From the IMG/VR virus record IMGVR_UViG_3300025295_000098, positions 1-64,000 of that record: a stretch of DNA of 64,000 bases. One strand, written 5' to 3'. Within the stretch, counting starts at the first letter, position 1, and every line of letters starts with the position of its first letter. Positions 1 to 64,000 of the stretch are shown one piece after another. Both the position numbers and the translations under genes were made by a program. The notes under the pieces were generated by a model. The model was given only the letters and a program-made list of their open reading frames with translations. It was not told the DNA's origin and did no database searches. This stretch comes from a virus. Lineage: Duplodnaviria > Caudoviricetes.

Positions 1-318
1 ATGACGAATGGGAATGATCGTGAAGAGACGAAGGGCAACGCTGAGCGCAAGGTGAAGGCACGGCGCTTCGGCATCGATCACGCAAGCGGCAGGCTTATGC
101 TCGGCTCTTTCAGCATCGGTATGCCGCGTTCGCGGATTGCGCGGATGGCAATCGGCATTGCCCTCATTTTCTGCGGATTGCTGGGCTTCCTGCCCATCCT
201 CGGCTTCTGGATGCTGCCGCTTGGCTTCCTCGTGCTCTCGCACGATCTGCCGGTTGCGCGCCGGCTTCGGCGGCGGCTGGCGGTATGGTGGCACAGGCGG
301 CGCACGCCGGCCGGCTGA
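1..318 (+). CDS. Small host membrane protein, function unknown
   Basis: 105 aa ORF with a central hydrophobic hairpin (IGIALIFCGLLGFLPILGFWMLPLGFLVLS) and a basic C-terminus; lies upstream of the att site. Confidence 0.6.
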   Translation: MTNGNDREETKGNAERKVKARRFGIDHASGRLMLGSFSIGMPRSRIARMAIGIALIFCGLLGFLPILGFWMLPLGFLVLSHDLPVARRLRRRLAVWWHRRRTPAG

Positions 319-412
319 CGGTCGCCCGGGGACGGTCGGGTGGAACAGTGGATCGCTTTTCGCATTCGTGGTGTATGGAGTGTAAACGCGCCACAATGGG
401 CCAGGTGAGGAA

Positions 413-751
413 ATGAAGGCAGTTTTCGTGGTCGTCCTGTCAGCGGCGACCGTTCTCTTAGGAGCTCCCGCCGAGGCTCAAGGTGTCGATAGCGGCGGTT
501 TCGACGCGCGCGGCATCTGCCGCCGCCCGGAAGGCTGCGTCGTCGATCACGGCCAAAGCGGATTTAGCGGACCTCGAAACTATCGCAATTTCAACGGCCG
601 CAACGACCGCGACGGGGAAAATCGCGACCGGAACGATCGCCGCTATCGCGATCAGAAAAGAAGCGACAATTCTGGCGCAGCAACCAACCGCCTTGCGGTC
701 TCGATGAACGGCACCTTTGCATGGCAGGCCGGCGGCGACCGTGCCGGCTGA
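413..751 (+). CDS. Host secreted low-complexity protein
   Basis: GTGAGG RBS; signal peptide MKAVFVVVLSAATVLLGAPAEA; R/D/N-rich tail. Confidence 0.55.
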   Translation: MKAVFVVVLSAATVLLGAPAEAQGVDSGGFDARGICRRPEGCVVDHGQSGFSGPRNYRNFNGRNDRDGENRDRNDRRYRDQKRSDNSGAATNRLAVSMNGTFAWQAGGDRAG

Positions 752-851
752 CGTTGGGACCGAACAGATTCGACCGGAATCCAACAGCTGATTTTCGGTC
801 GGTACATTGCTCCCGGTAATCGAGGCTGCGCAGTGCTTGGACGGTTTCGGT

Positions 852-1190
852 TTAGTTCGAGCTGAGTTCGCTTGCCTCGAAAGTCCCGCCGCGGACCGGA
901 TCGAGATCGTTTGCCGTCAACAGGCTGCAGGCGATGAGGAGGAACACGAGCTTCAATCCGTAGGACACGAGAGAGAACGGTCGTCGATGGCCCGGTGTCA
1001 CGCGAGAGGGAGCGACATAATATTTGTAGTAGAAGTGCGGGTCATCCGTTTCCAGCAGGTTCTGGTAGACATGCTGCGGGATATCCGCGTGTTTCACCGG
1101 CTGGGAGCCGGGAAATTTTACGTGCAGTTCCCGAGTTTCGGCATCGTATGCCGCCCGCACGCGCTTCGATTTGAGGGCAGCCCAGTCCAT
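852..1190 (-). CDS. KTSC-domain protein (host)
   Basis: AAYDAETRELHVKF...IPQHVYQNLL...HFYYKYY resembles the KTSC pattern. Confidence 0.65.
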   Translation of the reverse strand: MDWAALKSKRVRAAYDAETRELHVKFPGSQPVKHADIPQHVYQNLLETDDPHFYYKYYVAPSRVTPGHRRPFSLVSYGLKLVFLLIACSLLTANDLDPVRGGTFEASELSSN

Positions 1191-1461
1191 AGCGGCTCCA
1201 TACAGCTCTTATGCCCTCCCGATGCAGTAAGATGTCCGGTCGACGATCGAAGTCAAGCGTAGGATTTGTTTCAAATATGATCGTTGACAGGAAACGGGAC
1301 ATCGCTGCCGGTAGGGAAATTTTAGTCTGCGCTCGGCCGTTTCAGAATGGGGAAGGGGCCATTTTCGGCAGCGGCGGAAAGGCGTTTTTCCGAAATGCCC
1401 TCTTGCGATTTCCTTACGATCATTCTAAACGCTCGCCACGGCTCAGATAACGAGCACGTGA

Positions 1462-1501
1462 GGCCTCGTGGCGGAGTGGTGACGCAGAGGACTGCAAATC
1501 C
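1462..1501 (+). pseudogene. 5' half of tRNA-Cys(GCA), truncated at the prophage junction (attL)
   Basis: GGCCTCG TG GCGGAGTGGTGACGC A GAGGA CTGCAAA TCC gives the acceptor 5' strand, D arm and anticodon loop; no T-arm or 3' acceptor strand follows; the integrase stop codon is 50 nt away. Confidence 0.85.
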
Positions 1502-1550
1502 CCGACAAATCCAGTGAAATCAAAGGACGTTCTGAATAAGAGCGCCGAAA

Positions 1551-2801
1551 TCACCCCTTTTTCTCTTTTTTATTGCCATTGTTTTTGTTCATAATTTTAG
1601 GCTGTTCAGAATGGCCAAAACGCTTTTTGGTGGCCTCCAGGACGCGCTTTTCCGTCTCCTTCGCATAACCACGATAGGCTGCCGCCGTCTTGTGCTTTGA
1701 CAGCACTCGCCCCTGGCCTTCGGTGAGCCCGCTCTCTTCCAATTCCGTCATGCCTCCATGCCGGCACTTGTCCAGACTGAAGCCGACGGGGATCGGTTCG
1801 CCCTCATCGCGGAGCTTGTCAGCCATCTCTCGAACCTCGTGTGCGAGGTAGGTCCCGTCACCGAATAGCTGCCCGTTCTTTTTGCAGACGATCGACGTGC
1901 CATAGCGCGGCGCTTGGGCGAGAACCTTTTCCGCGTCCTCGTAGAGCGCGATCACAATTTCGTGACCGGTCTCCTTGTCAGGCTCCGCGTATTCGAGCGG
2001 GTGGAGGGCAAGCTCGTCGTTCTTTCGGTGCTTGAGGCGAATCTTGTCTGGATGATCCGATGCCCGGTAGCCGGTCCACGGCGCGTAGCCAGCGCCGATC
2101 GAGGAGGGCCGCATCAGCCATTCGAAGGCGAGCACGGCAGCTGCGGCCAGTTCCCCGCGACCGTTTGCGATTGCGCCGTTGGCGAAGGTATAGACGGTCT
2201 CGCGGTCGACATGGCCCTTCGTCTGCTTCTTCCGTCGCTTCAGCGTCACGCCATCCCACGGATTCGGCGTATCTGTCCTGAACAGATCGGGGTAGTGGGG
2301 TTTCATCCGCTTCCACATGGCTTTGCAGTAGGTGACGACCTTCTCGCCCATTCGGGTGCCGCCGAAGGTCTCATAGATCTTCTCGGCGGTGCTGACAGCG
2401 ATGTTCGCGACGCGGGCGTCGCCTACTCGGCCCTTCTCGAGCTGAACGTCGCAGACCCGATCAAGGACGCGCTTGTAGTCGGGACGGCTGAACTCAGCCA
2501 CACGCTCGGTAAAGGAACTGTGCTTGAGGTAGACGTTCACCAGCCACTCAACGGTGCCGTAGCGGCTCGTATCGGGCTCGTGGAGCGGATTCGCCTTCTG
2601 GCGGCGCCATTCTCCCAGGCGGTCGTTCCAGACGCGTGCGGCCTCGTGCAGTTCCTTTTCCGACAGGTTTACGCCAAGAGCTGCGCTCAGATACGGGCAC
2701 CCAGCCTTGCGATAGAGCGTGGGGCAGGTCCAGTAATAGCCGGTCGCACCGCTGGCGAGCTTCTTGAACGAGGTGTATTGCGGCAGGGTGACCGGGATCA
2801 T
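1551..2801 (-). CDS. int: Tyrosine integrase
   Basis: Catalytic R (WLMRP), DKCRHGGMT (HxxR-equivalent), SKHKT and YRGYAK; start at 2801 inferred from TGATG overlap with the upstream xis stop. Confidence 0.9.
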   Translation of the reverse strand: MIPVTLPQYTSFKKLASGATGYYWTCPTLYRKAGCPYLSAALGVNLSEKELHEAARVWNDRLGEWRRQKANPLHEPDTSRYGTVEWLVNVYLKHSSFTERVAEFSRPDYKRVLDRVCDVQLEKGRVGDARVANIAVSTAEKIYETFGGTRMGEKVVTYCKAMWKRMKPHYPDLFRTDTPNPWDGVTLKRRKKQTKGHVDRETVYTFANGAIANGRGELAAAAVLAFEWLMRPSSIGAGYAPWTGYRASDHPDKIRLKHRKNDELALHPLEYAEPDKETGHEIVIALYEDAEKVLAQAPRYGTSIVCKKNGQLFGDGTYLAHEVREMADKLRDEGEPIPVGFSLDKCRHGGMTELEESGLTEGQGRVLSKHKTAAAYRGYAKETEKRVLEATKKRFGHSEQPKIMNKNNGNKKEKKG

Positions 2802-3040
2802 CACCACGCTTCCGGGTCTGCGCTTCCGGCTTTTACGCCAATAGCCTGGTCCAGGTCGATCTTGCGCCATGCCCTGAATTTGCCCTTGCCAGTGCCGGTG
2901 TCAATGAACGGCTTTGGCCATATTGTCCCCACGCGGCTCAAGAAGGCGTCAACCGTCTTCTCGCCGGCATAGGCGGCCGCATATTCGTCGCGCAGCACAG
3001 CAGGCCAGCAGCCGACAGGGATTTCAGCATGACGTGCCAC
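2801..3040 (-). CDS. xis: Excisionase / recombination directionality factor
   Basis: 79 aa winged-HTH-like ORF (WPAVLRDEYAAAYAGEKTVDAFL...RAWRKIDLDQAI) coupled directly to int. Confidence 0.65.
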   Translation of the reverse strand: MARHAEIPVGCWPAVLRDEYAAAYAGEKTVDAFLSRVGTIWPKPFIDTGTGKGKFRAWRKIDLDQAIGVKAGSADPEAW

Positions 3041-3041
3041 G

Positions 3042-3200
3042 TTACCCCCGATCTCCACAGGGTTTATCCACAGCGGCAAGCGCGTCACGCAGCGCCTTGA
3101 TCCGAATAGCGCACGCTGCGGCCTCGATATGAGACCCACGGGATTTGTGGAACATCCTCCAGGATTCGGTTTCGGCGATGAGCTTGAGAATGGCTGTCAT
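3042..3200 (-). CDS. Small hypothetical phage protein
   Basis: MTAILKLIAETESW..., 52 aa, ATGA-coupled to the upstream ORF; absent from the ORF track (too short). Confidence 0.5.
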   Translation of the reverse strand: MTAILKLIAETESWRMFHKSRGSHIEAAACAIRIKALRDALAAVDKPCGDRG

Positions 3201-3412
3201 TCCCCATCCCTACCTTTGCTCTGCGCCTTGATCCGCTCGCGCTCAATCTGACGGGCATCACGCTCATGAAGCTTTTCAGCCAATAGAACACCAAGCATGC
3301 CAGGCCACATTAGGCTGACGAGAAAGCTTTGCCTGCCTATGCGCATGCCTGCGAAGACCAGCAAGTAGACAATAACGATGAGAATGAGCATGTAGAGTGG
3401 GTAATCTGTCAT
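3197..3412 (-). CDS. Small membrane protein
   Basis: MTDYPLYMLILIVIVYLLVFAG..., hydrophobic N-half, ATGA-coupled. Confidence 0.6.
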   Translation of the reverse strand: MTDYPLYMLILIVIVYLLVFAGMRIGRQSFLVSLMWPGMLGVLLAEKLHERDARQIERERIKAQSKGRDGE

Positions 3413-3744
3413 CGCTGCGTCTCCTTGTGCCTTTCGTGATCCCGCTGTGCCGGCGGATCGGCGAAGGTGAAGGGTTTGTGGGCGGCAACTGGTGCAGGCT
3501 CGGACTTCAGAGCGCGGATGATCTTCGCAGCTTTTTTCCCAGACAGAAGTCTCCATTTGTGGCCGGCTGGCTCTACGAACTCCCCGAGCAGTTCGCCCAT
3601 AGAATCGTGGAAGGGGACAAGCCGTTCCGGCGTATCCTCGATTGGTGCGGCATCTTCCAATGCTTTCGCAGCCTCTTCCAGCGCGGCATTCCTGATATCG
3701 GCTTCGAAAGCGCAGCGATCGGATTCGTCGGTGCGGTTGGTCAT
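3409..3744 (-). CDS. Hypothetical early protein
   Basis: Coupled ORF in the leftward operon. Confidence 0.6.
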   Translation of the reverse strand: MTNRTDESDRCAFEADIRNAALEEAAKALEDAAPIEDTPERLVPFHDSMGELLGEFVEPAGHKWRLLSGKKAAKIIRALKSEPAPVAAHKPFTFADPPAQRDHERHKETQR

Positions 3745-4007
3745 GGTGTGGGAACCTTCTTCAGCTTGAAGAAATCGTCTGCAGCCACCGTTGCATTGCC
3801 GAGGCAGTTCGCCAGCGTCATGATGTTCTGGTCTGCGGACTTGCCCGAATAGACTGCCGTGAGGTGAGCTGCCGCCGTGAGCAGCATCATCACGCCTTCA
3901 GCAGGATCTTGGCCGGTCTGCTGGCAGATCGCCTTCGTAACGGCCTCGATCGCCAGAACTCGGTCGCGCGGGTCGGCGGTTATTTTTCCCTTGATCTCAA
4001 TCTGCAT
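3741..4007 (-). CDS. Hypothetical early protein
   Basis: Coupled ORF in the leftward operon. Confidence 0.6.
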   Translation of the reverse strand: MQIEIKGKITADPRDRVLAIEAVTKAICQQTGQDPAEGVMMLLTAAAHLTAVYSGKSADQNIMTLANCLGNATVAADDFFKLKKVPTP

Positions 4008-4128
4008 AAGGCCACTCCACGTAAAAGCCGAGCATCGGAACAGGGAAAACGTACAGGCGACGCTTTGCCCGGTCGTAGAAGGCCCCGATCCAAAGATCGT
4101 ACCAAGCGAAAATCGGTTTAATTCTCAT
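3997..4128 (-). CDS. Small aromatic-rich hypothetical protein
   Basis: MRIKPIFAWYDLWIGAFYDR...; overlaps both neighbours. Confidence 0.55.
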   Translation of the reverse strand: MRIKPIFAWYDLWIGAFYDRAKRRLYVFPVPMLGFYVEWPYAD

Positions 4129-4894
4129 CGGCTTTGGCCTCCGGTGCGGAGGAGAGGGCGGCGTCGGCAAGATCCTGGACCGTGCGATGAAAGGCTGATT
4201 GCGCATCGCACATCGCGTGATATTCAGGATCGACCTTTATGCTCCAATTGCCACGATCTCGCTCGGCTCTCGCCACTGCAAGGCGGGCGTTATAGGCGGC
4301 GGCCGCATCGATAACGGCTTTGCGGGCCGCAACGATCTGGCTGAAAGCATCCCCTCCCTTCGCGCCTTGCGCCTCTACATGCTGGGGAGGGATGGAGAGA
4401 GCGGAAATGATGCGCTGCTCGTAATCTGCTTGTGCGGCCGCTTTGGCAGTTTCCATGGTCCCGCTATCCGAATGATGCGCTCGTTCCGTCGACCAAGAGC
4501 CGTTATCATAGGCCCAATAGGTCCCGCAGATCGTAGTGGCCTCCAAACCTTTCATGCCACCGGCAGGCTTCCACTCTAGCGGCTTGATGGTATGGGGGGT
4601 GTCATATTGGCACCGACCGACGCAGTGATATTCTGGCATGCCAACTTCTTGCGCGTACTGGCACTCCAGCGTCTTCACCTTCACCGCCTCCGCCACGGGC
4701 TTGGAGGGTTCTGCTCGACGGTTCCATGCTGCAACTGCCTCCTCGCGCTTCTCAACCATGTCTGAGAACTCTGGCGCATCGACGGGAGGGCCGCCGCTGA
4801 AGCAGCCAATGCACTTGACGATCATGTCACCGCCAAACAGGCCGTGTGCTACGTTCCGGCTGCCGCAGAACGGGCAGGCGATGGGGTCTGTCAT
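4118..4894 (-). CDS. Lar-like (restriction alleviation) Zn-finger protein with a long C-terminal extension
   Basis: N-terminal CPFCGS...CIGC...EAVAAWNRR pattern. Confidence 0.6.
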   Translation of the reverse strand: MTDPIACPFCGSRNVAHGLFGGDMIVKCIGCFSGGPPVDAPEFSDMVEKREEAVAAWNRRAEPSKPVAEAVKVKTLECQYAQEVGMPEYHCVGRCQYDTPHTIKPLEWKPAGGMKGLEATTICGTYWAYDNGSWSTERAHHSDSGTMETAKAAAQADYEQRIISALSIPPQHVEAQGAKGGDAFSQIVAARKAVIDAAAAYNARLAVARAERDRGNWSIKVDPEYHAMCDAQSAFHRTVQDLADAALSSAPEAKADEN

Positions 4895-5265
4895 GGTATC
4901 TGCTCCGTGTTGCATGGCATTGCACAGCCGCAGGTCGGCCATTTGCATGGCGTCGGTTGCGGAGCTGCATCAGCCTCAAGCATCTTCTGCCATCGGCGGA
5001 ATCCGTTCAGCTTGCGATCGGCGCGGTCGCTGTCAATCTCATCGTTGAGGACTTCGCGCAGCCACTGGAGCGCAGCTTCGGTGTCGGCCATCTCTTCCCG
5101 AAGCGCTTCTCTGTTCGGCTTTCCGGTTCCTGGATCGCTAGCGTCCAGCCCTTGGATGACGCAGCGGAACAGGATCTTCGCCAGTTCGCTCGCCTCTTCT
5201 CCTGATTTGCCTAACGCCTGGTGCACGATCACATCGGCTTCTGGCTTCCAAAGGGTTATGCTCAT
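4891..5265 (-). CDS. MazG-like nucleotide pyrophosphohydrolase
   Basis: GEEASEL...REEMADTEAAL, the EExxE / ExxD acidic motif. Confidence 0.55.
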   Translation of the reverse strand: MSITLWKPEADVIVHQALGKSGEEASELAKILFRCVIQGLDASDPGTGKPNREALREEMADTEAALQWLREVLNDEIDSDRADRKLNGFRRWQKMLEADAAPQPTPCKWPTCGCAMPCNTEQIP

Positions 5266-5267
5266 GG

Positions 5268-5684
5268 TCAGGCGTTCCTCTCGTCAATGGGCTTGAACAG
5301 GGCGCGGGGAGGCAACGGAACCTTCGCCTGGCGCTTTGCTGCCTTTTCGGAGACGGGGAAGCCGGGGGATTTGATCTTTCCGGCCGGGCGGGTCACGCCG
5401 CTCGCCTTATCCCGCTGCCGATCGGACTTCCGGATCTGCCGGATATCGCCGCGCGTCTTGATCTTGTGGCACTGGACGCAGACGGCCCGGCAGTTCTCGA
5501 GGCTGTTATCGCCTCCAAGCTGATCCGGCACATCATGATCGTACTGGACGCCGAGGGAGAGCGAGCAGTTGCAGCGCTGGCCTTCCGCAAGCCCGTAGCG
5601 CGGTCCTGAGGCCTCGCATTTCAGGCCGGACCGCTTCAGGGCTTCGCGGCGGGTTTCACGGGAGAACTCGTGGCGGCGGCTCAT
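5268..5684 (-). CDS. HNH endonuclease
   Basis: CEASG...C...YDHDVPDQLGGDNSLENCRAVCVQCHKIKT. Confidence 0.85.
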   Translation of the reverse strand: MSRRHEFSRETRREALKRSGLKCEASGPRYGLAEGQRCNCSLSLGVQYDHDVPDQLGGDNSLENCRAVCVQCHKIKTRGDIRQIRKSDRQRDKASGVTRPAGKIKSPGFPVSEKAAKRQAKVPLPPRALFKPIDERNA

Positions 5685-6286
5685 GCAGCCCTCGCGATCT
5701 GGTCGATGTTCCGCTTGTCGACGGTGAAGGTGTAGGCAACCACCCATGGGTTTGCGTTCCAAGCCTCGGGGCCGTTGATGGTTTCCCAAAGATCCGCGTA
5801 CCAGTCCCGGGCGCTGCTCCACTCGTCGCCGCCGAGATGCATCGCAGTCTCATTGGCGAAAACGCGTCCTGAAGCCTTACCCTTGAAGCAGCCCTCGGCG
5901 ACCGCATCGGCCTCGCTAATATCCTGCAGCCGCTCCACCCGCACGTCGGTGACGGTGAGCGTCAGGCGTGAGGCCCAGCGGGGCATATGGATGGACGGTA
6001 TGCTGTCCCGCTTCCAATCCCACATGACGAGACCGTGTGGCGTTACTGAGCCGTCCGCTGCATAGGTGATCCAGCGGTGACCTTGATCGTTGCTGTCAGC
6101 TTTCAGCGTCTCGCGGACCCATAGGCGATCACCAGTAAAGACCTTGGTGTGAACCGGCTTCCATCCATTCGAAGTCAGTTCGAGCGTTCCGTAGGGGCTC
6201 TTCAAAGCACGGCGCGTCTGGGTTTTGCGGCCATCGATAAGGGCGCGGATCATAGAGCCGCTGAAGAGCAGAGGACGATCAGCCAT
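5681..6286 (-). CDS. ASCH/PUA-like phage protein
   Basis: PLLFSGSMIRALIDGRKTQTRR...GDRLWVRE...PSIHMPRWASR, a common phage family. Confidence 0.6.
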   Translation of the reverse strand: MADRPLLFSGSMIRALIDGRKTQTRRALKSPYGTLELTSNGWKPVHTKVFTGDRLWVRETLKADSNDQGHRWITYAADGSVTPHGLVMWDWKRDSIPSIHMPRWASRLTLTVTDVRVERLQDISEADAVAEGCFKGKASGRVFANETAMHLGGDEWSSARDWYADLWETINGPEAWNANPWVVAYTFTVDKRNIDQIARAA

Positions 6287-6506
6287 TGGCCCGTTCCTCC
6301 ATGATCAGATCGAAGGTATGGCGCGACGAGTTGTGGATGAGGCGCATGAGGTTGTCCAAATTTGGACGCTGGGACTGCGCCTCGAAAGATCCTATGAACA
6401 TCGAAATGGCCACGAGGACGTCGACTGACTGGTGACCTTTGCAGACAGCTGAGATTGCATTGACGAGTTCTTGGTGAACGCACGCGCCGTTGTGATTATC
6501 AGCCAT
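6279..6506 (-). CDS. Hypothetical early protein
   Basis: Overlapping ORF in the operon. Confidence 0.55.
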   Translation of the reverse strand: MADNHNGACVHQELVNAISAVCKGHQSVDVLVAISMFIGSFEAQSQRPNLDNLMRLIHNSSRHTFDLIMEERANG

Positions 6507-6507
6507 T

Positions 6508-6855
6508 TCAATAGTCCTCGTCGTACCAAGGCTCCGGCGGCTCAAAGTCGTAATTGTCGAAGACCCAATTATCGACCGCGTCGGAAATCTGTTGAAATTC
6601 AGGGTTTTGGATTGTCGGATCTGCGCGTCTCATCTCACTGATGAGCGCAGCCCACCATGGCTTGTAGATGCGATGAGGAATACGGGCGCCGTCTACGTCA
6701 ACATTCTCGACGTACCATTCTGGAGCCTCGCCCGGATCCCCGGCATAGCCCCAGCTCGGCATAGTCGGGCCGCATCCATAGTGCGTGATAACGATCTCGG
6801 CCTCGACGAACCGGCCATCCGGTAGCTCGAAATCGATATAGCGATTGTCGGTCAT
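6508..6855 (-). CDS. Acidic hypothetical protein
   Basis: MTDNRYIDFEL..., ATGA-coupled. Confidence 0.6.
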   Translation of the reverse strand: MTDNRYIDFELPDGRFVEAEIVITHYGCGPTMPSWGYAGDPGEAPEWYVENVDVDGARIPHRIYKPWWAALISEMRRADPTIQNPEFQQISDAVDNWVFDNYDFEPPEPWYDEDY

Positions 6856-7265
6856 GCGGCCGCCCTCCGATATGCCAGAGTGAAGGGAAGGCGGCTCGAC
6901 AGAACCCACATGTGATACATGTCGGCCTCGTCGATCAGCTCGGACGCCGGCGGCATCACCTGGACGGCGGTCGCTTCTTCCCCGCAGATTTCGTTCTTGA
7001 TGCGCTGCATGTCGCGCCATGGCGGCTCAAGCTGCGAGGCGGTCCGGATGGCGAGGTGGATTACTTCGTTGCCCTGCTCGTCGAGGAAAGGACGGACGAG
7101 GACGACGTAGATATTGTTTACCTGGGCGCGGCGGACTTCCTTGTTCCATCCCTTCCCGCCGGGAATACCGTCTGGCATGTCGGTGATGCGCCATAGGCCC
7201 CAGTCACCTTTCAGGCCCTTGCGCTCGAAGGCGCGGGCGGCGAGGCGTTGACGACGGTTGCTCAT
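6852..7265 (-). CDS. Conserved hypothetical phage protein
   Basis: HLAIR...PPWRDMQRIKNEICGEEATAVQVMP...DEADMYHMW. Confidence 0.65.
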   Translation of the reverse strand: MSNRRQRLAARAFERKGLKGDWGLWRITDMPDGIPGGKGWNKEVRRAQVNNIYVVLVRPFLDEQGNEVIHLAIRTASQLEPPWRDMQRIKNEICGEEATAVQVMPPASELIDEADMYHMWVLSSRLPFTLAYRRAAA

Positions 7266-7921
7266 AGCGCGGCCCTCGCTTCTGCGAGACACTTCACCCA
7301 GATCGTTGGCGTGATGACGGACATATCGTTGCCTCGCGACAGGACCTCAAAGGCTTCCCCTTCGTCGCAGTCGGCGTCGACCATCACCTCAATGATCTGC
7401 TCCTCGGCGCGCTCAATGTCCCACTTGTCGCCATGCAGCAGGTCCGTCAGAGTGAGGCAGTCCTCGCACACCACCTCGGTGCCGATCGCTCGGCCGCCGT
7501 CGCCGTCGTAGCACTCGCTGCCGCAACGGTCGCAGGTAGAGCCTAGCCCGGCCCTAATCCAGTGATGGCCTTTAACCTCGTCCGGCTGCAGGCCGTCCAT
7601 CTTCGGGGCTCGCTCCGCGTCCATGTGGAGGTATTTCAACTCCGCGCGCAGTTCCTCGTCCGTCATGGTCATGGTGGCAGCGATCTCTTCGTCGTTGCCG
7701 TGGCCATGGTATTCGAGCATCTGTCGCACCGCATCGCGCCAGGACGTGGCGTTGAACGGATGCCAGTCGAACTCGCCGTGGTGGCCTCCGACCCATATCG
7801 TCGTCGCAGGCTTCACCGCCTCGACCGCTGCGACCGGCGCAGCGGCGGTGATAGTTGGTAGTGCGGGTGCAATAGCAAGCGCAGCACTGCTGGCAAGGAA
7901 CTTACGGCGGCTGATCATCAT
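7262..7921 (-). CDS. Protein with a twin-arginine-like N-terminus and a C-terminal CxxC pair
   Basis: MMISRRKFLASSAALAIAPA; CDRC...CEDC. Confidence 0.6.
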   Translation of the reverse strand: MMISRRKFLASSAALAIAPALPTITAAAPVAAVEAVKPATTIWVGGHHGEFDWHPFNATSWRDAVRQMLEYHGHGNDEEIAATMTMTDEELRAELKYLHMDAERAPKMDGLQPDEVKGHHWIRAGLGSTCDRCGSECYDGDGGRAIGTEVVCEDCLTLTDLLHGDKWDIERAEEQIIEVMVDADCDEGEAFEVLSRGNDMSVITPTIWVKCLAEARAAL

Positions 7922-8190
7922 GCGTCACCGCCTTTCGACTTCGCCATTAGCCGCTCAAGCGGCGACATGTGATCTTCGACGGCCTTCGCCTTCAGCGGCG
8001 GCAAACCGAACTTTTCGAGATATTTGCGGGAGTGCTTCGCCCAGACCTTCTTGCCCCAGCTCGTCGAGGCGAATTCCCAAGGGCGAGCGGCGCGCAAGGC
8101 TTTCTTGCGGGCGGATAGATCGGCGTCGGCCGGAAGGTTGCGGTGAACCTCGCCGATGACGCTGGACGCGGTTTTCTGCCAGTCGATCAT
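7918..8190 (-). CDS. Hypothetical early protein
   Basis: MIDWQKTAS..., coupled. Confidence 0.6.
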   Translation of the reverse strand: MIDWQKTASSVIGEVHRNLPADADLSARKKALRAARPWEFASTSWGKKVWAKHSRKYLEKFGLPPLKAKAVEDHMSPLERLMAKSKGGDA

Positions 8191-8489
8191 GCTGGGACCG
8201 CCTGGCCGCGAGCAACAAGTTCGCAAATCTGGTCCGGCCAAATCCACCAGACCGGGAAAGCACCTTCTTCCTCGGCGCGCCGGAAGTCGCCACCGTTGGT
8301 CACGCGACGGCCGAAGCTGTCGAAGCACATGGCGGTGAAGTGGTGACCGCGCCAACCAGTCTTCTCGCCGTGCTCAGTGTTGTTGTATTGCGGATGGCGG
8401 GTGAGCCATGAACGTGCCTTATTCACCCACTCCTGGTGGCTGGTGAACTGCTGGCCTTCGAAAGGTGGGGCGATGCGCTTTTCGCTCAT
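8187..8489 (-). CDS. Hypothetical early protein
   Basis: MSEKRIAPP..., coupled. Confidence 0.6.
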   Translation of the reverse strand: MSEKRIAPPFEGQQFTSHQEWVNKARSWLTRHPQYNNTEHGEKTGWRGHHFTAMCFDSFGRRVTNGGDFRRAEEEGAFPVWWIWPDQICELVARGQAVPA

Positions 8490-8881
8490 GCCGCACCTGC
8501 CTCGAGCATAAGAGCTCGTTCGGCGCGTTTCGCCTGAGCCGTAGCCGCAAGCCATTCGTGGAAGCCAGCGAGGATTGGAGCGGCATTGCTATCGTCTGCC
8601 CAGCCGCCAAATCCGATGAACCCATCAGAACCGAAAGTGATGGCCTCCCGCTTCTCGAAATAGTAGGCGCGGCACCTTAGGGCCGCCCAGCCGTTCGGCC
8701 AATCGACCAAGCGGATGCGCCGCTCCATGCGATATCCCTTCATGACGGTGAAGTTCTTCAGGTTCTTGTCGAGAGTGTCCCGAAGGGCTTCGAGATCGAC
8801 CCGAGACAGGTCGGTATAGGTCAGACCACTATCCGCGAATGCCTTACGGGCTCTGATGCGAGGTTCGACGGAATAACTCAT
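8486..8881 (-). CDS. Hypothetical early protein
   Basis: MSYSVEPR..., coupled. Confidence 0.6.
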   Translation of the reverse strand: MSYSVEPRIRARKAFADSGLTYTDLSRVDLEALRDTLDKNLKNFTVMKGYRMERRIRLVDWPNGWAALRCRAYYFEKREAITFGSDGFIGFGGWADDSNAAPILAGFHEWLAATAQAKRAERALMLEAGAA

Positions 8882-9267
8882 CGCCCGTACCTCTTCTCGA
8901 CAACTGCAACGTCCTCTCCGGTAATGGCGGCGTGCGCGTCGGTCAGCAGACGGAAAGCTTCCGTGCCGAATCCGATCTGGTAATAGAGTTTTTCGTCGCG
9001 ACGGGACCGATCGAGCAGATACTTGATCGCTACGCCGGCCTTGTCGATCTTGGCTTGCAAACCGGCGAAGTGCCGATCCGGCGCGGTATCCTCCGGCACG
9101 TCGTCCTGATGGATGGCCTTCATGTGCCAAGGCTCGACTGAAGCTTCTGCCTCGGCGTCCGCCTTTGTATAGCGGCCGGCGTCGAACTTGAAGCTAGTGT
9201 AACCCTGCTTGTTCGGCCGGTAGAAATACGAGCCCTTCCTGATGAGGTGGTCGAGAGCTTCGCTCAT
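8878..9267 (-). CDS. Hypothetical early protein
   Basis: Coupled ORF. Confidence 0.6.
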   Translation of the reverse strand: MSEALDHLIRKGSYFYRPNKQGYTSFKFDAGRYTKADAEAEASVEPWHMKAIHQDDVPEDTAPDRHFAGLQAKIDKAGVAIKYLLDRSRRDEKLYYQIGFGTEAFRLLTDAHAAITGEDVAVVEKRYGR

Positions 9268-9620
9268 GCGGACCTCCGATCACGGTAGTCCCGCCACCTG
9301 ATGTATTCCATGAAGGTCATCGAGCCATCGTACGCTAGGAAGTCGAGGTACCGCTGCTTGCTGCGCGAGAGCTTCGGAGGGGCAGGGCTTTCCGCTACGG
9401 CGGCGCGCTTGCCCTCTTCCGTGACGGTGAAGGCGTCGCTGCCACCGAACAACTCGACGGCCGGGAAGCGTTTCATGTAACCGAGTGCGACAAGCTCCAT
9501 GCAGAGTGGATGGTCGATACTGCCTTCGCCGGTGACGAATCTGTTACGATAGAAGGTGCCGCGCCCGTACTCGTCGAGGCCAAGGGAATGTTGAAGGATG
9601 TGGATAAGCTTCGGGTTCAT
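9264..9620 (-). CDS. Hypothetical early protein (winged-helix-like)
   Basis: Coupled ORF. Confidence 0.55.
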   Translation of the reverse strand: MNPKLIHILQHSLGLDEYGRGTFYRNRFVTGEGSIDHPLCMELVALGYMKRFPAVELFGGSDAFTVTEEGKRAAVAESPAPPKLSRSKQRYLDFLAYDGSMTFMEYIRWRDYRDRRSA

Positions 9621-10009
9621 GCCGCGCCGCCTTCTGCCGTGGCCATGGCTGCAATAGAGCGGGCCTGTTGCCCTGCCTCGATCGCGGCTTTCGCCGCCAG
9701 ACCAGGAAGGATTGCGCGGAGACTTTCAAGCTCGCTCGCAATTCTGGCCAACTCGGCGGCGCGCTCGGCCCTGCCAGCCGCTTCGTATCTGGAAGCCAGT
9801 TCAGACTGGATTTCCTTGGCTACGGCGACGTCTTCCGCCTTAGCTTCGGCGGCGTAGCGGCCGTCACGCGGAGCGATCAAGATCGCTTCACACCGGCGGC
9901 GCCACACGCCCGGGATCGCATTGGCTTTCGCGACAGCGCCGTACTCATCCTCCATCGCAAGTTTTGCGATGCGGCCGACAACGTTGGAGAGTTCAGCGAT
10001 ATGGCTCAT
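9617..10009 (-). CDS. Ala-rich coiled-coil hypothetical protein
   Basis: Coupled ORF. Confidence 0.55.
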   Translation of the reverse strand: MSHIAELSNVVGRIAKLAMEDEYGAVAKANAIPGVWRRRCEAILIAPRDGRYAAEAKAEDVAVAKEIQSELASRYEAAGRAERAAELARIASELESLRAILPGLAAKAAIEAGQQARSIAAMATAEGGAA

Positions 10010-10224
10010 GCCGCGTCCCCCTCATACTTCACGCCGCAGAACGGGCAGAAGGAAGCGAATATGCCGGTGGCCTTCGCTTTTCCACGGCCGGTCTCGATTT
10101 GCTCGGTGACGATCATCAGGCGGTCGGCTGACAGATTGGACTTCCCAAACACGATCGGGATAGTCAGGCGCGTGTTGCGCTCGGCCAGCTTTTCGTTGAC
10201 AGTTTCGATGCAGGAGCACGTCAT
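10006..10224 (-). CDS. Small Cys-rich protein
   Basis: MTCSC...FCPFCGVKY. Confidence 0.6.
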   Translation of the reverse strand: MTCSCIETVNEKLAERNTRLTIPIVFGKSNLSADRLMIVTEQIETGRGKAKATGIFASFCPFCGVKYEGDAA

Positions 10225-10556
10225 GCCGCCAACTCCTTCGTGCTATCGACGAAGTGCCCGCGGTAGGTTCGATCGAACACCGCCTGGAACTGCGCGACGA
10301 CAGCGTCAGCCGCTTCGGCGTCCATGAAATAGGCGGCAAAACTCGCATGCATCTGCATGAAGTACGCGGCCATGCCGATGAGCATATGGTCGACATTCGC
10401 CTCGGGACGATCGATCTCTGCATTGACGAACTCGACGAGGCTGGAATGAACCGCTGAAACCGACATACGGGCCATCAGGGCAGTGATCGGATCGCCGCAG
10501 GTGAGGGCGTCCGCGTCAGACATGCTTCCGGGCAAAAGGCGTTTGTTCTCGGTCAT
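10221..10556 (-). CDS. Hypothetical early protein
   Basis: Coupled ORF. Confidence 0.6.
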   Translation of the reverse strand: MTENKRLLPGSMSDADALTCGDPITALMARMSVSAVHSSLVEFVNAEIDRPEANVDHMLIGMAAYFMQMHASFAAYFMDAEAADAVVAQFQAVFDRTYRGHFVDSTKELAA

Positions 10557-10813
10557 GCTGCCACCGCTTTCATGTCAGCTTCCAGAGACCGAAGCAGCTG
10601 CTTGGCGGCTATTGCATTGAGGTCTCCGCCAACGCGGAAATCCATCGCCTCGGCCAAACGCTTGCCAAGTTCGTCCTTGGTCGGCGTGTTTTTCGCGAAG
10701 CCGATCTGGATGTTGAGCCATTCATTTTCGATGATCTCGACCTCAACACAGAAGTCGATGGCCGGATCAGGATGGTGGCCGAACCGGCCAAGCTTTTCCG
10801 TTGCGTCGGTCAT
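10553..10813 (-). CDS. Hypothetical early protein
   Basis: Coupled ORF. Confidence 0.6.
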   Translation of the reverse strand: MTDATEKLGRFGHHPDPAIDFCVEVEIIENEWLNIQIGFAKNTPTKDELGKRLAEAMDFRVGGDLNAIAAKQLLRSLEADMKAVAA

Positions 10814-11265
10814 GCCGCTCTCCGCTTCAAATCTTCCGGATTGGTGAGGAACAGGCCCTGTTCCGAATAGTGCCGGTGGACCGTGTCGAGGTAGATCGTT
10901 TTCTGGCGCGTCGTCATGATCCGGGTCACCCCGAAATCAAACGGCACCATCATCAGCTTGAGCTTGTGCTCGTAGGGTAGCGGCATGATCACGGCGTCAT
11001 ATTCTGCCTTGAACACGTCGTTCTCGTTCCGAAGGATCGGCACGCCGAAGTGCAGCTTGCAGTATCCGCGGACCTCTTCCGGGGACTGGTCGCCGAGCTG
11101 GGCCGAGATCTCCATCACCCACAGACGCTGAAGCTTGTTCTGATCGCTGGTCCGGTGCTTGCCGTCAGTGATGCTGCAGGTGAAAGGCATGGTCTTGCCC
11201 ATGATGTATTTCACCAGCATGTCACGAGCTTGCTCGGTGTCGACGATGCGGTTGTTGGTGGACAC
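10810..11265 (-). CDS. NinB-like recombination accessory protein
   Basis: RTSDQNKLQRLWVMEISAQLG...CKLHF pattern, next to the recombinase. Confidence 0.6.
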   Translation of the reverse strand: MSTNNRIVDTEQARDMLVKYIMGKTMPFTCSITDGKHRTSDQNKLQRLWVMEISAQLGDQSPEEVRGYCKLHFGVPILRNENDVFKAEYDAVIMPLPYEHKLKLMMVPFDFGVTRIMTTRQKTIYLDTVHRHYSEQGLFLTNPEDLKRRAA

Positions 11266-11266
11266 G

Positions 11267-12232
11267 TCAGCCTCCGTTCAACGAAGAAAGCTGCGCGAGG
11301 CGGCGCGTCTTGATCGCGAAAGCCGCTTCGATCATGTCGGAATGGCCTTCCGTCTCAAGCACGGCCGATGCATCGAAGTCGTTCCAGATCTCCTCGACGT
11401 CAGCCTCGTCCTTCGCGCCGGCCATAGCCGTCTCGATCTCGTCGAGATAGTCGCCGAGCGAGAACTCGATTTCACCATCCTGATTTTCCGTCACCGGTTC
11501 GGCCTCGATCGTCTTCGCGGACGGCGGTGCTGGCGGCTTCGGTGGCTTGGGCGGGGTCGGCTTGTTCTCGGATGCTGCCGGCGGGGTGATGTCGCGCATC
11601 TCCTCGGCCTCGGCGATCTCGCGAACCTCGAACTCGTCACGGATGCCGCCGAGCACATCGCCGAACAGTTCGCGAAGGCAATAGCCAGCCGCGCGCCAAG
11701 CAAGCATGCGCTGAGGGAAACGGTACCACGGGCTATCGTTCGGCTTCTCTTCGTTCTTCTTGTCCCACTTGTTCCACTTGATGACGGTGGCCTTGGTCTG
11801 CCACAGGCCAGCCCGCTCGGCGTCGGACTGCGAAAACTCGACCCGCTTGTCTTCGTTGGTGTCCAGACGCTTGGCCTCGCAGAAGCCGACCATCTTGCCG
11901 CCGCGCTCTTCGCAGCCGGTCCGGAGATAGGCGACCTTGCCTGACATGCGGACGACATTGATCAGTCCGTCGCCATAGAGCGCCGGTCGACCGTTGATCA
12001 CGGTGAAGCTGCGAAGGCTCACCATTGGTTTGAGACCAAGCTCGGCGCCGGACATGATAGCGACAGCTACGGCCGCAGCAGCATCATCGCCGGTCAGCTT
12101 GCCGATCAGCGCGGACGGGGCGAGGCCCGACGCCACCACGGCGCGACCGATGCGCATGGTGTCCTCGAAGGTCTGAGGAACGATGGCGAGGACGTCGCCG
12201 CCGCCGGAGAGTGCTGGAATATGGGCGTTCAT
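11267..12232 (-). CDS. recT: RecT/Red-beta-like single-strand annealing protein
   Basis: GAELGLKPMVSL..FTVINGRPALYGDG...W..FPQRML..RA..YCLRELFGDVLGG. Confidence 0.7.
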   Translation of the reverse strand: MNAHIPALSGGGDVLAIVPQTFEDTMRIGRAVVASGLAPSALIGKLTGDDAAAAVAVAIMSGAELGLKPMVSLRSFTVINGRPALYGDGLINVVRMSGKVAYLRTGCEERGGKMVGFCEAKRLDTNEDKRVEFSQSDAERAGLWQTKATVIKWNKWDKKNEEKPNDSPWYRFPQRMLAWRAAGYCLRELFGDVLGGIRDEFEVREIAEAEEMRDITPPAASENKPTPPKPPKPPAPPSAKTIEAEPVTENQDGEIEFSLGDYLDEIETAMAGAKDEADVEEIWNDFDASAVLETEGHSDMIEAAFAIKTRRLAQLSSLNGG

Positions 12233-12241
12233 CGGTTTCTC

Positions 12242-12571
12242 CTATCGGTCGACGTCGTCGAAGATCGATCGGTTGCCCTTTTCATCGAGCAACGTCCGAT
12301 CTTCCGAGTACTTGCGCTGTCCGTTGGGGTATTTGGCCTGCTTCTCTTCATCGGTGCGCAGGTCTTCGACCGGGCGAAGTGCGGCGACCGAAGCCATTTC
12401 GGATCCCGTCTTGATCTCAACGATCTCGACCTTCGCCTCGCCGCGCTTGGTCGGCACATAGACGCGCTGGCCAACCTCGACCGGGAAGTCGACGAAGTAA
12501 TCGTAAGTTTTGCCGGCCTTTTCCCAAGCGAACTTGACGGCGATGATTGTGCGGGTTGCTACGTCGGTCAT
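12242..12571 (-). CDS. Hypothetical protein (SH3-like N-half)
   Basis: IAVKF...KTYDYF...VGQRVYVPTKRGEAKVEIVEI. Confidence 0.55.
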   Translation of the reverse strand: MTDVATRTIIAVKFAWEKAGKTYDYFVDFPVEVGQRVYVPTKRGEAKVEIVEIKTGSEMASVAALRPVEDLRTDEEKQAKYPNGQRKYSEDRTLLDEKGNRSIFDDVDR

Positions 12572-13581
12572 CAGGCGGCCCTCTGTTCCGAACGGATCGT
12601 CATGCCGGCCAATTCGACGCCGGAGCGAGCCGCACGGTTGGCAAGCGTCTCGACGACTTCCTTGATTTCGGCACGATCTTTCAGTGCCAAAAGCAGCGCG
12701 TCGAAATCGGTGATCTCGGCAAAGACAAAGGTGCGGAGAGATACCTTCGCGCCGGTCCGGCCAGCCGAAGCATTGCGGGCCTGAGCATCGCGCTCGGCTT
12801 GCGCTGCCTGTTGGGCAAGCCGCTCAGCCTCGGCGATGGCGTTGTTCTGCGCCGCGACGGCCGCCGCATCGTTGTCATTCTTCGCGGCAGCTTTCTCCGC
12901 CGCGACGCGTGCGGCATCGGCTTCGCGCTGAATACGGTCCGCTTCGGCTCGAGCCGCTACCTGGCGCTCGCGCTCTTTCCGGGCTTCCTCCTGCAGGAAG
13001 GCGTCCATGTGGCGCTTCAGCTTCTTGCTGATCGCGTCCGGCTCCTCCTTGAGTTCGCGCCACTTGTTGTCGACGTTGCGGCCCGCATCGAGATGCGGCT
13101 GCTTTTCGACCTTGTGCAGGTCGGTCGCCTTCTTGGCGATCGTCGACAGGCGCTTCGACCAGATCGCGGCGCGGTCGGCTTCCGCCTGCGTCATGATTGG
13201 CTTTTTCATGAAGGCCTCAGCCTGCTCGCGCTCGGCAGCAAACTCGATCTGCAGTGCCTCGAACGGGTCAGACGGCAGATTGTGGCCGATGGCGGGCGCT
13301 TCCGGCTCGTCTTCCCAGCCTCCACCCTCTGTCGCCTTGGTATAGGCTTCATAGGTGATGGGGTTCCGGCAGCACCACGTCCAGATGTCGGAAGCGTCGA
13401 CCTGACTGTCGCCGCGCAGCGCGTGCCACTTGCCGTCTTCAGACCAAATGGCGACCGGCTCCCACGGCTTGTCCTTGAAGCGTGTGCGGTAATAACCTTG
13501 CTGAGGGTCGCCGTCGTGAATTGGACCGATGCTGCCGGCGAGGGCGCTCTGCCACCACGCCCAAACGTTCACTTCTGCCAT
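12571..13581 (-). CDS. Coiled-coil hypothetical protein of the recombination module
   Basis: 336 aa, Trp-rich N-domain plus long Ala/Glu/Arg helix. Confidence 0.65.
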   Translation of the reverse strand: MAEVNVWAWWQSALAGSIGPIHDGDPQQGYYRTRFKDKPWEPVAIWSEDGKWHALRGDSQVDASDIWTWCCRNPITYEAYTKATEGGGWEDEPEAPAIGHNLPSDPFEALQIEFAAEREQAEAFMKKPIMTQAEADRAAIWSKRLSTIAKKATDLHKVEKQPHLDAGRNVDNKWRELKEEPDAISKKLKRHMDAFLQEEARKERERQVAARAEADRIQREADAARVAAEKAAAKNDNDAAAVAAQNNAIAEAERLAQQAAQAERDAQARNASAGRTGAKVSLRTFVFAEITDFDALLLALKDRAEIKEVVETLANRAARSGVELAGMTIRSEQRAA

Positions 13582-13787
13582 GAAAATTGCTCCTGGTTGA
13601 TGATGGCGCGGTCCTTGAGGCTCTGCTCAGTCGGCGCGATAGCGATGACGGTGAGGGCGCCGACGGCGACCAAGGTGAGGATGATGGTGACCGCCTTGTT
13701 GATTGCGCCGGTAAGGCGGGCGTACTCTTCAAGGAGTGGCTCCGCGCGCGTGTTGATTTCGGCAACGCGTTCCTGGATATCGCTCAT
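13569..13787 (-). CDS. Small single-TM protein
   Basis: AVTIILTLVAVGALTVIAIAP. Confidence 0.55.
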   Translation of the reverse strand: MSDIQERVAEINTRAEPLLEEYARLTGAINKAVTIILTLVAVGALTVIAIAPTEQSLKDRAIINQEQFSWQK

Positions 13788-14005
13788 CGCATCCCCCTCT
13801 CGCGACCATGAGCTGACTGAAGCGCCGGAACCTCGCCGTGGAAGTCGCCATCGAAGCGGCTCGGAAGCGCGTCGACGAGTTCGTCGAGTTCGAAGCACAT
13901 CCGCTTGAGCTGGCGCTTGTCGTCTTCGTTCTGGCAGGCTCTGGCGGCTGCATAGGCAGCGGAATTCAGAGCGCGAAGGGCTTCGGGATAGGGGAGGTTA
14001 CGCAT
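13784..14005 (-). CDS. Hypothetical early protein
   Basis: MRNLPYPEAL..., overlapping neighbours. Confidence 0.5.
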   Translation of the reverse strand: MRNLPYPEALRALNSAAYAAARACQNEDDKRQLKRMCFELDELVDALPSRFDGDFHGEVPALQSAHGRERGMR

Positions 14006-14255
14006 AATTCTGATCCTCGTCCGTGCAGCCCATGATCTCGCGGGCATAGCGGTAGCGCTCCGAACGAGCCGACATCGCGCCACGCAGCCAGTCCGGGCCG
14101 AGCCACATGTTGCTTTCGATGAAAGGAGCTGCGAGGCGAGCATGGGACTGAGCCTCGATCGCCATGTAGGCGCTGCAGTCGGCGATCGTGCGGGCTGCAT
14201 TCCACCGGGCGTCGCGCTTGCTCTGCTCGGTCTCGATGTTGCGAATGTGCTGCAT
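13998..14255 (-). CDS. First gene of the leftward early operon
   Basis: GAGGA RBS, directly downstream of the pL-like promoter. Confidence 0.6.
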   Translation of the reverse strand: MQHIRNIETEQSKRDARWNAARTIADCSAYMAIEAQSHARLAAPFIESNMWLGPDWLRGAMSARSERYRYAREIMGCTDEDQNYA

Positions 14256-14288
14256 GATGTGCGTCCTCGGTGCGGTTTGTTGAGGACG

Positions 14289-14341
14289 AATGTAACAGAT
14301 CGTGCGACACTGTCAATCAGGATGTAACATAAAATGACGCA
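14289..14341 (-). promoter_or_regulatory. pL-like promoter with two operator palindromes
   Basis: Minus strand TTGACA (14316-14311)-N16-TACATT (14294-14289); TGTAACA-N5-TGCGACA (14291-14309) and TGTAACA-N5-TGACGCA (14323-14341). Confidence 0.7.
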
Positions 14342-14368
14342 AAAAGTTTGACGGCGGGTCGGTGTCGC

Positions 14369-14406
14369 GAAAAGAAAGCGCCGGCGGGAACTGCCCGGCC
14401 GGCGCT
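14369..14406 (-). terminator. Intrinsic terminator downstream of the Arc-like gene
   Basis: AGCGCCGGC/GCCGGCGCT stem, followed by TTCTTTTC on the minus strand. Confidence 0.65.
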
Positions 14407-14439
14407 GGATGCATGCATTAAATGTTTTGGGTCAGGAGG

Positions 14440-14718
14440 TCAGGTTGTCTCGTTTCGCAACACTTTCAGCCTGTCGAAAACGGCCTCCCAGGCGTCGCCT
14501 CTTTTTTCAGCCGGAAGTTTTGCCACAAGCTGGGCGATGTCCTGCACGTGTTCATCTATCTTAGTCTCGGCCGGGTAAGTGCGATCAAGGAGAATAAGCA
14601 GTTCAGCGTTCACCGAGCGGTTGTTAGAATCGGCGACACGCTTGATGCGATCGCGCATCCCATCGGGAACGCGGATGATGATTTTATCCAGGAGGCGGCT
14701 GGGGCTCTGGTCGCTCAT
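14440..14718 (-). CDS. Arc-family ribbon-helix-helix repressor
   Basis: DKIIIRVPDGMRDRIKRVADSNNRSVNAELL. Confidence 0.85.
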   Translation of the reverse strand: MSDQSPSRLLDKIIIRVPDGMRDRIKRVADSNNRSVNAELLILLDRTYPAETKIDEHVQDIAQLVAKLPAEKRGDAWEAVFDRLKVLRNETT

Positions 14719-14841
14719 AAACCAAGGCATACAAGCCGGGCTTAACCAAATAAATATTGGCCAGTGGCCATACACGCTCAAGGCGCTATGTTCGTTTTTC
14801 ATACTTAAAAGAGCACTGCCAAGTGCCTATGGAGCGATGAA

Positions 14842-15198
14842 ATGAATGAACTATTCGCCTCGTTTGTGTCCCCCGAAAAAGTGATGTCTGGGAAGTTTCG
14901 CGTCCACGCCATAGTTGGTGACGAGATGGAGCCAACGCTGCGCGCCGGCCGGGATTATGTCCTGACCGCACCGGTTACGACTTACGAGGGCGAGGGGCTC
15001 TATTTGGTCGATATAGGTCTGGGCATCGAGCTCTTCCGCGTCACCAACACTCTCGGCCCGGCCGGCGAGCTGCTGCTGTCGCGGGAAAACGAGCACTACC
15101 CGCCCCGTCGCTTGCCGAGGCATGAGTTCAGTGACGCTGTCGTCGGGATCGTCGTCGCCGACATAAGGACGAGAGATGAACGGTTTCTCAGGCGCTAG
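14842..15198 (+). CDS. Stand-alone S24 peptidase-like domain lacking the catalytic Ser/Lys
   Basis: GDEMEPTL (canonical GDSMxPT) and ELFRV (canonical VKRL); LSRENEHY aligns with cI ISSDNPRH; no HTH. Confidence 0.7.
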   Translation: MNELFASFVSPEKVMSGKFRVHAIVGDEMEPTLRAGRDYVLTAPVTTYEGEGLYLVDIGLGIELFRVTNTLGPAGELLLSRENEHYPPRRLPRHEFSDAVVGIVVADIRTRDERFLRR

Positions 15199-15947
15199 AT
15201 CGTGAACCGCCCGATATAGCGGCCGATGATCTGGATCTCATCGAGGTTCAGGACGCGGGTCATGTGGCGGGGATTATCCGACGAGATCTGAACCGTGATA
15301 GTTTCGGAGCCTGGGCTCGATGTCACCTCCAGGCGTTTAACGACGACGCCGCCGAACTCATCGGCCAGCGCATAGACGCCTGGCGGCGATGGGACGCGAT
15401 GGCGAGTGTCGATGAAAACGACGTCGCCGTCTTCGATCGTCGGCGTCATAGAATCTCCTCGCGATGGAAACGCGGCGACATGCGGAGCCTGGACACCCAT
15501 GCGTCCGAGCATCCACTCCGGTAATCTCCAATGGTCCCTTACTGCCTCCTTGTGGAACGTGATCCCGTTCCGAGATGTGTTCTCGACGATAGCCATCCCA
15601 CCACCGCCCAAGCCGGCGATAAGGTCAATCTCTGGGATGTCCTTCCCGGCTGGCTGATTTGAGGGTTCGACGTGGTGATCGTCGTCATCGTCAGGATCAA
15701 AGCTCCGCACCAGAGCGTCGTCTCTCTTCGGCGGCTGGTTGAGCATCAGTGCTTCAACTGTGGTCCCGAGTAAGGGCGCCATCTTCTCAGCTCGATCCCT
15801 TTTCAGCTGGGAATGGTCATTTGCCAAGCGGTTCACCGTCGCGCGGGAAACATCCAGCGCTTCAGCGAGCTCCTCCTGTGAGCCAATATTTGATGCTTTC
15901 AGAAAAGGTTCGAGCCAGTTTTTCGACATGGCAATTTTATCCGCCAT
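15195..15947 (-). CDS. cI: CI-like repressor (XRE HTH + S24 autopeptidase)
   Basis: SQEELAEALDVSRATVNRL; AG.GGG cleavage-site region; GDSMTPT and VVKRL intact; start could be 15929. Confidence 0.92.
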   Translation of the reverse strand: MADKIAMSKNWLEPFLKASNIGSQEELAEALDVSRATVNRLANDHSQLKRDRAEKMAPLLGTTVEALMLNQPPKRDDALVRSFDPDDDDDHHVEPSNQPAGKDIPEIDLIAGLGGGGMAIVENTSRNGITFHKEAVRDHWRLPEWMLGRMGVQAPHVAAFPSRGDSMTPTIEDGDVVFIDTRHRVPSPPGVYALADEFGGVVVKRLEVTSSPGSETITVQISSDNPRHMTRVLNLDEIQIIGRYIGRFTI

Positions 15948-15962
15948 CTCTGGCGAACGATC

Positions 15963-16024
15963 TATGCCATAAAATGCTACACTGCCGTTGACAATCGCCG
16001 CGAAGTGTAGCAGTAATTGCGACA
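15963..16024 (+). promoter_or_regulatory. pR-like promoter with operator palindromes
   Basis: TATGCCA-N5-TGCTACA (15963-15981), TTGACA (15988-15993), TGTAGCA-N5-TGCGACA (16006-16024). Confidence 0.65.
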
Positions 16025-16221
16025 TGACCCTTGAAGATTACATCCATACGCACACCACTGTAACAGCTTTTGCGGCATTGCTGGGCAAGAGCCGGGCGCA
16101 AGTGCACCGGTACATGCGCGGTGAAAATCTGAGCAAGAGCGTCATCGAAGAGATTTGCCGCGTCACGGACGGGGCGGTCGAGCCGAAGTCATTTTTCGAA
16201 GCTGCGGAGAAGGCAGCATGA
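16024..16221 (+). CDS. cro: Cro-like HTH protein
   Basis: 65 aa, divergent from cI; TVTAFAALLGKSRAQVHRYMRG. Confidence 0.85.
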   Translation: MTLEDYIHTHTTVTAFAALLGKSRAQVHRYMRGENLSKSVIEEICRVTDGAVEPKSFFEAAEKAA

Positions 16222-16601
16222 GCGGGAAAATCTATTTCCTCCGGCCAGTCGGCATGATCGGTCCCATCAAGATCGGATTCGCTCAGAAACCCGCCAGAAG
16301 GCTCTCCTACTACATGAGCCTGTCGCCGTTCCCGCTTGAGCAGATCGCGGAATGCGCCGGTTCGATCCGTGAGGAGAGGGCTGTCCATAATCATTTCGCT
16401 GATTGCCTCAGCCATGCTGAGTGGTTCCACCCGATACCCAGGCTCCTTGAGGCGATTGCCGCCATCCAGACCGGCGCGCAACTTTCTGAGGCTATCGATC
16501 TCGGTGATTTTCGCGGGAGCGCCCTTTCGAAGAAGCAGTTGGCAACTCGTGCGCAGAACGGAACCGCATCGAAGCGGTTGTCGACCGGGGTTGCAGCATG
16601 A
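16218..16601 (+). CDS. GIY-YIG / T5orf172-like nuclease
   Basis: KIYFL...IKIGFAQKPARRL...E..VH..F......EWF. Confidence 0.8.
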   Translation: MSGKIYFLRPVGMIGPIKIGFAQKPARRLSYYMSLSPFPLEQIAECAGSIREERAVHNHFADCLSHAEWFHPIPRLLEAIAAIQTGAQLSEAIDLGDFRGSALSKKQLATRAQNGTASKRLSTGVAA

Positions 16602-16903
16602 CCGCCGACGGCCAGAGCATTCCCGAAGACATCATGAAGGCGGCCGAAGAGGCGTTGGATAACGTTCTCTGCAACTGCGTCGAGTCCTGCGGTGGCGCTG
16701 CTGGTCTCCGCAAGGCATCGATCGAGGAGATCGCGAAGGCAATCCTGGCTGAACGCGAGCGTATCGTCGCGCGCCTCAAGGAGGAGGCCGACCTCACTCC
16801 TTGCAGTGAAGACGCAATGGTAACGCGCTCCAACGCCCGCCTTATCGAAGCAGATTTCAGTTACGAAGAGGCTGAGCGCCTCGCCGAAAAAGAGGAGGCG
16901 TAA
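16598..16903 (+). CDS. Hypothetical protein
   Basis: Coupled ORF. Confidence 0.55.
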   Translation: MTADGQSIPEDIMKAAEEALDNVLCNCVESCGGAAGLRKASIEEIAKAILAERERIVARLKEEADLTPCSEDAMVTRSNARLIEADFSYEEAERLAEKEEA

Positions 16904-16906
16904 CTC

Positions 16907-18067
16907 ATGTCCGACGCGCATGGCGTAGCCCGCGACCAACTCCGCGCTTTCATCGAGCGCATTGAACGCCTCGAAGAAGAAAAGAAGACGATCGCCGACG
17001 ACATCAAGGATGTCTACGCCGAGGCCAAGGGCATGGGCTTCATCCCGGCCATGATGAAGAAGGTCATCGCTCTCCGCAAAAAGGACGAGATGGAGCGCAT
17101 GGAAGAGGAGGCGATCCTCGACACCTATCTCCATGCACTCGGCATGATCGCTCAGCATGATCTCTTCGAAGAGCCCACGCGTTCTGTTCCGGCGCACGAT
17201 CCCGAAACCGGCGAGATCCTCGAAGACATCAACCCGCGTCTCGTCAAGCAGGTCGTTGACGGCATGCAGACCGAAGCCGGTCGCAAGGCGCTGATCGCTG
17301 CTGTCGATATCGTGATCGAGCAGGAAGAGGCGGAAGAACAGAATTCGCCGGAAACGGCAACGAAGAGCGGAGTGGGACCGCTCCCCGGCGCAGCTGGAGC
17401 CGATGGCACCCACGAACCAGCAGAGGACGAGCGGGATGTTGAAGCCGCTGGTAGAGCAGCGCTCGTCCTCACCAATTCCCAATCGGATGACGACGCATTC
17501 GCTGAAGTGAAGGGCAGAGCCCGACTTGCGAACGTCAATGACGTTGAACCGTCGTCGTCCGGCCAATCGTCCGATCAACCTCTCACAGGAGGCGATCATG
17601 TAAACGCTGAGCAGAACGCCGCAACCTTGAACAACCGACTGGACGGTGTGTCTGTCCAGTCGGCCGACCGGGTCACCTTCGAAACATGCCCTCGCATGCC
17701 GATGAAGTCCCTGAGCTATGCTCACTGCTTCCCGGAACTGACCAAGACCGAATACCAGTGCCTTGCCGGCGATATCGCCCTCAATGGCGTGCTGGAACCG
17801 ATCATCCGCATGAGAGACATCATCGTCGACGGCTGGAACCGCTACAACGCGGCTCGCTCGCTCGGCATCGAGTACCCCGTGAGGAATTACAGCGGCGACG
17901 ATGTCCTGGTCGACGTCATCTCCTGGCAGCGCGCCGCGCGAAATTGGACGCCTGAGCAGGAGCGCAAGATCGCGGCCACGCTTTCGAAGATCGTCCCGCA
18001 TCGTTCCAACGATATCTGGGCCGCATTTCATCTGGCGCCGACCTCTGGCGAAGTGGTGGCCGCATGA
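16907..18067 (+). CDS. GapR (DUF2312)-like domain fused to a C-terminal ParB/Srx-like domain
   Basis: N-term [35 protein letters not shown]...[10 protein letters not shown]; C-term FPEL...[14 protein letters not shown]...[11 protein letters not shown]. Confidence 0.8.
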
Positions 18068-18438
18068 ACGCGAAAGAATTCCGCGAAGCGCTCACCAAGA
18101 TCATGCCCGGTTATGACTGGACGGTCCACAAGACGCCGAAGTCGTTCGCAAGCATAGGCTTGGGCTATCTGGAGGCAACAGGCATCCAGAGCAGCGGCTT
18201 CAATCGCCTTTCCACGCTGTCGGTCGCCCGACGCGAAAAAGATGGCGTCGTCACCTTCGAGGCTAAATCCGCAGGATATGGGACGCGCGCCAAATGGCTG
18301 CACGTCTACACCGACACGACGTTGGCTCGCGCGCTGCGTGGTCTGCAAGACTACTACGAATATATGGCCAACACGTACGGAGGTCACGCCAGGGCCCTCC
18401 AAAATGCGCGGAAAGCAACTGGTGAGGTAGCAGCATGA
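18064..18438 (+). CDS. Hypothetical protein
   Basis: Coupled ORF. Confidence 0.6.
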
Positions 18439-18755
18439 TTGACGCTCCTCGCATCCAATCCCGCTCCGAACTGACTGCCATGATCATAGACTTCACGTCG
18501 AAGGGTGGCGCGGTGCGCGAGTTCAAGCGCGGTTTCACCAGCGATTGGAGATACCTGCGGGATCTCCTCCAAGGCTTCGGATACGAAGTGAAGATCGAAA
18601 AGTCCTGGTACATCGTTCGCAAGATCGGCCAGGGAGGTCGCCCGAAGCGCCTCGGCCGGACCGCCGCGATAAAGGCGATCGACGAGATCCTCGTCGCCCA
18701 TGGCCTTCAGCCTTTCATGATCACCAAACACGAATTTTTGGAGGCACGCCCATGA
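18435..18755 (+). CDS. Hypothetical basic protein
   Basis: Coupled ORF. Confidence 0.6.
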   Translation: MIDAPRIQSRSELTAMIIDFTSKGGAVREFKRGFTSDWRYLRDLLQGFGYEVKIEKSWYIVRKIGQGGRPKRLGRTAAIKAIDEILVAHGLQPFMITKHEFLEARP

Positions 18756-18928
18756 CCGCATCCGTAGATGCCGAACGCCGCGTTCAGAAGCAGGCTGTTC
18801 GTTTTGCAACGTTTCACTGCTGCCCGGCATGCGCCCGTGTCCTCTCGATACCCGAAATCATTGAGCGTCACTGCGAGCGCTGCGACGCCGCGACCACGCC
18901 GAAAGAAATAACCGAGGAAGCAGCATGA
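18752..18928 (+). CDS. Small Zn-ribbon protein
   Basis: CPAC...CERC. Confidence 0.6.
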   Translation: MTASVDAERRVQKQAVRFATFHCCPACARVLSIPEIIERHCERCDAATTPKEITEEAA

Positions 18929-19083
18929 GCACGTTTATCGGTCATCTCTGTTTGTGGCTCATCGTCGGACACTTCGCCTTCTGCGTCGTCTTCGCTCTGG
19001 CTGCGGCGCGTGGTTCCAGCCGCATCAGCCGGAATGAAGAGGCTGGCGCCTATCGCAGCAGGCATCCCGCGAACACGAATTGA
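18925..19083 (+). CDS. Small single-TM protein
   Basis: MSTFIGHLCLWLIVGHFAFCVVFALAAA, ATGA-coupled. Confidence 0.5.
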   Translation: MSTFIGHLCLWLIVGHFAFCVVFALAAARGSSRISRNEEAGAYRSRHPANTN

Positions 19084-19253
19084 CGGGTTACCCCCTCCGC
19101 CCGTCACCGCTGGTCCCGGTCATCCTCCTCCCGAGCGCCGGGACCAGCAACCCGAATACGGACCCGCTTATTCGCCAGTCGCATGACGACGGCTTGAGTG
19201 GCGGACCCAAGACTTTCGAAAGGTGCCGAAGCCTCCGGCGGAGAGGCTTCGGC
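19081..19253 (+). ncRNA. Multi-hairpin RNA with anti-SD loops (Cuckoo-like sRNA candidate)
   Basis: TGACGGG/CCCGTCA with loop TTACCCCCTCCG; GCTGGTCCCGG/CCGGGACCAGC with loop CCTCCTCCC (19124-19132); further stems CGAATA/TATTCG and GCCGAAGCCTC/GAGGCTTCGGC. Confidence 0.5.
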
Positions 19254-19436
19254 GGCAGGGCGAGGCGGAACAGACGCCCTGCGAGTGAATGGAATGACGG
19301 CATCCAGGCGGCGGTCTGGGCCGACGACAGAGGGCGAAGGCCCGGCAAGGCTTTCCTCTCTGTCGTCATCGATATCGGTCCTGCGCATCTGAAGCTCCTC
19401 TGAACAAGGGCGAAAGTAACGCAGGGAGTTTCGGAA

Positions 19437-19808
19437 ATGCCCGAAAAGGCTTCGGAGAAATCAGAAATGAGTACCGTTGAGTTTTGTCAGAGAGCTTTGA
19501 GAGAGGAGATTGCGCCTCCCAGTATCGGCGCGAAGCTGGAACGTATCCGGCACGCATCTCGTCAGCTTGGCTGGTCTTACACCAGGACCAAGGACGCTTG
19601 GTACGCCGATCCCAGAATGTCGATCAAGCCCCATGAGCTGTTCCGCGTCGAGGCGGTCAGCGGGCTCACCTATGCACGCGAGGAGATGCGGGAAAATGAC
19701 CGAGCAATCGAAAGAGCCGAGGCTCTCCTCGGCGGGGAGGATACGCGTCTCGTTCGCACGTTGGTTGCTGCGGTACGCGAGGCGCTTGGCCTACGCAATC
19801 GCGCCTGA
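19437..19808 (+). CDS. Hypothetical DNA-binding-like protein
   Basis: ERIRHASRQLGWSYTRTKDAWY, HTH-like. Confidence 0.6.
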   Translation: MPEKASEKSEMSTVEFCQRALREEIAPPSIGAKLERIRHASRQLGWSYTRTKDAWYADPRMSIKPHELFRVEAVSGLTYAREEMRENDRAIERAEALLGGEDTRLVRTLVAAVREALGLRNRA

Positions 19809-19831
19809 GATCAAGGACGAGGGGACGAAAG

Positions 19832-21973
19832 ATGCAGAATAGTGCGCCGTTGATCGTTGATAGCTTCGCAGGTGGCGGCGGTGCGTCGACCGGTATCGAG
19901 ATGGCTCTTGGCCGCTCGCCCGACATCGCGATCAACCACAATGCTGATGCGCTGGCTCTTCACGCTGCCAACCATCCAGAAACGCTGCATCTTTCCGAGA
20001 ATATCTTCAAGGTTGATCCTCTCGATCACGTCGCCGGCAAGCATGTCGGTCTCGCCTGGTTCTCTCCCGACTGCAAACACTTCTCGAAGGCCAAGGGCGG
20101 CAAACCAGTCGAGCGCAACATCCGAGATCTGGCCTGGATCATCGTCCTCTGGGCCGAGCGCGCGAAGCCTGACGTCATCATCATGGAGAACGTCGAGGAG
20201 TGGAAGGAATGGGGTCCGCTTATCGAAACCCCACGCGGGCTGATGCCTTGCCCTGACAGCCGGGGCCAGACCTTCAAGAAGTGGTGCAAGGCGATGAAGC
20301 GGGCTGGTTACAAGCTGCAGCATCGTGAGCTTCGCGCCTGCGATTATGGCGCGCCTACCATCCGCAAGCGGCTCTTCGTCGTCGCGCGTCGAGACGGCCA
20401 GCCGATCGTATGGCCGGAGCCGACCCATGGCGCGCCGACCGATCGCGATGTCATCGCCGGCAAGAAGCTTCCATGGCGCACGGCGGCCGAGATCATCGAC
20501 TGGTCGCTTCCTTGCCCATCGATCTTCGACACTTCAAACGAGATCATGGCGAAGTTCGGTCTCCGCGCGATCCGCCCTCTGGCTGACGCGACGATGGCCC
20601 GCGTTGCCCGCGGCACGAAGCGTTATGTTCTCGATTCAGCGCGGCCGTTTCTCGTCCAAACTGGCTATGGCGAGCGCCGAGGTCAGGATCCTCGGTGCTT
20701 GGATGGTGACGCTCCGCTCGGTACCGTCGTCGCCGGCGGGGTCAAGCATGCGGTCATCTCGCCTTCCGTTACGCGCTTCAACACCGGCGCGACCGGGAGC
20801 GCGATGGACGAGCCTGTTCCGACCGTCACTGCCAACAGCCATATCAAGAAGCCCGGCGGTGCTGCGCCTCTTGGGATGATCGCTCCGAGCCTGTCTGTCT
20901 TCTATGGTTCTGGCGCCGGCGGCAAGGATCGGTCTGCCAGCGCCGAAGAGCCGGTGAGGGTGGTCACGACCGAAAACCGCCATGCGGTGGTCGCGCCGCA
21001 CCTTATGACGATGCGGAATTCTGGCAAGCCGTTCAACGGTGCTGACGAGCCGACACATACGATCACCGCAGGCGGTGCTGGCCTGTCCGTCGTCGCGCCC
21101 GTGCTGACCTATGCCCAGCAGGGAGGTGCAAACCGCTCAGTCGAGGATCCACACCACACCATCACAGCCAGCAAGAAAGACCAGAACGCCGTCATCATCC
21201 CGACGCTGGTCGGATGCGGTGGCCGGGCAGGGCAGTCCCGTCCCCGCGGCGGCGACGAGCCGATGGCTACGGTTACCGCGAAGGCCGACGTCTGCACGGC
21301 CGCCGTCTTTGTCGCCCAGCACAACAACGACAGCCGTCGTATCGGCGGCGTCAATCCCGGCCGGGCGGCTGATGAGCCGATATCGACTGTAACCTCAACC
21401 GGCGCGCAGCAAGGCCTTGTGTCCGCTTTCGTGTCGCGCCAGTTCGGTGTCGGTATCGGCCAGGGGGTCGATGAGCCGTCGGCCACGGTCACTGCGGGTG
21501 TGAACAAGTCGGCGCTCGTCGCTCCGCACCTGCATGCCTACTACGGGTCTGACCAGGACACGCCTGAAGATGAGCCGTTCCACACGCTGACGACGAAGCC
21601 GCGCTTCAGCCACGTCGAGGCTTCAATCAGCGCACCGCCTTTCACCGAAGACCAGCACTCACGGGCGCGCGAAGTAGCGGAATTCCTGCGATCCTATGGC
21701 TTCTGGGATGATCGCCAGTTTGTCACCCTGACCATCGGCGACGCCGAGTTCGTCATCGTCGACATCGGCATGCGCATGCTCACGCCGCGCGAGCTCTACT
21801 CCGCTCAGGGTTTCCCGGTCGATTACAAGATCGACGCCGATGCCAACGGCAGACCTTTTCCGAAGAACGTCCAGGTCTCATGCGTCGGCAATTCCGTGTC
21901 GCCGCCCGTCGCCGCCGCGATCGTGGCCGCCAACTGCAATCACCTCATCGAATATCGCGAGGCGGCCGAATGA
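19832..21973 (+). CDS. C5-cytosine DNA methyltransferase with an expanded repetitive variable region
   Basis: Motif I DSFAGGGG, IV FSPDCKHFS, VI MENV, VIII DYGAPTIRKRLF, IX RMLTPRE, X GNSVSP; about nine D/E-P-x-x-T-(V/I/L)-T repeats. Confidence 0.92.
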   Translation: MQNSAPLIVDSFAGGGGASTGIEMALGRSPDIAINHNADALALHAANHPETLHLSENIFKVDPLDHVAGKHVGLAWFSPDCKHFSKAKGGKPVERNIRDLAWIIVLWAERAKPDVIIMENVEEWKEWGPLIETPRGLMPCPDSRGQTFKKWCKAMKRAGYKLQHRELRACDYGAPTIRKRLFVVARRDGQPIVWPEPTHGAPTDRDVIAGKKLPWRTAAEIIDWSLPCPSIFDTSNEIMAKFGLRAIRPLADATMARVARGTKRYVLDSARPFLVQTGYGERRGQDPRCLDGDAPLGTVVAGGVKHAVISPSVTRFNTGATGSAMDEPVPTVTANSHIKKPGGAAPLGMIAPSLSVFYGSGAGGKDRSASAEEPVRVVTTENRHAVVAPHLMTMRNSGKPFNGADEPTHTITAGGAGLSVVAPVLTYAQQGGANRSVEDPHHTITASKKDQNAVIIPTLVGCGGRAGQSRPRGGDEPMATVTAKADVCTAAVFVAQHNNDSRRIGGVNPGRAADEPISTVTSTGAQQGLVSAFVSRQFGVGIGQGVDEPSATVTAGVNKSALVAPHLHAYYGSDQDTPEDEPFHTLTTKPRFSHVEASISAPPFTEDQHSRAREVAEFLRSYGFWDDRQFVTLTIGDAEFVIVDIGMRMLTPRELYSAQGFPVDYKIDADANGRPFPKNVQVSCVGNSVSPPVAAAIVAANCNHLIEYREAAE

Positions 21974-22170
21974 CCCCTCCCGAAGAGATGATCGCCTGGC
22001 TCGATCGCCGCATCGCCTCCGCCATGACATGGCTCGACGACCACGGCAAAGGCTCTAAGCGTCCTCGTCCTCAGCACGAGATCGAAACGAAGGAATACGA
22101 CATCGCCCGCTTTGAAGAGATCAAGGCGGCGTATGTGAAGGCGCTTGAGCGGAAAGGGCAGGCTACATGA
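21970..22170 (+). CDS. Small hypothetical protein
   Basis: MTPPEEMIAWLDRRI..., coupled on both sides. Confidence 0.6.
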   Translation: MTPPEEMIAWLDRRIASAMTWLDDHGKGSKRPRPQHEIETKEYDIARFEEIKAAYVKALERKGQAT

Positions 22171-22958
22171 GCCAGTCAAACCGGCAGATAAAATTCTATG
22201 TCGGGCTTCACCAGCCGGCGGATGCCAAGCATTTCGATTTGGCCTGCATCAGCATCAATCGCCTGCGTCGGCGGAAGAAGAAGGTTCCGTGTGGCGATGT
22301 CCTAGTCGATAGCGGTGCCTTCACCGAACTTTCAAAGCACGGTGCTTATAGGCACTCGGTCGAGGAATATGCCGCTGAGCTTTATCGGCTCTATAGCACG
22401 GGCGTTGTCCACATCGCCGCGGCGGTCGCTCAAGATTATATGTGTGAGCCCTTCATCCTGGCAAAGACTGGGATGACGATAGAAGATCATCAGCGGTTGA
22501 CGATCGAGCGCTACGACTGGCTGCTCGCCGAGTTGGGCCGGTTGTTCCATGGGAAGGTCCCATTCCACGTCATGCCCGTTCTTCAGGGTTTCGCGCCGCA
22601 GGACTATGCCAATCACGTCCGGATGTATGGCGATAGACTGAAGAACGGCATGTGGGTCGGCGTCGGTTCGGTCTGCAAGCGACAGGGAGATCCCCGGTCG
22701 ATCATCGCCGTTCTGCAGTCGATCTATGCCGCCCGGCCTGATCTTGCTCTGCATGGCTTCGGCGTCAAGAAGACGTCACTGCTCCATCCTGGAGTTTGCG
22801 AATTGCTTTCCACCGCCGACAGCATGGCGTGGAGCTACGCAGCTCGCAAGCAGGACAGGGATTCCAATGATTGGCGCGAGGCGAAATCCTTCGTTGAGAC
22901 GATCCTCGACGCCGCCGGCCAGATTTTCAAGCCATGGCAGTTGGAGATGTTCGCATGA
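22167..22958 (+). CDS. TGT-fold (DpdA-like) base-exchange protein
   Basis: VDSGAF, QDYMCEP, PVLQG, VGVGSVC, LHGFGVK and ADSMAW follow the tRNA-guanine transglycosylase / DpdA motif order. Confidence 0.7.
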   Translation: MSQSNRQIKFYVGLHQPADAKHFDLACISINRLRRRKKKVPCGDVLVDSGAFTELSKHGAYRHSVEEYAAELYRLYSTGVVHIAAAVAQDYMCEPFILAKTGMTIEDHQRLTIERYDWLLAELGRLFHGKVPFHVMPVLQGFAPQDYANHVRMYGDRLKNGMWVGVGSVCKRQGDPRSIIAVLQSIYAARPDLALHGFGVKKTSLLHPGVCELLSTADSMAWSYAARKQDRDSNDWREAKSFVETILDAAGQIFKPWQLEMFA

Positions 22959-23110
22959 TCAGCGCGGCAGATATCGAGAAGGCTTTCAGCGAGCGCGTCC
23001 CGTACGCCATTGCGACCTATAGCGCGGACAGCAAGACCGCCAAGCGCGATCCGTCGAAGGCCGAGATCAAAGCGCGACTACTATCCCTGTTGGAGAGGGT
23101 GGCAGCATGA
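22955..23110 (+). CDS. Small hypothetical protein
   Basis: 51 aa, ATGA-coupled on both sides, ends RVAA; absent from the ORF track. Confidence 0.5.
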   Translation: MISAADIEKAFSERVPYAIATYSADSKTAKRDPSKAEIKARLLSLLERVAA

Positions 23111-24246
23111 TCGAAACCCGCTCCATCCTCGACGGCCGCTGCAAGATCTATGTCGGCGATTGCATCGAGGCTATGCGCTCTATGGCGGCGAACTCGATCG
23201 ACTGTGTCGTTACGTCCCCGCCGTATTGGGGCCTTCGCGACTATGGCGTTGACGGCCAGATCGGCCTTGAACCAACGCTTGGCGAACACCTCGATGTGAT
23301 GGTCGCCGTCTTCCGCGAAATCCGCCGCGTCCTCAAGGCGCATGGCACGGTATGGATGAATTACGGCGATTGCTACGCCGCTCAGCCGAACGGGAAATCC
23401 GCGGCAGCATATAAGGCCGACGGCAGTGACGATCGGACGTTCCGGGATAAGCCGTTCTCGACCGTCGGGCCCATCTACGACCCAAACCATTCGAAAGCGA
23501 GAGGCGCCTTCTCGTCTGGCGATCGTCAGTCCCACATAGAGAGCGGCGGCCGAGTTGTCGCCGGCGGATTCATGAAGCCCAAGGATCTATGCATGATCCC
23601 GAACAGGCTCGCCATCGCTCTTCAAGATGATGGCTGGTGGGTCCGGTCCGAGATCATCTGGAACAAGACCAATCCTAAGCCCGAGTCGATCGACGATCGG
23701 CCTGCCGCCGTTCATGAGAAGATTTTTCTGCTCACCAAAAGCGAGCGGTATTTCTTCGACGCTGAATCGCTGAAGGAGCCGACGACCGGCAACGCTCATG
23801 CTCGCCGCAGAGATGGTCAGTACAAGCCGGCCAAGGGCAGCACAGCAGGACAGAATAGGGAGGGAACGTGGGTTGAGACCTATGTCCCGGATCTCCGCAA
23901 TGGCCGGAACGTCTGGACCTTCAATATCGAGGGTTACCGCGGAGCCCACTTCGCCACATTCCCACGTGAACTAGCCCGTCGCTGCATCTTGGCTGGAACA
24001 CCGAAGACGGTCTGTGGCTGCTGCGGCGCTGCTGAGGGCTGTGGCCCGATCTGCGAAACGTTCGAGCGTCTTCCCGGCGTAGTGCTTGATCCCTTTGGTG
24101 GCTCTGGAACAGTCGCGGTGGTTGCGGAGCAGTATGGCTATCGAAGCGCGTTGATCGAGCTGAAGCCAGAATATGCCGACATCGCGGAGCGCCGCATCAC
24201 CGGCGCGCCTGCCATCTCGCTCGAGAACGAAGAGGAGGCAGCATGA
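23107..24246 (+). CDS. Beta-class amino-methyltransferase (N4-C or N6-A)
   Basis: Motif IV VTSPPYW precedes motif I VLDPFGGSGT. Confidence 0.92.
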   Translation: MIETRSILDGRCKIYVGDCIEAMRSMAANSIDCVVTSPPYWGLRDYGVDGQIGLEPTLGEHLDVMVAVFREIRRVLKAHGTVWMNYGDCYAAQPNGKSAAAYKADGSDDRTFRDKPFSTVGPIYDPNHSKARGAFSSGDRQSHIESGGRVVAGGFMKPKDLCMIPNRLAIALQDDGWWVRSEIIWNKTNPKPESIDDRPAAVHEKIFLLTKSERYFFDAESLKEPTTGNAHARRRDGQYKPAKGSTAGQNREGTWVETYVPDLRNGRNVWTFNIEGYRGAHFATFPRELARRCILAGTPKTVCGCCGAAEGCGPICETFERLPGVVLDPFGGSGTVAVVAEQYGYRSALIELKPEYADIAERRITGAPAISLENEEEAA

Positions 24247-24398
24247 CCTTCCTCGAAGCCTACGGCATCCACGGCCCAGACGTTGAGCGCATCGCCGAAG
24301 CCCTCGGCATCACGCCACCAGAGGCTGATCGCCTCATCAACGAAGCAATGGAGCGTCGGCACCAGCAGCGCGTCCGGCGCAGTTTGAGGCGCGCATGA
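24243..24398 (+). CDS. Small HTH-like protein
   Basis: VERIAEALGITPPEADRLIN; coupled on both sides. Confidence 0.45.
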   Translation: MTFLEAYGIHGPDVERIAEALGITPPEADRLINEAMERRHQQRVRRSLRRA

Positions 24399-25273
24399 CA
24401 AACCCGTACAAAATCGATGGCCCAGCGCTGATCTCCTTCTCCGGCGGACGCACCTCGGCGTACATGCTCTATCAGATCCTGCAGGCGCATGGTGGCGTCC
24501 TCCCTGATGATGTTGTCGTCTGCTTTGCCAACACCGGCAAGGAGCGTGAGGAAACGCTTCGCTTCGTGCATGAGTGTGGCAGCAGGTGGAACGTCAGGAT
24601 CAACTGGCTGGAATTCCGCCTTGGAAAGCCAGGGTTTGAGGAAGTCGGCTTCAACAGCGCCTCCCGTGAGGGAGAACCTTTCGAGCAGCTGATCGCATGG
24701 AAGCAGCGCCTTCCGAACGGCCATGAGCGCTGGTGCACGTCATTCCTTAAGGTGCTGCCGATGTTTGCCAAGATGCGCGATAAGCTCGGGCTTGAGCCTG
24801 GGCAGTATCTCGAATGCATCGGGCTTCGGGATGACGAAGGTCTCCGGATATTCAACGCGATGGCGCAGGGTGAAAAATACGGCCGCCGTATTTTTCACCC
24901 TCTCGCCAAGGCAAAGGTTCGCAAACCGGACATTTGGAAATTCTGGCTTGGCGATAATCGCGATCCGAAGAGCCTTGTCCACCCATTGCCACAGGGCTTC
25001 GATCTCGGTCTCTATCCTTGGGAGGGAAATTGCGACCTCTGCTTCCAAAAGGGCAAAGGCATTCGCAAGCGGTATATCCGCGAAAACCCGAAGTCGCCGC
25101 ATTGGTGGTCTCGTCAGGAGGTCACGCAAAATGGATGGTTCGACAAGCGCGACACGGTCGCCGAACTTATGGAGCAGGTCTGGTTTTCACCGAGCTTCTT
25201 CGACGCCGAATCCGACGATGACATGGAATACGATGTCGAGTGCGGCCTTCACTGCTCGGGAGAAGCCGCATGA
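24395..25273 (+). CDS. PAPS-reductase-like (adenine nucleotide alpha-hydrolase / PP-loop) protein
   Basis: ISFSGGRTSAY, FANTGKE...L.F, R.CT..LK, IGLRDDE, GNCDLCF, C-terminal ECGLHC. Confidence 0.85.
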   Translation: MTNPYKIDGPALISFSGGRTSAYMLYQILQAHGGVLPDDVVVCFANTGKEREETLRFVHECGSRWNVRINWLEFRLGKPGFEEVGFNSASREGEPFEQLIAWKQRLPNGHERWCTSFLKVLPMFAKMRDKLGLEPGQYLECIGLRDDEGLRIFNAMAQGEKYGRRIFHPLAKAKVRKPDIWKFWLGDNRDPKSLVHPLPQGFDLGLYPWEGNCDLCFQKGKGIRKRYIRENPKSPHWWSRQEVTQNGWFDKRDTVAELMEQVWFSPSFFDAESDDDMEYDVECGLHCSGEAA

Positions 25274-25638
25274 CGCGTGTTGTCTCCTTCGAACTTCCCA
25301 TGCCGCCGTCGGTAAACAAAATGTATTCGAACCTTCCAGGCAAAGGCCGTGTGAAGACGAAGGAAGCTCGTCAGTGGGCATTTGAAGCCGGCTGGATGCT
25401 TATCGCTCAACGAAACCGCCTTGGCTCTCACAGGTGCTTTCTCGGTCCAGTCGAGGTCCATGTTGCTGCTTATCGCCCAGCCAGCAAGCGCAGGGACTTG
25501 GACAACATCCTGAAAGCATTGCTGGATTTACTCACCTCAACGAAGACGATCGGCGATGATAGCCAGGTCGTCGCCATCAATGCGAGATGGGTGGAAGAGG
25601 GCGTTCCCTGCACTGTGACGGTGAGGGATGCCGCATGA
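25270..25638 (+). CDS. rusA: RusA Holliday junction resolvase
   Basis: PPSVN...RRDLDNILKALLD...DDSQV. Confidence 0.9.
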   Translation: MTRVVSFELPMPPSVNKMYSNLPGKGRVKTKEARQWAFEAGWMLIAQRNRLGSHRCFLGPVEVHVAAYRPASKRRDLDNILKALLDLLTSTKTIGDDSQVVAINARWVEEGVPCTVTVRDAA

Positions 25639-26390
25639 GCAACGATTGGTTCCGTTCATGGCATGGTGCGCCAACCGATCCGAAATGGCTCGGGATAGCC
25701 CGCCGCGCCGGTGTCGCTCCTGGTATCGCCGTTGCGGTCGCGTGGGCTCTCATGGACCGCGCCTCACAGGCATCGGATCGAGGATCGATCAAGGGCTATG
25801 ACGCCGAGGGATTGGCCTACTTCTATGGATGCGAGCCTGAGCAGGTAGAGGCCATCGTCGCCGCAATGGCTGACAAAGGCATGATCTCCGACGGGAGATT
25901 CTCCAGCTGGGAAAAGCGGCAGCCGAAGCGCGAAGATGGCGCTGCCGAACGCGCGAGAGAATGGCGCGAACGCAAACGAACGCAAACGAACGCATCTGCA
26001 ACAACAGATACAGAGACAGATACAGATCCTTCGGAAGACGCGGGCGCGCCAGAGAACGATCTTCAATTCGAAGAATTTTGGGATGCCTACCCGAACAAGA
26101 CCGGCAGGCCATCGGCCGAGAAAGCCTTCTCCCAAGCCGTCAAGCGCGCCAGCTTCGACGAGATCATGACCGGTGTCCGAACCTATGCCGCCAAGACCGA
26201 CGATCGGCAGTGGTGCTCGCCGGTGAAGTGGCTCTCCGATGACCGCTGGAAAGACCAGCCCGCCAAGCCGCCCGACAAGGGGACGCCTACGAAGCTGAAC
26301 GGGACCGGCTTCACCCACCTGCAGAAATTTCAATCCCGAGAAGAGTACCTAGCCGCCGAAAAGGCGAGATCTGAGCGGAGTTTCCGATGA
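25635..26390 (+). CDS. Phage replication initiator (lambda O/DnaT-like organisation)
   Basis: N-terminal wHTH; internal repeats; FEEFWDAYPNKTGRPSAEKAF C-domain. Confidence 0.7.
   Translation: MSNDWFRSWHGAPTDPKWLGIARRAGVAPGIAVAVAWALMDRASQASDRGSIKGYDAEGLAYFYGCEPEQVEAIVAAMADKGMISDGRFSSWEKRQPKREDGAAERAREWRERKRTQTNASATTDTETDTDPSEDAGAPENDLQFEEFWDAYPNKTGRPSAEKAFSQAVKRASFDEIMTGVRTYAAKTDDRQWCSPVKWLSDDRWKDQPAKPPDKGTPTKLNGTGFTHLQKFQSREEYLAAEKARSERSFR
25967..26027 (+). repeat. Iteron-like direct repeats inside the initiator gene (putative ori)
   Basis: CGAACGCAAA x2.8 (25967-25994); ACAGA(T/G) x4 (26004-26027). Confidence 0.5.
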
Positions 26391-26929
26391 ACGTCCTAGC
26401 AAGAGATATCCGAGCCAAGCTCATGAACCCGCCGGTGAAGATCACCCGCGAACAGGTCATGGATCTGCAACAGCGCAACCGCAATCTAGCGGCCAAAATC
26501 ATCATGCTCGAAGAGGCAAACAAGGCCAAACAGGAGGTGATCGATACCCTCCTCACAGACCTTCGAAGCGAGCGAGATTTCACAAAATCGCTCGAGTTAC
26601 GGATGCGGGCGATGGATGAGGACGAATCCGGATCAGTCGATGACAAGCCGTCGATCAAGAGCATCGTCCGCGAAGAGCTGAAGGATTGGCCAGGCGTCAC
26701 CTGGGCGCAGGTCAAGGGCGGCCGTAAGCCCTGGCATGTTGTGCAGGCTCGGCGGCAGTGCTTGCAGGCTGTTTATCAGAAGCGCCCTGATCTGACGCTG
26801 CAGGAGATCGGCCGCATCTTCAACAAGGACCATTCTACTGTCTGCTATGCCGTCTATCAGGGCAACCAAGTCCTCAAGAAAATGGAGCTCAATCGGCAGC
26901 GGAAAGCCGCTGAGCGAGGTGAAGTATGA
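26387..26929 (+). CDS. Coiled-coil protein with a DnaA C-terminal-like HTH
   Basis: VVQARRQC...LTLQEIGRIFNKDHSTVCYAV matches the DnaA domain IV pattern. Confidence 0.75.
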   Translation: MNVLARDIRAKLMNPPVKITREQVMDLQQRNRNLAAKIIMLEEANKAKQEVIDTLLTDLRSERDFTKSLELRMRAMDEDESGSVDDKPSIKSIVREELKDWPGVTWAQVKGGRKPWHVVQARRQCLQAVYQKRPDLTLQEIGRIFNKDHSTVCYAVYQGNQVLKKMELNRQRKAAERGEV

Positions 26930-27417
26930 GCAGGAGACCTCGCCTCTATCTCGATCTCGACGGTGTCATGGCCGACTTCGATGCTCACTTCCCGGCCCTA
27001 TTCGGCGTGGACCACCGGAATATGCTCGACGATGATATGTGGGCTAAGATCAACGGGCACCCGAGCTACTTCCGGGATATGCCTCAGTGCCCTGGCGCGA
27101 AAGAGTTCTTCGACCGCATATCATGGCTTAAGCCGATCATCCTTACGGCCTGCCCGAAATCGAACTATGCGCACGTCGCCCGCCAGAAGCGGGAATGGGT
27201 GAGGGAGCACCTGTCATCCACCTGCCACATCCTGCCGGTCATGGGCGGCCGGAACAAGCCGCTCTTCATGCATTCGCCCGGCGACATCCTCGTCGACGAC
27301 TTCGAGCGAAACATCAAGGCTTGGCGCGAGGAAGGCGGGTTCGGGATCCTGCACACTGACTTCACATCGTCCAGAGATGCGATCGAACGCGAAATGGTTA
27401 GGAGTGCTGCGGCATGA
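26926..27417 (+). CDS. HAD-family 5'(3')-deoxyribonucleotidase-like protein
   Basis: LYLDLDGVMADF...ILTA...K..W...ILVDD. Confidence 0.85.
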   Translation: MSRRPRLYLDLDGVMADFDAHFPALFGVDHRNMLDDDMWAKINGHPSYFRDMPQCPGAKEFFDRISWLKPIILTACPKSNYAHVARQKREWVREHLSSTCHILPVMGGRNKPLFMHSPGDILVDDFERNIKAWREEGGFGILHTDFTSSRDAIEREMVRSAAA

Positions 27418-27878
27418 CCCGTCTAGCTCGCGTCGACATGGATGCCGTCGCTCCGCTCTATCCTAGCGACAAGGTCGCCGGCCGGGTAGCGGCAAGGGGA
27501 GAGCATTTCGATTGGCAGCCAAACCAGGCCACCAAGGTCCATTCGTCTGATCCGCTTGCCGTCCGTCGCCCTACGGAAAACGAACTGTCGAGGCCTGAAT
27601 ACACGGATCTGACGGGCGCTAAGATCGGCCGGCTGACCGTGGTGGGCGTTGCAGCGGAGATAATAGGCAACGGCCAGAAGTGGGTAGTGCGCTGCGTCTG
27701 CGGATCATACGAGACCCGCAAGGCCAGGTACATCAAGGCCTGTGTCGCCGGCAACAATCCGGGAAGCAGCGATCCGATGTGCGACGCGTGCGGCTATACC
27801 CGGAAGCTTCAGCTTGGCTACCACAACCCCAAAAAGGCGGCCGCGGCGGCGCAAGCGATCATGGAGGCGGCTCGATGA
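27414..27878 (+). CDS. Hypothetical Cys-containing protein
   Basis: DLTGAKIGRLTVVG...WVVRCVCG...CDAC, a motif often adjoining HNH/AP2 proteins. Confidence 0.6.
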   Translation: MTRLARVDMDAVAPLYPSDKVAGRVAARGEHFDWQPNQATKVHSSDPLAVRRPTENELSRPEYTDLTGAKIGRLTVVGVAAEIIGNGQKWVVRCVCGSYETRKARYIKACVAGNNPGSSDPMCDACGYTRKLQLGYHNPKKAAAAAQAIMEAAR

Positions 27879-28387
27879 GCGATCTTCTCATGACGAGACG
27901 CGTCGTGTTCTCGGATTGTGGCCTTTACCGCTATCTCCTTGAGCACGACTTCGGCGGGACCGGTCCGGTTATCTCGATCGGGATGGTCAACCCATCCAGC
28001 GCGGATGAGGAAAAGAACGATCCTACCATGACGAAGATCGACGGCTTCGCCGCGCACCTCGGCGCCAGCAAGGTGAAGGTCTGGAACAAGTGCGCGTTGC
28101 GCAACAAGGACGTGAAGGCGCTCCGCGCGGCAGCTGACCCGATCGGGCCGGAAAATGACGCCTACATCGAGCAGGCGATCCGCGATGCAGATATTCACAT
28201 CGTCGCATGGGGACCGCTTGCCAAGCTTCCGCGACCTCTCCGCAACCGATGGCGCGATGTCGTGGATGTCATGACCCGCGCTGGCTGCCGGCCGATGTGC
28301 TGGGGCACTGCCGGCGACGGGCAGCCGCGCCACCCGCTGATGGTCGCCTACGCCACGCCCCTAGGCCCATGGGAGGCGCCACGGTGA
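27875..28387 (+). CDS. DUF1643-family protein
   Basis: FSDCGLYRYLL...GMVNPSSAD...DPT...VAWG...PRHPL. Confidence 0.85.
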   Translation: MSDLLMTRRVVFSDCGLYRYLLEHDFGGTGPVISIGMVNPSSADEEKNDPTMTKIDGFAAHLGASKVKVWNKCALRNKDVKALRAAADPIGPENDAYIEQAIRDADIHIVAWGPLAKLPRPLRNRWRDVVDVMTRAGCRPMCWGTAGDGQPRHPLMVAYATPLGPWEAPR

Positions 28388-28605
28388 CAGACATTCCCGT
28401 CGACGAAATCAAGATCGAGGTCTGGCCCATCTCCGGCATTCACGAACGAGGCGGCCAGCATGTTGGAACCTGCCCGGGTGTGCGCATTACGCATCTTCCG
28501 AGCGGCATCCATGCTTACGTCGATATCGGCCGATCCCAACACATCAACAAGACCATCGCAATGGACATGATCCTCGCGGCGATCACTCATCCGAAATTCC
28601 GATAA
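28384..28605 (+). CDS. Stand-alone class I release-factor catalytic (GGQ) domain
   Basis: EIKIEVW...RGGQHVG...GVRITHLPSGI...RSQHINK..AM aligns with RF1 domain 3 (GGQHVN..DSAIRITHLPTGI...RSQHKNK..A). Confidence 0.85.
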   Translation: MTDIPVDEIKIEVWPISGIHERGGQHVGTCPGVRITHLPSGIHAYVDIGRSQHINKTIAMDMILAAITHPKFR

Positions 28606-28630
28606 TCCGAGCGGCGGCTCATGAGAGGAA

Positions 28631-29323
28631 ATGAAAATGGCGGCACTGGCATTGCAAGAGCAGGACACACGAGATTTCGCTGATATAGTCGCGCAACGGC
28701 GGAAGCGGCTTATCGGCCGAGATTGGTACGCGATCCGGACTGCCCCCGGCACACAGCGAATGGCCCGACATGTCGAAGACGCTCCGATCCATCGTATCGG
28801 AGAGAGCATCATCGAGCGCAATCTCCGCAACGAGGGGATCAGCGTCTACATGCCGGCGTATTGGTACGAGGGCATTCACCACCGCAACCGGAAGGTCATC
28901 CAGCGTCGTCTGCCGCTGTTGGTCGGATATGCGTTCGTGAACCTCGAAAACCTGAATTTCGAGAGGGTGCGCGACGTCGACGGCGTGGTGTGTTTCCTCC
29001 GGTCCGAGTTCGGTCCGCTCCGGTTCAGTGGAGACGATCTTGCCGTCATCGCTGCCGAAGAGTTGACGCGGCGTCAGGAGTTCCGGCGCGAACGGATCAC
29101 CCGAATCCAAAATGAAACCGCCGGACAGGCCATGCAGCTCCGCGGCAATCTCCGCAAGATCCTGCCGAAGGGCAGGGGCAATCGCATCAACCTCAAGGAT
29201 CAAGCTCTCCTCACCATCAAGGACTTGAAACCGGAGATGCAGAGCAAAGTCATGGGGATGTTGCTCCAATTGGAGCAGTTAGAGGCATATGAGGGGCTTG
29301 AAACCATAGATCGTGTTGCGTAA
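28631..29323 (+). CDS. NusG/RfaH-paralogue antiterminator (Q-equivalent position)
   Basis: NGN domain: WYAIRTAPG...IERNL...VYMP...PLLVGYAFV...DGVVCFL; C-terminus not KOW-like. Confidence 0.85.
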   Translation: MKMAALALQEQDTRDFADIVAQRRKRLIGRDWYAIRTAPGTQRMARHVEDAPIHRIGESIIERNLRNEGISVYMPAYWYEGIHHRNRKVIQRRLPLLVGYAFVNLENLNFERVRDVDGVVCFLRSEFGPLRFSGDDLAVIAAEELTRRQEFRRERITRIQNETAGQAMQLRGNLRKILPKGRGNRINLKDQALLTIKDLKPEMQSKVMGMLLQLEQLEAYEGLETIDRVA

Positions 29324-29349
29324 TATCGTCAGTGATTTGCGGTGTTCTG
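29298..29349 (+). promoter_or_regulatory. Late (pR'-like) promoter with a downstream ops-like pause element
   Basis: TTGAAA (29298)-N17-TAATAT (29321); TGCGGTGTTCTG at 29338-29349. Confidence 0.55.
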
Positions 29350-29417
29350 TTCGCGGACCCATCTGATGGGGAATACCCTGCCGGCCGCTTGTCTCTCAAA
29401 AGCATCACTTATGCTCA

Positions 29418-30230
29418 TTGGAGAAATGCGCCTTGGCGTTCATCGTTGATGGTGTAGCCCACATCCCTCTTCAGAAATCGAAAGGCCGCAAGCGGATGTT
29501 TGCGCTTATCGACGAGGAGGATTACGACCGCGTGTCTCGTTTAAAGTGGTACGCGGTCGCTTCGGGGAAGACCTTTTACGCTAGAGCCACCAGCGGTATC
29601 CTGTCGGCCCATCTGTATGGGATGCATTCCTATGTCATGCGGGCCCAAAAAGGGCAGCGCGTAGACCACGAAAACGGGAACGGCCTCGACAACCGGAAGG
29701 CCAATCTCCGCAAAGCCACGCCCGCCCAAAACACGTGGAATTCCTTCAAGCGCAGCGACCCGTGCAGTTCGAAGTTCAAAGGCGTCATCCTCACGAGTTC
29801 GGGGAAATGGGCAGCATCCATCACTCGAAACGGTGATCATCAGGTAATCGGGCTGTTTGACGATGAAGCCGAAGCAGCCCGCGCCTATGATGAAAAGGCG
29901 TTAGTGCTGTTCGGCGAGTTCGCTAAGACCAATGACGCCATGGGCTTATTCGAGAGCGATCAGGCAAGCCGGGTCACGGCATCGGACATGATGTTTGACC
30001 CGCGATCGATCGGCGATTTCAAAGCGGCGACGCCCGGCCAAATTTTCGACGGCAATGAAAACGTTGGAGACCGCGCTGCCGTCGGGATCGTGATCGGCCT
30101 TTGCAAGCACCCTCGCACGCGTCAAACCATGTATCGGCTCGATACAGGCGCCAAGGTGCATATGGATGCTTACATGGGTCGGCATCCATCAATCGAGGAA
30201 ATGGCTCTCTTTCGCGCCAGCCAAAATTGA
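29418..30230 (+). CDS. HNH-AP2 endonuclease
   Basis: VDHENGNGLDNRKANLR...N; SKFKGV...KWAASI...GLFDDEAEAARAYD. Confidence 0.9.
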   Translation: MEKCALAFIVDGVAHIPLQKSKGRKRMFALIDEEDYDRVSRLKWYAVASGKTFYARATSGILSAHLYGMHSYVMRAQKGQRVDHENGNGLDNRKANLRKATPAQNTWNSFKRSDPCSSKFKGVILTSSGKWAASITRNGDHQVIGLFDDEAEAARAYDEKALVLFGEFAKTNDAMGLFESDQASRVTASDMMFDPRSIGDFKAATPGQIFDGNENVGDRAAVGIVIGLCKHPRTRQTMYRLDTGAKVHMDAYMGRHPSIEEMALFRASQN

Positions 30231-30239
30231 ATTGTTTCA

Positions 30240-30317
30240 TGTCGGAGTAGAGCAGCCCGGTAGCTCGCTTGGCTCATAACCAAGAGGCCGCAGGTTCGAA
30301 TCCTGCCTCCGCAACCA
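30240..30317 (+). tRNA. tRNA-Met-like (CAT), initiator-type body
   Basis: D arm GAGC-AGCCCGGTA-GCTC, anticodon arm CTTGG-CTCATAA-CCAAG, T arm GCAGG-TTCGAAT-CCTGC, encoded ACCA; irregular top of acceptor stem. Confidence 0.9.
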
Positions 30318-30552
30318 GTTCCCAGAGGGGCCAAACGAACAAGCTGATGAGTTCAGCCACTGTCGTGGAGACGGTGCGATGTGTTCGGGCCCCGCATCCC
30401 CAGAAGCCGTTCGCCGGATAGTCCACGTAACCGGAAAGAAGGATTGCGGACCAGCCAGCCGCCATCCGAGGCACCAGAGCACCCAAGCCCGCCGTAAGCT
30501 CTCGGGGCGCAAACGAGAGGCGGAGGTCTGCAAGCCTCCACAGCCAATCACG

Positions 30553-30593
30553 CCCGTCGCCCGCTTAGCCGCGGTTGGCGGGTTTTCCATTTT
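30553..30593 (+). terminator. Intrinsic terminator in the late leader
   Basis: CCCGTCG-C-CCGC / GCGG-T-TGGCGGG hairpin followed by TTTTCCATTTT. Confidence 0.55.
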
Positions 30594-30608
30594 CTGAGAG
30601 GCTCTCCA

Positions 30609-31049
30609 ATGTCAGACGAGCATATGTGCCCGCGCCGCGCCGAAGGGCCGACTTTCACCTCTGGGCCTGACACCTGGCGTGAGGACGGATCGTGCTCATA
30701 CTGCGGCAGCCTGAATCCCGATACCCTCATGGCGCGCCTTGAGGCTGGTGATGTAAGGCTTGACCCGACGGATAAGACCTACAAGGTCTATTGCGAGAAC
30801 GCCGGCGGTGAGCAGTTCAAACAGACCTATCGCAATTGCCCAAGCGATGCGAATTGCAAGGGGCCTGACGATTGCTCCCACTGGGTGACGCGGGAGCGTA
30901 GCGGCACAAAGTTCTATTTCCAGCATTTGAGCGAAGACCAGAGAAAGCGGTTCGTCGACCTTCTCAACGCGAAAAAAGTCATGCTCGGCTACCCTGGATA
31001 CTTCTACGTCCCGCCGTTCTTTATTCAGTTCAAGGCGCCGGCGGCGTGA
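30609..31049 (+). CDS. Cys-rich hypothetical protein
   Basis: CPRR...CSYCGSL... Confidence 0.65.
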   Translation: MSDEHMCPRRAEGPTFTSGPDTWREDGSCSYCGSLNPDTLMARLEAGDVRLDPTDKTYKVYCENAGGEQFKQTYRNCPSDANCKGPDDCSHWVTRERSGTKFYFQHLSEDQRKRFVDLLNAKKVMLGYPGYFYVPPFFIQFKAPAA

Positions 31050-31104
31050 TCCTCTGGCGATCCCCATCCGCCTTCGCGATCGATAATCATCAAGGACGAT
31101 AGAG

Positions 31105-31524
31105 ATGGTTTGGTTTGTTCAGCCGCTGGAGCGCAAAGACAAAGACGGCAAGCCGTCCGGTCTGTGGCATCTCTGCGCGCAAAGCGACGAGGGCGGCGGC
31201 TTCTACACCGGCTGCAACCATGATCATGCTTCTGCCGAAGAAGCGCAGGACTGCATCGAGGCCAAGGTGCGCCTCGGCCAGGTGACGGGGTTTCCCTATG
31301 TGGCCTCGAAAATCAAGGTCAACGGCATTGAGTTCGAGGTCCATGGCGACATGATCAGCCATGAGCAGATCTGCGCACTCGCCGGCAAGCCAGTCCACGC
31401 CTCGGCCACCTATCTCGGTCCCCGAAAGGGCGACAGCGAGAGAAGCGGCATCACCCATGTCGGAAAGTCCGTCAAGCTCGAAGACGGCATGAGCTTCACC
31501 TGCGTCGTGACGGGCAACGCATGA
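31105..31524 (+). CDS. Protein with a C-terminal ubiquitin-like (multi-ubiquitin-type beta-grasp) domain
   Basis: IKVNG.EFEV....ISHEQICALA....TY......G....GKSVKLEDGMSF..V.TGNA resembles Multi_ubiq repeats (recognised from memory). Confidence 0.55.
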   Translation: MVWFVQPLERKDKDGKPSGLWHLCAQSDEGGGFYTGCNHDHASAEEAQDCIEAKVRLGQVTGFPYVASKIKVNGIEFEVHGDMISHEQICALAGKPVHASATYLGPRKGDSERSGITHVGKSVKLEDGMSFTCVVTGNA

Positions 31525-31655
31525 TCATCCCCCGCTACATCCAGCGCGCCGCTTTCGTCGTCGCAATCGTTCTATTCTGCCTCGTAGGGCTGTTCGCCAT
31601 GTCGGGGTGCCAGACGTATCAGCCGCCGGGCCAGGATCTGTGGCGGGCGCTATAA
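31521..31655 (+). CDS. Small lipoprotein
   Basis: 44 aa; hydrophobic leader and lipobox AMSG-C; absent from the ORF track. Confidence 0.55.
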   Translation: MIIPRYIQRAAFVVAIVLFCLVGLFAMSGCQTYQPPGQDLWRAL

Positions 31656-31656
31656 C

Positions 31657-31872
31657 TCATCGTTCCTCGGGAGTGCGCAACCGGCGGGTTGAAAACGATC
31701 CGCTACTCCGACGCTCTTCGACAAACTTTCTACATCCGTCATGCGGGCAATAGACCAACTCGACGTCAACAAAGCCGGGCTGGCCCTCGTATTCCAAGCA
31801 CTCGAACTCCTGACCGCAATGAGGGCAGGTCACGACTTCGGAATGGGTATTATCTTGGCCTTGCAGAAACAT
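31657..31872 (-). CDS. Small Zn-ribbon protein, antisense to the late operon
   Basis: CPHCG...CPHDGC. Confidence 0.55.
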   Translation of the reverse strand: MFLQGQDNTHSEVVTCPHCGQEFECLEYEGQPGFVDVELVYCPHDGCRKFVEERRSSGSFSTRRLRTPEER

Positions 31873-31895
31873 TATTTTCTCCCGTGTGTGACCCT

Positions 31896-32507
31896 ATGCC
31901 AGTCCTGAAAAACCCCCGGCATGAGAAGTTTGCCCAAGCTCTCGCCAAAGGCAATACAGCAGATGACGCATATGCCGCCGCTGGCTTCAAACCTGACCGT
32001 GGAAATGCCTCTCGCCTACAGCATAAAGACAACATCGTACAACGCGTGTCCGAGCTTTTGGAGTGGGAGCAGACGGTAGAGCGAAAGGCCACCGAAAAGG
32101 CCATCGAGAAGCTGGCCATCACCAAAGAGCGCGTCCTGGCCGAACTTGCCAAGATCGGGTTCTCTGACATCCGCAAGGCCATCAAGTGGCAGGGCACGCT
32201 TGTAACCGAGGAAGACAATCCGGACGGCGGTGATGTCCTCGTGATCAAAAATGTCGTCACGAACAATGTCCAGCTTGTATCGAGCGACGAGATCGACGAC
32301 GAGACGGCCGGCGCGATCGCTGAGATCAGCCAGAACTCGACCGGCGGCATTAAGTTGAAACTTCACGACAAGAAGGGTGCGCTCGTGGACATCGGCAAGC
32401 ACCTTGGCATGTTCGTGGAGCGGCACGAGCATACAGGCAAGGACGGCGCACCGATCCAGACCGAGACGAGAACATGGCGGGAAGTGCTGCGCAGCGAGAA
32501 GAGCTAG
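31896..32507 (+). CDS. terS: Terminase small subunit
   Basis: MPVLKNPRHEKFAQALAKG...AY..AG; ITKERVLAELAKIGFSD; KLHDKKGALVDIGKHLGMF. Confidence 0.88.
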   Translation: MPVLKNPRHEKFAQALAKGNTADDAYAAAGFKPDRGNASRLQHKDNIVQRVSELLEWEQTVERKATEKAIEKLAITKERVLAELAKIGFSDIRKAIKWQGTLVTEEDNPDGGDVLVIKNVVTNNVQLVSSDEIDDETAGAIAEISQNSTGGIKLKLHDKKGALVDIGKHLGMFVERHEHTGKDGAPIQTETRTWREVLRSEKS

Positions 32508-33931
32508 ACGCCACCACATATCTCACCAACCCGGCTCTTCATGATTTTTGGGAGCAGGTTTTCCTCGGTCAGGCGGACATCGCGGTTCTTCACGGCGGCC
32601 GCTCAAGCTCAAAGACGCGAGACACGGCCTGCCAGTTGGTTCGGTTGGTCGACCATGTCGGCGTCAGGATGCGGGTGCTTTGCATCCGTCGTTTCCAGAA
32701 CCGTATCCAGGATTCGGTTTACACGGAACTGAAATGGGCGATCGCTCATCTCGGTCTCACGGACCAATACGACATTCAAAAGACCACCATCATCCACAAG
32801 GTGACGGGGTCGGAGTTCATCTTCTACGGCATCGAGCGAAACCTTGAGGATATCAAGGGAACGTCCGACGTCGATATTCTCTGGGTCGAAGAGGCGGAAA
32901 AGCTAACCGAAGACCAATGGACGGTGATCGGGCCGACGATCCGTAAGGAAGACAGCCTAGCGATCCTGCTGTTCAACCCGAAGCTCGTCACCGACTACGT
33001 CTGGAAGAACTTCGTCATCAATGTTCCGCCGCATTGCGTGGTTCGGAAGATCGATTACACCGAGAACCCGTTCCTTTCGCAGAAAGCGCTGCGCGACATT
33101 GCTGCCATGCGGGAGCGCAACCCGGAGACCTTTGAGCACGTCTACGGCGGTATTCCTCTCGGGGATAGCGAGCTTTCTATCTTCAAGCGCCGCTGGCTTG
33201 ATGCTTGCATAGACGCTCATGTGACGCTGAACGTCGGCCTCACGGGTCGGAATATCATCGGTTTCGACCCTGCCGACGATGGCGAGGACAAATGCGCCAC
33301 GGCCGATAAGGTCGGCGGCATCTTCACCGAGGTCGACGACTGGGCGTCCGGCAAGGACGAACTTGTCCAGAACGCCAAGAAGGTATGGGCCAAGGCGAAG
33401 GCCGTCGGCGCAACGGTGTCATACGATACGATCGGCGTCGGTGCCTTTGTCGGCGGCTATATCGATGAGCAGAACCGGGAAAACCGGGCGCGTGTCAACC
33501 ACTACGCTTTTCATGCCGGCGGCGCGGTTCTCGACCCAGACAAGGCGAGCGACCCGTACAACAGCAAAAGCCCGCTGAACAAAGACGAATACCTGAACCG
33601 CAAGGCGCAGGCCTGGGCCAATACCGCACGACGGGCGATGCTGACCTTCAATGCCGTCACCAGGGGGCAACCCATCAGGGCTGAGGATGTTCTTTCGTTC
33701 TCGTCTGGGATCGGGACCGCAAAGCTCGATGCTCTTTTCACGGAACTCTGCGTGCCGTGGTGGGTAGAGAGTGAGGGAAAGAAGCGGGTTGTTCCCAAGG
33801 TGAAGCTGAAAAAAGACCTGGGCGTGAAGTCACATAACTTGGCGGACGCCGTCATTGCCGCTGACAACGTTCAGCTATCGCGTGTCCTGGTCATTAGCGA
33901 CACGGTACTGCAGCGATCAACATCGAGGTAG
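32474..33931 (+). CDS. terL: Terminase large subunit (PBSX-like)
   Basis: Walker A HGGRSSSKT, Walker B LWVEEAE, FNP motif, nuclease GFDPA...HNLADA. Confidence 0.95.
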   Translation: MAGSAAQREELDATTYLTNPALHDFWEQVFLGQADIAVLHGGRSSSKTRDTACQLVRLVDHVGVRMRVLCIRRFQNRIQDSVYTELKWAIAHLGLTDQYDIQKTTIIHKVTGSEFIFYGIERNLEDIKGTSDVDILWVEEAEKLTEDQWTVIGPTIRKEDSLAILLFNPKLVTDYVWKNFVINVPPHCVVRKIDYTENPFLSQKALRDIAAMRERNPETFEHVYGGIPLGDSELSIFKRRWLDACIDAHVTLNVGLTGRNIIGFDPADDGEDKCATADKVGGIFTEVDDWASGKDELVQNAKKVWAKAKAVGATVSYDTIGVGAFVGGYIDEQNRENRARVNHYAFHAGGAVLDPDKASDPYNSKSPLNKDEYLNRKAQAWANTARRAMLTFNAVTRGQPIRAEDVLSFSSGIGTAKLDALFTELCVPWWVESEGKKRVVPKVKLKKDLGVKSHNLADAVIAADNVQLSRVLVISDTVLQRSTSR

Positions 33932-33933
33932 GA

Positions 33934-35553
33934 ATGGGTATTCGAAACTGGTTCGGCCGCCTGTTCCGGCAGGATAAGCAGCAGGAGGTCGCGGTGCCGG
34001 CGCCTGTGCTGGCCGACAAGCCAAAGCCCATCAAGGTGCCCGATGGAGCGCTGATATCGTCTCGGTTGAACCCGGAGGCCTACAGACGCGTTCCCGTGTT
34101 CTCTCTGCCGACGCCAGCACCGGGAGTTTTGCCAGCTGGCGAGACCGGTATGGCGATGGATTCGGGTATCGGGTCAGCGAACAATTGGGCCAACCAGTTC
34201 GCGATCGATGGCTACTGGACCGAGGGGATTACCTTCCTCGGCTATGCCTATCTGTCCGAGTTGGCGCAGCGCCCGGAATATCGGGTGATCTCCGAAACGA
34301 TCGCGACGGAAATGACGCGAGAGTGGATCGAGTTCTTCTCGACGACGGACGATGACGACGACAAGCAGGATCGCATCAAGGAGCTCGAAGAAGAGTTCAA
34401 GCGGCTCTGCGTATCGGACATGTTTGCCAGGGCAGCCCAGCAAGACGGGTTCTTCGGCCGCGGTCATATCTATATCGACACAGGCGATACCGATAATACG
34501 GATGAACTGCAAAAGTCTTTGGGTGACGGCTGGGACGAGCTGAGCAAGACGAAGCTCTCGAAGAAGAAGATCAGATCGCTGCGGACCATCGAGGCCGTGT
34601 GGTGCTATCCGACGAGCTACAATTCGAACGACCCGCTGAAGGACAACTGGTACCGGCCTGATAGCTGGTATGTGCAGGCCAAGATCGTGCATTCCTCTCG
34701 CCTGATCACGCTGATCGGCCGGGAAGTTCCGGATCTGCTGAAGCCGACATATTCCTTCGGTGGTCTGTCCCTGTCGCAGATGGCGAAACCCTATGTCGAC
34801 AACTGGCTTCAGACGCGCCAGTCGGTGAATGACATCATCTCGGCATTCTCTGTATTCGTCCTCGAAACCAACCTGGCGGAAAGCCTGCAGGCCGATGGCC
34901 AGCAGTTGTTCAAGCGAGCCGAGCTCTTCAACAACCTGCGAGACAATCGCGGGCTGATGATGATCGACAAGGAAAGCGAAGGGTTTCAGAACGTCTCCGC
35001 GCCTCTTGGTGGCCTCTCAGAGCTTCAGGCTCAGGCCCAGGAGCACATGGCATCGGTGTCGCATATCCCGACGGTCAAGCTTCTCGGCATTCAGCCGGCC
35101 GGTCTCAACGCCTCGTCCGAGGATCAGATGCGGGTGTTCTACGATTACATCCATGCCTATCAGGAGCATCTGTTCCGGCATCCTTTGCGCCGGCTGATGG
35201 GCCTGATCATGATTTCGCTCTGGGGCGAGACGGACAAGGCCATCGATTTCCGATTCAAACCGCTGTTCTCCCTCGACGAGAAGAGCGAGGCCGAGGTCGA
35301 AAAGCTGAAGGCCGAAACGGATCAGATCCTGATCGACACCGGCGTGATATCGCCTGACGAATCCCGCAAGCGTGTCGCGGCGGACCCGGCATCCGGTCAT
35401 TCGTCGATCGATGTCGACGACGTGCCGGATCTGCTGGACGAGGAGGAGCATGGCCTAGCCCCGAAGGGTGGCAAACTCTTGCCCGGCTTAGGTGAAGAGG
35501 ATACTGATGATAGTGCCTCCAACCGCCTTTTCGGGAAAGCTGAAGCCGCGTGA
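33934..35553 (+). CDS. Portal protein (DUF1073-type)
   Basis: Follows terL; IPTVKLLGIQPAGLNASSEDQMRVFYDYI...QE. Confidence 0.88.
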   Translation: MGIRNWFGRLFRQDKQQEVAVPAPVLADKPKPIKVPDGALISSRLNPEAYRRVPVFSLPTPAPGVLPAGETGMAMDSGIGSANNWANQFAIDGYWTEGITFLGYAYLSELAQRPEYRVISETIATEMTREWIEFFSTTDDDDDKQDRIKELEEEFKRLCVSDMFARAAQQDGFFGRGHIYIDTGDTDNTDELQKSLGDGWDELSKTKLSKKKIRSLRTIEAVWCYPTSYNSNDPLKDNWYRPDSWYVQAKIVHSSRLITLIGREVPDLLKPTYSFGGLSLSQMAKPYVDNWLQTRQSVNDIISAFSVFVLETNLAESLQADGQQLFKRAELFNNLRDNRGLMMIDKESEGFQNVSAPLGGLSELQAQAQEHMASVSHIPTVKLLGIQPAGLNASSEDQMRVFYDYIHAYQEHLFRHPLRRLMGLIMISLWGETDKAIDFRFKPLFSLDEKSEAEVEKLKAETDQILIDTGVISPDESRKRVAADPASGHSSIDVDDVPDLLDEEEHGLAPKGGKLLPGLGEEDTDDSASNRLFGKAEAA

Positions 35554-35643
35554 TCAAACTAGTCCTCTGGGACATCATCAACGCGAAAGAGCCGACGGCT
35601 CGCGATAGCATTCCACAGAGCCTGGCTAGGCTGGAGAAGAACG

Positions 35644-36465
35644 TTGGCGCGCAAGTTAAGGCGGAAGACGCCGAAGGCCACGGAAACGATCCTGAGGCCG
35701 ATACACCCGAATGCGGGGATTGCCGCTGATTATCAGCGCAGGCTTGATGCCCTTATCCAGGCGATGGCGAAGTCGGTAGAGTTTTGGCTCACCGCAACCT
35801 ATCGACAGAACGAACCGCGTATCGCGCAGGATGAAACACCTGCCGACGCGCTGCGCCGTTCGATGCGGGAGTTGTCGAAGCGCTGGGTGAAACGCTTCGA
35901 CGAGATGGCCGGCAAGATGGCGGAACACTTCGCTCAGTCGGTCGAAGCCCGGTCAACGGGAGCGATGAAGAAGATCCTGAAGGACGGGGGCTGGACCGTC
36001 CAATTTCACGTCACTCCGGCGATGCGGGACGTGATGGACGCGACCGTGCATCAGAACGTGGCGCTCATCAAATCGATCCCGGCCCAGTATCTGGAGCAGG
36101 TTGAAGGCATCGTGATGCGCGGCGTGCAGAACGGCCGCGATCTGGGCGTTGTATCCGAAGAGCTTCAGAAGCGTCTCGGGGTTACCCGTCGTCGAGCGGA
36201 CTTTATTGCCCGCGACCAAAATCAGAAGGCCACGTCAGCTTTCAACCGAGTTCGCCAAACGGAACTCGGGCTCGACGAGGCCGAGTGGCACCACAGCGGC
36301 GGCGGGAAGGAACCCCGACCGACGCATGTGAGGGCCGGAAAAGACAAGGTCCGCTACAAGATTTCGCAGGGTTGGTACGACCCGGCCTTGAAGCGCTTCA
36401 TACAGCCTGGTGAAGAGCCGGGATGCAAATGCGTCGGGCGGCCAGTGATCAAGGGATTTTCGTAA
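35644..36465 (+). CDS. Head morphogenesis protein (MuF / SPP1 gp7-like)
   Basis: RRRADFIARDQNQKA...WHHSGG..PRPTH...PGEEPGCKC. Confidence 0.88.
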   Translation: MARKLRRKTPKATETILRPIHPNAGIAADYQRRLDALIQAMAKSVEFWLTATYRQNEPRIAQDETPADALRRSMRELSKRWVKRFDEMAGKMAEHFAQSVEARSTGAMKKILKDGGWTVQFHVTPAMRDVMDATVHQNVALIKSIPAQYLEQVEGIVMRGVQNGRDLGVVSEELQKRLGVTRRRADFIARDQNQKATSAFNRVRQTELGLDEAEWHHSGGGKEPRPTHVRAGKDKVRYKISQGWYDPALKRFIQPGEEPGCKCVGRPVIKGFS

Positions 36466-36770
36466 TGATTTCTCAGGAACCCAAGGAAATCGCCGCCACA
36501 CAGGTCAGCGGGCCGGTTGGAGGCGCTTGCAACTTCATTCGATATCCAGATGAAGGGGTAACGTATCGTTCGCAAGCCGGGAATTATACGAACGAAAGAG
36601 ATGACGGGCGATTGCAGGTCATAGCCGCCCGTTGTTTTGCGGGGCTGCAAACCTATGTCGACGCGTTGCCGCAATACGAGTTCCAGCAGATTGAATTTTT
36701 GCAGACGGCCGATAGATCGATGGCCGATCAGTTTGTTTCCATGACGTTTGCCAAAAAGCAAAAGGCGTAA
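36465..36770 (+). CDS. Hypothetical protein
   Basis: TAATG-coupled to MuF. Confidence 0.5.
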   Translation: MISQEPKEIAATQVSGPVGGACNFIRYPDEGVTYRSQAGNYTNERDDGRLQVIAARCFAGLQTYVDALPQYEFQQIEFLQTADRSMADQFVSMTFAKKQKA

Positions 36771-36796
36771 GCCAGTCGAAGTAAGGGGTTCAGCTG

Positions 36797-37087
36797 ATGG
36801 AAAACAAGCCCGACATGAAGAAGATCGCGGCTCCGAAGCCGCAATTCTCTTTCCTGCAGGATTATGCCTTCGAACTGATCGACAAGCACGGTCCCCGCAC
36901 CCTTGGGATGATCATGCACGGCTATACGAACATGGGTTATTCGATCGCCGGCGCCGTCGTTGACGAGCAGTTCGAGACGCTCGCGAAGGAGCTCGAGGCT
37001 GATCCTCGACTGGTTGTTGTTGCCGATAATGCTGGTCGCGGTGGCGACTGGATCGGCATCAAGGAAGATCACAAAGATGGCGTTTGA
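36797..37087 (+). CDS. Hypothetical protein
   Basis: ORF in the late operon. Confidence 0.55.
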   Translation: MENKPDMKKIAAPKPQFSFLQDYAFELIDKHGPRTLGMIMHGYTNMGYSIAGAVVDEQFETLAKELEADPRLVVVADNAGRGGDWIGIKEDHKDGV

Positions 37088-37292
37088 TCCACTCGACGAA
37101 AGCGACATCCTTGCTGCCGAAAGGGCTCTTGGCATTGCCCCTGTTCCGACCGGTCGCCTGCGTTTGTTCAAACAGGGCAATGAAATCAAGCTTCTGCAGT
37201 TGTGGGAGTCGAGCGCCAGCCCACGTCGTGGGATCTGGCTTGAAGTGCCGATCGTCACTGAGATGCCTGAGGGGGAAATCCAATGGCCATGA
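37077..37292 (+). CDS. Hypothetical protein
   Basis: Overlapping ORF. Confidence 0.5.
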   Translation: MAFDPLDESDILAAERALGIAPVPTGRLRLFKQGNEIKLLQLWESSASPRRGIWLEVPIVTEMPEGEIQWP

Positions 37293-37442
37293 TGACGGTG
37301 CGCCTGAGCGCCCATGTGCCGTGGCAGACACGCGCCGGCATCTATCTCGCCGTGGTCTTTGAGCACATTCCGTTCTGCAACCTCCTCTCCCTTCAGCTGC
37401 TGAAGTGGGCGCAATCTCAAATTCAGGTGAAAGTCGAGACGG

Positions 37443-39455
37443 ATGCCAGCGGTCAGTGAAAAGCAGAGGCGTGCGATGTTCGCAGCGGCAGAAGGGAATA
37501 GCACGTTGGGCATCCCGAAGAAGGTCGGCGAGGAGTTCGTCGCCGCCGACGCCAGCAATGGCCATGCCGCCGGTATCCTCTACGTGGCGCCGGATGGCGA
37601 TGTGCTGCTTCTTCGGCGGTCCTCGACTGAAACGAACTATGCCGGTCACTGGGCTCTCCCGGGCGGCAAGGGCGAGGAAGGCGAGACGCCCGAGCAGACC
37701 GCAGACCGCGAGGCGCGTGAAGAGATGGGCCCGCTCATCCCGGAAAGCGCGAAGCGGATGAAACTGTTGGATAGCCGAGTCACTCCGACCAAGATGGCGT
37801 TCCACACCTTCGCTCAGGCGGTTCCGGAGAAGTTCGTTCCGACACTGAACGAGGAGCATAGCGGCTACGCCTGGTCGCCGTTCGACCAGCTGCCCGGTCC
37901 GATCCATCCCGCGGTGAAAAGTACGCTGGATGACCGGCTCGGAACCGATGGACTCGAAACGCCGGAAGATTGGGCGATGCTCAAGACCCGTCTCGTCAAC
38001 TGGTTGAGCTACGATGAAGACGGCGAGGAAGAGGTCGCCACGGCGCAAGATTCGATCGCGATGGACCGGGACAGTGTCCGCCGCATCGATCAGGATGGCC
38101 ATCTTTTCGTAGAAACCACGCCGATCTCGAAGGCCGTGGTCAACCCGTACTACGGCAAGGAGATCCCCGGTTTTCAGAAGCTGGGCCTTGATCCGGAGCG
38201 GATCTACAACCTGCTTCGTGACCCGAAGGAGTTGAAGGCCGCCGCGACGACATTCGCAGGCAAGCCGCTGCTGCTGATCCACAAGCCGGTCAATGCTGAT
38301 GAGCATCCCCGCGAGATCGTGGTGGGCTCGGTCGGCGATGATGTTGAGTTCAAGGCCCCGTACCTGATGGCCCCGCTGAATATCTGGGACGCTGAGGCGA
38401 TCAAGCTCATCGAATCCAAGAAGCAGCGCGAGCTATCGTGCGGGTATCAATACGAACCTGTCATGGAACCGGGAACCTACGAAGGCGAACGTTATGACGG
38501 TCGGATGACGAACATCAAAGGAAATCACCTCGCGATCGTCGAATCAGGACGGGCCGGGGCGGATGTCTTTGTTGCAGACCAAGCACTGAAACCAAAGGAG
38601 ACTGCAGCCATGGCGAAGACGCCAGTTCTATCCCGCAAGGCATCCGTCGCTCATGGCGCGATCCTCGCATATCTCCGCCCCAAGCTCGCTCAGGATGCCA
38701 AGATCGATATCACGGCGATCCTGAAGGACGTGACGGCAAAGAACTACAATCCGGTGACCATCGCCGATGGCCTGAAGAAGGCCGCGACCGGCAAGCTGGC
38801 CCAGGATGCCGACATCAGCGACGTCGTCGATCTTCTCGATACGCTGAAGACCGTCGAAGGTGCCGAAGACGATCTCGAACCGAACTCCGGCCAGCTCAAC
38901 GCCGGCAAGGTGCGTGGCGAGGATGAAGAGCCCGATGGCGAGCCGGACCAGAAGTCGCGGGTCATGGAATTCCTCAAGGACAAGCTGTCCGAGGACGACA
39001 TGAAGGCCTGCGACGAGCTCTGGAATCAGGAAGCGATGGACGAAGACGCCGACGAAGACGAAGGCGCCAGGAAGAAGGCCGAAGACGAGGCCGAGGAGAA
39101 GAAGGACATGGTCGACAAGAAGGCAATGGATGCGGCAATCAATGCCGCAGTGGCGAACGAGCGCCGCAACGCTCGCGAGATCGAAGCCGCCAAGGAAGAC
39201 GTCCGCCCCTATATCGGCGCGGTCGCCATGGCCCATGACAGCGCCGCCGATGTCTATCGCACGGCTCTGACCTCTCTCGGCGTCGATATCGCCGGCGTTC
39301 ACCCCAGCGCTTTCCGCGCCATCCTGAAGGCGCAGCAGATCCCCGGTACGCAGCAGCGGCAGACGTCGCCTTCCGTTGCCATGGATGCCAAGGGAGCTTC
39401 CTCGTTCTACGAGATGTTCCCGGAAGCAAAGTCGCACATCGTCAAGACGCTCTAA
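37443..39455 (+). CDS. Nudix hydrolase fused to a DUF2213-type head maturation protease/scaffold
   Basis: Nudix box GGKGEEGETPEQTADREAREEMG; DUF2213-like ISKAVVNPYYGKEIP...ELSCGY...GNHLAIVESGRAG; acidic scaffold-like tail. Confidence 0.88.
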   Translation: MPAVSEKQRRAMFAAAEGNSTLGIPKKVGEEFVAADASNGHAAGILYVAPDGDVLLLRRSSTETNYAGHWALPGGKGEEGETPEQTADREAREEMGPLIPESAKRMKLLDSRVTPTKMAFHTFAQAVPEKFVPTLNEEHSGYAWSPFDQLPGPIHPAVKSTLDDRLGTDGLETPEDWAMLKTRLVNWLSYDEDGEEEVATAQDSIAMDRDSVRRIDQDGHLFVETTPISKAVVNPYYGKEIPGFQKLGLDPERIYNLLRDPKELKAAATTFAGKPLLLIHKPVNADEHPREIVVGSVGDDVEFKAPYLMAPLNIWDAEAIKLIESKKQRELSCGYQYEPVMEPGTYEGERYDGRMTNIKGNHLAIVESGRAGADVFVADQALKPKETAAMAKTPVLSRKASVAHGAILAYLRPKLAQDAKIDITAILKDVTAKNYNPVTIADGLKKAATGKLAQDADISDVVDLLDTLKTVEGAEDDLEPNSGQLNAGKVRGEDEEPDGEPDQKSRVMEFLKDKLSEDDMKACDELWNQEAMDEDADEDEGARKKAEDEAEEKKDMVDKKAMDAAINAAVANERRNAREIEAAKEDVRPYIGAVAMAHDSAADVYRTALTSLGVDIAGVHPSAFRAILKAQQIPGTQQRQTSPSVAMDAKGASSFYEMFPEAKSHIVKTL

Positions 39456-39482
39456 GCGTCTCGACATAACCGCAACCCACAG

Positions 39483-39509
39483 GGCCGCCGTTGTGCGGCC
39501 GTTTCTTTT
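39483..39509 (+). terminator. Hairpin plus U-tract between protease and decoration genes
   Basis: GGCCGC-CGTTGT-GCGGCC-GTTTCTTTT. Confidence 0.45.
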
Positions 39510-39521
39510 AGGAGAAAACCC

Positions 39522-40463
39522 ATGGCTGGATTCCAGACCCAGGCGTACTACAATCCTGCCCCGGCGGTGGAAGGCGACTTTGCCAGCACCAACCCGCGGG
39601 CGACCGTCATCGCTGGTCCCGGCGGCCTTGTCGCCGGTTCCTCCTTCATCGTTGGCCGCGCCATCTGGCTGTCCAGCACCTATGTCGACGACGATGGCAC
39701 CCCGGCTGTGGCAAATGCCTTCGGCTCCGGTGCGATCGCCGGTATTGCCCACCGCGAACAGCAGGGCCTTATCCAGCAGTATCTGCAGGAATCGACCATG
39801 CTTGTCCCGGCCGGCTTCCCGGTCACCGTCTTTGCTTCCGGCGATTTCTGGGTCAAGAACAACGGTTCCACCCAGGCGCTGCCGGGCATGAAGGCATATG
39901 CGGCCTTCGCTGACGGCAAGTTCACCGCAGCCGCTACCGGTAGCCCGAGCACGGCATCCGGTTCCGCAAGCTCGGTCGCCGCATCCACCTTCTCGGTTAC
40001 CGGTTCGATCGCCGACAACGTCTTGACCGTCACCGCGGTCAGCTCCGGTACCGTCGTCCCGGGCGGCACGATCTCGGGCACCGGCATCGCAACCGGCACC
40101 AAGATCGTCAGCCAGCTTTCCGGCACCACGGGCGGCATCGGCACCTATGCGGTCAGCATCCCGGAACAGACTGTGGCGTCGACCACGGTCAGCGGCACCT
40201 ACGGCACGCTAACTGTCGGCGGTACGGTGGCAGGCGTCTTCGGCGTCGGCCAGTCGCTCTCCGGCTCCGGCGTCGTCGCGGGAACCACGATCACCGCGCT
40301 CGGCACGGGCACGGGCGGCGCGGGTACCTACATCGTCGACAACAACACCGTCGTCGCTTCCACGGCGATCACGGCAGCCACCAACGTCGAAACCAAGTTC
40401 GTTGTGCGTTCCTCGGCTCTGCCGGGCGAACTCATGAAGATCAGCTCGTGGCTGCAGGGCTGA
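39522..40463 (+). CDS. Head decoration/cement protein with two inserted Gly/Thr-rich beta modules
   Basis: Sits between protease and MCP; FQTQ...PAPAVEGDFAS.NP N-terminus. Confidence 0.7.
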   Translation: MAGFQTQAYYNPAPAVEGDFASTNPRATVIAGPGGLVAGSSFIVGRAIWLSSTYVDDDGTPAVANAFGSGAIAGIAHREQQGLIQQYLQESTMLVPAGFPVTVFASGDFWVKNNGSTQALPGMKAYAAFADGKFTAAATGSPSTASGSASSVAASTFSVTGSIADNVLTVTAVSSGTVVPGGTISGTGIATGTKIVSQLSGTTGGIGTYAVSIPEQTVASTTVSGTYGTLTVGGTVAGVFGVGQSLSGSGVVAGTTITALGTGTGGAGTYIVDNNTVVASTAITAATNVETKFVVRSSALPGELMKISSWLQG

Positions 40464-40534
40464 TCTAGCCACGCCATCCCCCAACCAGATCGCCGAGCGC
40501 TCCCAGCTCGGCGGCTCCCTGAGGAGAAATTACA

Positions 40535-41632
40535 ATGGACTTTCATGACTACCATCAGGCTGCCGCTGCCTGGGACGCTCACCGCGGAATGTTCGAAGCG
40601 GCCGGCATCTACCTTCCCGATGCCAAGGCGTATGTCTGGAACGAGGCCAAGGTCAATTACATGGCCATGGACGCCCAGCCCGCACTTTCAACGGCGGCAA
40701 ACACCGGCATCCCGGCGTTTCTCACGACCCTGATCGACCCGGATGTCTACCGGATCGTCTTCTCGCCGACCAAGGCAGCTGAGATCTTCGGCGAAACCCG
40801 CAAGGGCACGTGGATCGACCAGACCGCAATGTTCCCGGTCGTTGAATCCACGGGCGAAGTATCGTCCTACGGCGACTACAACGAGAACGGCCGCTCGGGT
40901 GCGAACATGAACTGGCCTCAGCGTCAGTCGTACCTTTTCCAGACCATCTCCGAATACGGTGAGCTGGAAATCGAGCGGGCTGGCCTCGGCCGGGTCAACT
41001 GGGTCGGTGAAGTGGACGGCGCCGGCACCACGGTCCTGCATCGCTTCCTCAACCAGTCCTATTTCTTCGGCGTGCTTGGCCTTCAGAACTACGGTCTGCT
41101 GAATGACCCGAACCTGTCGGCGCCGATCACCCCGGCCACCAAGGCTTACGGTGGCGTGAAGTGGGTCAACAACGGCCAGATCGTTGCCACGGCAAACGAG
41201 ATCTTCGCCGATATCCAGGCGCTCTGGTATCAGCTTCAGGGTCAGCAGGCCAACGGCCTCGTCGACCAGAACACGAAGATGACCCTGGCTCTGTCGCCTG
41301 GATCGGAACTCGCCATGACCGCGACCAACTCCTTCGGCGTCAACGTCTCCGATCTGCTGAAGAAGAACTTCCCGAACCTCCGGATTGTTTCGGCGGTGCA
41401 GTATGGGGCTCTGACAGCAAATAACCCGGTGGGTGTTGCCGCCGGCAATGTCGTCCAACTGATCGCCGATGCCATCGATGGCCAGAAGACCGGGTATTGC
41501 GCCTTCAACGAGAAGCTCCGCAGCCACCCGATCATTCGCGCCATGTCTTCCTGGAAGAAGAAGATGACGTCGGGCACCTGGGGCGCCGTGATCCGCATGC
41601 CGCTCGCCATCAGCCAGATGGTGGGCGTCTAA
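40535..41632 (+). CDS. Major capsid protein (DUF2184-type)
   Basis: GEVSSYGDY...QRQSYLFQT...ELE...YFFGV.GL..YGLLNDPNL. Confidence 0.88.
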   Translation: MDFHDYHQAAAAWDAHRGMFEAAGIYLPDAKAYVWNEAKVNYMAMDAQPALSTAANTGIPAFLTTLIDPDVYRIVFSPTKAAEIFGETRKGTWIDQTAMFPVVESTGEVSSYGDYNENGRSGANMNWPQRQSYLFQTISEYGELEIERAGLGRVNWVGEVDGAGTTVLHRFLNQSYFFGVLGLQNYGLLNDPNLSAPITPATKAYGGVKWVNNGQIVATANEIFADIQALWYQLQGQQANGLVDQNTKMTLALSPGSELAMTATNSFGVNVSDLLKKNFPNLRIVSAVQYGALTANNPVGVAAGNVVQLIADAIDGQKTGYCAFNEKLRSHPIIRAMSSWKKKMTSGTWGAVIRMPLAISQMVGV

Positions 41633-41763
41633 GCCAGCAGCGGGAGCCTTTCACCCATAAGTTCGGCGGGCGCGGACGCGCGCCTTGACGACCCAGCGGC
41701 CCGTTCCTCCCAAGGCAACCTGCTGGATCCGTGACGCCGACGTCTGTCAACCAGGAGCAAGAA

Positions 41764-42183
41764 ATGTCTGAAACTGTAACCGTGGCATGTAAGATGCCAC
41801 ATGGCCTGATCCTTCGCGTCTTCGACAAGGTGAAATTTCAGGAACCTATGCCGGGAGGCGGCACAAAGCCTGTCGATCGCGCCATGCCTCGTCCCCAGAC
41901 CGTGACGCTCAAGGGCTATCTCGAAAAGTACGATCCGAGCATCCCGCCGGCGGCCCGTGGATCGAGCTATGCGCTCACGTATGGCGTCGACAAGGAGTTC
42001 TTTGAGCTTTGGCTGAAGCAGAACCATGACCTCGATGCGGTCGTGAACCACCTGGTCTTTGCCCACGACCAGGACACTGCCGGCATGGCGGAAGAATATC
42101 GCAGCACGAAGTCCGGGCTCGAGCCTGTCGACCCGGCGAAGCTCAAGGGTCGAGTTCAGACCTTCGACAAAGACGCCGCTTAA
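41764..42183 (+). CDS. Conserved post-capsid protein
   Basis: VTVACKMPHGL...GYALTYGVDKEFFELW. Confidence 0.65.
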   Translation: MSETVTVACKMPHGLILRVFDKVKFQEPMPGGGTKPVDRAMPRPQTVTLKGYLEKYDPSIPPAARGSSYALTYGVDKEFFELWLKQNHDLDAVVNHLVFAHDQDTAGMAEEYRSTKSGLEPVDPAKLKGRVQTFDKDAA

Positions 42184-42198
42184 CCGGAGTGATCGCTG

Positions 42199-42642
42199 AT
42201 GGGCGTGGCCGTTCAATTCAATTATGCAAACTGGGCGGCCACTTTCCCGCAATTCTCTCCGGCGCTGGATGAGGCTACCGTCACCAATCTGATCCTACCG
42301 ATCGCAGAAATCTATTGCCGCAATGACGGCGGTGGACCGGTCAGCAAGGCAGAGACACAGACGGTCCTGCTTAATCTCATGGTCGCCCATGTGGCGCAGC
42401 TGATGTACGGGCCGAAAGGCGAAGGCATCACTGGGGCTGGCGGCAGCGGGATCGTGGGTCGCATCAGTAGCGCGACCGAGGGCAGTGTGTCGGTCTCGGC
42501 GGAATTTCCGACGACGCCAAACAACGCGTGGTTCCTGCAAACGACCTTCGGGGCCGCTTTCTGGCAGGTAACGGCTGCGTACCGGACCATGCGATACATT
42601 CCGGGGCCGCGCCGAAACATGAACCCGTGGCTAAATCAATAG
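42199..42642 (+). CDS. Head-tail adaptor (DUF4054-type)
   Basis: LNLMVAH...GRISSATEGSVSVS...WFLQTTFGAAFWQ. Confidence 0.8.
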   Translation: MGVAVQFNYANWAATFPQFSPALDEATVTNLILPIAEIYCRNDGGGPVSKAETQTVLLNLMVAHVAQLMYGPKGEGITGAGGSGIVGRISSATEGSVSVSAEFPTTPNNAWFLQTTFGAAFWQVTAAYRTMRYIPGPRRNMNPWLNQ

Positions 42643-42652
42643 GAGGTCCGAG

Positions 42653-42832
42653 ATGGACAAGGAACTTCGCAAGGAATTCCGCGAATGGAAAGTCGAGGTG
42701 GATGACCGCCTCGACCGGCTCGAAGCCGCACAGGTAGCCAAGGACGCGGCATCCGCCGCCCAGGCTCCGCAGGCCACGGCGAGCAAGAAAGCCGCTGCCG
42801 ACGCAGCCACCTCGGAAAAGGAGGGCAACTGA
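42653..42832 (+). CDS. Small Ala-rich protein
   Basis: GGAGG RBS, 59 aa, TGATG-coupled; absent from the ORF track. Confidence 0.55.
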   Translation: MDKELRKEFREWKVEVDDRLDRLEAAQVAKDAASAAQAPQATASKKAAADAATSEKEGN

Positions 42833-43308
42833 TGGATATCGACGCTTACGAAAAGCACATCCGCCGGCTAATTGCCGAGGTGGAGTCCCTGCAAACCCGC
42901 TTGGCGGTTTACGAGCCGATGCTGGTAGAGATGCTGCCGTCGTGGCTGGAATACCAAGCCAATCAGGAGCCCGCCAGCGACCAGGCCCCGGCCGAAGGGG
43001 GATCACCTGCCGCTGATCAGCAGGCAGCCACTCCCCCCGTCGCGCCGATCGAAGGCGAGAGCGGGCAGGCGCCTGTGGCAGATGCACCTGCCGCCGATGC
43101 TCCGACAGGTGAGCCCGGACCTGCGGCGGCCCCTGAACCCAGCACGGGTGGCGAACCTCCAACCGCGCCCGAGGGCGCTGAGGCTTCTGCTCCTGAAGAG
43201 GCGGAGAAACCCGCCGGTGGCGATCAGCCGGAGACATCTGGAGACGTGCCTGCCGAGGCTCCTGTCGCCGCCGATGAACTCGAAGAGCCCCCGCCGGACG
43301 CTGCCTAA
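42832..43308 (+). CDS. Protein with a Pro/Ala/Glu low-complexity tail
   Basis: N-terminal coiled coil then disordered PAE repeats. Confidence 0.6.
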   Translation: MDIDAYEKHIRRLIAEVESLQTRLAVYEPMLVEMLPSWLEYQANQEPASDQAPAEGGSPAADQQAATPPVAPIEGESGQAPVADAPAADAPTGEPGPAAAPEPSTGGEPPTAPEGAEASAPEEAEKPAGGDQPETSGDVPAEAPVAADELEEPPPDAA

Positions 43309-43847
43309 TGGTCACGCTGAAGGGCGGCGACAAGCTGGCCGCCGCCTTGGCCGAGATCGCCAAGAACATCGAGAAGGCATCGTCGGTGGATATCGGCTTC
43401 CTCGAAGGGGCAACCTATCCCGATGGGAAGTCCGTCCCAGAGATCGCGGCGATCCAAGAATTCGGCGCGCCAAAGGCGGGTATCCCGCCACGTCCGTTCT
43501 TCCGCACCATGATTTCCGACAAAAGCCCGGAATGGCCGGATGCTGTCGGCAATCTGCTGGTCAGCAACGGCTATGACGCCGCGAAGACCCTTGGGCAGAC
43601 CGGCGAGGCGATCAAAGGCCAGCTTCAGCAGTCGATCATCGATACGTTCAATCCGCCGCTAAGCCCGGTCACACTGATGCTGCGCAAGATGCGCGCCGAC
43701 AATCCCGACCTGGTTGTGACGGGCAAGACGGTCGGCGAAGCGGCTCGGCGCGTGAAGGCCGGCGAAAGCACGGGAGGAGTCTCCACCAAGCCACTGGTGG
43801 ATTCCGGAGTGCTCCTGTCGAGTGTGGATTACGAAGTGAAATCGTAA
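43308..43847 (+). CDS. Neck / tail-completion protein
   Basis: IGFLEGATYPDG...IAAIQEFG...IPPRPFFR...KPLVDSGVLLSSVDYEV. Confidence 0.75.
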   Translation: MVTLKGGDKLAAALAEIAKNIEKASSVDIGFLEGATYPDGKSVPEIAAIQEFGAPKAGIPPRPFFRTMISDKSPEWPDAVGNLLVSNGYDAAKTLGQTGEAIKGQLQQSIIDTFNPPLSPVTLMLRKMRADNPDLVVTGKTVGEAARRVKAGESTGGVSTKPLVDSGVLLSSVDYEVKS

Positions 43848-43859
43848 GGAATTGAGCAA

Positions 43860-44372
43860 ATGAAACTGAGATACGTTGTTGCGGCGATACTCCTTACCGG
43901 AATCACGGCCGCTTGGGCTCAGACGGCTATAATCACCGGGAACGAGTTCCAGACGGCAACGCCGGGGAAAACCGTCTCCGGCGTCGTCAGCATGTGCATC
44001 AACGGCAGCAACCAGGCGATCCCTTGCCCGACCGGCGGCTCAACGGCGGTCACGCAAGGGACCGACCCGTGGAATGTCGCCTATAACATCCCATCCGTTG
44101 CGAAGACGGTGGCAGGGTGCACCGTCGCGGCGACCTCCGGCGCTTGCCTGGGGGCAAACCCACGTGTGTGGGTGCAAATGCAGAACACATCCGCATCGGC
44201 GACCGTCGCGTGTTCGTGGGTTGGCGCTGCCACGCTCAATGGCACGGCATCGTTCATGCTGGCCCCCGGTCAAAGCGCATCGTGGGGACCGACGACCGGC
44301 GGAGCGCCCAACCAAGCGCTAAACTGCATCGCTACGGCTGGCTCAACGCCGTTGTATGTGGAGCAAAATTGA
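43860..44372 (+). CDS. Signal-peptide-bearing Cys-containing beta protein
   Basis: MKLRYVVAAILLTGITAAWA|Q; six Cys. Confidence 0.65.
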   Translation: MKLRYVVAAILLTGITAAWAQTAIITGNEFQTATPGKTVSGVVSMCINGSNQAIPCPTGGSTAVTQGTDPWNVAYNIPSVAKTVAGCTVAATSGACLGANPRVWVQMQNTSASATVACSWVGAATLNGTASFMLAPGQSASWGPTTGGAPNQALNCIATAGSTPLYVEQN

Positions 44373-44974
44373 TGAAAAAGATTGCTCTCGCTTTTCTCCT
44401 GGTGTTCGCCAGTTTCAGTTTTGCGCATGCTCAGATTGCGCCGCTGCCGGTGGGACCGAATATCGCCGTTAGTGGGAACATCACGGCCAAGGGGCTCGTG
44501 AGTTCCACCAACAATACCACAGCGGCCGGCCCGACGAATTCGGGCGTCGCATTGTCTGCCGCTCCCGATGTTGCCGACACGCTCTTCTTTGATGCTTCGC
44601 AAACGGCCAACAATCGCACCTATGAGATCCTGGGGTTTCAGGGTGGCTTGAACTTCCGGTTCAAAAACGATGCGGGTAACTCGGCCACGACATGGCTCAA
44701 GGCATCTGGCGGCCAAGCGGCTGGGATTACCGGGATCACGTCCAACAGCGGTTCCGGCGCTTGGGTGCATACTGGCGCGTTCGCCGCGAACAGCTTGCAG
44801 TCAAAGACCGTCTTTACCGTAGCGACATTGCCGACATGCAACGCGGGCGCCGAGGGCACGTTTGCCGCGGTGAGCGATGCCGCGGCAGCGCCCGTCTATA
44901 ATGCGACTGCAGCGGGGGGCGGTAGTGTCCATCTGCCTGTCTATTGCAACGGCACGAACTGGACCAATCATTAA
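44372..44974 (+). CDS. Signal-peptide-bearing fibre/spike-like protein
   Basis: MKKIALAFLLVFASFSFAHA|Q; C-term TVATLPTC...GGG...PVYCNGTNW. Confidence 0.65.
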   Translation: MKKIALAFLLVFASFSFAHAQIAPLPVGPNIAVSGNITAKGLVSSTNNTTAAGPTNSGVALSAAPDVADTLFFDASQTANNRTYEILGFQGGLNFRFKNDAGNSATTWLKASGGQAAGITGITSNSGSGAWVHTGAFAANSLQSKTVFTVATLPTCNAGAEGTFAAVSDAAAAPVYNATAAGGGSVHLPVYCNGTNWTNH

Positions 44975-44991
44975 ATTCGGCGGGTAACCTC

Positions 44992-45369
44992 ATGAACCTA
45001 CACGGTATCGTGGCGCCGGCCATCGGCGCGGTTAACCCGTTTGTCTCTGCCACCATGCAGGTCAGCACGGGGTATACGACCAATCCGGACGGGTCTCGTG
45101 TCCCCACCTATAGTACGGTAACCGGCCAGGTTCAGGTCCAGGCTTTGACGTACAAGGACCTGAAGCAGTTGGAGGGCATCAACATGAATGGTGCCGCCCG
45201 TGCCATCTATTTCTACGGCGAGTTCAATGGTGTCCTTCGCGCCCGTCAGAAGGGCGGCGATATCGTGACACTCTCGGATGGTCCGAACGTCGGGAAGTGG
45301 CTCATCGTGCAGATGCTGGAAACCTGGCCTGATTGGAGCAAGGCAGCCGTGGTGTTGCAGACGGATTGA
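44992..45369 (+). CDS. Head closure protein
   Basis: MNLHGIVAPAIGAVNP...QVQVQAL...GGDIV...WL.V..LETWPDW. Confidence 0.7.
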   Translation: MNLHGIVAPAIGAVNPFVSATMQVSTGYTTNPDGSRVPTYSTVTGQVQVQALTYKDLKQLEGINMNGAARAIYFYGEFNGVLRARQKGGDIVTLSDGPNVGKWLIVQMLETWPDWSKAAVVLQTD

Positions 45370-45375
45370 TCGATC

Positions 45376-46107
45376 ATGACATTGCAGCCACCGTCACCCA
45401 CGCAGTCAAATATCTTGACGGCGCTACGATCCTTCCTGCTGGCCGTATTGCCGGCCGGGACGGAAGTGGTGCAGGGGCAGGAGAACCGCGTGCCTGAGCC
45501 GATCGGCGATGATTTCGTGATCATGACGCCGTTCCTTCAGAACCGTCTGGCAACGAATATCGACACCTACGCCGATGTCTCGTTCACCGCCTCGATCGCG
45601 GGAATGGTGATGACCGTGACGGCGGTAGAATTTGGCGCGTTGGCCGTGGGTCAACTCGTGTTCGGCGTCGGCGTTTCTGCCTTGACCACGATCACGGCAT
45701 TGGGGACCGGAACCGGCGGCGTGGGTACCTATACCATTTCCGCCACGCAAACCGTCCCGAACCGAAAGATGGCATCGGGCAGTGAAACACTGCTCCAGCC
45801 CACCCGCGTCACCGTCCAACTCGACGTTCACGGAAACAACGGCGCGGAAAACGCGCAGACCATATCGACCTTGTTCCGCGACGATTATGCGGTGCAGGCC
45901 TTCAAGGCATCCGGCTTCGATGTCTCGCCCCTCTATGTGAGCGATCCGAAGCAACTGCCGTTTGAAAATGAAAACCATCAAATCGAAAGCCGCTGGGTGA
46001 TCGACGCCGTGATGCAAGCCAACCAGGTGCTGGCTGGCCTTCCGCAACAATTCGCAGACGAGCTCGATATCGCAGTCATCGATGTCGAAGCTGCCTATCC
46101 CGCCTAA
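45376..46107 (+). CDS. Tail completion/terminator protein with one inserted beta module
   Basis: [10 protein letters not shown]...VQLDVHG...TLFRDDY...PLY.SDP.Q. Confidence 0.7.
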
Positions 46108-46133
46108 TCCATCTTCATAGAAGGAAGACGACC

Positions 46134-48080
46134 TTGACCACGATCCCAGCTTCGGCGCTTGTGAACGTAATCCCGAACGTGCTGAACGCCGGCGGCAATG
46201 CGCTCGTTCTGAACGGCCTCATCCTGACCAGCAACTCTCGCGTTCCTGCGGGGCAGGTGCTGTCCTTCCCGAATGACGGTGTTTCCGTCTCGACCTACTT
46301 CGGCCCGTCGGCCAAAGAAGTCGAGATCGCGGACATCTATTTCAACGGATTCAATGGCTCGACGCAGAAGCCTGCGGATATCCTGTTCACGCAGTATAAC
46401 CCGGCGGCGGTCGCGGCCTATCTGCGCGGCGGCCCCGTCAACACGTTGACCATTCCTCAACTCCAGGGGCTTAGCGGCTCTCTGTCGATCATCGTCGACG
46501 GCTACACCTACAGTGCCGCGAGCATCGTCTTGTCGTCGGCCACCAGCTATTCCGCCGCCGCGACCCTGATCAAGACCGGCCTGAATGCCAGCCTTCCAGC
46601 CGCAGCCAGCTTCACCGGCGCCATTGCGGCAGGGACTGCATCCGTGACGGCTTCGATCGCCGGCAACGTCATGTATGTCACGGCGGTATCATCCGGGACC
46701 CTCGTCCCCGGCGCCATCATCTCCGGGACCGGCGTCACGGCAGGAACCCAGATCCAGTCGCAGCTTTCTGGCACGACCGGTGGCGTCGGGACTTATGCCG
46801 TGTCGCAGACGCAGGTGGTCGCCAGTGGCACGATATCGGCTACCTATGGCACCTTGACGGTGTCTGCCGTGGCTTCCGGCACGCTTTCCATTGGCCAGAC
46901 CATCGCTGGCGGCACGACGGTGGCCGGTACTCAGATCACGGCTCTCGGGACCGGTACGGGTCTCACCGGCACCTATATCGTCCAGACCACTCAGACCGTC
47001 GTCAGCGGCGCATTGACGGCGACCGGATCAGCGCTCAATGTCACCTTCGATTCCGTGTCGGGCGGCTTCATCATCACGTCCGGCTCGACGGGTGCGCAAT
47101 CCACGATCCAATTCCCGACCGGCACACTCGCTGCTCCGATCTTCCTGACCTCGGCGACGGGCGCCATTCTGTCTCCCGGCGCGGCTCCGGCCTCTCCATC
47201 GGCGTTCATGACGAACATCACGCAGGTGACCCAGAACTGGGCCTCGTTCATGACGATCTTCGATCCGGATAGCGGCTCTGGCAGTGTGCAGAAGCAGGCC
47301 TTCGCGACGTGGACCAACGGCAAAAACAAGCGATATGCCTATATCGCCTGGGATACGGACATCACCGCCACCCAGAGCAACAATGCGACGACCAGCTTCG
47401 GCCACATCATCAAGGCGGCTGAAATGGACGGCACGTGCGCGATCTACGACCCCGCGAATGGCGTCGATATCGCGGCCTTCGTCTGCGGTACCGCTGCCTC
47501 GATCGATTTCGAGGCGACGAACGGGCGCATCACCTTCGCCTTCCGAGGTCAGGATGGTCTGACTGCCGGCGTGACGACCGCGACGGCAGCCGACAACCTC
47601 ATCGCCAACGGGTATAACTTCTACGGCGCCTATGCCACGGCCAACCAGCAGTTCCTGGAATTCCAGCCGGGCGGCGTTTCCGGCGAGTTCCAGTGGCTTG
47701 ACAGCTACATGAACCAGATATGGCTCAATAACGCACTTCAGCTCGCACTGATGGAGCTGCTGCAGAACATCAATTCCGTGCCGTACAACACCGCCGGCTA
47801 TGAGTTGATCAAGCAGGCCTGCGCCGATCCGATCAATGCCGCCCTGAATTTCGGCGCCATCCGTGCCGGCGTCACGCTCTCGTCGCTTCAGGCGGCGCAG
47901 ATCAACACGGCGGCCGGAACGAAGGTCAGCGACGTGCTGCAAATCCAGGGATGGTTCCTTCAGGTCAAGGACGCCGCTCCCCAGGTGAGACAGGCCCGTC
48001 AGACGCCGCCGTGCAATTTCTGGTATCTCGACGGCCAGAGCGTCCAACAGATCACGCTGAGCAGCGTCCTGGTTCAGTAA
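46134..48080 (+). CDS. Tail sheath protein (DUF3383-type) with two inserted beta modules
   Basis: IPAS.LVNV.PNVL; QNWASFMT; [12 protein letters not shown]; NSVPYN..GY. Confidence 0.9.
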
Positions 48081-48109
48081 TCACTTCCGCAAAAATCTAG
48101 GAGACCATC

Positions 48110-48541
48110 ATGGCGACAATCACTTCCGCCAATGCGATCGTCATGCTCAGCATCCCGGGGCTGTTCGATGTTCCTCAGCAGATCCAAGGCTTTTCTGCTG
48201 ACAACATCTACACCCAGGACACGCTGGAAGTGACGCAGACTTCCATGGGCGTAGACGGCAAGCTGTCCGGCGGTTTCGTCTTCACCGCCGTCTCGCAGAC
48301 CTTCACGCTGCAGGCGGATTCCCCGTCCAATGTCATCTTCGACACATGGGCGCAGAACCAGCGCTTGCAGAAGGACGTCTACGTCGCCCAGGGGCGCATC
48401 ACGCTTCCCTCGATCGGGTTCCTTTACGTCCAGACCAAGGGCTTCCTGGTGAGCTATCCGCCGCTGCCAAGCGCCGCCAAGACGCTCCAGCCCCGCGCTT
48501 ACCAGATCCAGTGGGAAAGCGTCGTACCGCAGCCGAACTAA
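48110..48541 (+). CDS. Tail tube protein
   Basis: 143 aa after the sheath; TITSANA...QIQGFSAD...MGVDGKLSGG. Confidence 0.85.
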   Translation: MATITSANAIVMLSIPGLFDVPQQIQGFSADNIYTQDTLEVTQTSMGVDGKLSGGFVFTAVSQTFTLQADSPSNVIFDTWAQNQRLQKDVYVAQGRITLPSIGFLYVQTKGFLVSYPPLPSAAKTLQPRAYQIQWESVVPQPN

Positions 48542-48552
48542 GAGGTGATCTT

Positions 48553-49077
48553 GTGGCTCGCAAGGAAATCGATATCACGATCTCGGAAGGAACGCCGGAG
48601 ACCAACCGGGACTTCGGCAAAACCTTCCATATTCGTGAGATGTCAGCGTCGCAGGCAGAAAAATGGGCAGTTCGTATGCTCATGATCGCCACGAAGTCGG
48701 GCGCCGACATCGGGAATGCCGAAGGGCTCGGCATGGCAGGCATCGCCATGCTCGGCGCCGAGGCGGTGATGAAAGCCAATTTCGGTGAAATCGAGCCGTT
48801 GCTCGACGAGATGATGGCCTGCGTTTCCATCAAGCCGGATCGAAACAATCCGAACGTGGTCCGTGGTCTGATCGAAGACGACATCGAAGAGATCAAGACC
48901 CGCTTCGAACTGCGCCGCGAGGTGCTGAAGCTCCACATGGGTTTTTCGCAACAAGACAGCGGATCGACGCAGACCGGGTCGCCGCCCCAGGAAGCGCCAA
49001 CGTCATCGAATATCCCAACATTCCCCGAACCATCGGTGCGGTTCTCTCAATCTCCCAAAACAAAACACAAGCCCTGA
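48553..49077 (+). CDS. Tail assembly chaperone (G-like)
   Basis: Between tube and tape measure; GTG start; RDFGKTF.I.EMSASQAEKWA. Confidence 0.75.
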   Translation: MARKEIDITISEGTPETNRDFGKTFHIREMSASQAEKWAVRMLMIATKSGADIGNAEGLGMAGIAMLGAEAVMKANFGEIEPLLDEMMACVSIKPDRNNPNVVRGLIEDDIEEIKTRFELRREVLKLHMGFSQQDSGSTQTGSPPQEAPTSSNIPTFPEPSVRFSQSPKTKHKP

Positions 49078-49190
49078 GGGACTTGGACGAGCATCTGTCG
49101 GTCGAAGACGTCTACGACATTCTCGAGGTCGCGACGGTCGACGGATACAATATGCAAACGCTGAGAGAAGCGGCGAAGAGGAGGGGCTGA
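48939..49190 (+). other. -1 frameshift site and GT-like extension frame
   Basis: In-frame G_GGT_TTT at 48939-48945; the -1 frame is open to TGA at 49188-49190 (YPNIPRTIGAV...LDEHLSVEDVYDILEV..VD). Confidence 0.7.
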
Positions 49191-49191
49191 C

Positions 49192-51324
49192 GTGGGCACT
49201 GTCATCGACAGCCTCATTGTAACGCTCGGGCTTGACCCGGCCCAGTTCAACAAGGGGCAGAAAGAGGCCGCCAACGCCTTCATCAAGACGCAGCAGCAGG
49301 CGGAAAAGTCCGGAAAGCTGATCGAAGATTCGGCCAAGAAAACGGCCAATGCGATCTCGTCTGTCACGCGCGAAGTCCTGTCGCTCTACGCAGTGTTCCT
49401 CGGGGCGCGGGGCATCAAGGAATTCGTCCAGGATCTGACGCTCGCCGACGCGGCCCTCGGCCGGTTTGCGCGCAACCTGAACGAATCCCCCCAGACCATC
49501 GCGGCATGGGGCAATGCCGCCGAGCGCATGGGCGGTTCCGCCGAGGCGACCGCCGGCTCCTTCGAGCGTATCGGCAAGGCGCTCTACGATCTGCACCGCA
49601 ATGGCCAGATGCTGCCGAAGGAATTCTCGCAGCTCCAGGCCCTGACCGGTCGGCGCATCGACACGGAACACGGTGTCGATCGCTTCCTGAAGGATACCGC
49701 CGGCGCATTGAAGGCCATGTCGGCCATTGATCCTGCACAGGCGCATTTTCTTGCCCAGGGCATGGGGATCGACGACGCCACCGCCAACGTCATGATCAAG
49801 TATGGCGACGCGATCGGCGCCTACATCGACCAGATCAAGAAGCTGTCGCCGACGGGAGACGCCATCAAGGCGGCTCAAGACCTTCAGGAGAAGTGGAAAA
49901 CCCTCCAGCAGACCGCAGTGGCGCTGGCGAACACCATCCTGTCGACGCTCGGTCCCGAACTGTCGAAACTGCTCACGCAGATGACGGATTGGGTCACCAA
50001 GAACAGCGACTGGCTGCAGAGCGGCATTGTCGAGGCTGTCAAGGATTTCGCCAACTATCTGAAGGGCATCGACTGGGCCGCGATCGGCGATGGGCTTCGC
50101 ACCTTCGGTGAGGACGCCCACAAGGTCGCCGACGCCATAGGCGGCATAACGACGGCTACGGAAGCGTTGTTCCTGCTTTGGGCCGGGAGCAAGGCGCTTG
50201 GCGTCATTTCCTCATTGAGGACGGCCGTGGCGGGAGGCGCTGCGCCGGCGGCAGCTGCGAGCGGTGGCCTCTGGGGCCTGTTGGGTGGCCTCAGAGGTTT
50301 GGCCGCCGGAACGACTGGCTTCGCAGCTGCGATGACGCTGGGCCGGGGTGGCGAAGTGCGGCCGCTCAATGATCGCATGATGGAGCTTTTCCTGAAAAGC
50401 CACGGCACGAATATGATGCCGGGCACCGGTGGATCGACGCGCGGCCGTTACCGCGGCGATGGGATGCAGCCAGATCGGGAACGCAGCCTCAACGACTTCC
50501 TCAACGGTTCTGTCGACGGCCGACCGGTCTCGAAGTCCAACCCGCTCCCCGTCACGATCTCCGACAAGGATTCGAATGGCGGCGGGTTCTGGGGAAAGGT
50601 CGGAACGGCGATCAGCTCATTCTTCGGTGCCGGCAGTTCTTCGGGTAGCGAAAACAACTCGTCGGATTCACCCCTCAGGGCAACCGGTCCATCGGCCGGC
50701 GTCCGGGGATGGTGGACGAAGGATCGCCAGCAGCACGCTTACGATCGTCTGACGAAAGAGGCGGGACTGAGTGATGCCGGCGCCAAGGGGCTTATCTCGC
50801 GCTGGATGAACGTCGAGGCCTCAGGCGGTCCGTCGTCCCGCAATTCCATCGGCGCATGGGGCATTGCTCAGTGGCTCGGCGATCGCCAGAAGGGGATCAA
50901 CGGAAACTCGGATTACGATGCTCAATTGGCGCATGCCATCAAGGAGCTGAACACCACCGAAAGGAAGGCCGGCGACGCGCTCCGAAACGCTAAAACAGCG
51001 GCGCAAGGGGCAATCGGCGCCAGCATGTACGAGCGGGCCGAAGGGTATAATCCTCTCACCGGCCGTGACAACTTCACCGGGCGCACGCTGGGCGGAATGG
51101 CCGGCATCGGCGATTATGTTGGTTCGGTCCTGTCGGGATCGGCTCTTTCGTCGATCCAGAATGACCATCGCGTGACCACCTCCAACTCTTCGAACGAAAT
51201 GAACGTCGGCACCATCAATGTGAACGCGCCGAACGCCACGGACTCGAAGGGTATCGCCAGCAGCATCACCGACAGCCTGTTTCGGCAGACGTTGGCGGCA
51301 ACGGCAAACTACGGACCTCGATAA
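49192..51324 (+). CDS. Tape measure protein with a C-terminal lysozyme-like domain
   Basis: VIDSLIVTLGLD N-terminus, helical body; EASGG...NSIGAWGIAQW..DR. Confidence 0.88.
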   Translation: MGTVIDSLIVTLGLDPAQFNKGQKEAANAFIKTQQQAEKSGKLIEDSAKKTANAISSVTREVLSLYAVFLGARGIKEFVQDLTLADAALGRFARNLNESPQTIAAWGNAAERMGGSAEATAGSFERIGKALYDLHRNGQMLPKEFSQLQALTGRRIDTEHGVDRFLKDTAGALKAMSAIDPAQAHFLAQGMGIDDATANVMIKYGDAIGAYIDQIKKLSPTGDAIKAAQDLQEKWKTLQQTAVALANTILSTLGPELSKLLTQMTDWVTKNSDWLQSGIVEAVKDFANYLKGIDWAAIGDGLRTFGEDAHKVADAIGGITTATEALFLLWAGSKALGVISSLRTAVAGGAAPAAAASGGLWGLLGGLRGLAAGTTGFAAAMTLGRGGEVRPLNDRMMELFLKSHGTNMMPGTGGSTRGRYRGDGMQPDRERSLNDFLNGSVDGRPVSKSNPLPVTISDKDSNGGGFWGKVGTAISSFFGAGSSSGSENNSSDSPLRATGPSAGVRGWWTKDRQQHAYDRLTKEAGLSDAGAKGLISRWMNVEASGGPSSRNSIGAWGIAQWLGDRQKGINGNSDYDAQLAHAIKELNTTERKAGDALRNAKTAAQGAIGASMYERAEGYNPLTGRDNFTGRTLGGMAGIGDYVGSVLSGSALSSIQNDHRVTTSNSSNEMNVGTINVNAPNATDSKGIASSITDSLFRQTLAATANYGPR

Positions 51325-51965
51325 TGGCATTTCCGGTCAACGTCCCAAATGTTCCCGGTGTGCCGTCGGTCCTGTTCGCGGCCGGCGCGGGACAGTTGCT
51401 GAGCTTCCTGACCGGGGACGCCGCTGGGCTCTTCCTCGGAGCGTTGTTGCAGCAGCCGTGGGGGATCTATTCCGGCGGGGTACCGGTCATCCTGTCCGAC
51501 AATGTGGTCAGCTTCGATTACCGGCAGCAGTTTTCGATATCGGATTTCCCCGTCGAGCGCGGGGGATTCCAGAGCTATGACAAGGTTCAGATCCCCTTCG
51601 ATGCCAGGTTCCGGTTCACCGCCGGCGGGTCGGAGGCGAACAGAACTGCCTTTCTCGCCTCGATCGCGGCCGTCATCGGCGATCTGAACCTCTACACCGT
51701 GGTGACGCCCGATGCGATTTATCCCTCGGTCAACCTGACCCACTACGACTATTCCAGATCGGCGCGGAACGGCGCCGGGCTGATCACTGTCGACGTCTGG
51801 GGATTGGAAGTCCGGGAGACCGCGACGGCGGCCATGTCGAGCACACAGAGCCCAACGTCGGCATCTCAGGTCAACGGGGGCACTGTCCAAGCAACGCAGG
51901 CGAACTCGCTGCAGCAGGCGCAGGCAGGGTCTATCGCGTCCCACGGCGGACGGCAGGCGGGATGA
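51324..51965 (+). CDS. Baseplate hub/Dit-like protein
   Basis: SDFPVERGGFQSYDKVQ.P. Confidence 0.7.
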   Translation: MAFPVNVPNVPGVPSVLFAAGAGQLLSFLTGDAAGLFLGALLQQPWGIYSGGVPVILSDNVVSFDYRQQFSISDFPVERGGFQSYDKVQIPFDARFRFTAGGSEANRTAFLASIAAVIGDLNLYTVVTPDAIYPSVNLTHYDYSRSARNGAGLITVDVWGLEVRETATAAMSSTQSPTSASQVNGGTVQATQANSLQQAQAGSIASHGGRQAG

Positions 51966-51969
51966 GAAA

Positions 51970-52308
51970 ATGCTGATCGTTCCGCTCCAGCCGATCCCCA
52001 ACCAGACAGTGACCGTCACTTTGAACGACCAGGTGACGCAGTTGAACGTCTACCAGACCGTGGGCGGCCTGTTCATCGACGTGCTGGTGAACAATGTGCT
52101 GATCATTGGAGGCGTCATCTGCCAGGATCTCAATCGGATCGTCCGTTCTCTCTATCTCGGGTTTTCCGGCGATCTGGCCTTCATCGATAATCAGCCGGAG
52201 ATCGTCTACGGCCAGAAGGTCTACAGCGACCCGCATTATTCCGGGCTCGGGACGCGCTTCGCCCTGGCCTATCTGTTTCCGGGCGAGCTTCTGACGAACG
52301 AGGGTTAG
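51970..52308 (+). CDS. Small baseplate protein
   Basis: MLIVPLQPIPNQTV.VTL...GDLAFID. Confidence 0.7.
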   Translation: MLIVPLQPIPNQTVTVTLNDQVTQLNVYQTVGGLFIDVLVNNVLIIGGVICQDLNRIVRSLYLGFSGDLAFIDNQPEIVYGQKVYSDPHYSGLGTRFALAYLFPGELLTNEG

Positions 52309-52700
52309 TTTCCAACGCGGGAGAGGGCATCCTCGGCCATCAGCTTGATATCGCCATAGCAATGGTCCTCGGCATAGCCCGCGGCGACACAGTGGTGGAC
52401 GTAGGATTCCACAAGTGGCGCGCAGCTCATGGCAAGGAGCGACGTGCTATCGCCGCCCATCATCTTGATCTGCCGCAACCGGTCCTTCTCTCCGAGAGCA
52501 TTGCCATAGGAGCACTTCGCGAAGGCGGTGGCGTTCGTGATCATGTTTTCCATGTCCTGGTTGGCGCCAGCATGGGCATGATCGATGCACGAGGCGACGA
52601 GGATCATAACGCCGAAGGCTGCGCATCCGATCATAAACCGGGTGAGCTTGGGAAACAGGATCGCGAAGACGATCAGAACGAGCAGAAGGCCGATGAACAT
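52305..52700 (-). CDS. Antisense membrane-anchored protein (moron-like)
   Basis: Two N-terminal hydrophobic segments, then a Cys-containing soluble domain; opposite strand within the baseplate module. Confidence 0.6.
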   Translation of the reverse strand: MFIGLLLVLIVFAILFPKLTRFMIGCAAFGVMILVASCIDHAHAGANQDMENMITNATAFAKCSYGNALGEKDRLRQIKMMGGDSTSLLAMSCAPLVESYVHHCVAAGYAEDHCYGDIKLMAEDALSRVGN

Positions 52701-52755
52701 TCCGGAAATGTGTACCTCTGGCCGGCAATAAGCAAGATGAGGCGCGTGGTCCGAC

Positions 52756-53619
52756 ATGTCATTTTCGCAAAAACTAATTAACGTCCAATTCAACTTGGCG
52801 AACGGCAAGTTCGAAGGTGGCGGAAATACCGCAAGTGTCAGCGGCTTGCGAGTGTCGGCTCACATAACGAATACAGGCGGGGCGTCCCAAAGCTGGCTTG
52901 AGGCAGCCATCTACGGCCTGCCGCTTTCGCTGATGAACCAGCTTTCGACGGTCGGCACGCAGTCCTACAAGATCTATCAGAACAGCATCACGGTCGAGGC
53001 CGGAGATACCGAGACCGGCATGACCCTAGTGTTCGGCGGTGAGATCGTCACGGCCTTCGTCGATGCGCAATCCATGCCTCAGGTCTGTTTCCGCGTCACG
53101 GCAAGACCTGGCGCATTCCATGCGATCAAGCCGGTGACGCCGATCAGCATCCGCGGTTCGGCCGATGTCGCCGGAATGATGTCGGGCCTGGCAAAACAGA
53201 TGGGGCTGGGGTTTGAAAATGCCGGCGTGACGGCAAAGCTCGCCAACCCCTATTACGCCGGGACAGCGCTCCAACAGGCGCTGACGATCGCAAAACATGC
53301 GGGCATCGACATGATCATCGAGCGCAACACGATGGCGATCGTGCCGCCTGACAAGGCGAGGGAGGGCGAGGCGGTGCTCATCTCTCCGCAGACGGGCATG
53401 GTCGGTTATCCTGCGTTCAATCAAGCAAATGTTCTGGTCAAGGCGCTGTTCAACCCCTCGGTCACCTATCTCGGGTCGATCGAGGTCAGGAGCGACCTCA
53501 CCCCGGCAAACGGAAAATGGAAGGTTAACAGGCTGGAATATGAACTGGATTCGATGGTCCCCCAAGGGAAGTGGTTCATGCTGATGGAAGGCGTCCAGAT
53601 CGGGCAGACGGTGCCATGA
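52756..53619 (+). CDS. Baseplate hub (gp27-like)
   Basis: IYGLPLSLMNQLS...AGD...VFGGEI...SPQTGMVGYP. Confidence 0.8.
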   Translation: MSFSQKLINVQFNLANGKFEGGGNTASVSGLRVSAHITNTGGASQSWLEAAIYGLPLSLMNQLSTVGTQSYKIYQNSITVEAGDTETGMTLVFGGEIVTAFVDAQSMPQVCFRVTARPGAFHAIKPVTPISIRGSADVAGMMSGLAKQMGLGFENAGVTAKLANPYYAGTALQQALTIAKHAGIDMIIERNTMAIVPPDKAREGEAVLISPQTGMVGYPAFNQANVLVKALFNPSVTYLGSIEVRSDLTPANGKWKVNRLEYELDSMVPQGKWFMLMEGVQIGQTVP

Positions 53620-54284
53620 CCGAAGGATTTTTTGGACAGCGCGGCATAACCGACTCCACGTCGGAAACGAATGCCATTCAGTTTCTCATCCGGCAGGCGC
53701 TGGGCGAGGTTCGGACAGCCATACCGGTCAAGATCATCGCCGTGCATGGCGGCGGCGTCGGGGCGGCTCCTACTGTCGATGTCCAGCCAGTCGTCACCCA
53801 GATCGATGGGCAAGGCAACCAGACGCCGCACGGCATCATCTACGGACTGCCGGTCTCGCGCAGCCAGGGCGGCGCGGCCGGGATCATCATGGACCCGGTG
53901 GTCGGCGACGTCGGGCACATAATCATAAGCGATCGGGACACCTCGGCGCTGCGCTCCAATGAGGGATCGCAGTCCAACCCAGGATCGTTTCGCATGCATG
54001 ATCCGGCCGACGGCGTCTATCACGGCGCCATGCTCAATCCGGTGACGCCGAACCGATACATCAACCTAAACGGCCCCGGCATCGAGATCTCCGACGAATT
54101 CGGGAACACGATCATCACGGGGGCGGCTGGAATTATGATCAACGGCGTGCTGATCACGCGTGATGGCAAGGTCACGGCGCCGGACGATGTGATCGCAAAC
54201 CCGGGGAACATCTCGCTCGTGCACCACGTCAATACCGATGTCGTCGCTGGCGGCGATGATTCCGGACCGCCAAGGGCAAGCTGA
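53616..54284 (+). CDS. Baseplate central spike (gpV/gp5-like)
   Basis: TVDVQP...PVVGDVG...SDRD.S...HD..DG.Y; C-terminal HH metal-binding tip (LVHHVN). Confidence 0.8.
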   Translation: MTEGFFGQRGITDSTSETNAIQFLIRQALGEVRTAIPVKIIAVHGGGVGAAPTVDVQPVVTQIDGQGNQTPHGIIYGLPVSRSQGGAAGIIMDPVVGDVGHIIISDRDTSALRSNEGSQSNPGSFRMHDPADGVYHGAMLNPVTPNRYINLNGPGIEISDEFGNTIITGAAGIMINGVLITRDGKVTAPDDVIANPGNISLVHHVNTDVVAGGDDSGPPRAS

Positions 54285-54634
54285 TGCAGACGCTTCTTCT
54301 CGACACGGTGTCATGGGATCTGACGGTCGATACTGCCGGCAACATCGCTGTTGCTAGCGATCCATATTCTCAGGCCCAGGATGCGGCCAGCGCGATCCGG
54401 ACGTTCGAAGCCGAGGTCTACTACGACACCACCCTCGGGATTCCGTATTTCCAACAGGTGCTCGGCTATGCCCCACCTCTGTCGCTGTTGAAGGCTTACT
54501 TCAATTCGTCCGCTCTGACGGTTCCTGGCGTCACCAACGCTCAGTCGTTCATCATCTCGTGGCAGGACCGCACGATCCGCGGTCAGGTGCAGATCAAAAA
54601 CGATGCCGGGCAAGTCTCGGCTGCAGGGTTCTAA
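54284..54634 (+). CDS. Baseplate wedge protein (gp25/W-like)
   Basis: WDLTVD..GNIAV...QD...E.YYDTTLGIPY. Confidence 0.75.
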   Translation: MQTLLLDTVSWDLTVDTAGNIAVASDPYSQAQDAASAIRTFEAEVYYDTTLGIPYFQQVLGYAPPLSLLKAYFNSSALTVPGVTNAQSFIISWQDRTIRGQVQIKNDAGQVSAAGF

Positions 54635-54640
54635 TCATAT

Positions 54641-56071
54641 ATGGCAACCTCAGTTCCCCAGCCGTCGTTTGGCCCGACAGGCTTCATCATCCCGTCCTCA
54701 ACGACCGTCCTTGATGGCGTCACGGAAGATATCAATGAAGCCTTCGGCGGCAATCTCAACCCTGGTCTGAACACGCCGCAGGGGCAGTTGGCGTCGAGCG
54801 AAGCAGCAGTCGTCGACAACGTCAATCAGACGTTTCTGTTTCTGACGCAGCAATTCGATCCAGCCTATGCCTCGGGGCGCTATCAGGATGCGCTCGCGCG
54901 GATCTACTTCCTCGAGCGCAATCCCGCCCAGCCGACCGTGGTCCAAGCGCTGTGCACGGGCCTTGAAGGCGTCACCATCCCGGTCGGTGCGTTGGCCCTG
55001 GCGGAAGATGGCAATCAATACCTATGCACCGAATCCGGTACGATACCCGCCACGGGCAACATCACGCTGACCTTCGAATGCACCATTGTCGGTCCGGTTC
55101 CTTGCCCGGCCGGGACGCTGAACCAGATCTATCGGAGCATTCCCGGCTGGGATGCCATCGAGAACGTGTCGGATGGCGTGCTTGGGAACGACGTCGAGGG
55201 AAAGGCGGCTTTCGAAGCGCGGCGAGCTGCATCGGTGGCGCTGAACTCGATCGGCTCGCTGCCGTCGGTTCTCGGCGCGGTCCTCGATGTTGAGAACGTC
55301 ATTGATGCCTTTGTGACAGAGAACGCCACCAATAGCCTGCAAACCATCGGTGGCGTTTCGCTCTATCCGAACTCTCTCTATGTCGCGGTGGTCGGTGGGG
55401 AAGCCCAGGACGTCGCGAGAGCCATATGGTCTAAGAAGGCACCTGGCTGCGCCTATAACGGCAACACGACGGTGACCGTTCTCGATACCAGCGCGGGCTA
55501 CGTGCCACCATACCCGGCCTATTCAGTCTCCTTCGAGATCCCGGAGCCACTGCCAATCCTGTTCGCCGTCGATCTGAACAACAGCACGATGGTGCCGGCC
55601 GACGCGGCAACGCAGATCCAGAACGCCATAATGAGCGCCTTCGCCGGCAGCGACGGCGGCCCCAGAGCCAAGATCGGGACGACACTCTATGCCAGCCGGT
55701 TCTATGCCCCGATTGCGGCGCTCGGATCATGGGTGCAGATCATTTCGATCGAAATCGGGTCGGTCAACAATGTCGCCGCCGCATTCACCGGTTCGATTGC
55801 CGGGACGACGCTCACAGTCTCCGCCGTCGCCTCCGGCACACTGGGGGTCGGACAGACGATTTCGGACACGACCGGGAACCTCGTCGTTGGAACGAGGATA
55901 ACCGCGCTGGGAACCGGTTCCGGGGGAACTGGCACCTATACCGTGTCGGAGACCCAGACCGTCGGCTCGGAAAGCATGAAAGCCGCCGTGGCAAACCGTT
56001 TCGATATCGACGTTCGGATCGATCAGGTGCCAACGGTTTCCGCCAATGATATCGTGGTGACGCTGAGCTGA
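54641..56071 (+). CDS. Baseplate J-like protein with one inserted beta module
   Basis: TPQGQLAS...[15 protein letters not shown]...[10 protein letters not shown]...AIW.KK.PG. Confidence 0.88.
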
Positions 56072-56820
56072 TGGTTGATACAGGTCCGCCATATCCTCGG
56101 CCGCCGGCCGGCGTTCCGAACGGCATAGGTCAGTTCGAAATAGGCGTCAGCCCGATCGGGACGTATCCCGGATTCGACGTTTGGCAGACGGTGATCTCGC
56201 AATATGCGAATTCGCCGATCCTGACGCAACTGATCCTCAATATCGACGCCTATCTCGACCAGGCCGTCAATCTCGACATGTTTTATGATTACATCATGAA
56301 CGTGTCGACAGCACAGGGATATGGTCTTGATGTCTGGGGGCGGATCGTTGGCGTCAACCGCGTTCTTCAGGTCCAGGTGGGAGAATGGTTCGGTTTCGAG
56401 GAGGCTTCTCCGGGTGCAGATACATTCGGGCAGGGGGCATTCTATAGTGGGGCTTCTCTTACCAGCAATTTCTCGCTTTCTGATGAGGCATACCGCACCC
56501 TAATTTTTGCTAAGGCTGCGGCAAACATCACCGATGGATCAATACCGGCGATCAACCAAATCCTTCTCGGGTTATTTCCCCATCGAGGCAATTGCTACGT
56601 CGCCGAAGGTTTTCATACCGGCGAATGGTTCGGTTTCGCGGAATCGGTAAACGCCCAAGGGTTCAATCAGGCATCGTTCTATTCCGGGGCTACGATCAGC
56701 ACCATGACGATGTCCTACGTCTTCGAATTCCAACTCTCGCCCGTCGAACTCGCGATCGTTCAGCAATCCGGCGTTCTTCCGAAGCCAACCGGCGTCTCGG
56801 CCTCTGTCGTCATAATCTAG
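56071..56820 (+). CDS. Baseplate wedge protein (DUF2612-type)
   Basis: TVISQYANSP...TAQGYGLDVWGRIVGV.R...LSDEAYR.LI..KA..NI. Confidence 0.85.
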   Translation: MVDTGPPYPRPPAGVPNGIGQFEIGVSPIGTYPGFDVWQTVISQYANSPILTQLILNIDAYLDQAVNLDMFYDYIMNVSTAQGYGLDVWGRIVGVNRVLQVQVGEWFGFEEASPGADTFGQGAFYSGASLTSNFSLSDEAYRTLIFAKAAANITDGSIPAINQILLGLFPHRGNCYVAEGFHTGEWFGFAESVNAQGFNQASFYSGATISTMTMSYVFEFQLSPVELAIVQQSGVLPKPTGVSASVVII

Positions 56821-56830
56821 GAAAAATCAA

Positions 56831-57979
56831 ATGAAGATCTCCGACATTCCGTCGAAGTTCCAAATTCCTTTTGCGAACGCTGCGGGAGGCGGCTTTATAA
56901 GGCCAATCCCCGAAGCCTCTCAGATTGGCATCCAGAATGGGGCCGCGTCGCTGACTGACGGGTTTCCGCCGCTAAATTTCCTTCCAGTTGGGGCAGGTGG
57001 TGTTCCGCCATTCGGACAGGACATGAATGGCATTTTGAACCAATCGACGGCCTGGAACCGCTGGCAGGGTGCTGGCGCCCAGGTCGTTTACGATGCCTCG
57101 CTGTCAACAGCTATCGGCGGCTATCCAAAGGGTGCGCTTCTTGCGAGTGCCACTACCGCCGGCCTGCTTTGGCTGAATACCGTCGATGACAATACGACAA
57201 ACCCGGATAGCGCTGGTTCGAATTGGGTTGGGATCGCCAATATCCCTGGGGTCCAGAATGACGCTTGGAACTGGGCAGCTACTTTCGGTGGAACAACAAC
57301 AGCCCTGACAGCGACGCTCGCACCCGTTCCTACAGCTCTCACGGCAGGCCTGCGTGTTCAAGGCATAGCCGCCTCGAATAATAATGGATCATCGGCGTCT
57401 TCGCTCAATGTCAACAGCCTCGGTGCGAAGTCCATCGTGGTATCCGGAGGCGGCAATCCTTCGTGGAGCACTGGGGACATTCTGAGCTTCGTCTACAACG
57501 GCACAGCGTTCTTCTTGACGACACAAAGCAGTGCCCAGACTGCGGCGATTGTCCCGACAATACAAACTGCCCAGGTGATCGGTTCCGTCAGCGTGTTGAT
57601 CCCGTTCAATACGATTACCACACTCGGATTTTCGGCGTCAACGACAGTATTTCTTGACCCATCCACTACCTATTCCGGGGGTGTCCTGACCGTTGGGCCG
57701 AAGGATGCCGGCACTTGGAGCGTATCATTTTGGATCAACGCCCAGAGAACCGATAGCACGGTATTGTGGGGCTATATCTACAAAAATGGCTCCCAATATG
57801 CCGTCAGCGGCGATACCAGCGCTTCCGCCGGCTCCCCCTCCGGTATGAATGCGACAATCTCCATCGCACTAAGACTGAACAGCGGGGACAATATTCAAGG
57901 CCGCGTCTTCCAGCAGAATGCTTCATCTAACTCCCAGACTATTCTGGGCAACATGGGCCTCATAAGGATGTCAGCATGA
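56831..57979 (+). CDS. Tail fibre with a C1q/TNF-like C-terminal domain
   Basis: ASLTDGFPP...GGVPP.GQDMNG.LN baseplate-attachment motif; C-term G.W...F...IYKNG...L.LNSGD.I. Confidence 0.75.
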   Translation: MKISDIPSKFQIPFANAAGGGFIRPIPEASQIGIQNGAASLTDGFPPLNFLPVGAGGVPPFGQDMNGILNQSTAWNRWQGAGAQVVYDASLSTAIGGYPKGALLASATTAGLLWLNTVDDNTTNPDSAGSNWVGIANIPGVQNDAWNWAATFGGTTTALTATLAPVPTALTAGLRVQGIAASNNNGSSASSLNVNSLGAKSIVVSGGGNPSWSTGDILSFVYNGTAFFLTTQSSAQTAAIVPTIQTAQVIGSVSVLIPFNTITTLGFSASTTVFLDPSTTYSGGVLTVGPKDAGTWSVSFWINAQRTDSTVLWGYIYKNGSQYAVSGDTSASAGSPSGMNATISIALRLNSGDNIQGRVFQQNASSNSQTILGNMGLIRMSA

Positions 57980-58182
57980 GTGACGGTCAGACGTTAAAAC
58001 TTAATCTGGATGATGTCGCCAAAATTACCCATGCCATCGATATTGACCTCGGTGCAGGCCCCGGGTGGCAGGCCATCTCTGGATTTCATTACGACACTGA
58101 AACTCAAGAACTCTTTGTTCCCCGAGAGCTTCAAGATGCTGTTGCAAGGGCCATGACAGCAGCGAACGTTCAAGGCTCCTGA
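57976..58182 (+). CDS. Small tail-fibre-associated protein
   Basis: 68 aa, ATGA-coupled to the fibre gene. Confidence 0.55.
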   Translation: MSDGQTLKLNLDDVAKITHAIDIDLGAGPGWQAISGFHYDTETQELFVPRELQDAVARAMTAANVQGS

Positions 58183-58199
58183 TTCCCAGAGGATTCGAT

Positions 58200-59822
58200 A
58201 TGTTTAGATTTGTCACTCTGGCAGTCGCATTACTATGCGCGCCAGCAGCATTTTCCCAGTCCTCTCCCGGCTTTAGTTACGGGCAGGTTCCGACCGCCGG
58301 GCAATGGAATTCGTATTTTGCGGCGAAGCAGGACACGCTTGGTTACACGCCAGTCAATCGCGCTGGCGATACGATGTTCGGGAAGCTCCGAACCGTTGCC
58401 CCAACGGTCAGCGGCGCGGGTTTTTCTCTGCTTCCAGGTATCGCTCCCACCTCGCCGGTGGACGGCGATATGTGGGTGACGTCTGCCGGCCTGTATGCCC
58501 GTATTAACGGCGCGACAATAGGGCCTCTTTCGTCGACGGTCGGAACGGTCACTAGTGTCGGGATCAGCGTTCCTGCCTATATGGCTGTGAGCAATTCCCC
58601 CGTGATGAACTCCGGGACCATGGGGCTCTCGTTCTCTTCGCAGAGCCAGAACCTCATCTTCGCGAGCCCTGGCGCATCGAGTGGCGCCCCGACGTTTCGC
58701 TCTCTGGTCGGTGCCGATCTTCCTACCCCATCGGCATCATCACTTGGCGGCGTTCAGTCGGTCGCCCCCGCGGCATCCAACTGGATAAGGTCGATCTCGA
58801 CGGGCGGTGTGCCCTCACTTTCACAGCCAGCCTTCTCAGATCTTTCTGGCACGACGAATGCCGTTACGAATGCCATGCTGGCGCAGATCACGACACAGAC
58901 TTTTAAGGGCCGAACGACGGCAAGCACGGGCAATGTCGAGGATCTATCCGCCACTCAAGCTACCGCGATTCTGAACCCTGTCGTCGGCGACAGTGGTTCC
59001 GGTGGCACAAAGGGGTTGGTTCCAGCACCGACGTCAGGCGATGCTGCAGCGAACAAATTCCTTAAGGCAGATGGCACTTGGGCCGTGCCGCCGACAAGCG
59101 GCACGAATTCCGGATACATTTTTGGACTGACACTCTCGAATGATGCAACAGATTCGACAAATGATATTGATATATCTACCGGAACAGCAGGAAGTGATGC
59201 GTCAACATCCGTTCTGATTACGCTTGCCTCCTCTCTCATTAAACGCACTGACGCAGCGTGGGCCTCTGGTACGAATCAAGGTGGCTGGCTCGATGGCGCA
59301 TCCATGCCAAACGGATGGGGATATGTTTATCTTATATATGGAGGTACTTGCGGTGTTGATGTTGGATTTTCTGCATTATTAACGCCAACTCTGCCAGTCG
59401 GATGTAATACTGGGAAGAGACGTATTGGAGCCATCTATAAGGCGGCAGGAGTGCTTCAAGGATTCCTTCAAGATGGCGATTATTTTTGGTATACGGGCGC
59501 TTTGATAACGGATGTAAACACAAATGTTCTTGGCACGTCGCCAACTGATTTTACGTTGACTGTGCCTCCAATTGCTGGAGTAAAAGCAATTTTACAAGGA
59601 CAAATATCAAACGCGTCCACTCTTAGTTTAGCATTGAATGGAAAGGGATTAACTACAGGTGCAACCTTTATGCGCGGCCCTGGAGGATCGGCTTTGGGGT
59701 TGTCTCAATTCGAAATGCGCGTAAACGCATCTGGTCAAATCACCGCCCAAGCAGGAGCGACAAACACTACATTAAACCTATATACGCTCGGCTTTGTCTA
59801 TACGCGAGCACGATTCAACTAA
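58200..59822 (+). CDS. Second fibre-like protein with an N-terminal signal peptide
   Basis: MFRFVTLAVALLCAPAAFS|Q; LGYTPVNRAGDTM.G.L fibre motif; GYIFGLTLSNDATD..NDIDI; AT-richer 3' part. Confidence 0.7.
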   Translation: MFRFVTLAVALLCAPAAFSQSSPGFSYGQVPTAGQWNSYFAAKQDTLGYTPVNRAGDTMFGKLRTVAPTVSGAGFSLLPGIAPTSPVDGDMWVTSAGLYARINGATIGPLSSTVGTVTSVGISVPAYMAVSNSPVMNSGTMGLSFSSQSQNLIFASPGASSGAPTFRSLVGADLPTPSASSLGGVQSVAPAASNWIRSISTGGVPSLSQPAFSDLSGTTNAVTNAMLAQITTQTFKGRTTASTGNVEDLSATQATAILNPVVGDSGSGGTKGLVPAPTSGDAAANKFLKADGTWAVPPTSGTNSGYIFGLTLSNDATDSTNDIDISTGTAGSDASTSVLITLASSLIKRTDAAWASGTNQGGWLDGASMPNGWGYVYLIYGGTCGVDVGFSALLTPTLPVGCNTGKRRIGAIYKAAGVLQGFLQDGDYFWYTGALITDVNTNVLGTSPTDFTLTVPPIAGVKAILQGQISNASTLSLALNGKGLTTGATFMRGPGGSALGLSQFEMRVNASGQITAQAGATNTTLNLYTLGFVYTRARFN

Positions 59823-59848
59823 TACTCTGATTTAAAGGAGAGAGGGAC

Positions 59849-60529
59849 ATGAGATTCTTGAAATCAACATTCTTGTCAATTGCCATGATGCTGACAGGCA
59901 TCGTGAATGCTATTGCTGGCGGTCCTGATCATTGGAGTACTCGGGCATATGTCGAATATGATCAGTCTTTCATTGTCGGAACCGGGCAGGTATTGATAAT
60001 CGGTGATAGTATCACCGAAATGTTCTGGTGGAATATATTCGGAAATCATTTCATTTTGAACGCAGGTCAGGGTGGCGCTGGAATAGACCAGGCAATCGTC
60101 AACGCAAATGGGATCGCACCCGTAGCGCTTCCTCATGTTTCACTGGTGATGATTGGCATCAATGACTGTCAGATGCCGACTCCTACGACTGATTATGCCG
60201 CCTGGGGTGTGAAATATGCTCAACTTCTGGCAAGTCTAAAAGCCAGCAGCACGAAGGTATTGGCGGTCTCAATTCTTCCAGTGGACCCGACGGGGTCACT
60301 TGCTCCAAACTTTAGCACAACCTGCCAGATGAACCTTAACAGTCAGGTTGTTGCCAAGGCCGCCGCCGCCGCCGTTCCTCTTGTGAATGCCAACTATGTC
60401 TTCGGCAACCCGGCTACTGGCTATTCAACCATGCTTCCGGGCAATTCCATCGATGGCGTACATCTTAATTCCGTAGGGCAGACCAAAATGTTCAACATGT
60501 ACCAATCGGCAGTGATGTCCAATTGGTAA
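59849..60529 (+). CDS. Secreted SGNH/GDSL hydrolase
   Basis: Signal peptide; blocks GDSIT, NAGQGG, IGIND, DGVH all present. Confidence 0.9.
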   Translation: MRFLKSTFLSIAMMLTGIVNAIAGGPDHWSTRAYVEYDQSFIVGTGQVLIIGDSITEMFWWNIFGNHFILNAGQGGAGIDQAIVNANGIAPVALPHVSLVMIGINDCQMPTPTTDYAAWGVKYAQLLASLKASSTKVLAVSILPVDPTGSLAPNFSTTCQMNLNSQVVAKAAAAAVPLVNANYVFGNPATGYSTMLPGNSIDGVHLNSVGQTKMFNMYQSAVMSNW

Positions 60530-60667
60530 CGCCGGCCCTTATGTAGCGAACGTACCTATACCGAGGCGCACTGAAGCGCCGATCTGATCCGACATTGCTA
60601 ACTCCTTCGCACCCCGCCTCCTCCGGAACCGGGTGCTTTGCCACGCCTGAAAGGGCAGTAAAATCCA

Positions 60668-61300
60668 ATGAACCGCAAACCCTTCTTTGACGCGCTGCGT
60701 GGCGGCGCGCTGTTCCCGCATGGTTTCAGCACGAACCAGACTGTAGGTTTGACCCGTCTGCTCGACGTCTGGGAAAAATACTTCCCCAGCGACCCTATCG
60801 CTGATCTCGCCTATAATCTCGCCACTTCATATCATGAGACGATGCAGACGATGCAGCCGATCAAGGAACTTGGCTCCCGTTCCTATTTCGACAAATACGA
60901 GCCTGGAACAAAACTCGGGAAGATGCTCGGCAACACGCAGCCGGGGGATGGCTATCGATTTCGCGGCGAGGGTGATGTTCAAAACACCGGCCGGCGAAAC
61001 GCCAAATTCGCTTCAGACCGCCTGAACAAGGTGTTCAATCTCGGGATCGATCTCGTCGCCAACCCAGACAAGCGCGGCGACCCCTTCGTTTCCGCCATAT
61101 CCTTGTTCCTTGGAAACAAGGAGGGATGGTGGACGGGCAAGGATCTCCACGACTACATCGATGGCATGGACGAAAGTGCCGACGAGGACTTGCGCGAGTT
61201 CATCGAAGCCAGGCGCGTGGTCAATGGAACCGACAAGGCCAAGGCCATTGCCGGGTATGCCGTGCAGTTTCTCGCGGCGCTGAAAAAAGCATCCGCTTAA
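60668..61300 (+). CDS. Endolysin, glycoside hydrolase family 19-like
   Basis: LATSYHET...QP..E...GDGYRFRGEG.VQ.TGR.N. Confidence 0.85.
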   Translation: MNRKPFFDALRGGALFPHGFSTNQTVGLTRLLDVWEKYFPSDPIADLAYNLATSYHETMQTMQPIKELGSRSYFDKYEPGTKLGKMLGNTQPGDGYRFRGEGDVQNTGRRNAKFASDRLNKVFNLGIDLVANPDKRGDPFVSAISLFLGNKEGWWTGKDLHDYIDGMDESADEDLREFIEARRVVNGTDKAKAIAGYAVQFLAALKKASA

Positions 61301-61325
61301 CTCCCCACAACAAAGGATAACTCCC

Positions 61326-61715
61326 ATGCGATCGATCGGATTCGCCGCCGTAGCCCTGTGCCTGGCACTCAGCTCCTGCGCCAACATCCAGACGGCTTAC
61401 GATGCTGTCACCACATCCACCGTCCCGGCCAAGTCCGTCTATGTCGCGGTGAACGCCTTCAACGTCGTCGAGACGGCCGCCACTGGGTACATCACCTATT
61501 GCACGCCGAACCCGACGCCGGTCGGCTGCAATGACGAGGTCATTCAGAACCAGATCGTCCCGACCATCGACAAGGGCGTCACGGCGAAGAAGACGCTCGT
61601 CACTTTCCTCAGGCATCACCCCGGCGCGCTTGGAGACAAAGGCGTTTACGACAGCCTGGTCACCGCGACGTCGACGCTCCAGACCCTCCTCGCAGCCAAC
61701 GACAAGCGTTCGTAA
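61326..61715 (+). CDS. Lysis-cassette lipoprotein
   Basis: Lipobox LALSS-C after a hydrophobic leader. Confidence 0.75.
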   Translation: MRSIGFAAVALCLALSSCANIQTAYDAVTTSTVPAKSVYVAVNAFNVVETAATGYITYCTPNPTPVGCNDEVIQNQIVPTIDKGVTAKKTLVTFLRHHPGALGDKGVYDSLVTATSTLQTLLAANDKRS

Positions 61716-61730
61716 CCGGAGACAACCACC

Positions 61731-62105
61731 ATGGAAGCCCTCGTCCTCACCATTCTGCAGCTCATTCAGAGCCTGCTTTCCCAGATCGGGTCCAACAACA
61801 CCGCCGTCAACCAGATCATCGCCGCGCTGGTGCAGATCGTCCCTCTCGTGGTCAATCTCAGCACGCCGATCATCAATTCAGTGAAAGCCATCATCACGGC
61901 GCTGCAAAACAGCGGCGCATTGACGGATGAGCAGATAGCCACGCTCGAGAGTTTGAGCGATGAGATCGACGCCGCATATCAGGCCGCGGTTGCCAACTAT
62001 CTGGCCTCAAAAAAAAAGCTGATCCCAGCGATGACAGTGACGGTATCGGCTCCAGCGGTTCAGCCGTCGCCCTCGGTCTCGCCGGCGCCGGCGGTTTCGG
62101 AGTGA
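61731..62105 (+). CDS. Amphipathic helical protein of the lysis cassette
   Basis: LVLTILQLIQSLLSQI...IIAALVQIVPLVV; A9 run near the 3' end. Confidence 0.65.
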   Translation: MEALVLTILQLIQSLLSQIGSNNTAVNQIIAALVQIVPLVVNLSTPIINSVKAIITALQNSGALTDEQIATLESLSDEIDAAYQAAVANYLASKKKLIPAMTVTVSAPAVQPSPSVSPAPAVSE

Positions 62106-62464
62106 CCCCGATGTCCGACACCAAGGAACAGGTCACAAGTCAGGTGGCCGCCGCCGTCGCGGCCACGGTCGCCAAGCCGGAAGTCAATGCGGAAATGTCG
62201 GCGGTACCGGCGATCGTCAATGCACTCGCGCCTATCATCGATCAGATTGTGCATTCGACTAATTCCGAGCCGTTCTACCAGTCCCGCGTCTTCTGGGGGT
62301 CGATCATCGCGCTTGTCGCTGCGGTACTCGGAGCCTTCGGCATCGCTTTCCCGAGCGATCTGCAAGGGCAGGTGCTGACCGCCGTCATGGCGGGCCTGGC
62401 GCTCGTCGGGCCGCTTGTTGCTCTCTACGGACGATTCAAGGCGAAGAAGCCCATCGGCTCATGA
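62102..62464 (+). CDS. Holin-like two-TM protein
   Basis: EPFYQSRVFWGSIIALVAAVLGAFG...LALVGPLVALYGRFKAKKPI. Confidence 0.7.
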   Translation: MTPMSDTKEQVTSQVAAAVAATVAKPEVNAEMSAVPAIVNALAPIIDQIVHSTNSEPFYQSRVFWGSIIALVAAVLGAFGIAFPSDLQGQVLTAVMAGLALVGPLVALYGRFKAKKPIGS

Positions 62465-62560
62465 GCGCCAGCTTCGTAACGTTCCTCATCACCACTGCCG
62501 CTCTTGCCTGTCTCATCGGGCTTGAGTGGCTTTCTGTCTTGCCATGATCGGAGAAAAGCC

Positions 62561-62941
62561 GTGGCCGTCCTTTCCTTCAATAAGCTCCGCCAACTCTGCG
62601 GCAATCCTCAGCTCGATGGCCAGCAGATGCAGACGATCATCGATAGCATCTTCAAGCCGCGGTACATCGTCGTGCCGGATACGACGCTGACGATCGGCGA
62701 CGATCACCGCGGCGCTATCCTGCGCTTCACCTCCGCCTCAGCCATTACCGTCACTCTGCCGACCACCTATACGAACGATGACGGCTTTCTCTTCGGCTTC
62801 ATCCAATACGGTGCAGGGCAGATAACCTTCACGTCGGCCGGTACGATCCGCGGCGGCGTTCATTCCTCGGCGCAGTATAGCCAAGGCGCCGCCGAACTTC
62901 TGGATAATGGCGAATGGCTGATGACGGGAGTTTCGGCATGA
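62561..62941 (+). CDS. Virion-associated-like beta protein
   Basis: GGAG RBS, GTG start; TLTIGDDHRG.IL.FTSASAITVTLP...FI Q.GAGQITF, a fibre-type motif. Confidence 0.6.
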   Translation: MAVLSFNKLRQLCGNPQLDGQQMQTIIDSIFKPRYIVVPDTTLTIGDDHRGAILRFTSASAITVTLPTTYTNDDGFLFGFIQYGAGQITFTSAGTIRGGVHSSAQYSQGAAELLDNGEWLMTGVSA

Positions 62942-64000
62942 CGCTTGCTCTTGGGCCGCAGCGATTTGCGCTGGTTACGAAAACCGGCGGGGGCAGTGTC
63001 CCCACTAAATTAATACGACCTTTCGGTGGAAGGTTCGCATATGCGTCTGCCTTGACGGCTGACCCTGCGAAGAACATGGACCACTCTCGGCCGCCGATCT
63101 ACACCAACACCACAGGCGTCACCCTTACAGAACTTCGTGTCCTGTTCTGCAATTGGGTGGTGACGGCCTCCTCGGATAACTTCCCGACCAATCAGAGCAT
63201 TATCTGGAAGGCCGGGTTCCAGGCTTCCAGCCTTACAGCAGCCTCGAAGGTTCCCGGCACGTCTGTCACTATCCCGGCAGGCGGCTTCGACTATTCGATC
63301 ATCAGCGGCTTGAACATCGCTCCAGGCGATCAGTTCTACATCAACTGCCGAGCCGAGGGCACGTTGAACAAGCAGTTCCCCCTATCCTTTACGAATAACT
63401 CCCCGACGAGGCTTGCCTATTTCGGAACGGACACGGGAGACTACACACTCACGGGCTCAGGCCTCCAGCCTACTGGTGGCGGTAACGGCGTTATTCCGTT
63501 CGCCATTCTCGGCAATGAGGTTGGCCTATGGCAGAAGGTCATCGGCCTTTACGGCGACAGTATCCAAATCGGGGCCACGGGCGTGGGCTTCTCTGAAAAC
63601 GCGTGCCTTGATGCCGGTGCGGCCTGTATAAATCTCGCCGTGTCCGGCGCCCAGATCAACGGGCAAAACCTCACAAACCGTCATCTTATCGCGCAGGCGC
63701 TGGGCGTTACGATCGCCTACACCGACTACGGGATCAACGATCTCGTGATCGGGGGGCGAACGGGCGCTCAGGTCATTACCAGCCTGAATGCCTTCTGGAC
63801 CACGTTAAAATCCAAGGGCTTCACGGTTATCCAGCACACGATCTCCCCCAAGTCCACGCAGATAGTAGTCGGCCCTGACTGGTCCGCATCAAACCAGACC
63901 ACGACGGCCTACAAGCCCGACATCGACACAATTAACGCTCACATTCGTAGCGGCGGCGCCGGTTTGCTGGATGGCTATTGGGACTATTCGGACGTGATGT
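62938..64000 (+). CDS. Multi-domain SGNH hydrolase (truncated by window end)
   Basis: ATGA-coupled and open to the end of the window; my translation gives a beta-rich N-domain, then IGLYGDSI, INLAVSG, YGIND; absent from the ORF track (no stop). Confidence 0.8.
   Translation, partial: MTLALGPQRFALVTKTGGGSVPTKLIRPFGGRFAYASALTADPAKNMDHSRPPIYTNTTGVTLTELRVLFCNWVVTASSDNFPTNQSIIWKAGFQASSLTAASKVPGTSVTIPAGGFDYSIISGLNIAPGDQFYINCRAEGTLNKQFPLSFTNNSPTRLAYFGTDTGDYTLTGSGLQPTGGGNGVIPFAILGNEVGLWQKVIGLYGDSIQIGATGVGFSENACLDAGAACINLAVSGAQINGQNLTNRHLIAQALGVTIAYTDYGINDLVIGGRTGAQVITSLNAFWTTLKSKGFTVIQHTISPKSTQIVVGPDWSASNQTTTAYKPDIDTINAHIRSGGAGLLDGYWDYSDVM

Follow-up and report, generated by a model that had tools for sequence, protein, structure and literature searches.

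What does a release-factor catalytic domain do when a phage encodes it with nothing else attached? To our knowledge, the peptidyl-transferase centre is the only place where GGQ domains act, and every characterised GGQ factor has a second module that licenses entry and decides when to fire. These second modules are a codon reader in RF1 and RF2, an mRNA-channel probe in ArfB and ICT1, a damaged-decoding-site reader in PrfH and a partner-binding extension in mtRF-R. We know of no dedicated bacterial factor for ribosomes that sit on intact mRNA with the A site empty, or for split 50S subunits that still hold peptidyl-tRNA. Here, we analyse a 73-aa GGQ-domain protein of ~8 kDa (mini-GGQ) encoded in a 64,000-nt stretch of phage DNA (the window), which represents most of a 78.6-kb IMG/VR provirus record. 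The nearest cultured relatives of this Rhizobium-type provirus are Sinorhizobium phage phiLM21 and the Rhizobium phages RHph_TM3_3_3 and N28_2. The features of the window used below are as follows.

15195-16025, minus strand: CI-like repressor gene.
27875..28387, plus strand: DUF1643 gene, upstream of mini-GGQ and predicted to be translationally coupled to it (context only; the -1 gene in 1 of 42 loci).
28371..28376, plus strand: Shine-Dalgarno-like GGGAGG, 7 nt 5' of the GTG start, read from the sequence.
28384..28387, plus strand: GTGA start/stop overlap, the GTG of the mini-GGQ gene lying over the TGA of the DUF1643 gene.
28384..28605, plus strand: mini-GGQ (RF-1 domain) coding sequence, 73 aa, GTG start and TAA stop.
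28450..28458, plus strand: GGC GGC CAG, the GGQ motif (residues 23-25), invariant in 39 aligned close homologues.
28582..28602, plus strand: C-terminal motif I-T-H-P-K-F-R (residues 67-73), nearly invariant and always the end of the protein.
28631..29323, plus strand: NusG-like (NGN) late antiterminator (context only; phrog_25909, E 2e-57; the +1 gene in 7 of 47 loci).
30241..30317, plus strand: phage tRNA-Met(CAT) (context only; a feature of this phage lineage).

Mini-GGQ is the last gene of a rightward early operon that runs from ~18 kb and includes genes for a C5 methylase, DpdA, an N6/N4 methylase, DnaA-like and initiator proteins, an NT5C nucleotidase and the DUF1643 protein. After a gap of 25 nt it is followed by the NusG-like antiterminator, an HNH gene, the tRNA-Met(CAT), the small and large terminase and the portal. 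Its position just before the antiterminator is thus the same place as that of the lambda nin region before the Q equivalent. The GTGA overlap predicts translational coupling of the DUF1643 and mini-GGQ genes, and a 4-nt overlap of the upstream stop with the mini-gene start is found in ~22 of 55 mini-type loci (from 99 IMG/VR relatives, 80 loci were kept, of which 55 are of the mini type). An alternative 132-aa ORF from ATG 28207 was rejected, given that it lies in another frame over part of the DUF1643 gene and that homologues begin at the GTG position. Read-through of the TAA was also considered. A six-frame PF00472 search (39.2 bits) gives a match that extends 7 codons beyond the stop (28603-28626), over the RBS region of the next gene, and a frame change leads the homologues P0033 and P0051 into that stretch ('ERRL') as well. 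The post-stop stretch is the RBS of the next gene, and the extended match was judged to be chance or an assembly artefact.

The protein matches the Pfam RF-1 family PF00472 with 37.7 bits against a cut-off of 35 (E 2.2e-9, profile positions 6-70 of 116), and the best PDB match by phmmer is E. coli RF1 217-278, aligned to residues 4-67 at ~E 1e-6. Identity to RF1/RF2 is 38-44%, and the identical residues cluster in GGQHV, RITHLPxGI and RSQHxNK, the RF signature blocks around the catalytic loop. At an identity of ~40%, the 'near residue-for-residue' match to RF1 domain 3 claimed in the initial annotation is too strong a wording. The NCBIfam prfA, prfB and prfH models each score 40-42 bits, through domain 3 only and far under their whole-protein cut-offs. 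The full-length RF architecture with domains 1 and 2/4 is absent (TIGR00019, 42 vs 423 bits; TIGR00020, 41 vs 370 bits).

An AlphaFold2 model based on 78 relatives has a pLDDT of 86.4, with the GGQ loop as its least confident part. The model consists of strands at residues 9-14, 32-37 and 43-46, the GGQ loop, a helix at 52-67 and a 6-residue tail. The GGQ lies in the loop that connects the first strand to the second, and the three strands, the loop and the helix alpha-7 of the domain-3 fold are all present. The top matches by Foldseek and VIA-align are domain 3 of ribosome-bound RF1/RF2 (TMq 0.73, Z 7-8.6). In the structure alignment, model residues 1-73 correspond to E. coli RF1 214-285, and the protein is therefore essentially a whole domain 3 that stops where the RF switch loop would begin. 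Sequence, PF00472 match and model agree with the original description of a GGQ domain alone, without a codon reader and without an ArfB tail, and the model bears out that the protein ends right after the helix. The chain stops at residue 73, 6 residues past the helix, with neither a decoding domain nor a basic tail, and its 7 acidic and 7 basic residues give a net charge of about zero.

Compared with the known GGQ factors, mini-GGQ is closest to RF1/RF2, whose domain 3 has the same fold, GGQ loop and signature blocks and provides the best sequence and structure matches of the families tried. In contrast to RF1/RF2, it has no domain 1, no domains 2/4 with their PxT or SPF codon readers, and no switch loop. 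Smaller differences are found within the domain itself: mini-GGQ reads GGQHVG whereas RF1/RF2 read GGQHVN, the loop before the GGQ is 3 residues longer in the mini-GGQ clade, and the ITHPxFR end is unique to the mini-GGQ family with no RF1/RF2 counterpart. ArfB/YaeJ and ICT1/mL62 likewise have a GGQ domain without a codon reader, and they release peptides independently of the codon. However, ArfB probes the empty mRNA channel with a basic helix on a linker of ~40 residues, and mini-GGQ has neither of these. In a Rhizobium host genome, the ArfB-like protein ends in ~45 residues rich in Lys and Arg, a tail that mini-GGQ lacks. The structural match to YaeJ (2rtx, Z 6.0), spread over chain residues 1-101, is weaker than those to RF1/RF2. 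PrfH is also a shortened RF-like protein with a GGQ (structural Z 6.8-7.8), but it has ~200 aa, a domain-2-like module and linkage to rtcB, compared with the 73 aa of mini-GGQ. The PrfH model TIGR03072 scores mini-GGQ at 40.2 bits against a cut-off of 166.65, and there is no RtcB (PF01139) match anywhere in the 78.6-kb provirus record. Finally, mtRF-R (C12orf65/MTRFR) with MTRES1 is also a GGQ domain without decoding, and it works on the large subunit with an open A site; the mini-GGQ model matches mtRF-R on the split mitoribosomal large subunit (7a5h chain C) with Z 7.2. The C-terminal extension of mtRF-R, which mediates the contact with MTRES1, is missing in mini-GGQ, and no linked S4-domain gene was seen near mini-GGQ. 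PMC9757039 describes MTRES1 as the recruiter of mtRF-R and states that the factor serving 50S-peptidyl-tRNA in bacteria is unknown.

A word-index search found 81 close homologues of 68-113 aa, nearly all 70-77 aa, with 56-93% identity (a 52-aa fragment at 68% identity was left out). They occur in alphaproteobacterial prophages, with Rhizobium, Neorhizobium and Brucella/Ochrobactrum as named sources, and NCBI calls them 'peptide chain release factor-like protein'. Named genomes with close relatives include Rhizobium, Ochrobactrum, Xanthobacteraceae, Sphingomonas and Sphingopyxis. An alignment of 39 homologues has seven invariant positions (P15, G23, G24, Q25, H37, S51 and A59), so that the GGQ, the conservation of which the initial annotation had wanted checked, is retained throughout. 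The C-terminal AAITHPxFR, absent from RF1/RF2/ArfB and overlooked in the initial annotation, is nearly invariant in the same alignment. In Nei-Gojobori comparisons with the window gene, close relatives have a dN/dS of 0.06-0.25; over 312 pairs the median is 0.33. By these measures, mini-GGQ is a real gene under purifying selection. A search of four host genomes with the RF-1 profile recovered RF1, RF2, an ArfB-like gene and the prophage mini gene from each, which makes the phage gene an addition to the machinery of the hosts checked, not a replacement. Recent capture from the host was rejected: in a Rhizobium genome with a homologue, mini-GGQ is just 40% identical to RF2 and 42% to RF1, and BLAST gave no match between mini-GGQ and the ArfB-like protein of that genome.

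We tentatively propose, with somewhat less than even confidence, that mini-GGQ triggers peptidyl-tRNA hydrolysis independently of the codon, on 70S ribosomes or 50S subunits with a lastingly empty A site. From the sequence and the model we infer the following mode of ribosome binding, catalysis, substrate choice and benefit. A stand-alone copy of domain 3 would be made from the last accessory gene of the phage early operon and would dock as a monomer on the A-site side of the 50S peptidyl-transferase centre, where the GGQ loop would insert and the P-site peptidyl-tRNA would be hydrolysed without codon reading. Without a decoding domain or a sensor of the mRNA channel, the protein would owe its selectivity to kinetics. 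Its weak binding would lose to competitors on elongating ribosomes and win where the A site is empty for long, and the targets would include stalled ribosomes, whether their mRNA is intact or cut, and split 50S subunits that have kept their peptidyl-tRNA. The ITHPxFR motif may replace the missing anchor or cap the truncated helix. For the phage, the benefit would be that stalled ribosomes are recycled during infection, for example after host nucleases have cut tRNA or mRNA.

The strict conservation of the GGQ and the RF blocks, together with the nearly invariant C-terminal motif, argues that the protein still works at the ribosome, and mtRF-R is a precedent for a GGQ factor that acts on the large subunit without a codon reader. 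The strongest argument to the contrary comes from E. coli ArfB/YaeJ, whose GGQ domain alone (deletion 101-140) remains in the soluble fraction, does not bind ribosomes and has no detectable hydrolase activity (PMC3950681). Further points against a codon-independent trigger are the missing basic tail, the net charge of about zero, and hosts that already have RF1, RF2 and an ArfB-like gene. A bolder version of the proposal is unlikely. According to it, mini-GGQ would be a self-sufficient codon-blind release factor, the smallest known, that acts on empty-A-site ribosomes on intact mRNA or on split 50S-peptidyl-tRNA, with ITHPxFR as a new ribosome anchor, and the phage would use it to counter defences that cut tRNA or mRNA.

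Beyond the close homologues, an exhaustive cluster-representative search gave 330 matches at E<1e-3, and most of the best 150 are 65-95 aa. Approximately 100 of 161 small members end in [AG][LI]T[HS]Px[FY][RK]. N-terminally extended relatives of 105-190 aa have no other Pfam domain, and they still carry the motif at the very end. In the ESM Atlas the neighbours are RF-1 clusters with 76-358 members, of which 59-82% are viral. Judged from these searches, the family of ~70-aa GGQ-domain proteins is large and mostly viral. PHROGs 20323, 19918 and 35727 are phage families named 'RF-1 domain peptide chain release factor', and the match to the 73-position profile of PHROG 20323 covers positions 6-57 (E 3.5e-7, 31 bits). 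The matches to these families are weak (31-33 bits), which suggests that the alphaproteobacterial clade is a distinct branch. A tblastn search against 50,697 phage records gave 27 matches, and among those inspected there was no confirmed mini homologue. The inspected matches are full-length host release-factor genes: H4 is annotated as RF2, H17/H18 are annotated as RF1, and two unannotated matches are RF2 ORFs. The family is already catalogued in PHROGs and NCBI under names that reflect the domain only, and it is functionally uncharacterised. Our literature search found no functional study of small phage GGQ-domain proteins, and the word 'phage' does not occur in a 2019 review of release-factor evolution. 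In terms of architecture, mini-GGQ is a new variant of a known domain family.

The GGQ is kept in 135 of the 161 small members of the wider family, and the remainder read GGM, GGL, SGQ, TSGM and similar. The fold and the RF signature blocks persist even in these relatives. That approximately one-sixth of the wider family is without a canonical GGQ suggests that binding, and not catalysis, may be the common denominator. It also favours an alternative in which mini-GGQ is a non-catalytic occupant of the A site or peptidyl-transferase centre, on ribosomes or on 50S subunits. Such a protein would block or tune RF1/RF2, ArfB, tmRNA or tRNA and modulate termination, read-through or rescue without peptide release, and the altered GGM, SGQ, GDQ and TSGM forms are indeed conserved in other phages. 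However, the RF glutamine can be replaced in several ways with hydrolysis retained in vitro, so relatives that look 'dead' may still be active, and in the clade studied here the GGQ is invariant under purifying selection. An inhibitor would also need to bind tightly, but there is no evident anchor, and the GGQ domain of ArfB does not bind by itself. We regard a non-catalytic role as doubtful. As a separate observation, five loci on phage contigs of 88-181 kb (L063, L064, L065, L072 and L073; match 6001-6129) encode an N-terminal mini RF-like domain together with a C-terminal domain of ~120 aa. The GGQ is lost in the fused genes of L063, L072 and L073, and in all five loci four paralogous genes of 116-183 aa lie 3' of the fused gene.

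A missing second module could also be supplied by another protein, and the genomic neighbourhood bears on this. The initial annotation had considered a separate phage adaptor, for which the survey of homologue neighbourhoods offers no support: the -1 and +1 genes differ among 42-47 loci, and clustering of four genes on each side (71 loci) gave no shared family beyond close relatives. The -1 genes (42 loci) are mixed and include GcrA, DnaA-C, DUF5131, ligase and TROVE, with DUF1643 once, and the +1 genes other than the NusG-like antiterminator encode polymerase, exonuclease, gp32 and others. When the -1 and +1 genes were scanned against Pfam and PHROG, their functions likewise proved to be mixed. 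With neighbouring genes that are not conserved, a linked adaptor is unsupported and was rejected. Another alternative is a two-piece rescue factor in which mini-GGQ would be the catalytic half, delivered through its ITHPxFR tail by an unlinked adaptor of the phage or the host. The adaptor could be an ArfA/BrfA-like peptide, or else an S4-domain protein of the Hsp15/RqcP kind, comparable to MTRES1 for mtRF-R. As a nearly invariant motif confined to the C-terminus, ITHPxFR resembles a docking peptide, its place at the very end of the extended relatives fits such a function, and ArfA-RF2 and MTRES1-mtRF-R are precedents, but no gene family recurs within four genes of either side across 55 loci. 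We consider the two-piece arrangement rather improbable.

The same survey separates the setting of this phage from that of the family. The antiterminator and the tRNA pointed out in the initial annotation are present here, but as family traits they do not hold: of 47 loci, 7 have the antiterminator as the +1 gene, and 7 of 47 dereplicated loci carry a tRNA within 6 kb, which in most cases is this lineage's own tRNA-Met. Both are traits of this phage lineage, and a family-wide linkage to either was rejected. The contigs with diverged members are all phage-like. In these the gene lies at the end of a replication/recombination block, adjoining HNH, RecA-dependent nuclease-like or YAcAr genes, and shortly 5' of portal/head genes or of an integrase. 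The lineage tRNA itself has some unusual features. By eye, the acceptor stem of tRNA-Met(CAT) at 30241-30317 has G1/A72 and U2/C71 unpaired, and its relative in locus L020 starts with C1 opposite A72, a tRNA that we take to resemble bacterial initiator tRNA. In locus L022 (IMGVR_UViG_3300047472_000125), a well-formed tRNA with the anticodon CTA, of the amber-suppressor type, lies at 7078-7151, 0.86 kb 3' of its mini-GGQ gene and in the place where relatives have tRNA-Met. ARAGORN calls it tRNA-Pyl, and the 12 kb examined for TAG recoding contain no clear TAG-interrupted genes.

Mini-GGQ genes lie in an accessory region between the replication and packaging modules, which holds DpdA and DNA methylases here and Acb1, Acb3 and Acb2/Tad1-like genes in relatives. 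Past the +1 gene, a survey reaching 5 kb downstream in 38 loci covered 102 genes on the same strand with products of at least 120 aa, among which we found 14 large-terminase and 11 portal matches, three Acb1, one Acb3 and one Thg1-like gene. The anti-CBASS genes and the Thg1-like tRNA-His guanylyltransferase near mini-GGQ genes suggest a counter-defence hot spot. In the early operon of the window, genes for a C5 cytosine methylase, DpdA (of the 7-deazaguanine DNA transglycosylase family), an N6/N4 methylase and a protein with weak similarity to PAPS reductase follow one another at 19832-25273. Locus L001 has an Acb2/Tad1-like gene (4320-4646) two genes 5' of mini-GGQ. Membership of mini-GGQ in a defence system was rejected, as no PADLOC model matches the protein or its neighbours.

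This setting, rich in counter-defence genes both here and in related phages, is consistent with a decoy or sponge that never acts on the ribosome. Mini-GGQ would then tie up a protein whose target is RF domain 3. This could be PrmC, a glutamine methyltransferase, or a host defence or toxin by which release factors are sensed or modified. In the PrmC-RF1 complex (2b3t, Z 7.8), the model fits onto RF1. However, the PADLOC result gives no support, the C-terminal motif is without an RF counterpart and would be needless for a pure mimic, and we know of no RF-sensing defence of this kind. A decoy is distinctly less probable than the alternatives above. That mini-GGQ is a functionless, decaying fragment of a captured host release-factor gene, as its size and content of one RF1/RF2 domain might suggest, is effectively refuted by its conservation and very improbable, given the identity of just 40-42% to RF1/RF2 of the homologue-carrying Rhizobium, the uniform length, the intact RBS, a dN/dS well below 1, a conserved motif of its own and a spread over unrelated phage types.

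Codon-independent peptidyl-tRNA hydrolysis at empty A sites thus remains our tentative reading of mini-GGQ. Being tiny and soluble-looking, the protein can be tested directly in existing release assays. Interest is tempered by the fact that databases already label the family by its domain. Even so, a bare catalytic domain that is widespread and under selection would be a sensor-free factor, a factor with a new short anchor or an unknown partner, or a fold repurposed for binding. Each of these outcomes would inform how access to the peptidyl-transferase centre is controlled and how phages handle host ribosomes during infection.

Follow-up and report, generated by a model that had tools for sequence, protein, structure and literature searches.

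The closest described system to the protein examined here is Bub, of which the Type II operon encodes the ubiquitin-like (Ubl) protein BubA, a fused E2-E1 enzyme (BubBD) and BubE. The published studies of Bub have described diverse BubA architectures and an oxyester chemistry, and in none of them was a Bub operon shown to protect against phage (PMC11601596, PMC11601603); antiphage activity has not been demonstrated for this system and no protection from phage was observed in E. coli (PMC11601596). For Bil, activity against phages has been proven (as cited in PMC11601603 and PMC11601596). The literature that we searched contained no report of a phage-encoded mimic of BubA or BilA, or of any anti-Bil or anti-Bub factor. 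The gene described in the present work is carried by a Rhizobium-type prophage, and on the basis of sequence and model comparisons the most fitting description of its product is that of a homologue of Type II BubA which is an orphan, is borne by phages and is located behind a small putative zinc module.

The window that was analysed (64,000 nucleotides) covers the initial 64 kb of a provirus record (G000) that is 78.6 kb in length. Within it, the gene for the Ubl protein (P0001; 139 aa) extends from 31105 to 31524 on the plus strand, and direct reading of the sequence shows a Shine-Dalgarno-like AAGGA at 31092-31096, 8 nt 5' of its ATG. Homologues of this protein with E values below 1e-22 number 27, of which 19 are full length and show 57-79% identity to it. 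In the comparison with a near-identical prophage (L084), the 88 codons compared differ by 11 synonymous changes and one non-synonymous change. In view of these close homologues and of the 11:1 ratio of synonymous to non-synonymous differences, the ORF is judged from its sequence to be a real gene under purifying selection. The protein gave no match in PHROGs, NCBIfam or PADLOC, and a single-sequence phmmer search against the PDB returned nothing meaningful.

The Ubl gene is located on the late strand, where it is preceded by genes for a NusG-like late antiterminator (28631-29323; phrog_25909, E=2e-57), an AP2-domain HNH endonuclease (29418-30230) and a phage-borne tRNA-Met (30241-30317), all three of which precede the packaging genes, and by a 146-aa ORF. 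It is followed by a 44-aa lipoprotein-like ORF, a minus-strand 71-aa ORF and then the genes for TerS (from the ATG at 31896), TerL, the portal protein and MuF, so that its placement just upstream of the terminase is borne out. A scan for promoters and terminators gave signals at background level only, and no promoter of its own was detected. Expression of the gene is presumed to be late from gene order only; this is also the sole basis for the earlier statement that it is expressed when tails assemble, and in relatives the gene is found at other borders between modules.

The C-terminal part of the protein (residues 67-139; 31303-31521) is predicted, from profiles and a model, to form a single beta-grasp domain of the Multi_ubiq or Type II BubA kind. 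The Pfam model Multi_ubiq (PF14452) matched residues 69-134 by hmmscan with E=7e-5 and 23.4 bits, against a gathering cut-off of 24.5, and in a six-frame search it scored 24.4-25 bits at this gene; two relatives are above the cut-off (P0142 with 34.7 bits and P0169 with 27.8 bits). As another homologue (P0020) is annotated in NCBI as a "multiubiquitin domain-containing protein", the assignment of a ubiquitin-like domain is in itself not new. In an AlphaFold2 model based upon a 79-sequence alignment (pLDDT 94.5), residues 67-139 adopt a beta-grasp. The VIA structural Z scores of this module were 10.9 to the Type II BubA entry 9cd2_B (28% identity over 72 residues), 9.9 to 9d5b, 8.4 to 9d59 and 8.1 to BubA(155-229) in the E1 complex 9eav, whereas generic ubiquitin folds reached only a Z of about 6. 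Bacterial multi-ubiquitin and BubA entries also ranked first for this module in Foldseek; in BFVD, a Foldseek search with it gave weak ubiquitin matches only (E values of 0.05 or worse). The fold call of the original prediction is thus supported by the model and by the top-ranking matches of both structural searches.

The likeness of this domain to multi-ubiquitin repeats can be specified further as homology to Type II BubA. A profile built from 44 stand-alone phage members matched domain 3 of the Type II BubA from E. coli ZDHYS365 (9cd2) with E=6e-11, and alignment by hhalign of the phage family to a Type II BubA alignment had a probability of 99% (E=2.9e-18). When 300 Rhizobiaceae genomes were searched with the phage-family profile, only Type II BubA genes were matched (best E=1.7e-12), and none of the Type I BubAB fusions were found, although these are present in the same genomes and score high there on Pfam Multi_ubiq. 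The Type II identity of the cellular relatives was checked by their gene neighbours, viz. a DUF6791+ThiF fusion (BubBD), DUF6527 (BubE) and often a pair of HTH and M78 regulators. By profile and by predicted structure, it is Type II BubA that provides, with its C-terminal domains, the nearest relatives of residues 67-139.

The protein ends with the residues VVTGNA, of which the last four (T136-G137-N138-A139; codons at 31510-31521) form a tail that is conserved in the family. The domain is present at the extreme C-terminus in all 103 family representatives; 60 of them end in TGNA, the last residue is Ala in 90, and T136 and A139 are invariant in 20 full-length homologues. Ten BubA-type sequences were aligned, for seven of which a neighbouring BubE gene was confirmed; each of the ten ends in T-x-[RKQE]-S, and the number of residues after the GM.F.V strand is equal in these sequences and in the phage family. 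The tail of 9cd2 is also of this length, and the PDB and hhalign alignments both stop two residues short of each C-terminus. The Type II BubA of E. coli was conjugated in vitro without processing (PMC11601596). As the phage tail is equal in length to this unprocessed tail, which ends in Ser, Ala139 rather than Gly137 aligns with the terminal residue of BubA and is likely the reactive or recognised end. Cleavage after Gly137, which had been suggested originally, is not favoured by this end-to-end alignment; it is unnecessary in view of the conjugation of unprocessed Type II BubA, and in the model it would leave just three residues after the last strand, making the tail too short. A free and conserved tail is a hallmark of Ubl proteins that enter an E1 active site, for which the structure of BubA with BubCD may be consulted (PMC11601596). 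The strictly C-terminal location of the domain, together with its constrained free tail, is what would be expected of a Ubl that enters the active site of an E1 or a peptidase, and not of a passive binding domain.

The N-terminal module (residues 1-66; 31105-31302) consists, in the AlphaFold2 model, of a beta-hairpin, a short strand and a helix. Its Cys/His motif, which had been noted originally and is confirmed here, comprises C24, C37-N-H39-D-H41 and C50, with C37, H39, H41 and C50 as the likely zinc ligands. Among the relatives of this module C50 is invariant and H41 nearly so, and the fourth ligand is seen to swap, with C37 but not C53 present in about 69 proteins and C53 but not C37 in 18; the site is wholly lost in eight relatives. 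The near-invariance of H41 and C50 and the covariation of C37 with C53 are the grounds on which a putative zinc site is proposed, and the covariation of the ligands fits a structural role for it. No match to this module was found in Pfam or among PDB sequences. In the ESM Atlas, a DUF1508 cluster was present among the structural look-alikes of residues 1-63 (TM 0.53-0.57, with a lower-confidence model), which is of interest as some of the cellular Bub Ubls are DUF1508-Ubl fusions (PMC11601603). However, in Pfam neither the Ubl protein nor 28 relatives of its N-module matched DUF1508 (PF07411), and the phage module differs from the DUF1508-Ubl1 architecture in possessing the Cys/His site; the model-based likeness to DUF1508 is a lead only.

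An exhaustive HMMER search identified 189 relatives of the protein, which match either residues 1-66 or residues 67-139. The C-module family is made up of about 100 cluster representatives (103 tallied), in 45 of which the module is alone, in 23 it follows the zinc-type N-module and in the remaining 35 it is behind other N-regions; in one of the latter (P0046) it is found behind a Lar-like zinc ribbon. The stand-alone C-module is about 73 aa in length and the stand-alone N-module 60-80 aa, and the latter is also found before unrelated C-terminal regions. A profile search of genome contigs based upon the full-length alignment gave no confirmed relative, and a search for longer fused forms yielded one true Type II BubA and was otherwise uninformative. 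In a tblastn search of 50,697 deposited phage genomes, a single metagenomic match was obtained, covering the Ubl half only, which indicates that the family is nearly absent from cultured phages.

The exchange of these modules can be observed at the DNA level in the sister prophage L084. From codon 52 on (the 3' 264 nt), its sequence is about 96% identical to that of the window, whereas the 5' parts are unrelated, and an unrelated 92-aa ORF in L084 ends exactly at this mosaic junction (about 6010 in L084; near codon E52, 31258-31260, in the window). As the identity begins only at codon 52, L084 encodes a Ubl-only protein of 93 aa in the same slot. The location of the gene also varies. It is found before TerS in the window, L001, L067 and L084, after MuF in L003, between the tail and lysis genes in L069, and alone, in a non-prophage context, on a 578-kb replicon of Rhizobium sp. 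CCGE531 (L068); another genome that carries a family gene (G309) is a complete non-integrated phage genome with terminal repeats. The small ORFs that flank the gene likewise vary between relatives. On account of its varied genomic slots, its differing flanks and the sharp recombination junction inside it, the Ubl gene behaves as a mobile accessory and not as a core structural gene.

Some of the neighbouring genes show features of their own. The 44-aa ORF (31521-31655, plus strand), the start of which overlaps the stop of the Ubl gene (ATGA) and which is thus translationally coupled to it, is predicted to encode a small lipoprotein, in which a signal peptide, an MSGC that resembles a lipobox and, at the C-terminus, a conserved YQPPGxxLWRAL are seen. 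The Ubl gene has a version of this ORF behind it in L001, L007, L008 and L084, whereas in L067 there is none; it is a frequent neighbour of the Ubl gene and at most a candidate functional partner, and its product may be an exclusion or spanin-like lipoprotein. The 146-aa ORF directly upstream of the Ubl gene (30609-31049, plus strand) is Cys-rich, and its place is taken in L001 and L067 by another small ORF that is rich in Cys (CxCVGPQNGxPxCPC). The 71-aa ORF that lies between the Ubl unit and TerS (31657-31872, minus strand) is zinc-ribbon-like with two pairs of the CPHC / CPHDGC type. The ORFs in the same position in L067 and L001 are unrelated to it, which marks this position as a variable insertion slot; the minus-strand small ORFs before TerS were also considered as part of the Ubl unit and rejected, as they are mutually unrelated in three relatives. 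Further downstream, a 670-aa head-module protein (37443-39455, plus strand) has a NUDIX hydrolase domain fused to DUF2213 (Pa193_gp24-like), a fusion that is kept in L001, L067 and L084; NUDIX enzymes are not usually built into head proteins, and this one could have nucleotide signals or caps as its substrates. Lastly, L084 encodes at 3177-3398, beside a DUF1643 gene, a 73-aa protein with a match to the RF-1 (peptide chain release factor) domain.

The original prediction had noted that the window has no E1, E2 or JAB gene, and this holds for the whole 78.6-kb provirus, in which no ThiF-type E1, Prok-JAB, DUF6527/BubE or DUF6791 (Bub E2) was detected. ThiF and BubE were also not found in any of three gene-carrying phage genomes that are 90-100% complete (G000, G307 and G309), the search for Prok-JAB and DUF6791 having covered the provirus G000, and the annotated flanks of seven loci (L001, L002, L003, L067, L068, L069 and L084) contained no E1, E2, BubE or JAB genes. 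The Ubl gene is not part of an operon with an E1 (ThiF), an E2 or a BubE/JAB peptidase. On one other gene-carrying contig (L085; G308:C1:177-254, minus strand), a 170-aa ORF gave a sub-threshold DUF6527/BubE-like match of 15.4 bits, which covers model positions 19-45, i.e., the zinc-finger part, and is probably due to a generic zinc ribbon.

Bub operons are present in bacteria of the kind that these phages infect. Of 300 sampled Rhizobiaceae species, 28 contained BubE and 23 Multi_ubiq (about 9% with Bub); the phage-type Ubl gene was found in none of the 300 genomes. Among the genomes that encode a full-length homologue, only that of Rhizobium sp. CCGE531 could be searched, and it is hence the single genome on which the co-occurrence of the phage Ubl with Bub is based; it possesses two Bub operons, one of Type II on the chromosome and a Type I-like operon located 30 kb from the Ubl gene. 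The Bub-like operon on the 578-kb replicon (L077) encodes a separate Ubl (134 aa), an E2-like protein (132 aa), a 462-aa protein and BubE, i.e., a Type I-like gene set in which Ubl and E2 are unfused. Additionally, a complete Type II Bub operon is present in a Mesorhizobium whose genome also contains a related prophage (73% identity in the portal protein), and this prophage is without the Ubl gene. The Bub operons within the host range show an opportunity for interaction, and not interaction itself.

Taking these observations together, we lean by a small measure towards the view that the phage protein engages host Bub enzymes in some way, whether as a decoy or by making use of them, a reading that is plausible and specific. 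That it acts as a decoy, competing with host BubA and blunting host Ubl conjugation, is proposed tentatively, as something rather short of an even prospect. During lytic growth, the phage Ubl would use its BubA-like body and tail to dock on the host BubBD (E2-E1) or on the BubE protease. Once docked, it would be a competitor of host BubA, a decoy substrate or dead-end ligand that is monomeric and forms no filaments, as a result of which host Ubl conjugation would be blunted. For the zinc module at the N-terminus, the role of an accessory that can be exchanged is proposed, as sister phages carry the Ubl module alone or behind other N-domains. Of the decoy function against Ubl-conjugation defence that had been proposed originally, the part that stands is supported by the homology to a conjugation-pathway Ubl, the conserved tail and the variable position of the gene, but the relative is Bub and not Bil. 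The accompanying idea of conjugation to virion proteins was borrowed from Bil; for Bub, neither antiphage activity nor targets have been established (PMC11601596). As no antiphage phenotype has been demonstrated for Bub, there is perhaps nothing for the phage to counter, and because the G-N-A tail differs from x-[RKQE]-S, recognition by a Bub E1 is not assured.

Beta-grasp domains also act as plain protein-binding modules. It is conceivable, though in our estimate unlikely, that the phage domain is a conjugation-independent adaptor for a task internal to the phage, e.g., an accessory of packaging or head assembly, a regulator or a chaperone, in which case the likeness to BubA would reflect common descent only. 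The gene adjoins terminase or MuF genes in several of the phages, Ubl domains without conjugation are common (cf. the generic Ubl matches with Z of about 6), no E1 is present on the phage and about 91% of the species of the host family are without Bub. However, the position of the gene is not tied to a single module, its product matches none of the PHROG structural families and the N-terminal partner is freely exchanged; moreover, the obligate C-terminal place of the domain and a tail whose final four residues rank with the most conserved of the family are not needed by a simple adaptor.

The BubA-like body and tail and the orphan status of the protein would serve equally if it were a genuine substrate of the host Bub E1 and E2, conjugated with its N-terminal cargo to host or phage proteins to the benefit of the phage. 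The varied N-modules (the zinc module, the Lar-like ribbon and others) resemble exchangeable cargo and mirror the diverse N-domains of cellular BubA and BilA (PMC11601603), but 45 of the 103 members are bare domains that have no cargo and the phage would depend on a host system found in only about 9% of host species, and we regard such hijacking as improbable. A role in lysogenic conversion, in which a BubA-type Ubl supplied by the prophage excludes superinfecting phages, alone or with a host Bub operon, would accord with the presence of the gene on prophages and on the non-prophage CCGE531 replicon with its two Bub operons, with a coupled small lipoprotein gene of a kind often used for exclusion and with the fact that Bub operons themselves ride on mobile elements (PMC11601596), but it is very improbable given that the gene is on the late strand between the NusG-like antiterminator and the terminase with no detected promoter of its own, and that the family is also present in the non-integrated phage G309.

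In its broader form, the decoy proposal is that a family of BubA mimics is dedicated to this purpose in phages that infect Rhizobiales and other soil bacteria, each with a single beta-grasp and a TGNA tail, alone or behind swappable N-domains, which plugs the host Bub E2-E1 or BubE; we put this forward with considerable doubt. If true, a bacterial pathway of ubiquitin-like conjugation would for the first time be seen to be countered by phages, and an action of Bub operons against phages would gain its first indirect evidence; a decoy would parallel the tampering of eukaryotic viruses with ubiquitin and ISG15 and constitute a new class of phage anti-defence. If the domain is an adaptor only, the finding comes down to an accessory gene of the ordinary sort, the fold of which is already known. 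The biochemistry of Bub was characterised in 2024, and an enzyme-free phage Ubl family with a constrained tail provides a link between Bub and phage biology. It also offers concrete reagents, in that the protein is a candidate inhibitor or substrate, Rhizobium and Mesorhizobium supply natural pairs of host and phage, and the motif of the tail can be mutated.

A comparison with the known systems places the phage protein at different distances from each of them. In Bil, the ISG15-like BilA is conjugated to the central tail fibre of the phage; a ubiquitin-like fold is common to Type I BubA/BilA and the phage Ubl, but the Type I BilA has two beta-grasps and the phage protein one, and the Type I and Bil pathways adenylate a free C-terminus. 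Identity of the protein with BilA was rejected in view of its single beta-grasp, its terminal Ala, the lack of E1 and JAB genes and the lack of a PADLOC match. Type I BubA, which is part of a BubAB fusion, is a substrate of the BubCD JAB domain, which cuts it behind a conserved Gly, whereas the phage Ubl has no terminal Gly and the phage no JAB peptidase to process it. Eukaryotic viruses also carry ubiquitin genes (e.g., baculovirus v-ubi and the ubiquitins of giant viruses), and the tail assembly protein I of phage lambda is ubiquitin-like, a tail-assembly factor that is paired with a JAB peptidase. The eukaryotic viral ubiquitins resemble the phage Ubl in being of a host-type ubiquitin fold without the full enzyme cascade; they are, however, eukaryotic ubiquitin proper and lambda I has its JAB partner, neither of which applies to the phage protein.

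The comparison is closest with Type II BubA, as represented by the E. coli ZDHYS365 protein (PDB 9cd2) and by single-domain Rhizobiaceae proteins (L044 and L057). Several differences are seen. The Type II operon brings BubA together with its enzymes, whereas the phage Ubl has no adjacent E1, E2 or BubE and no CapH/CapP regulators; the phage tail is T-G-N-A and that of Type II BubA T-x-[RKQE]-S; the GD..RSG loop is specific for the phage family and is missing from BubA; and, being single-domain, the phage protein lacks the Ca-dependent filament-forming domains 1-2 of the Ubl3 forms of BubA. On the other hand, the two share the beta-grasp fold (Z of 10.9, 28% identity), the motifs IxVNG, SYE..V.LA, TVTY and GM.F.V and a tail of equal length that ends in a small residue, and BubA (PMC11601603) and the phage Ubl family both carry diverse N-terminal domains.
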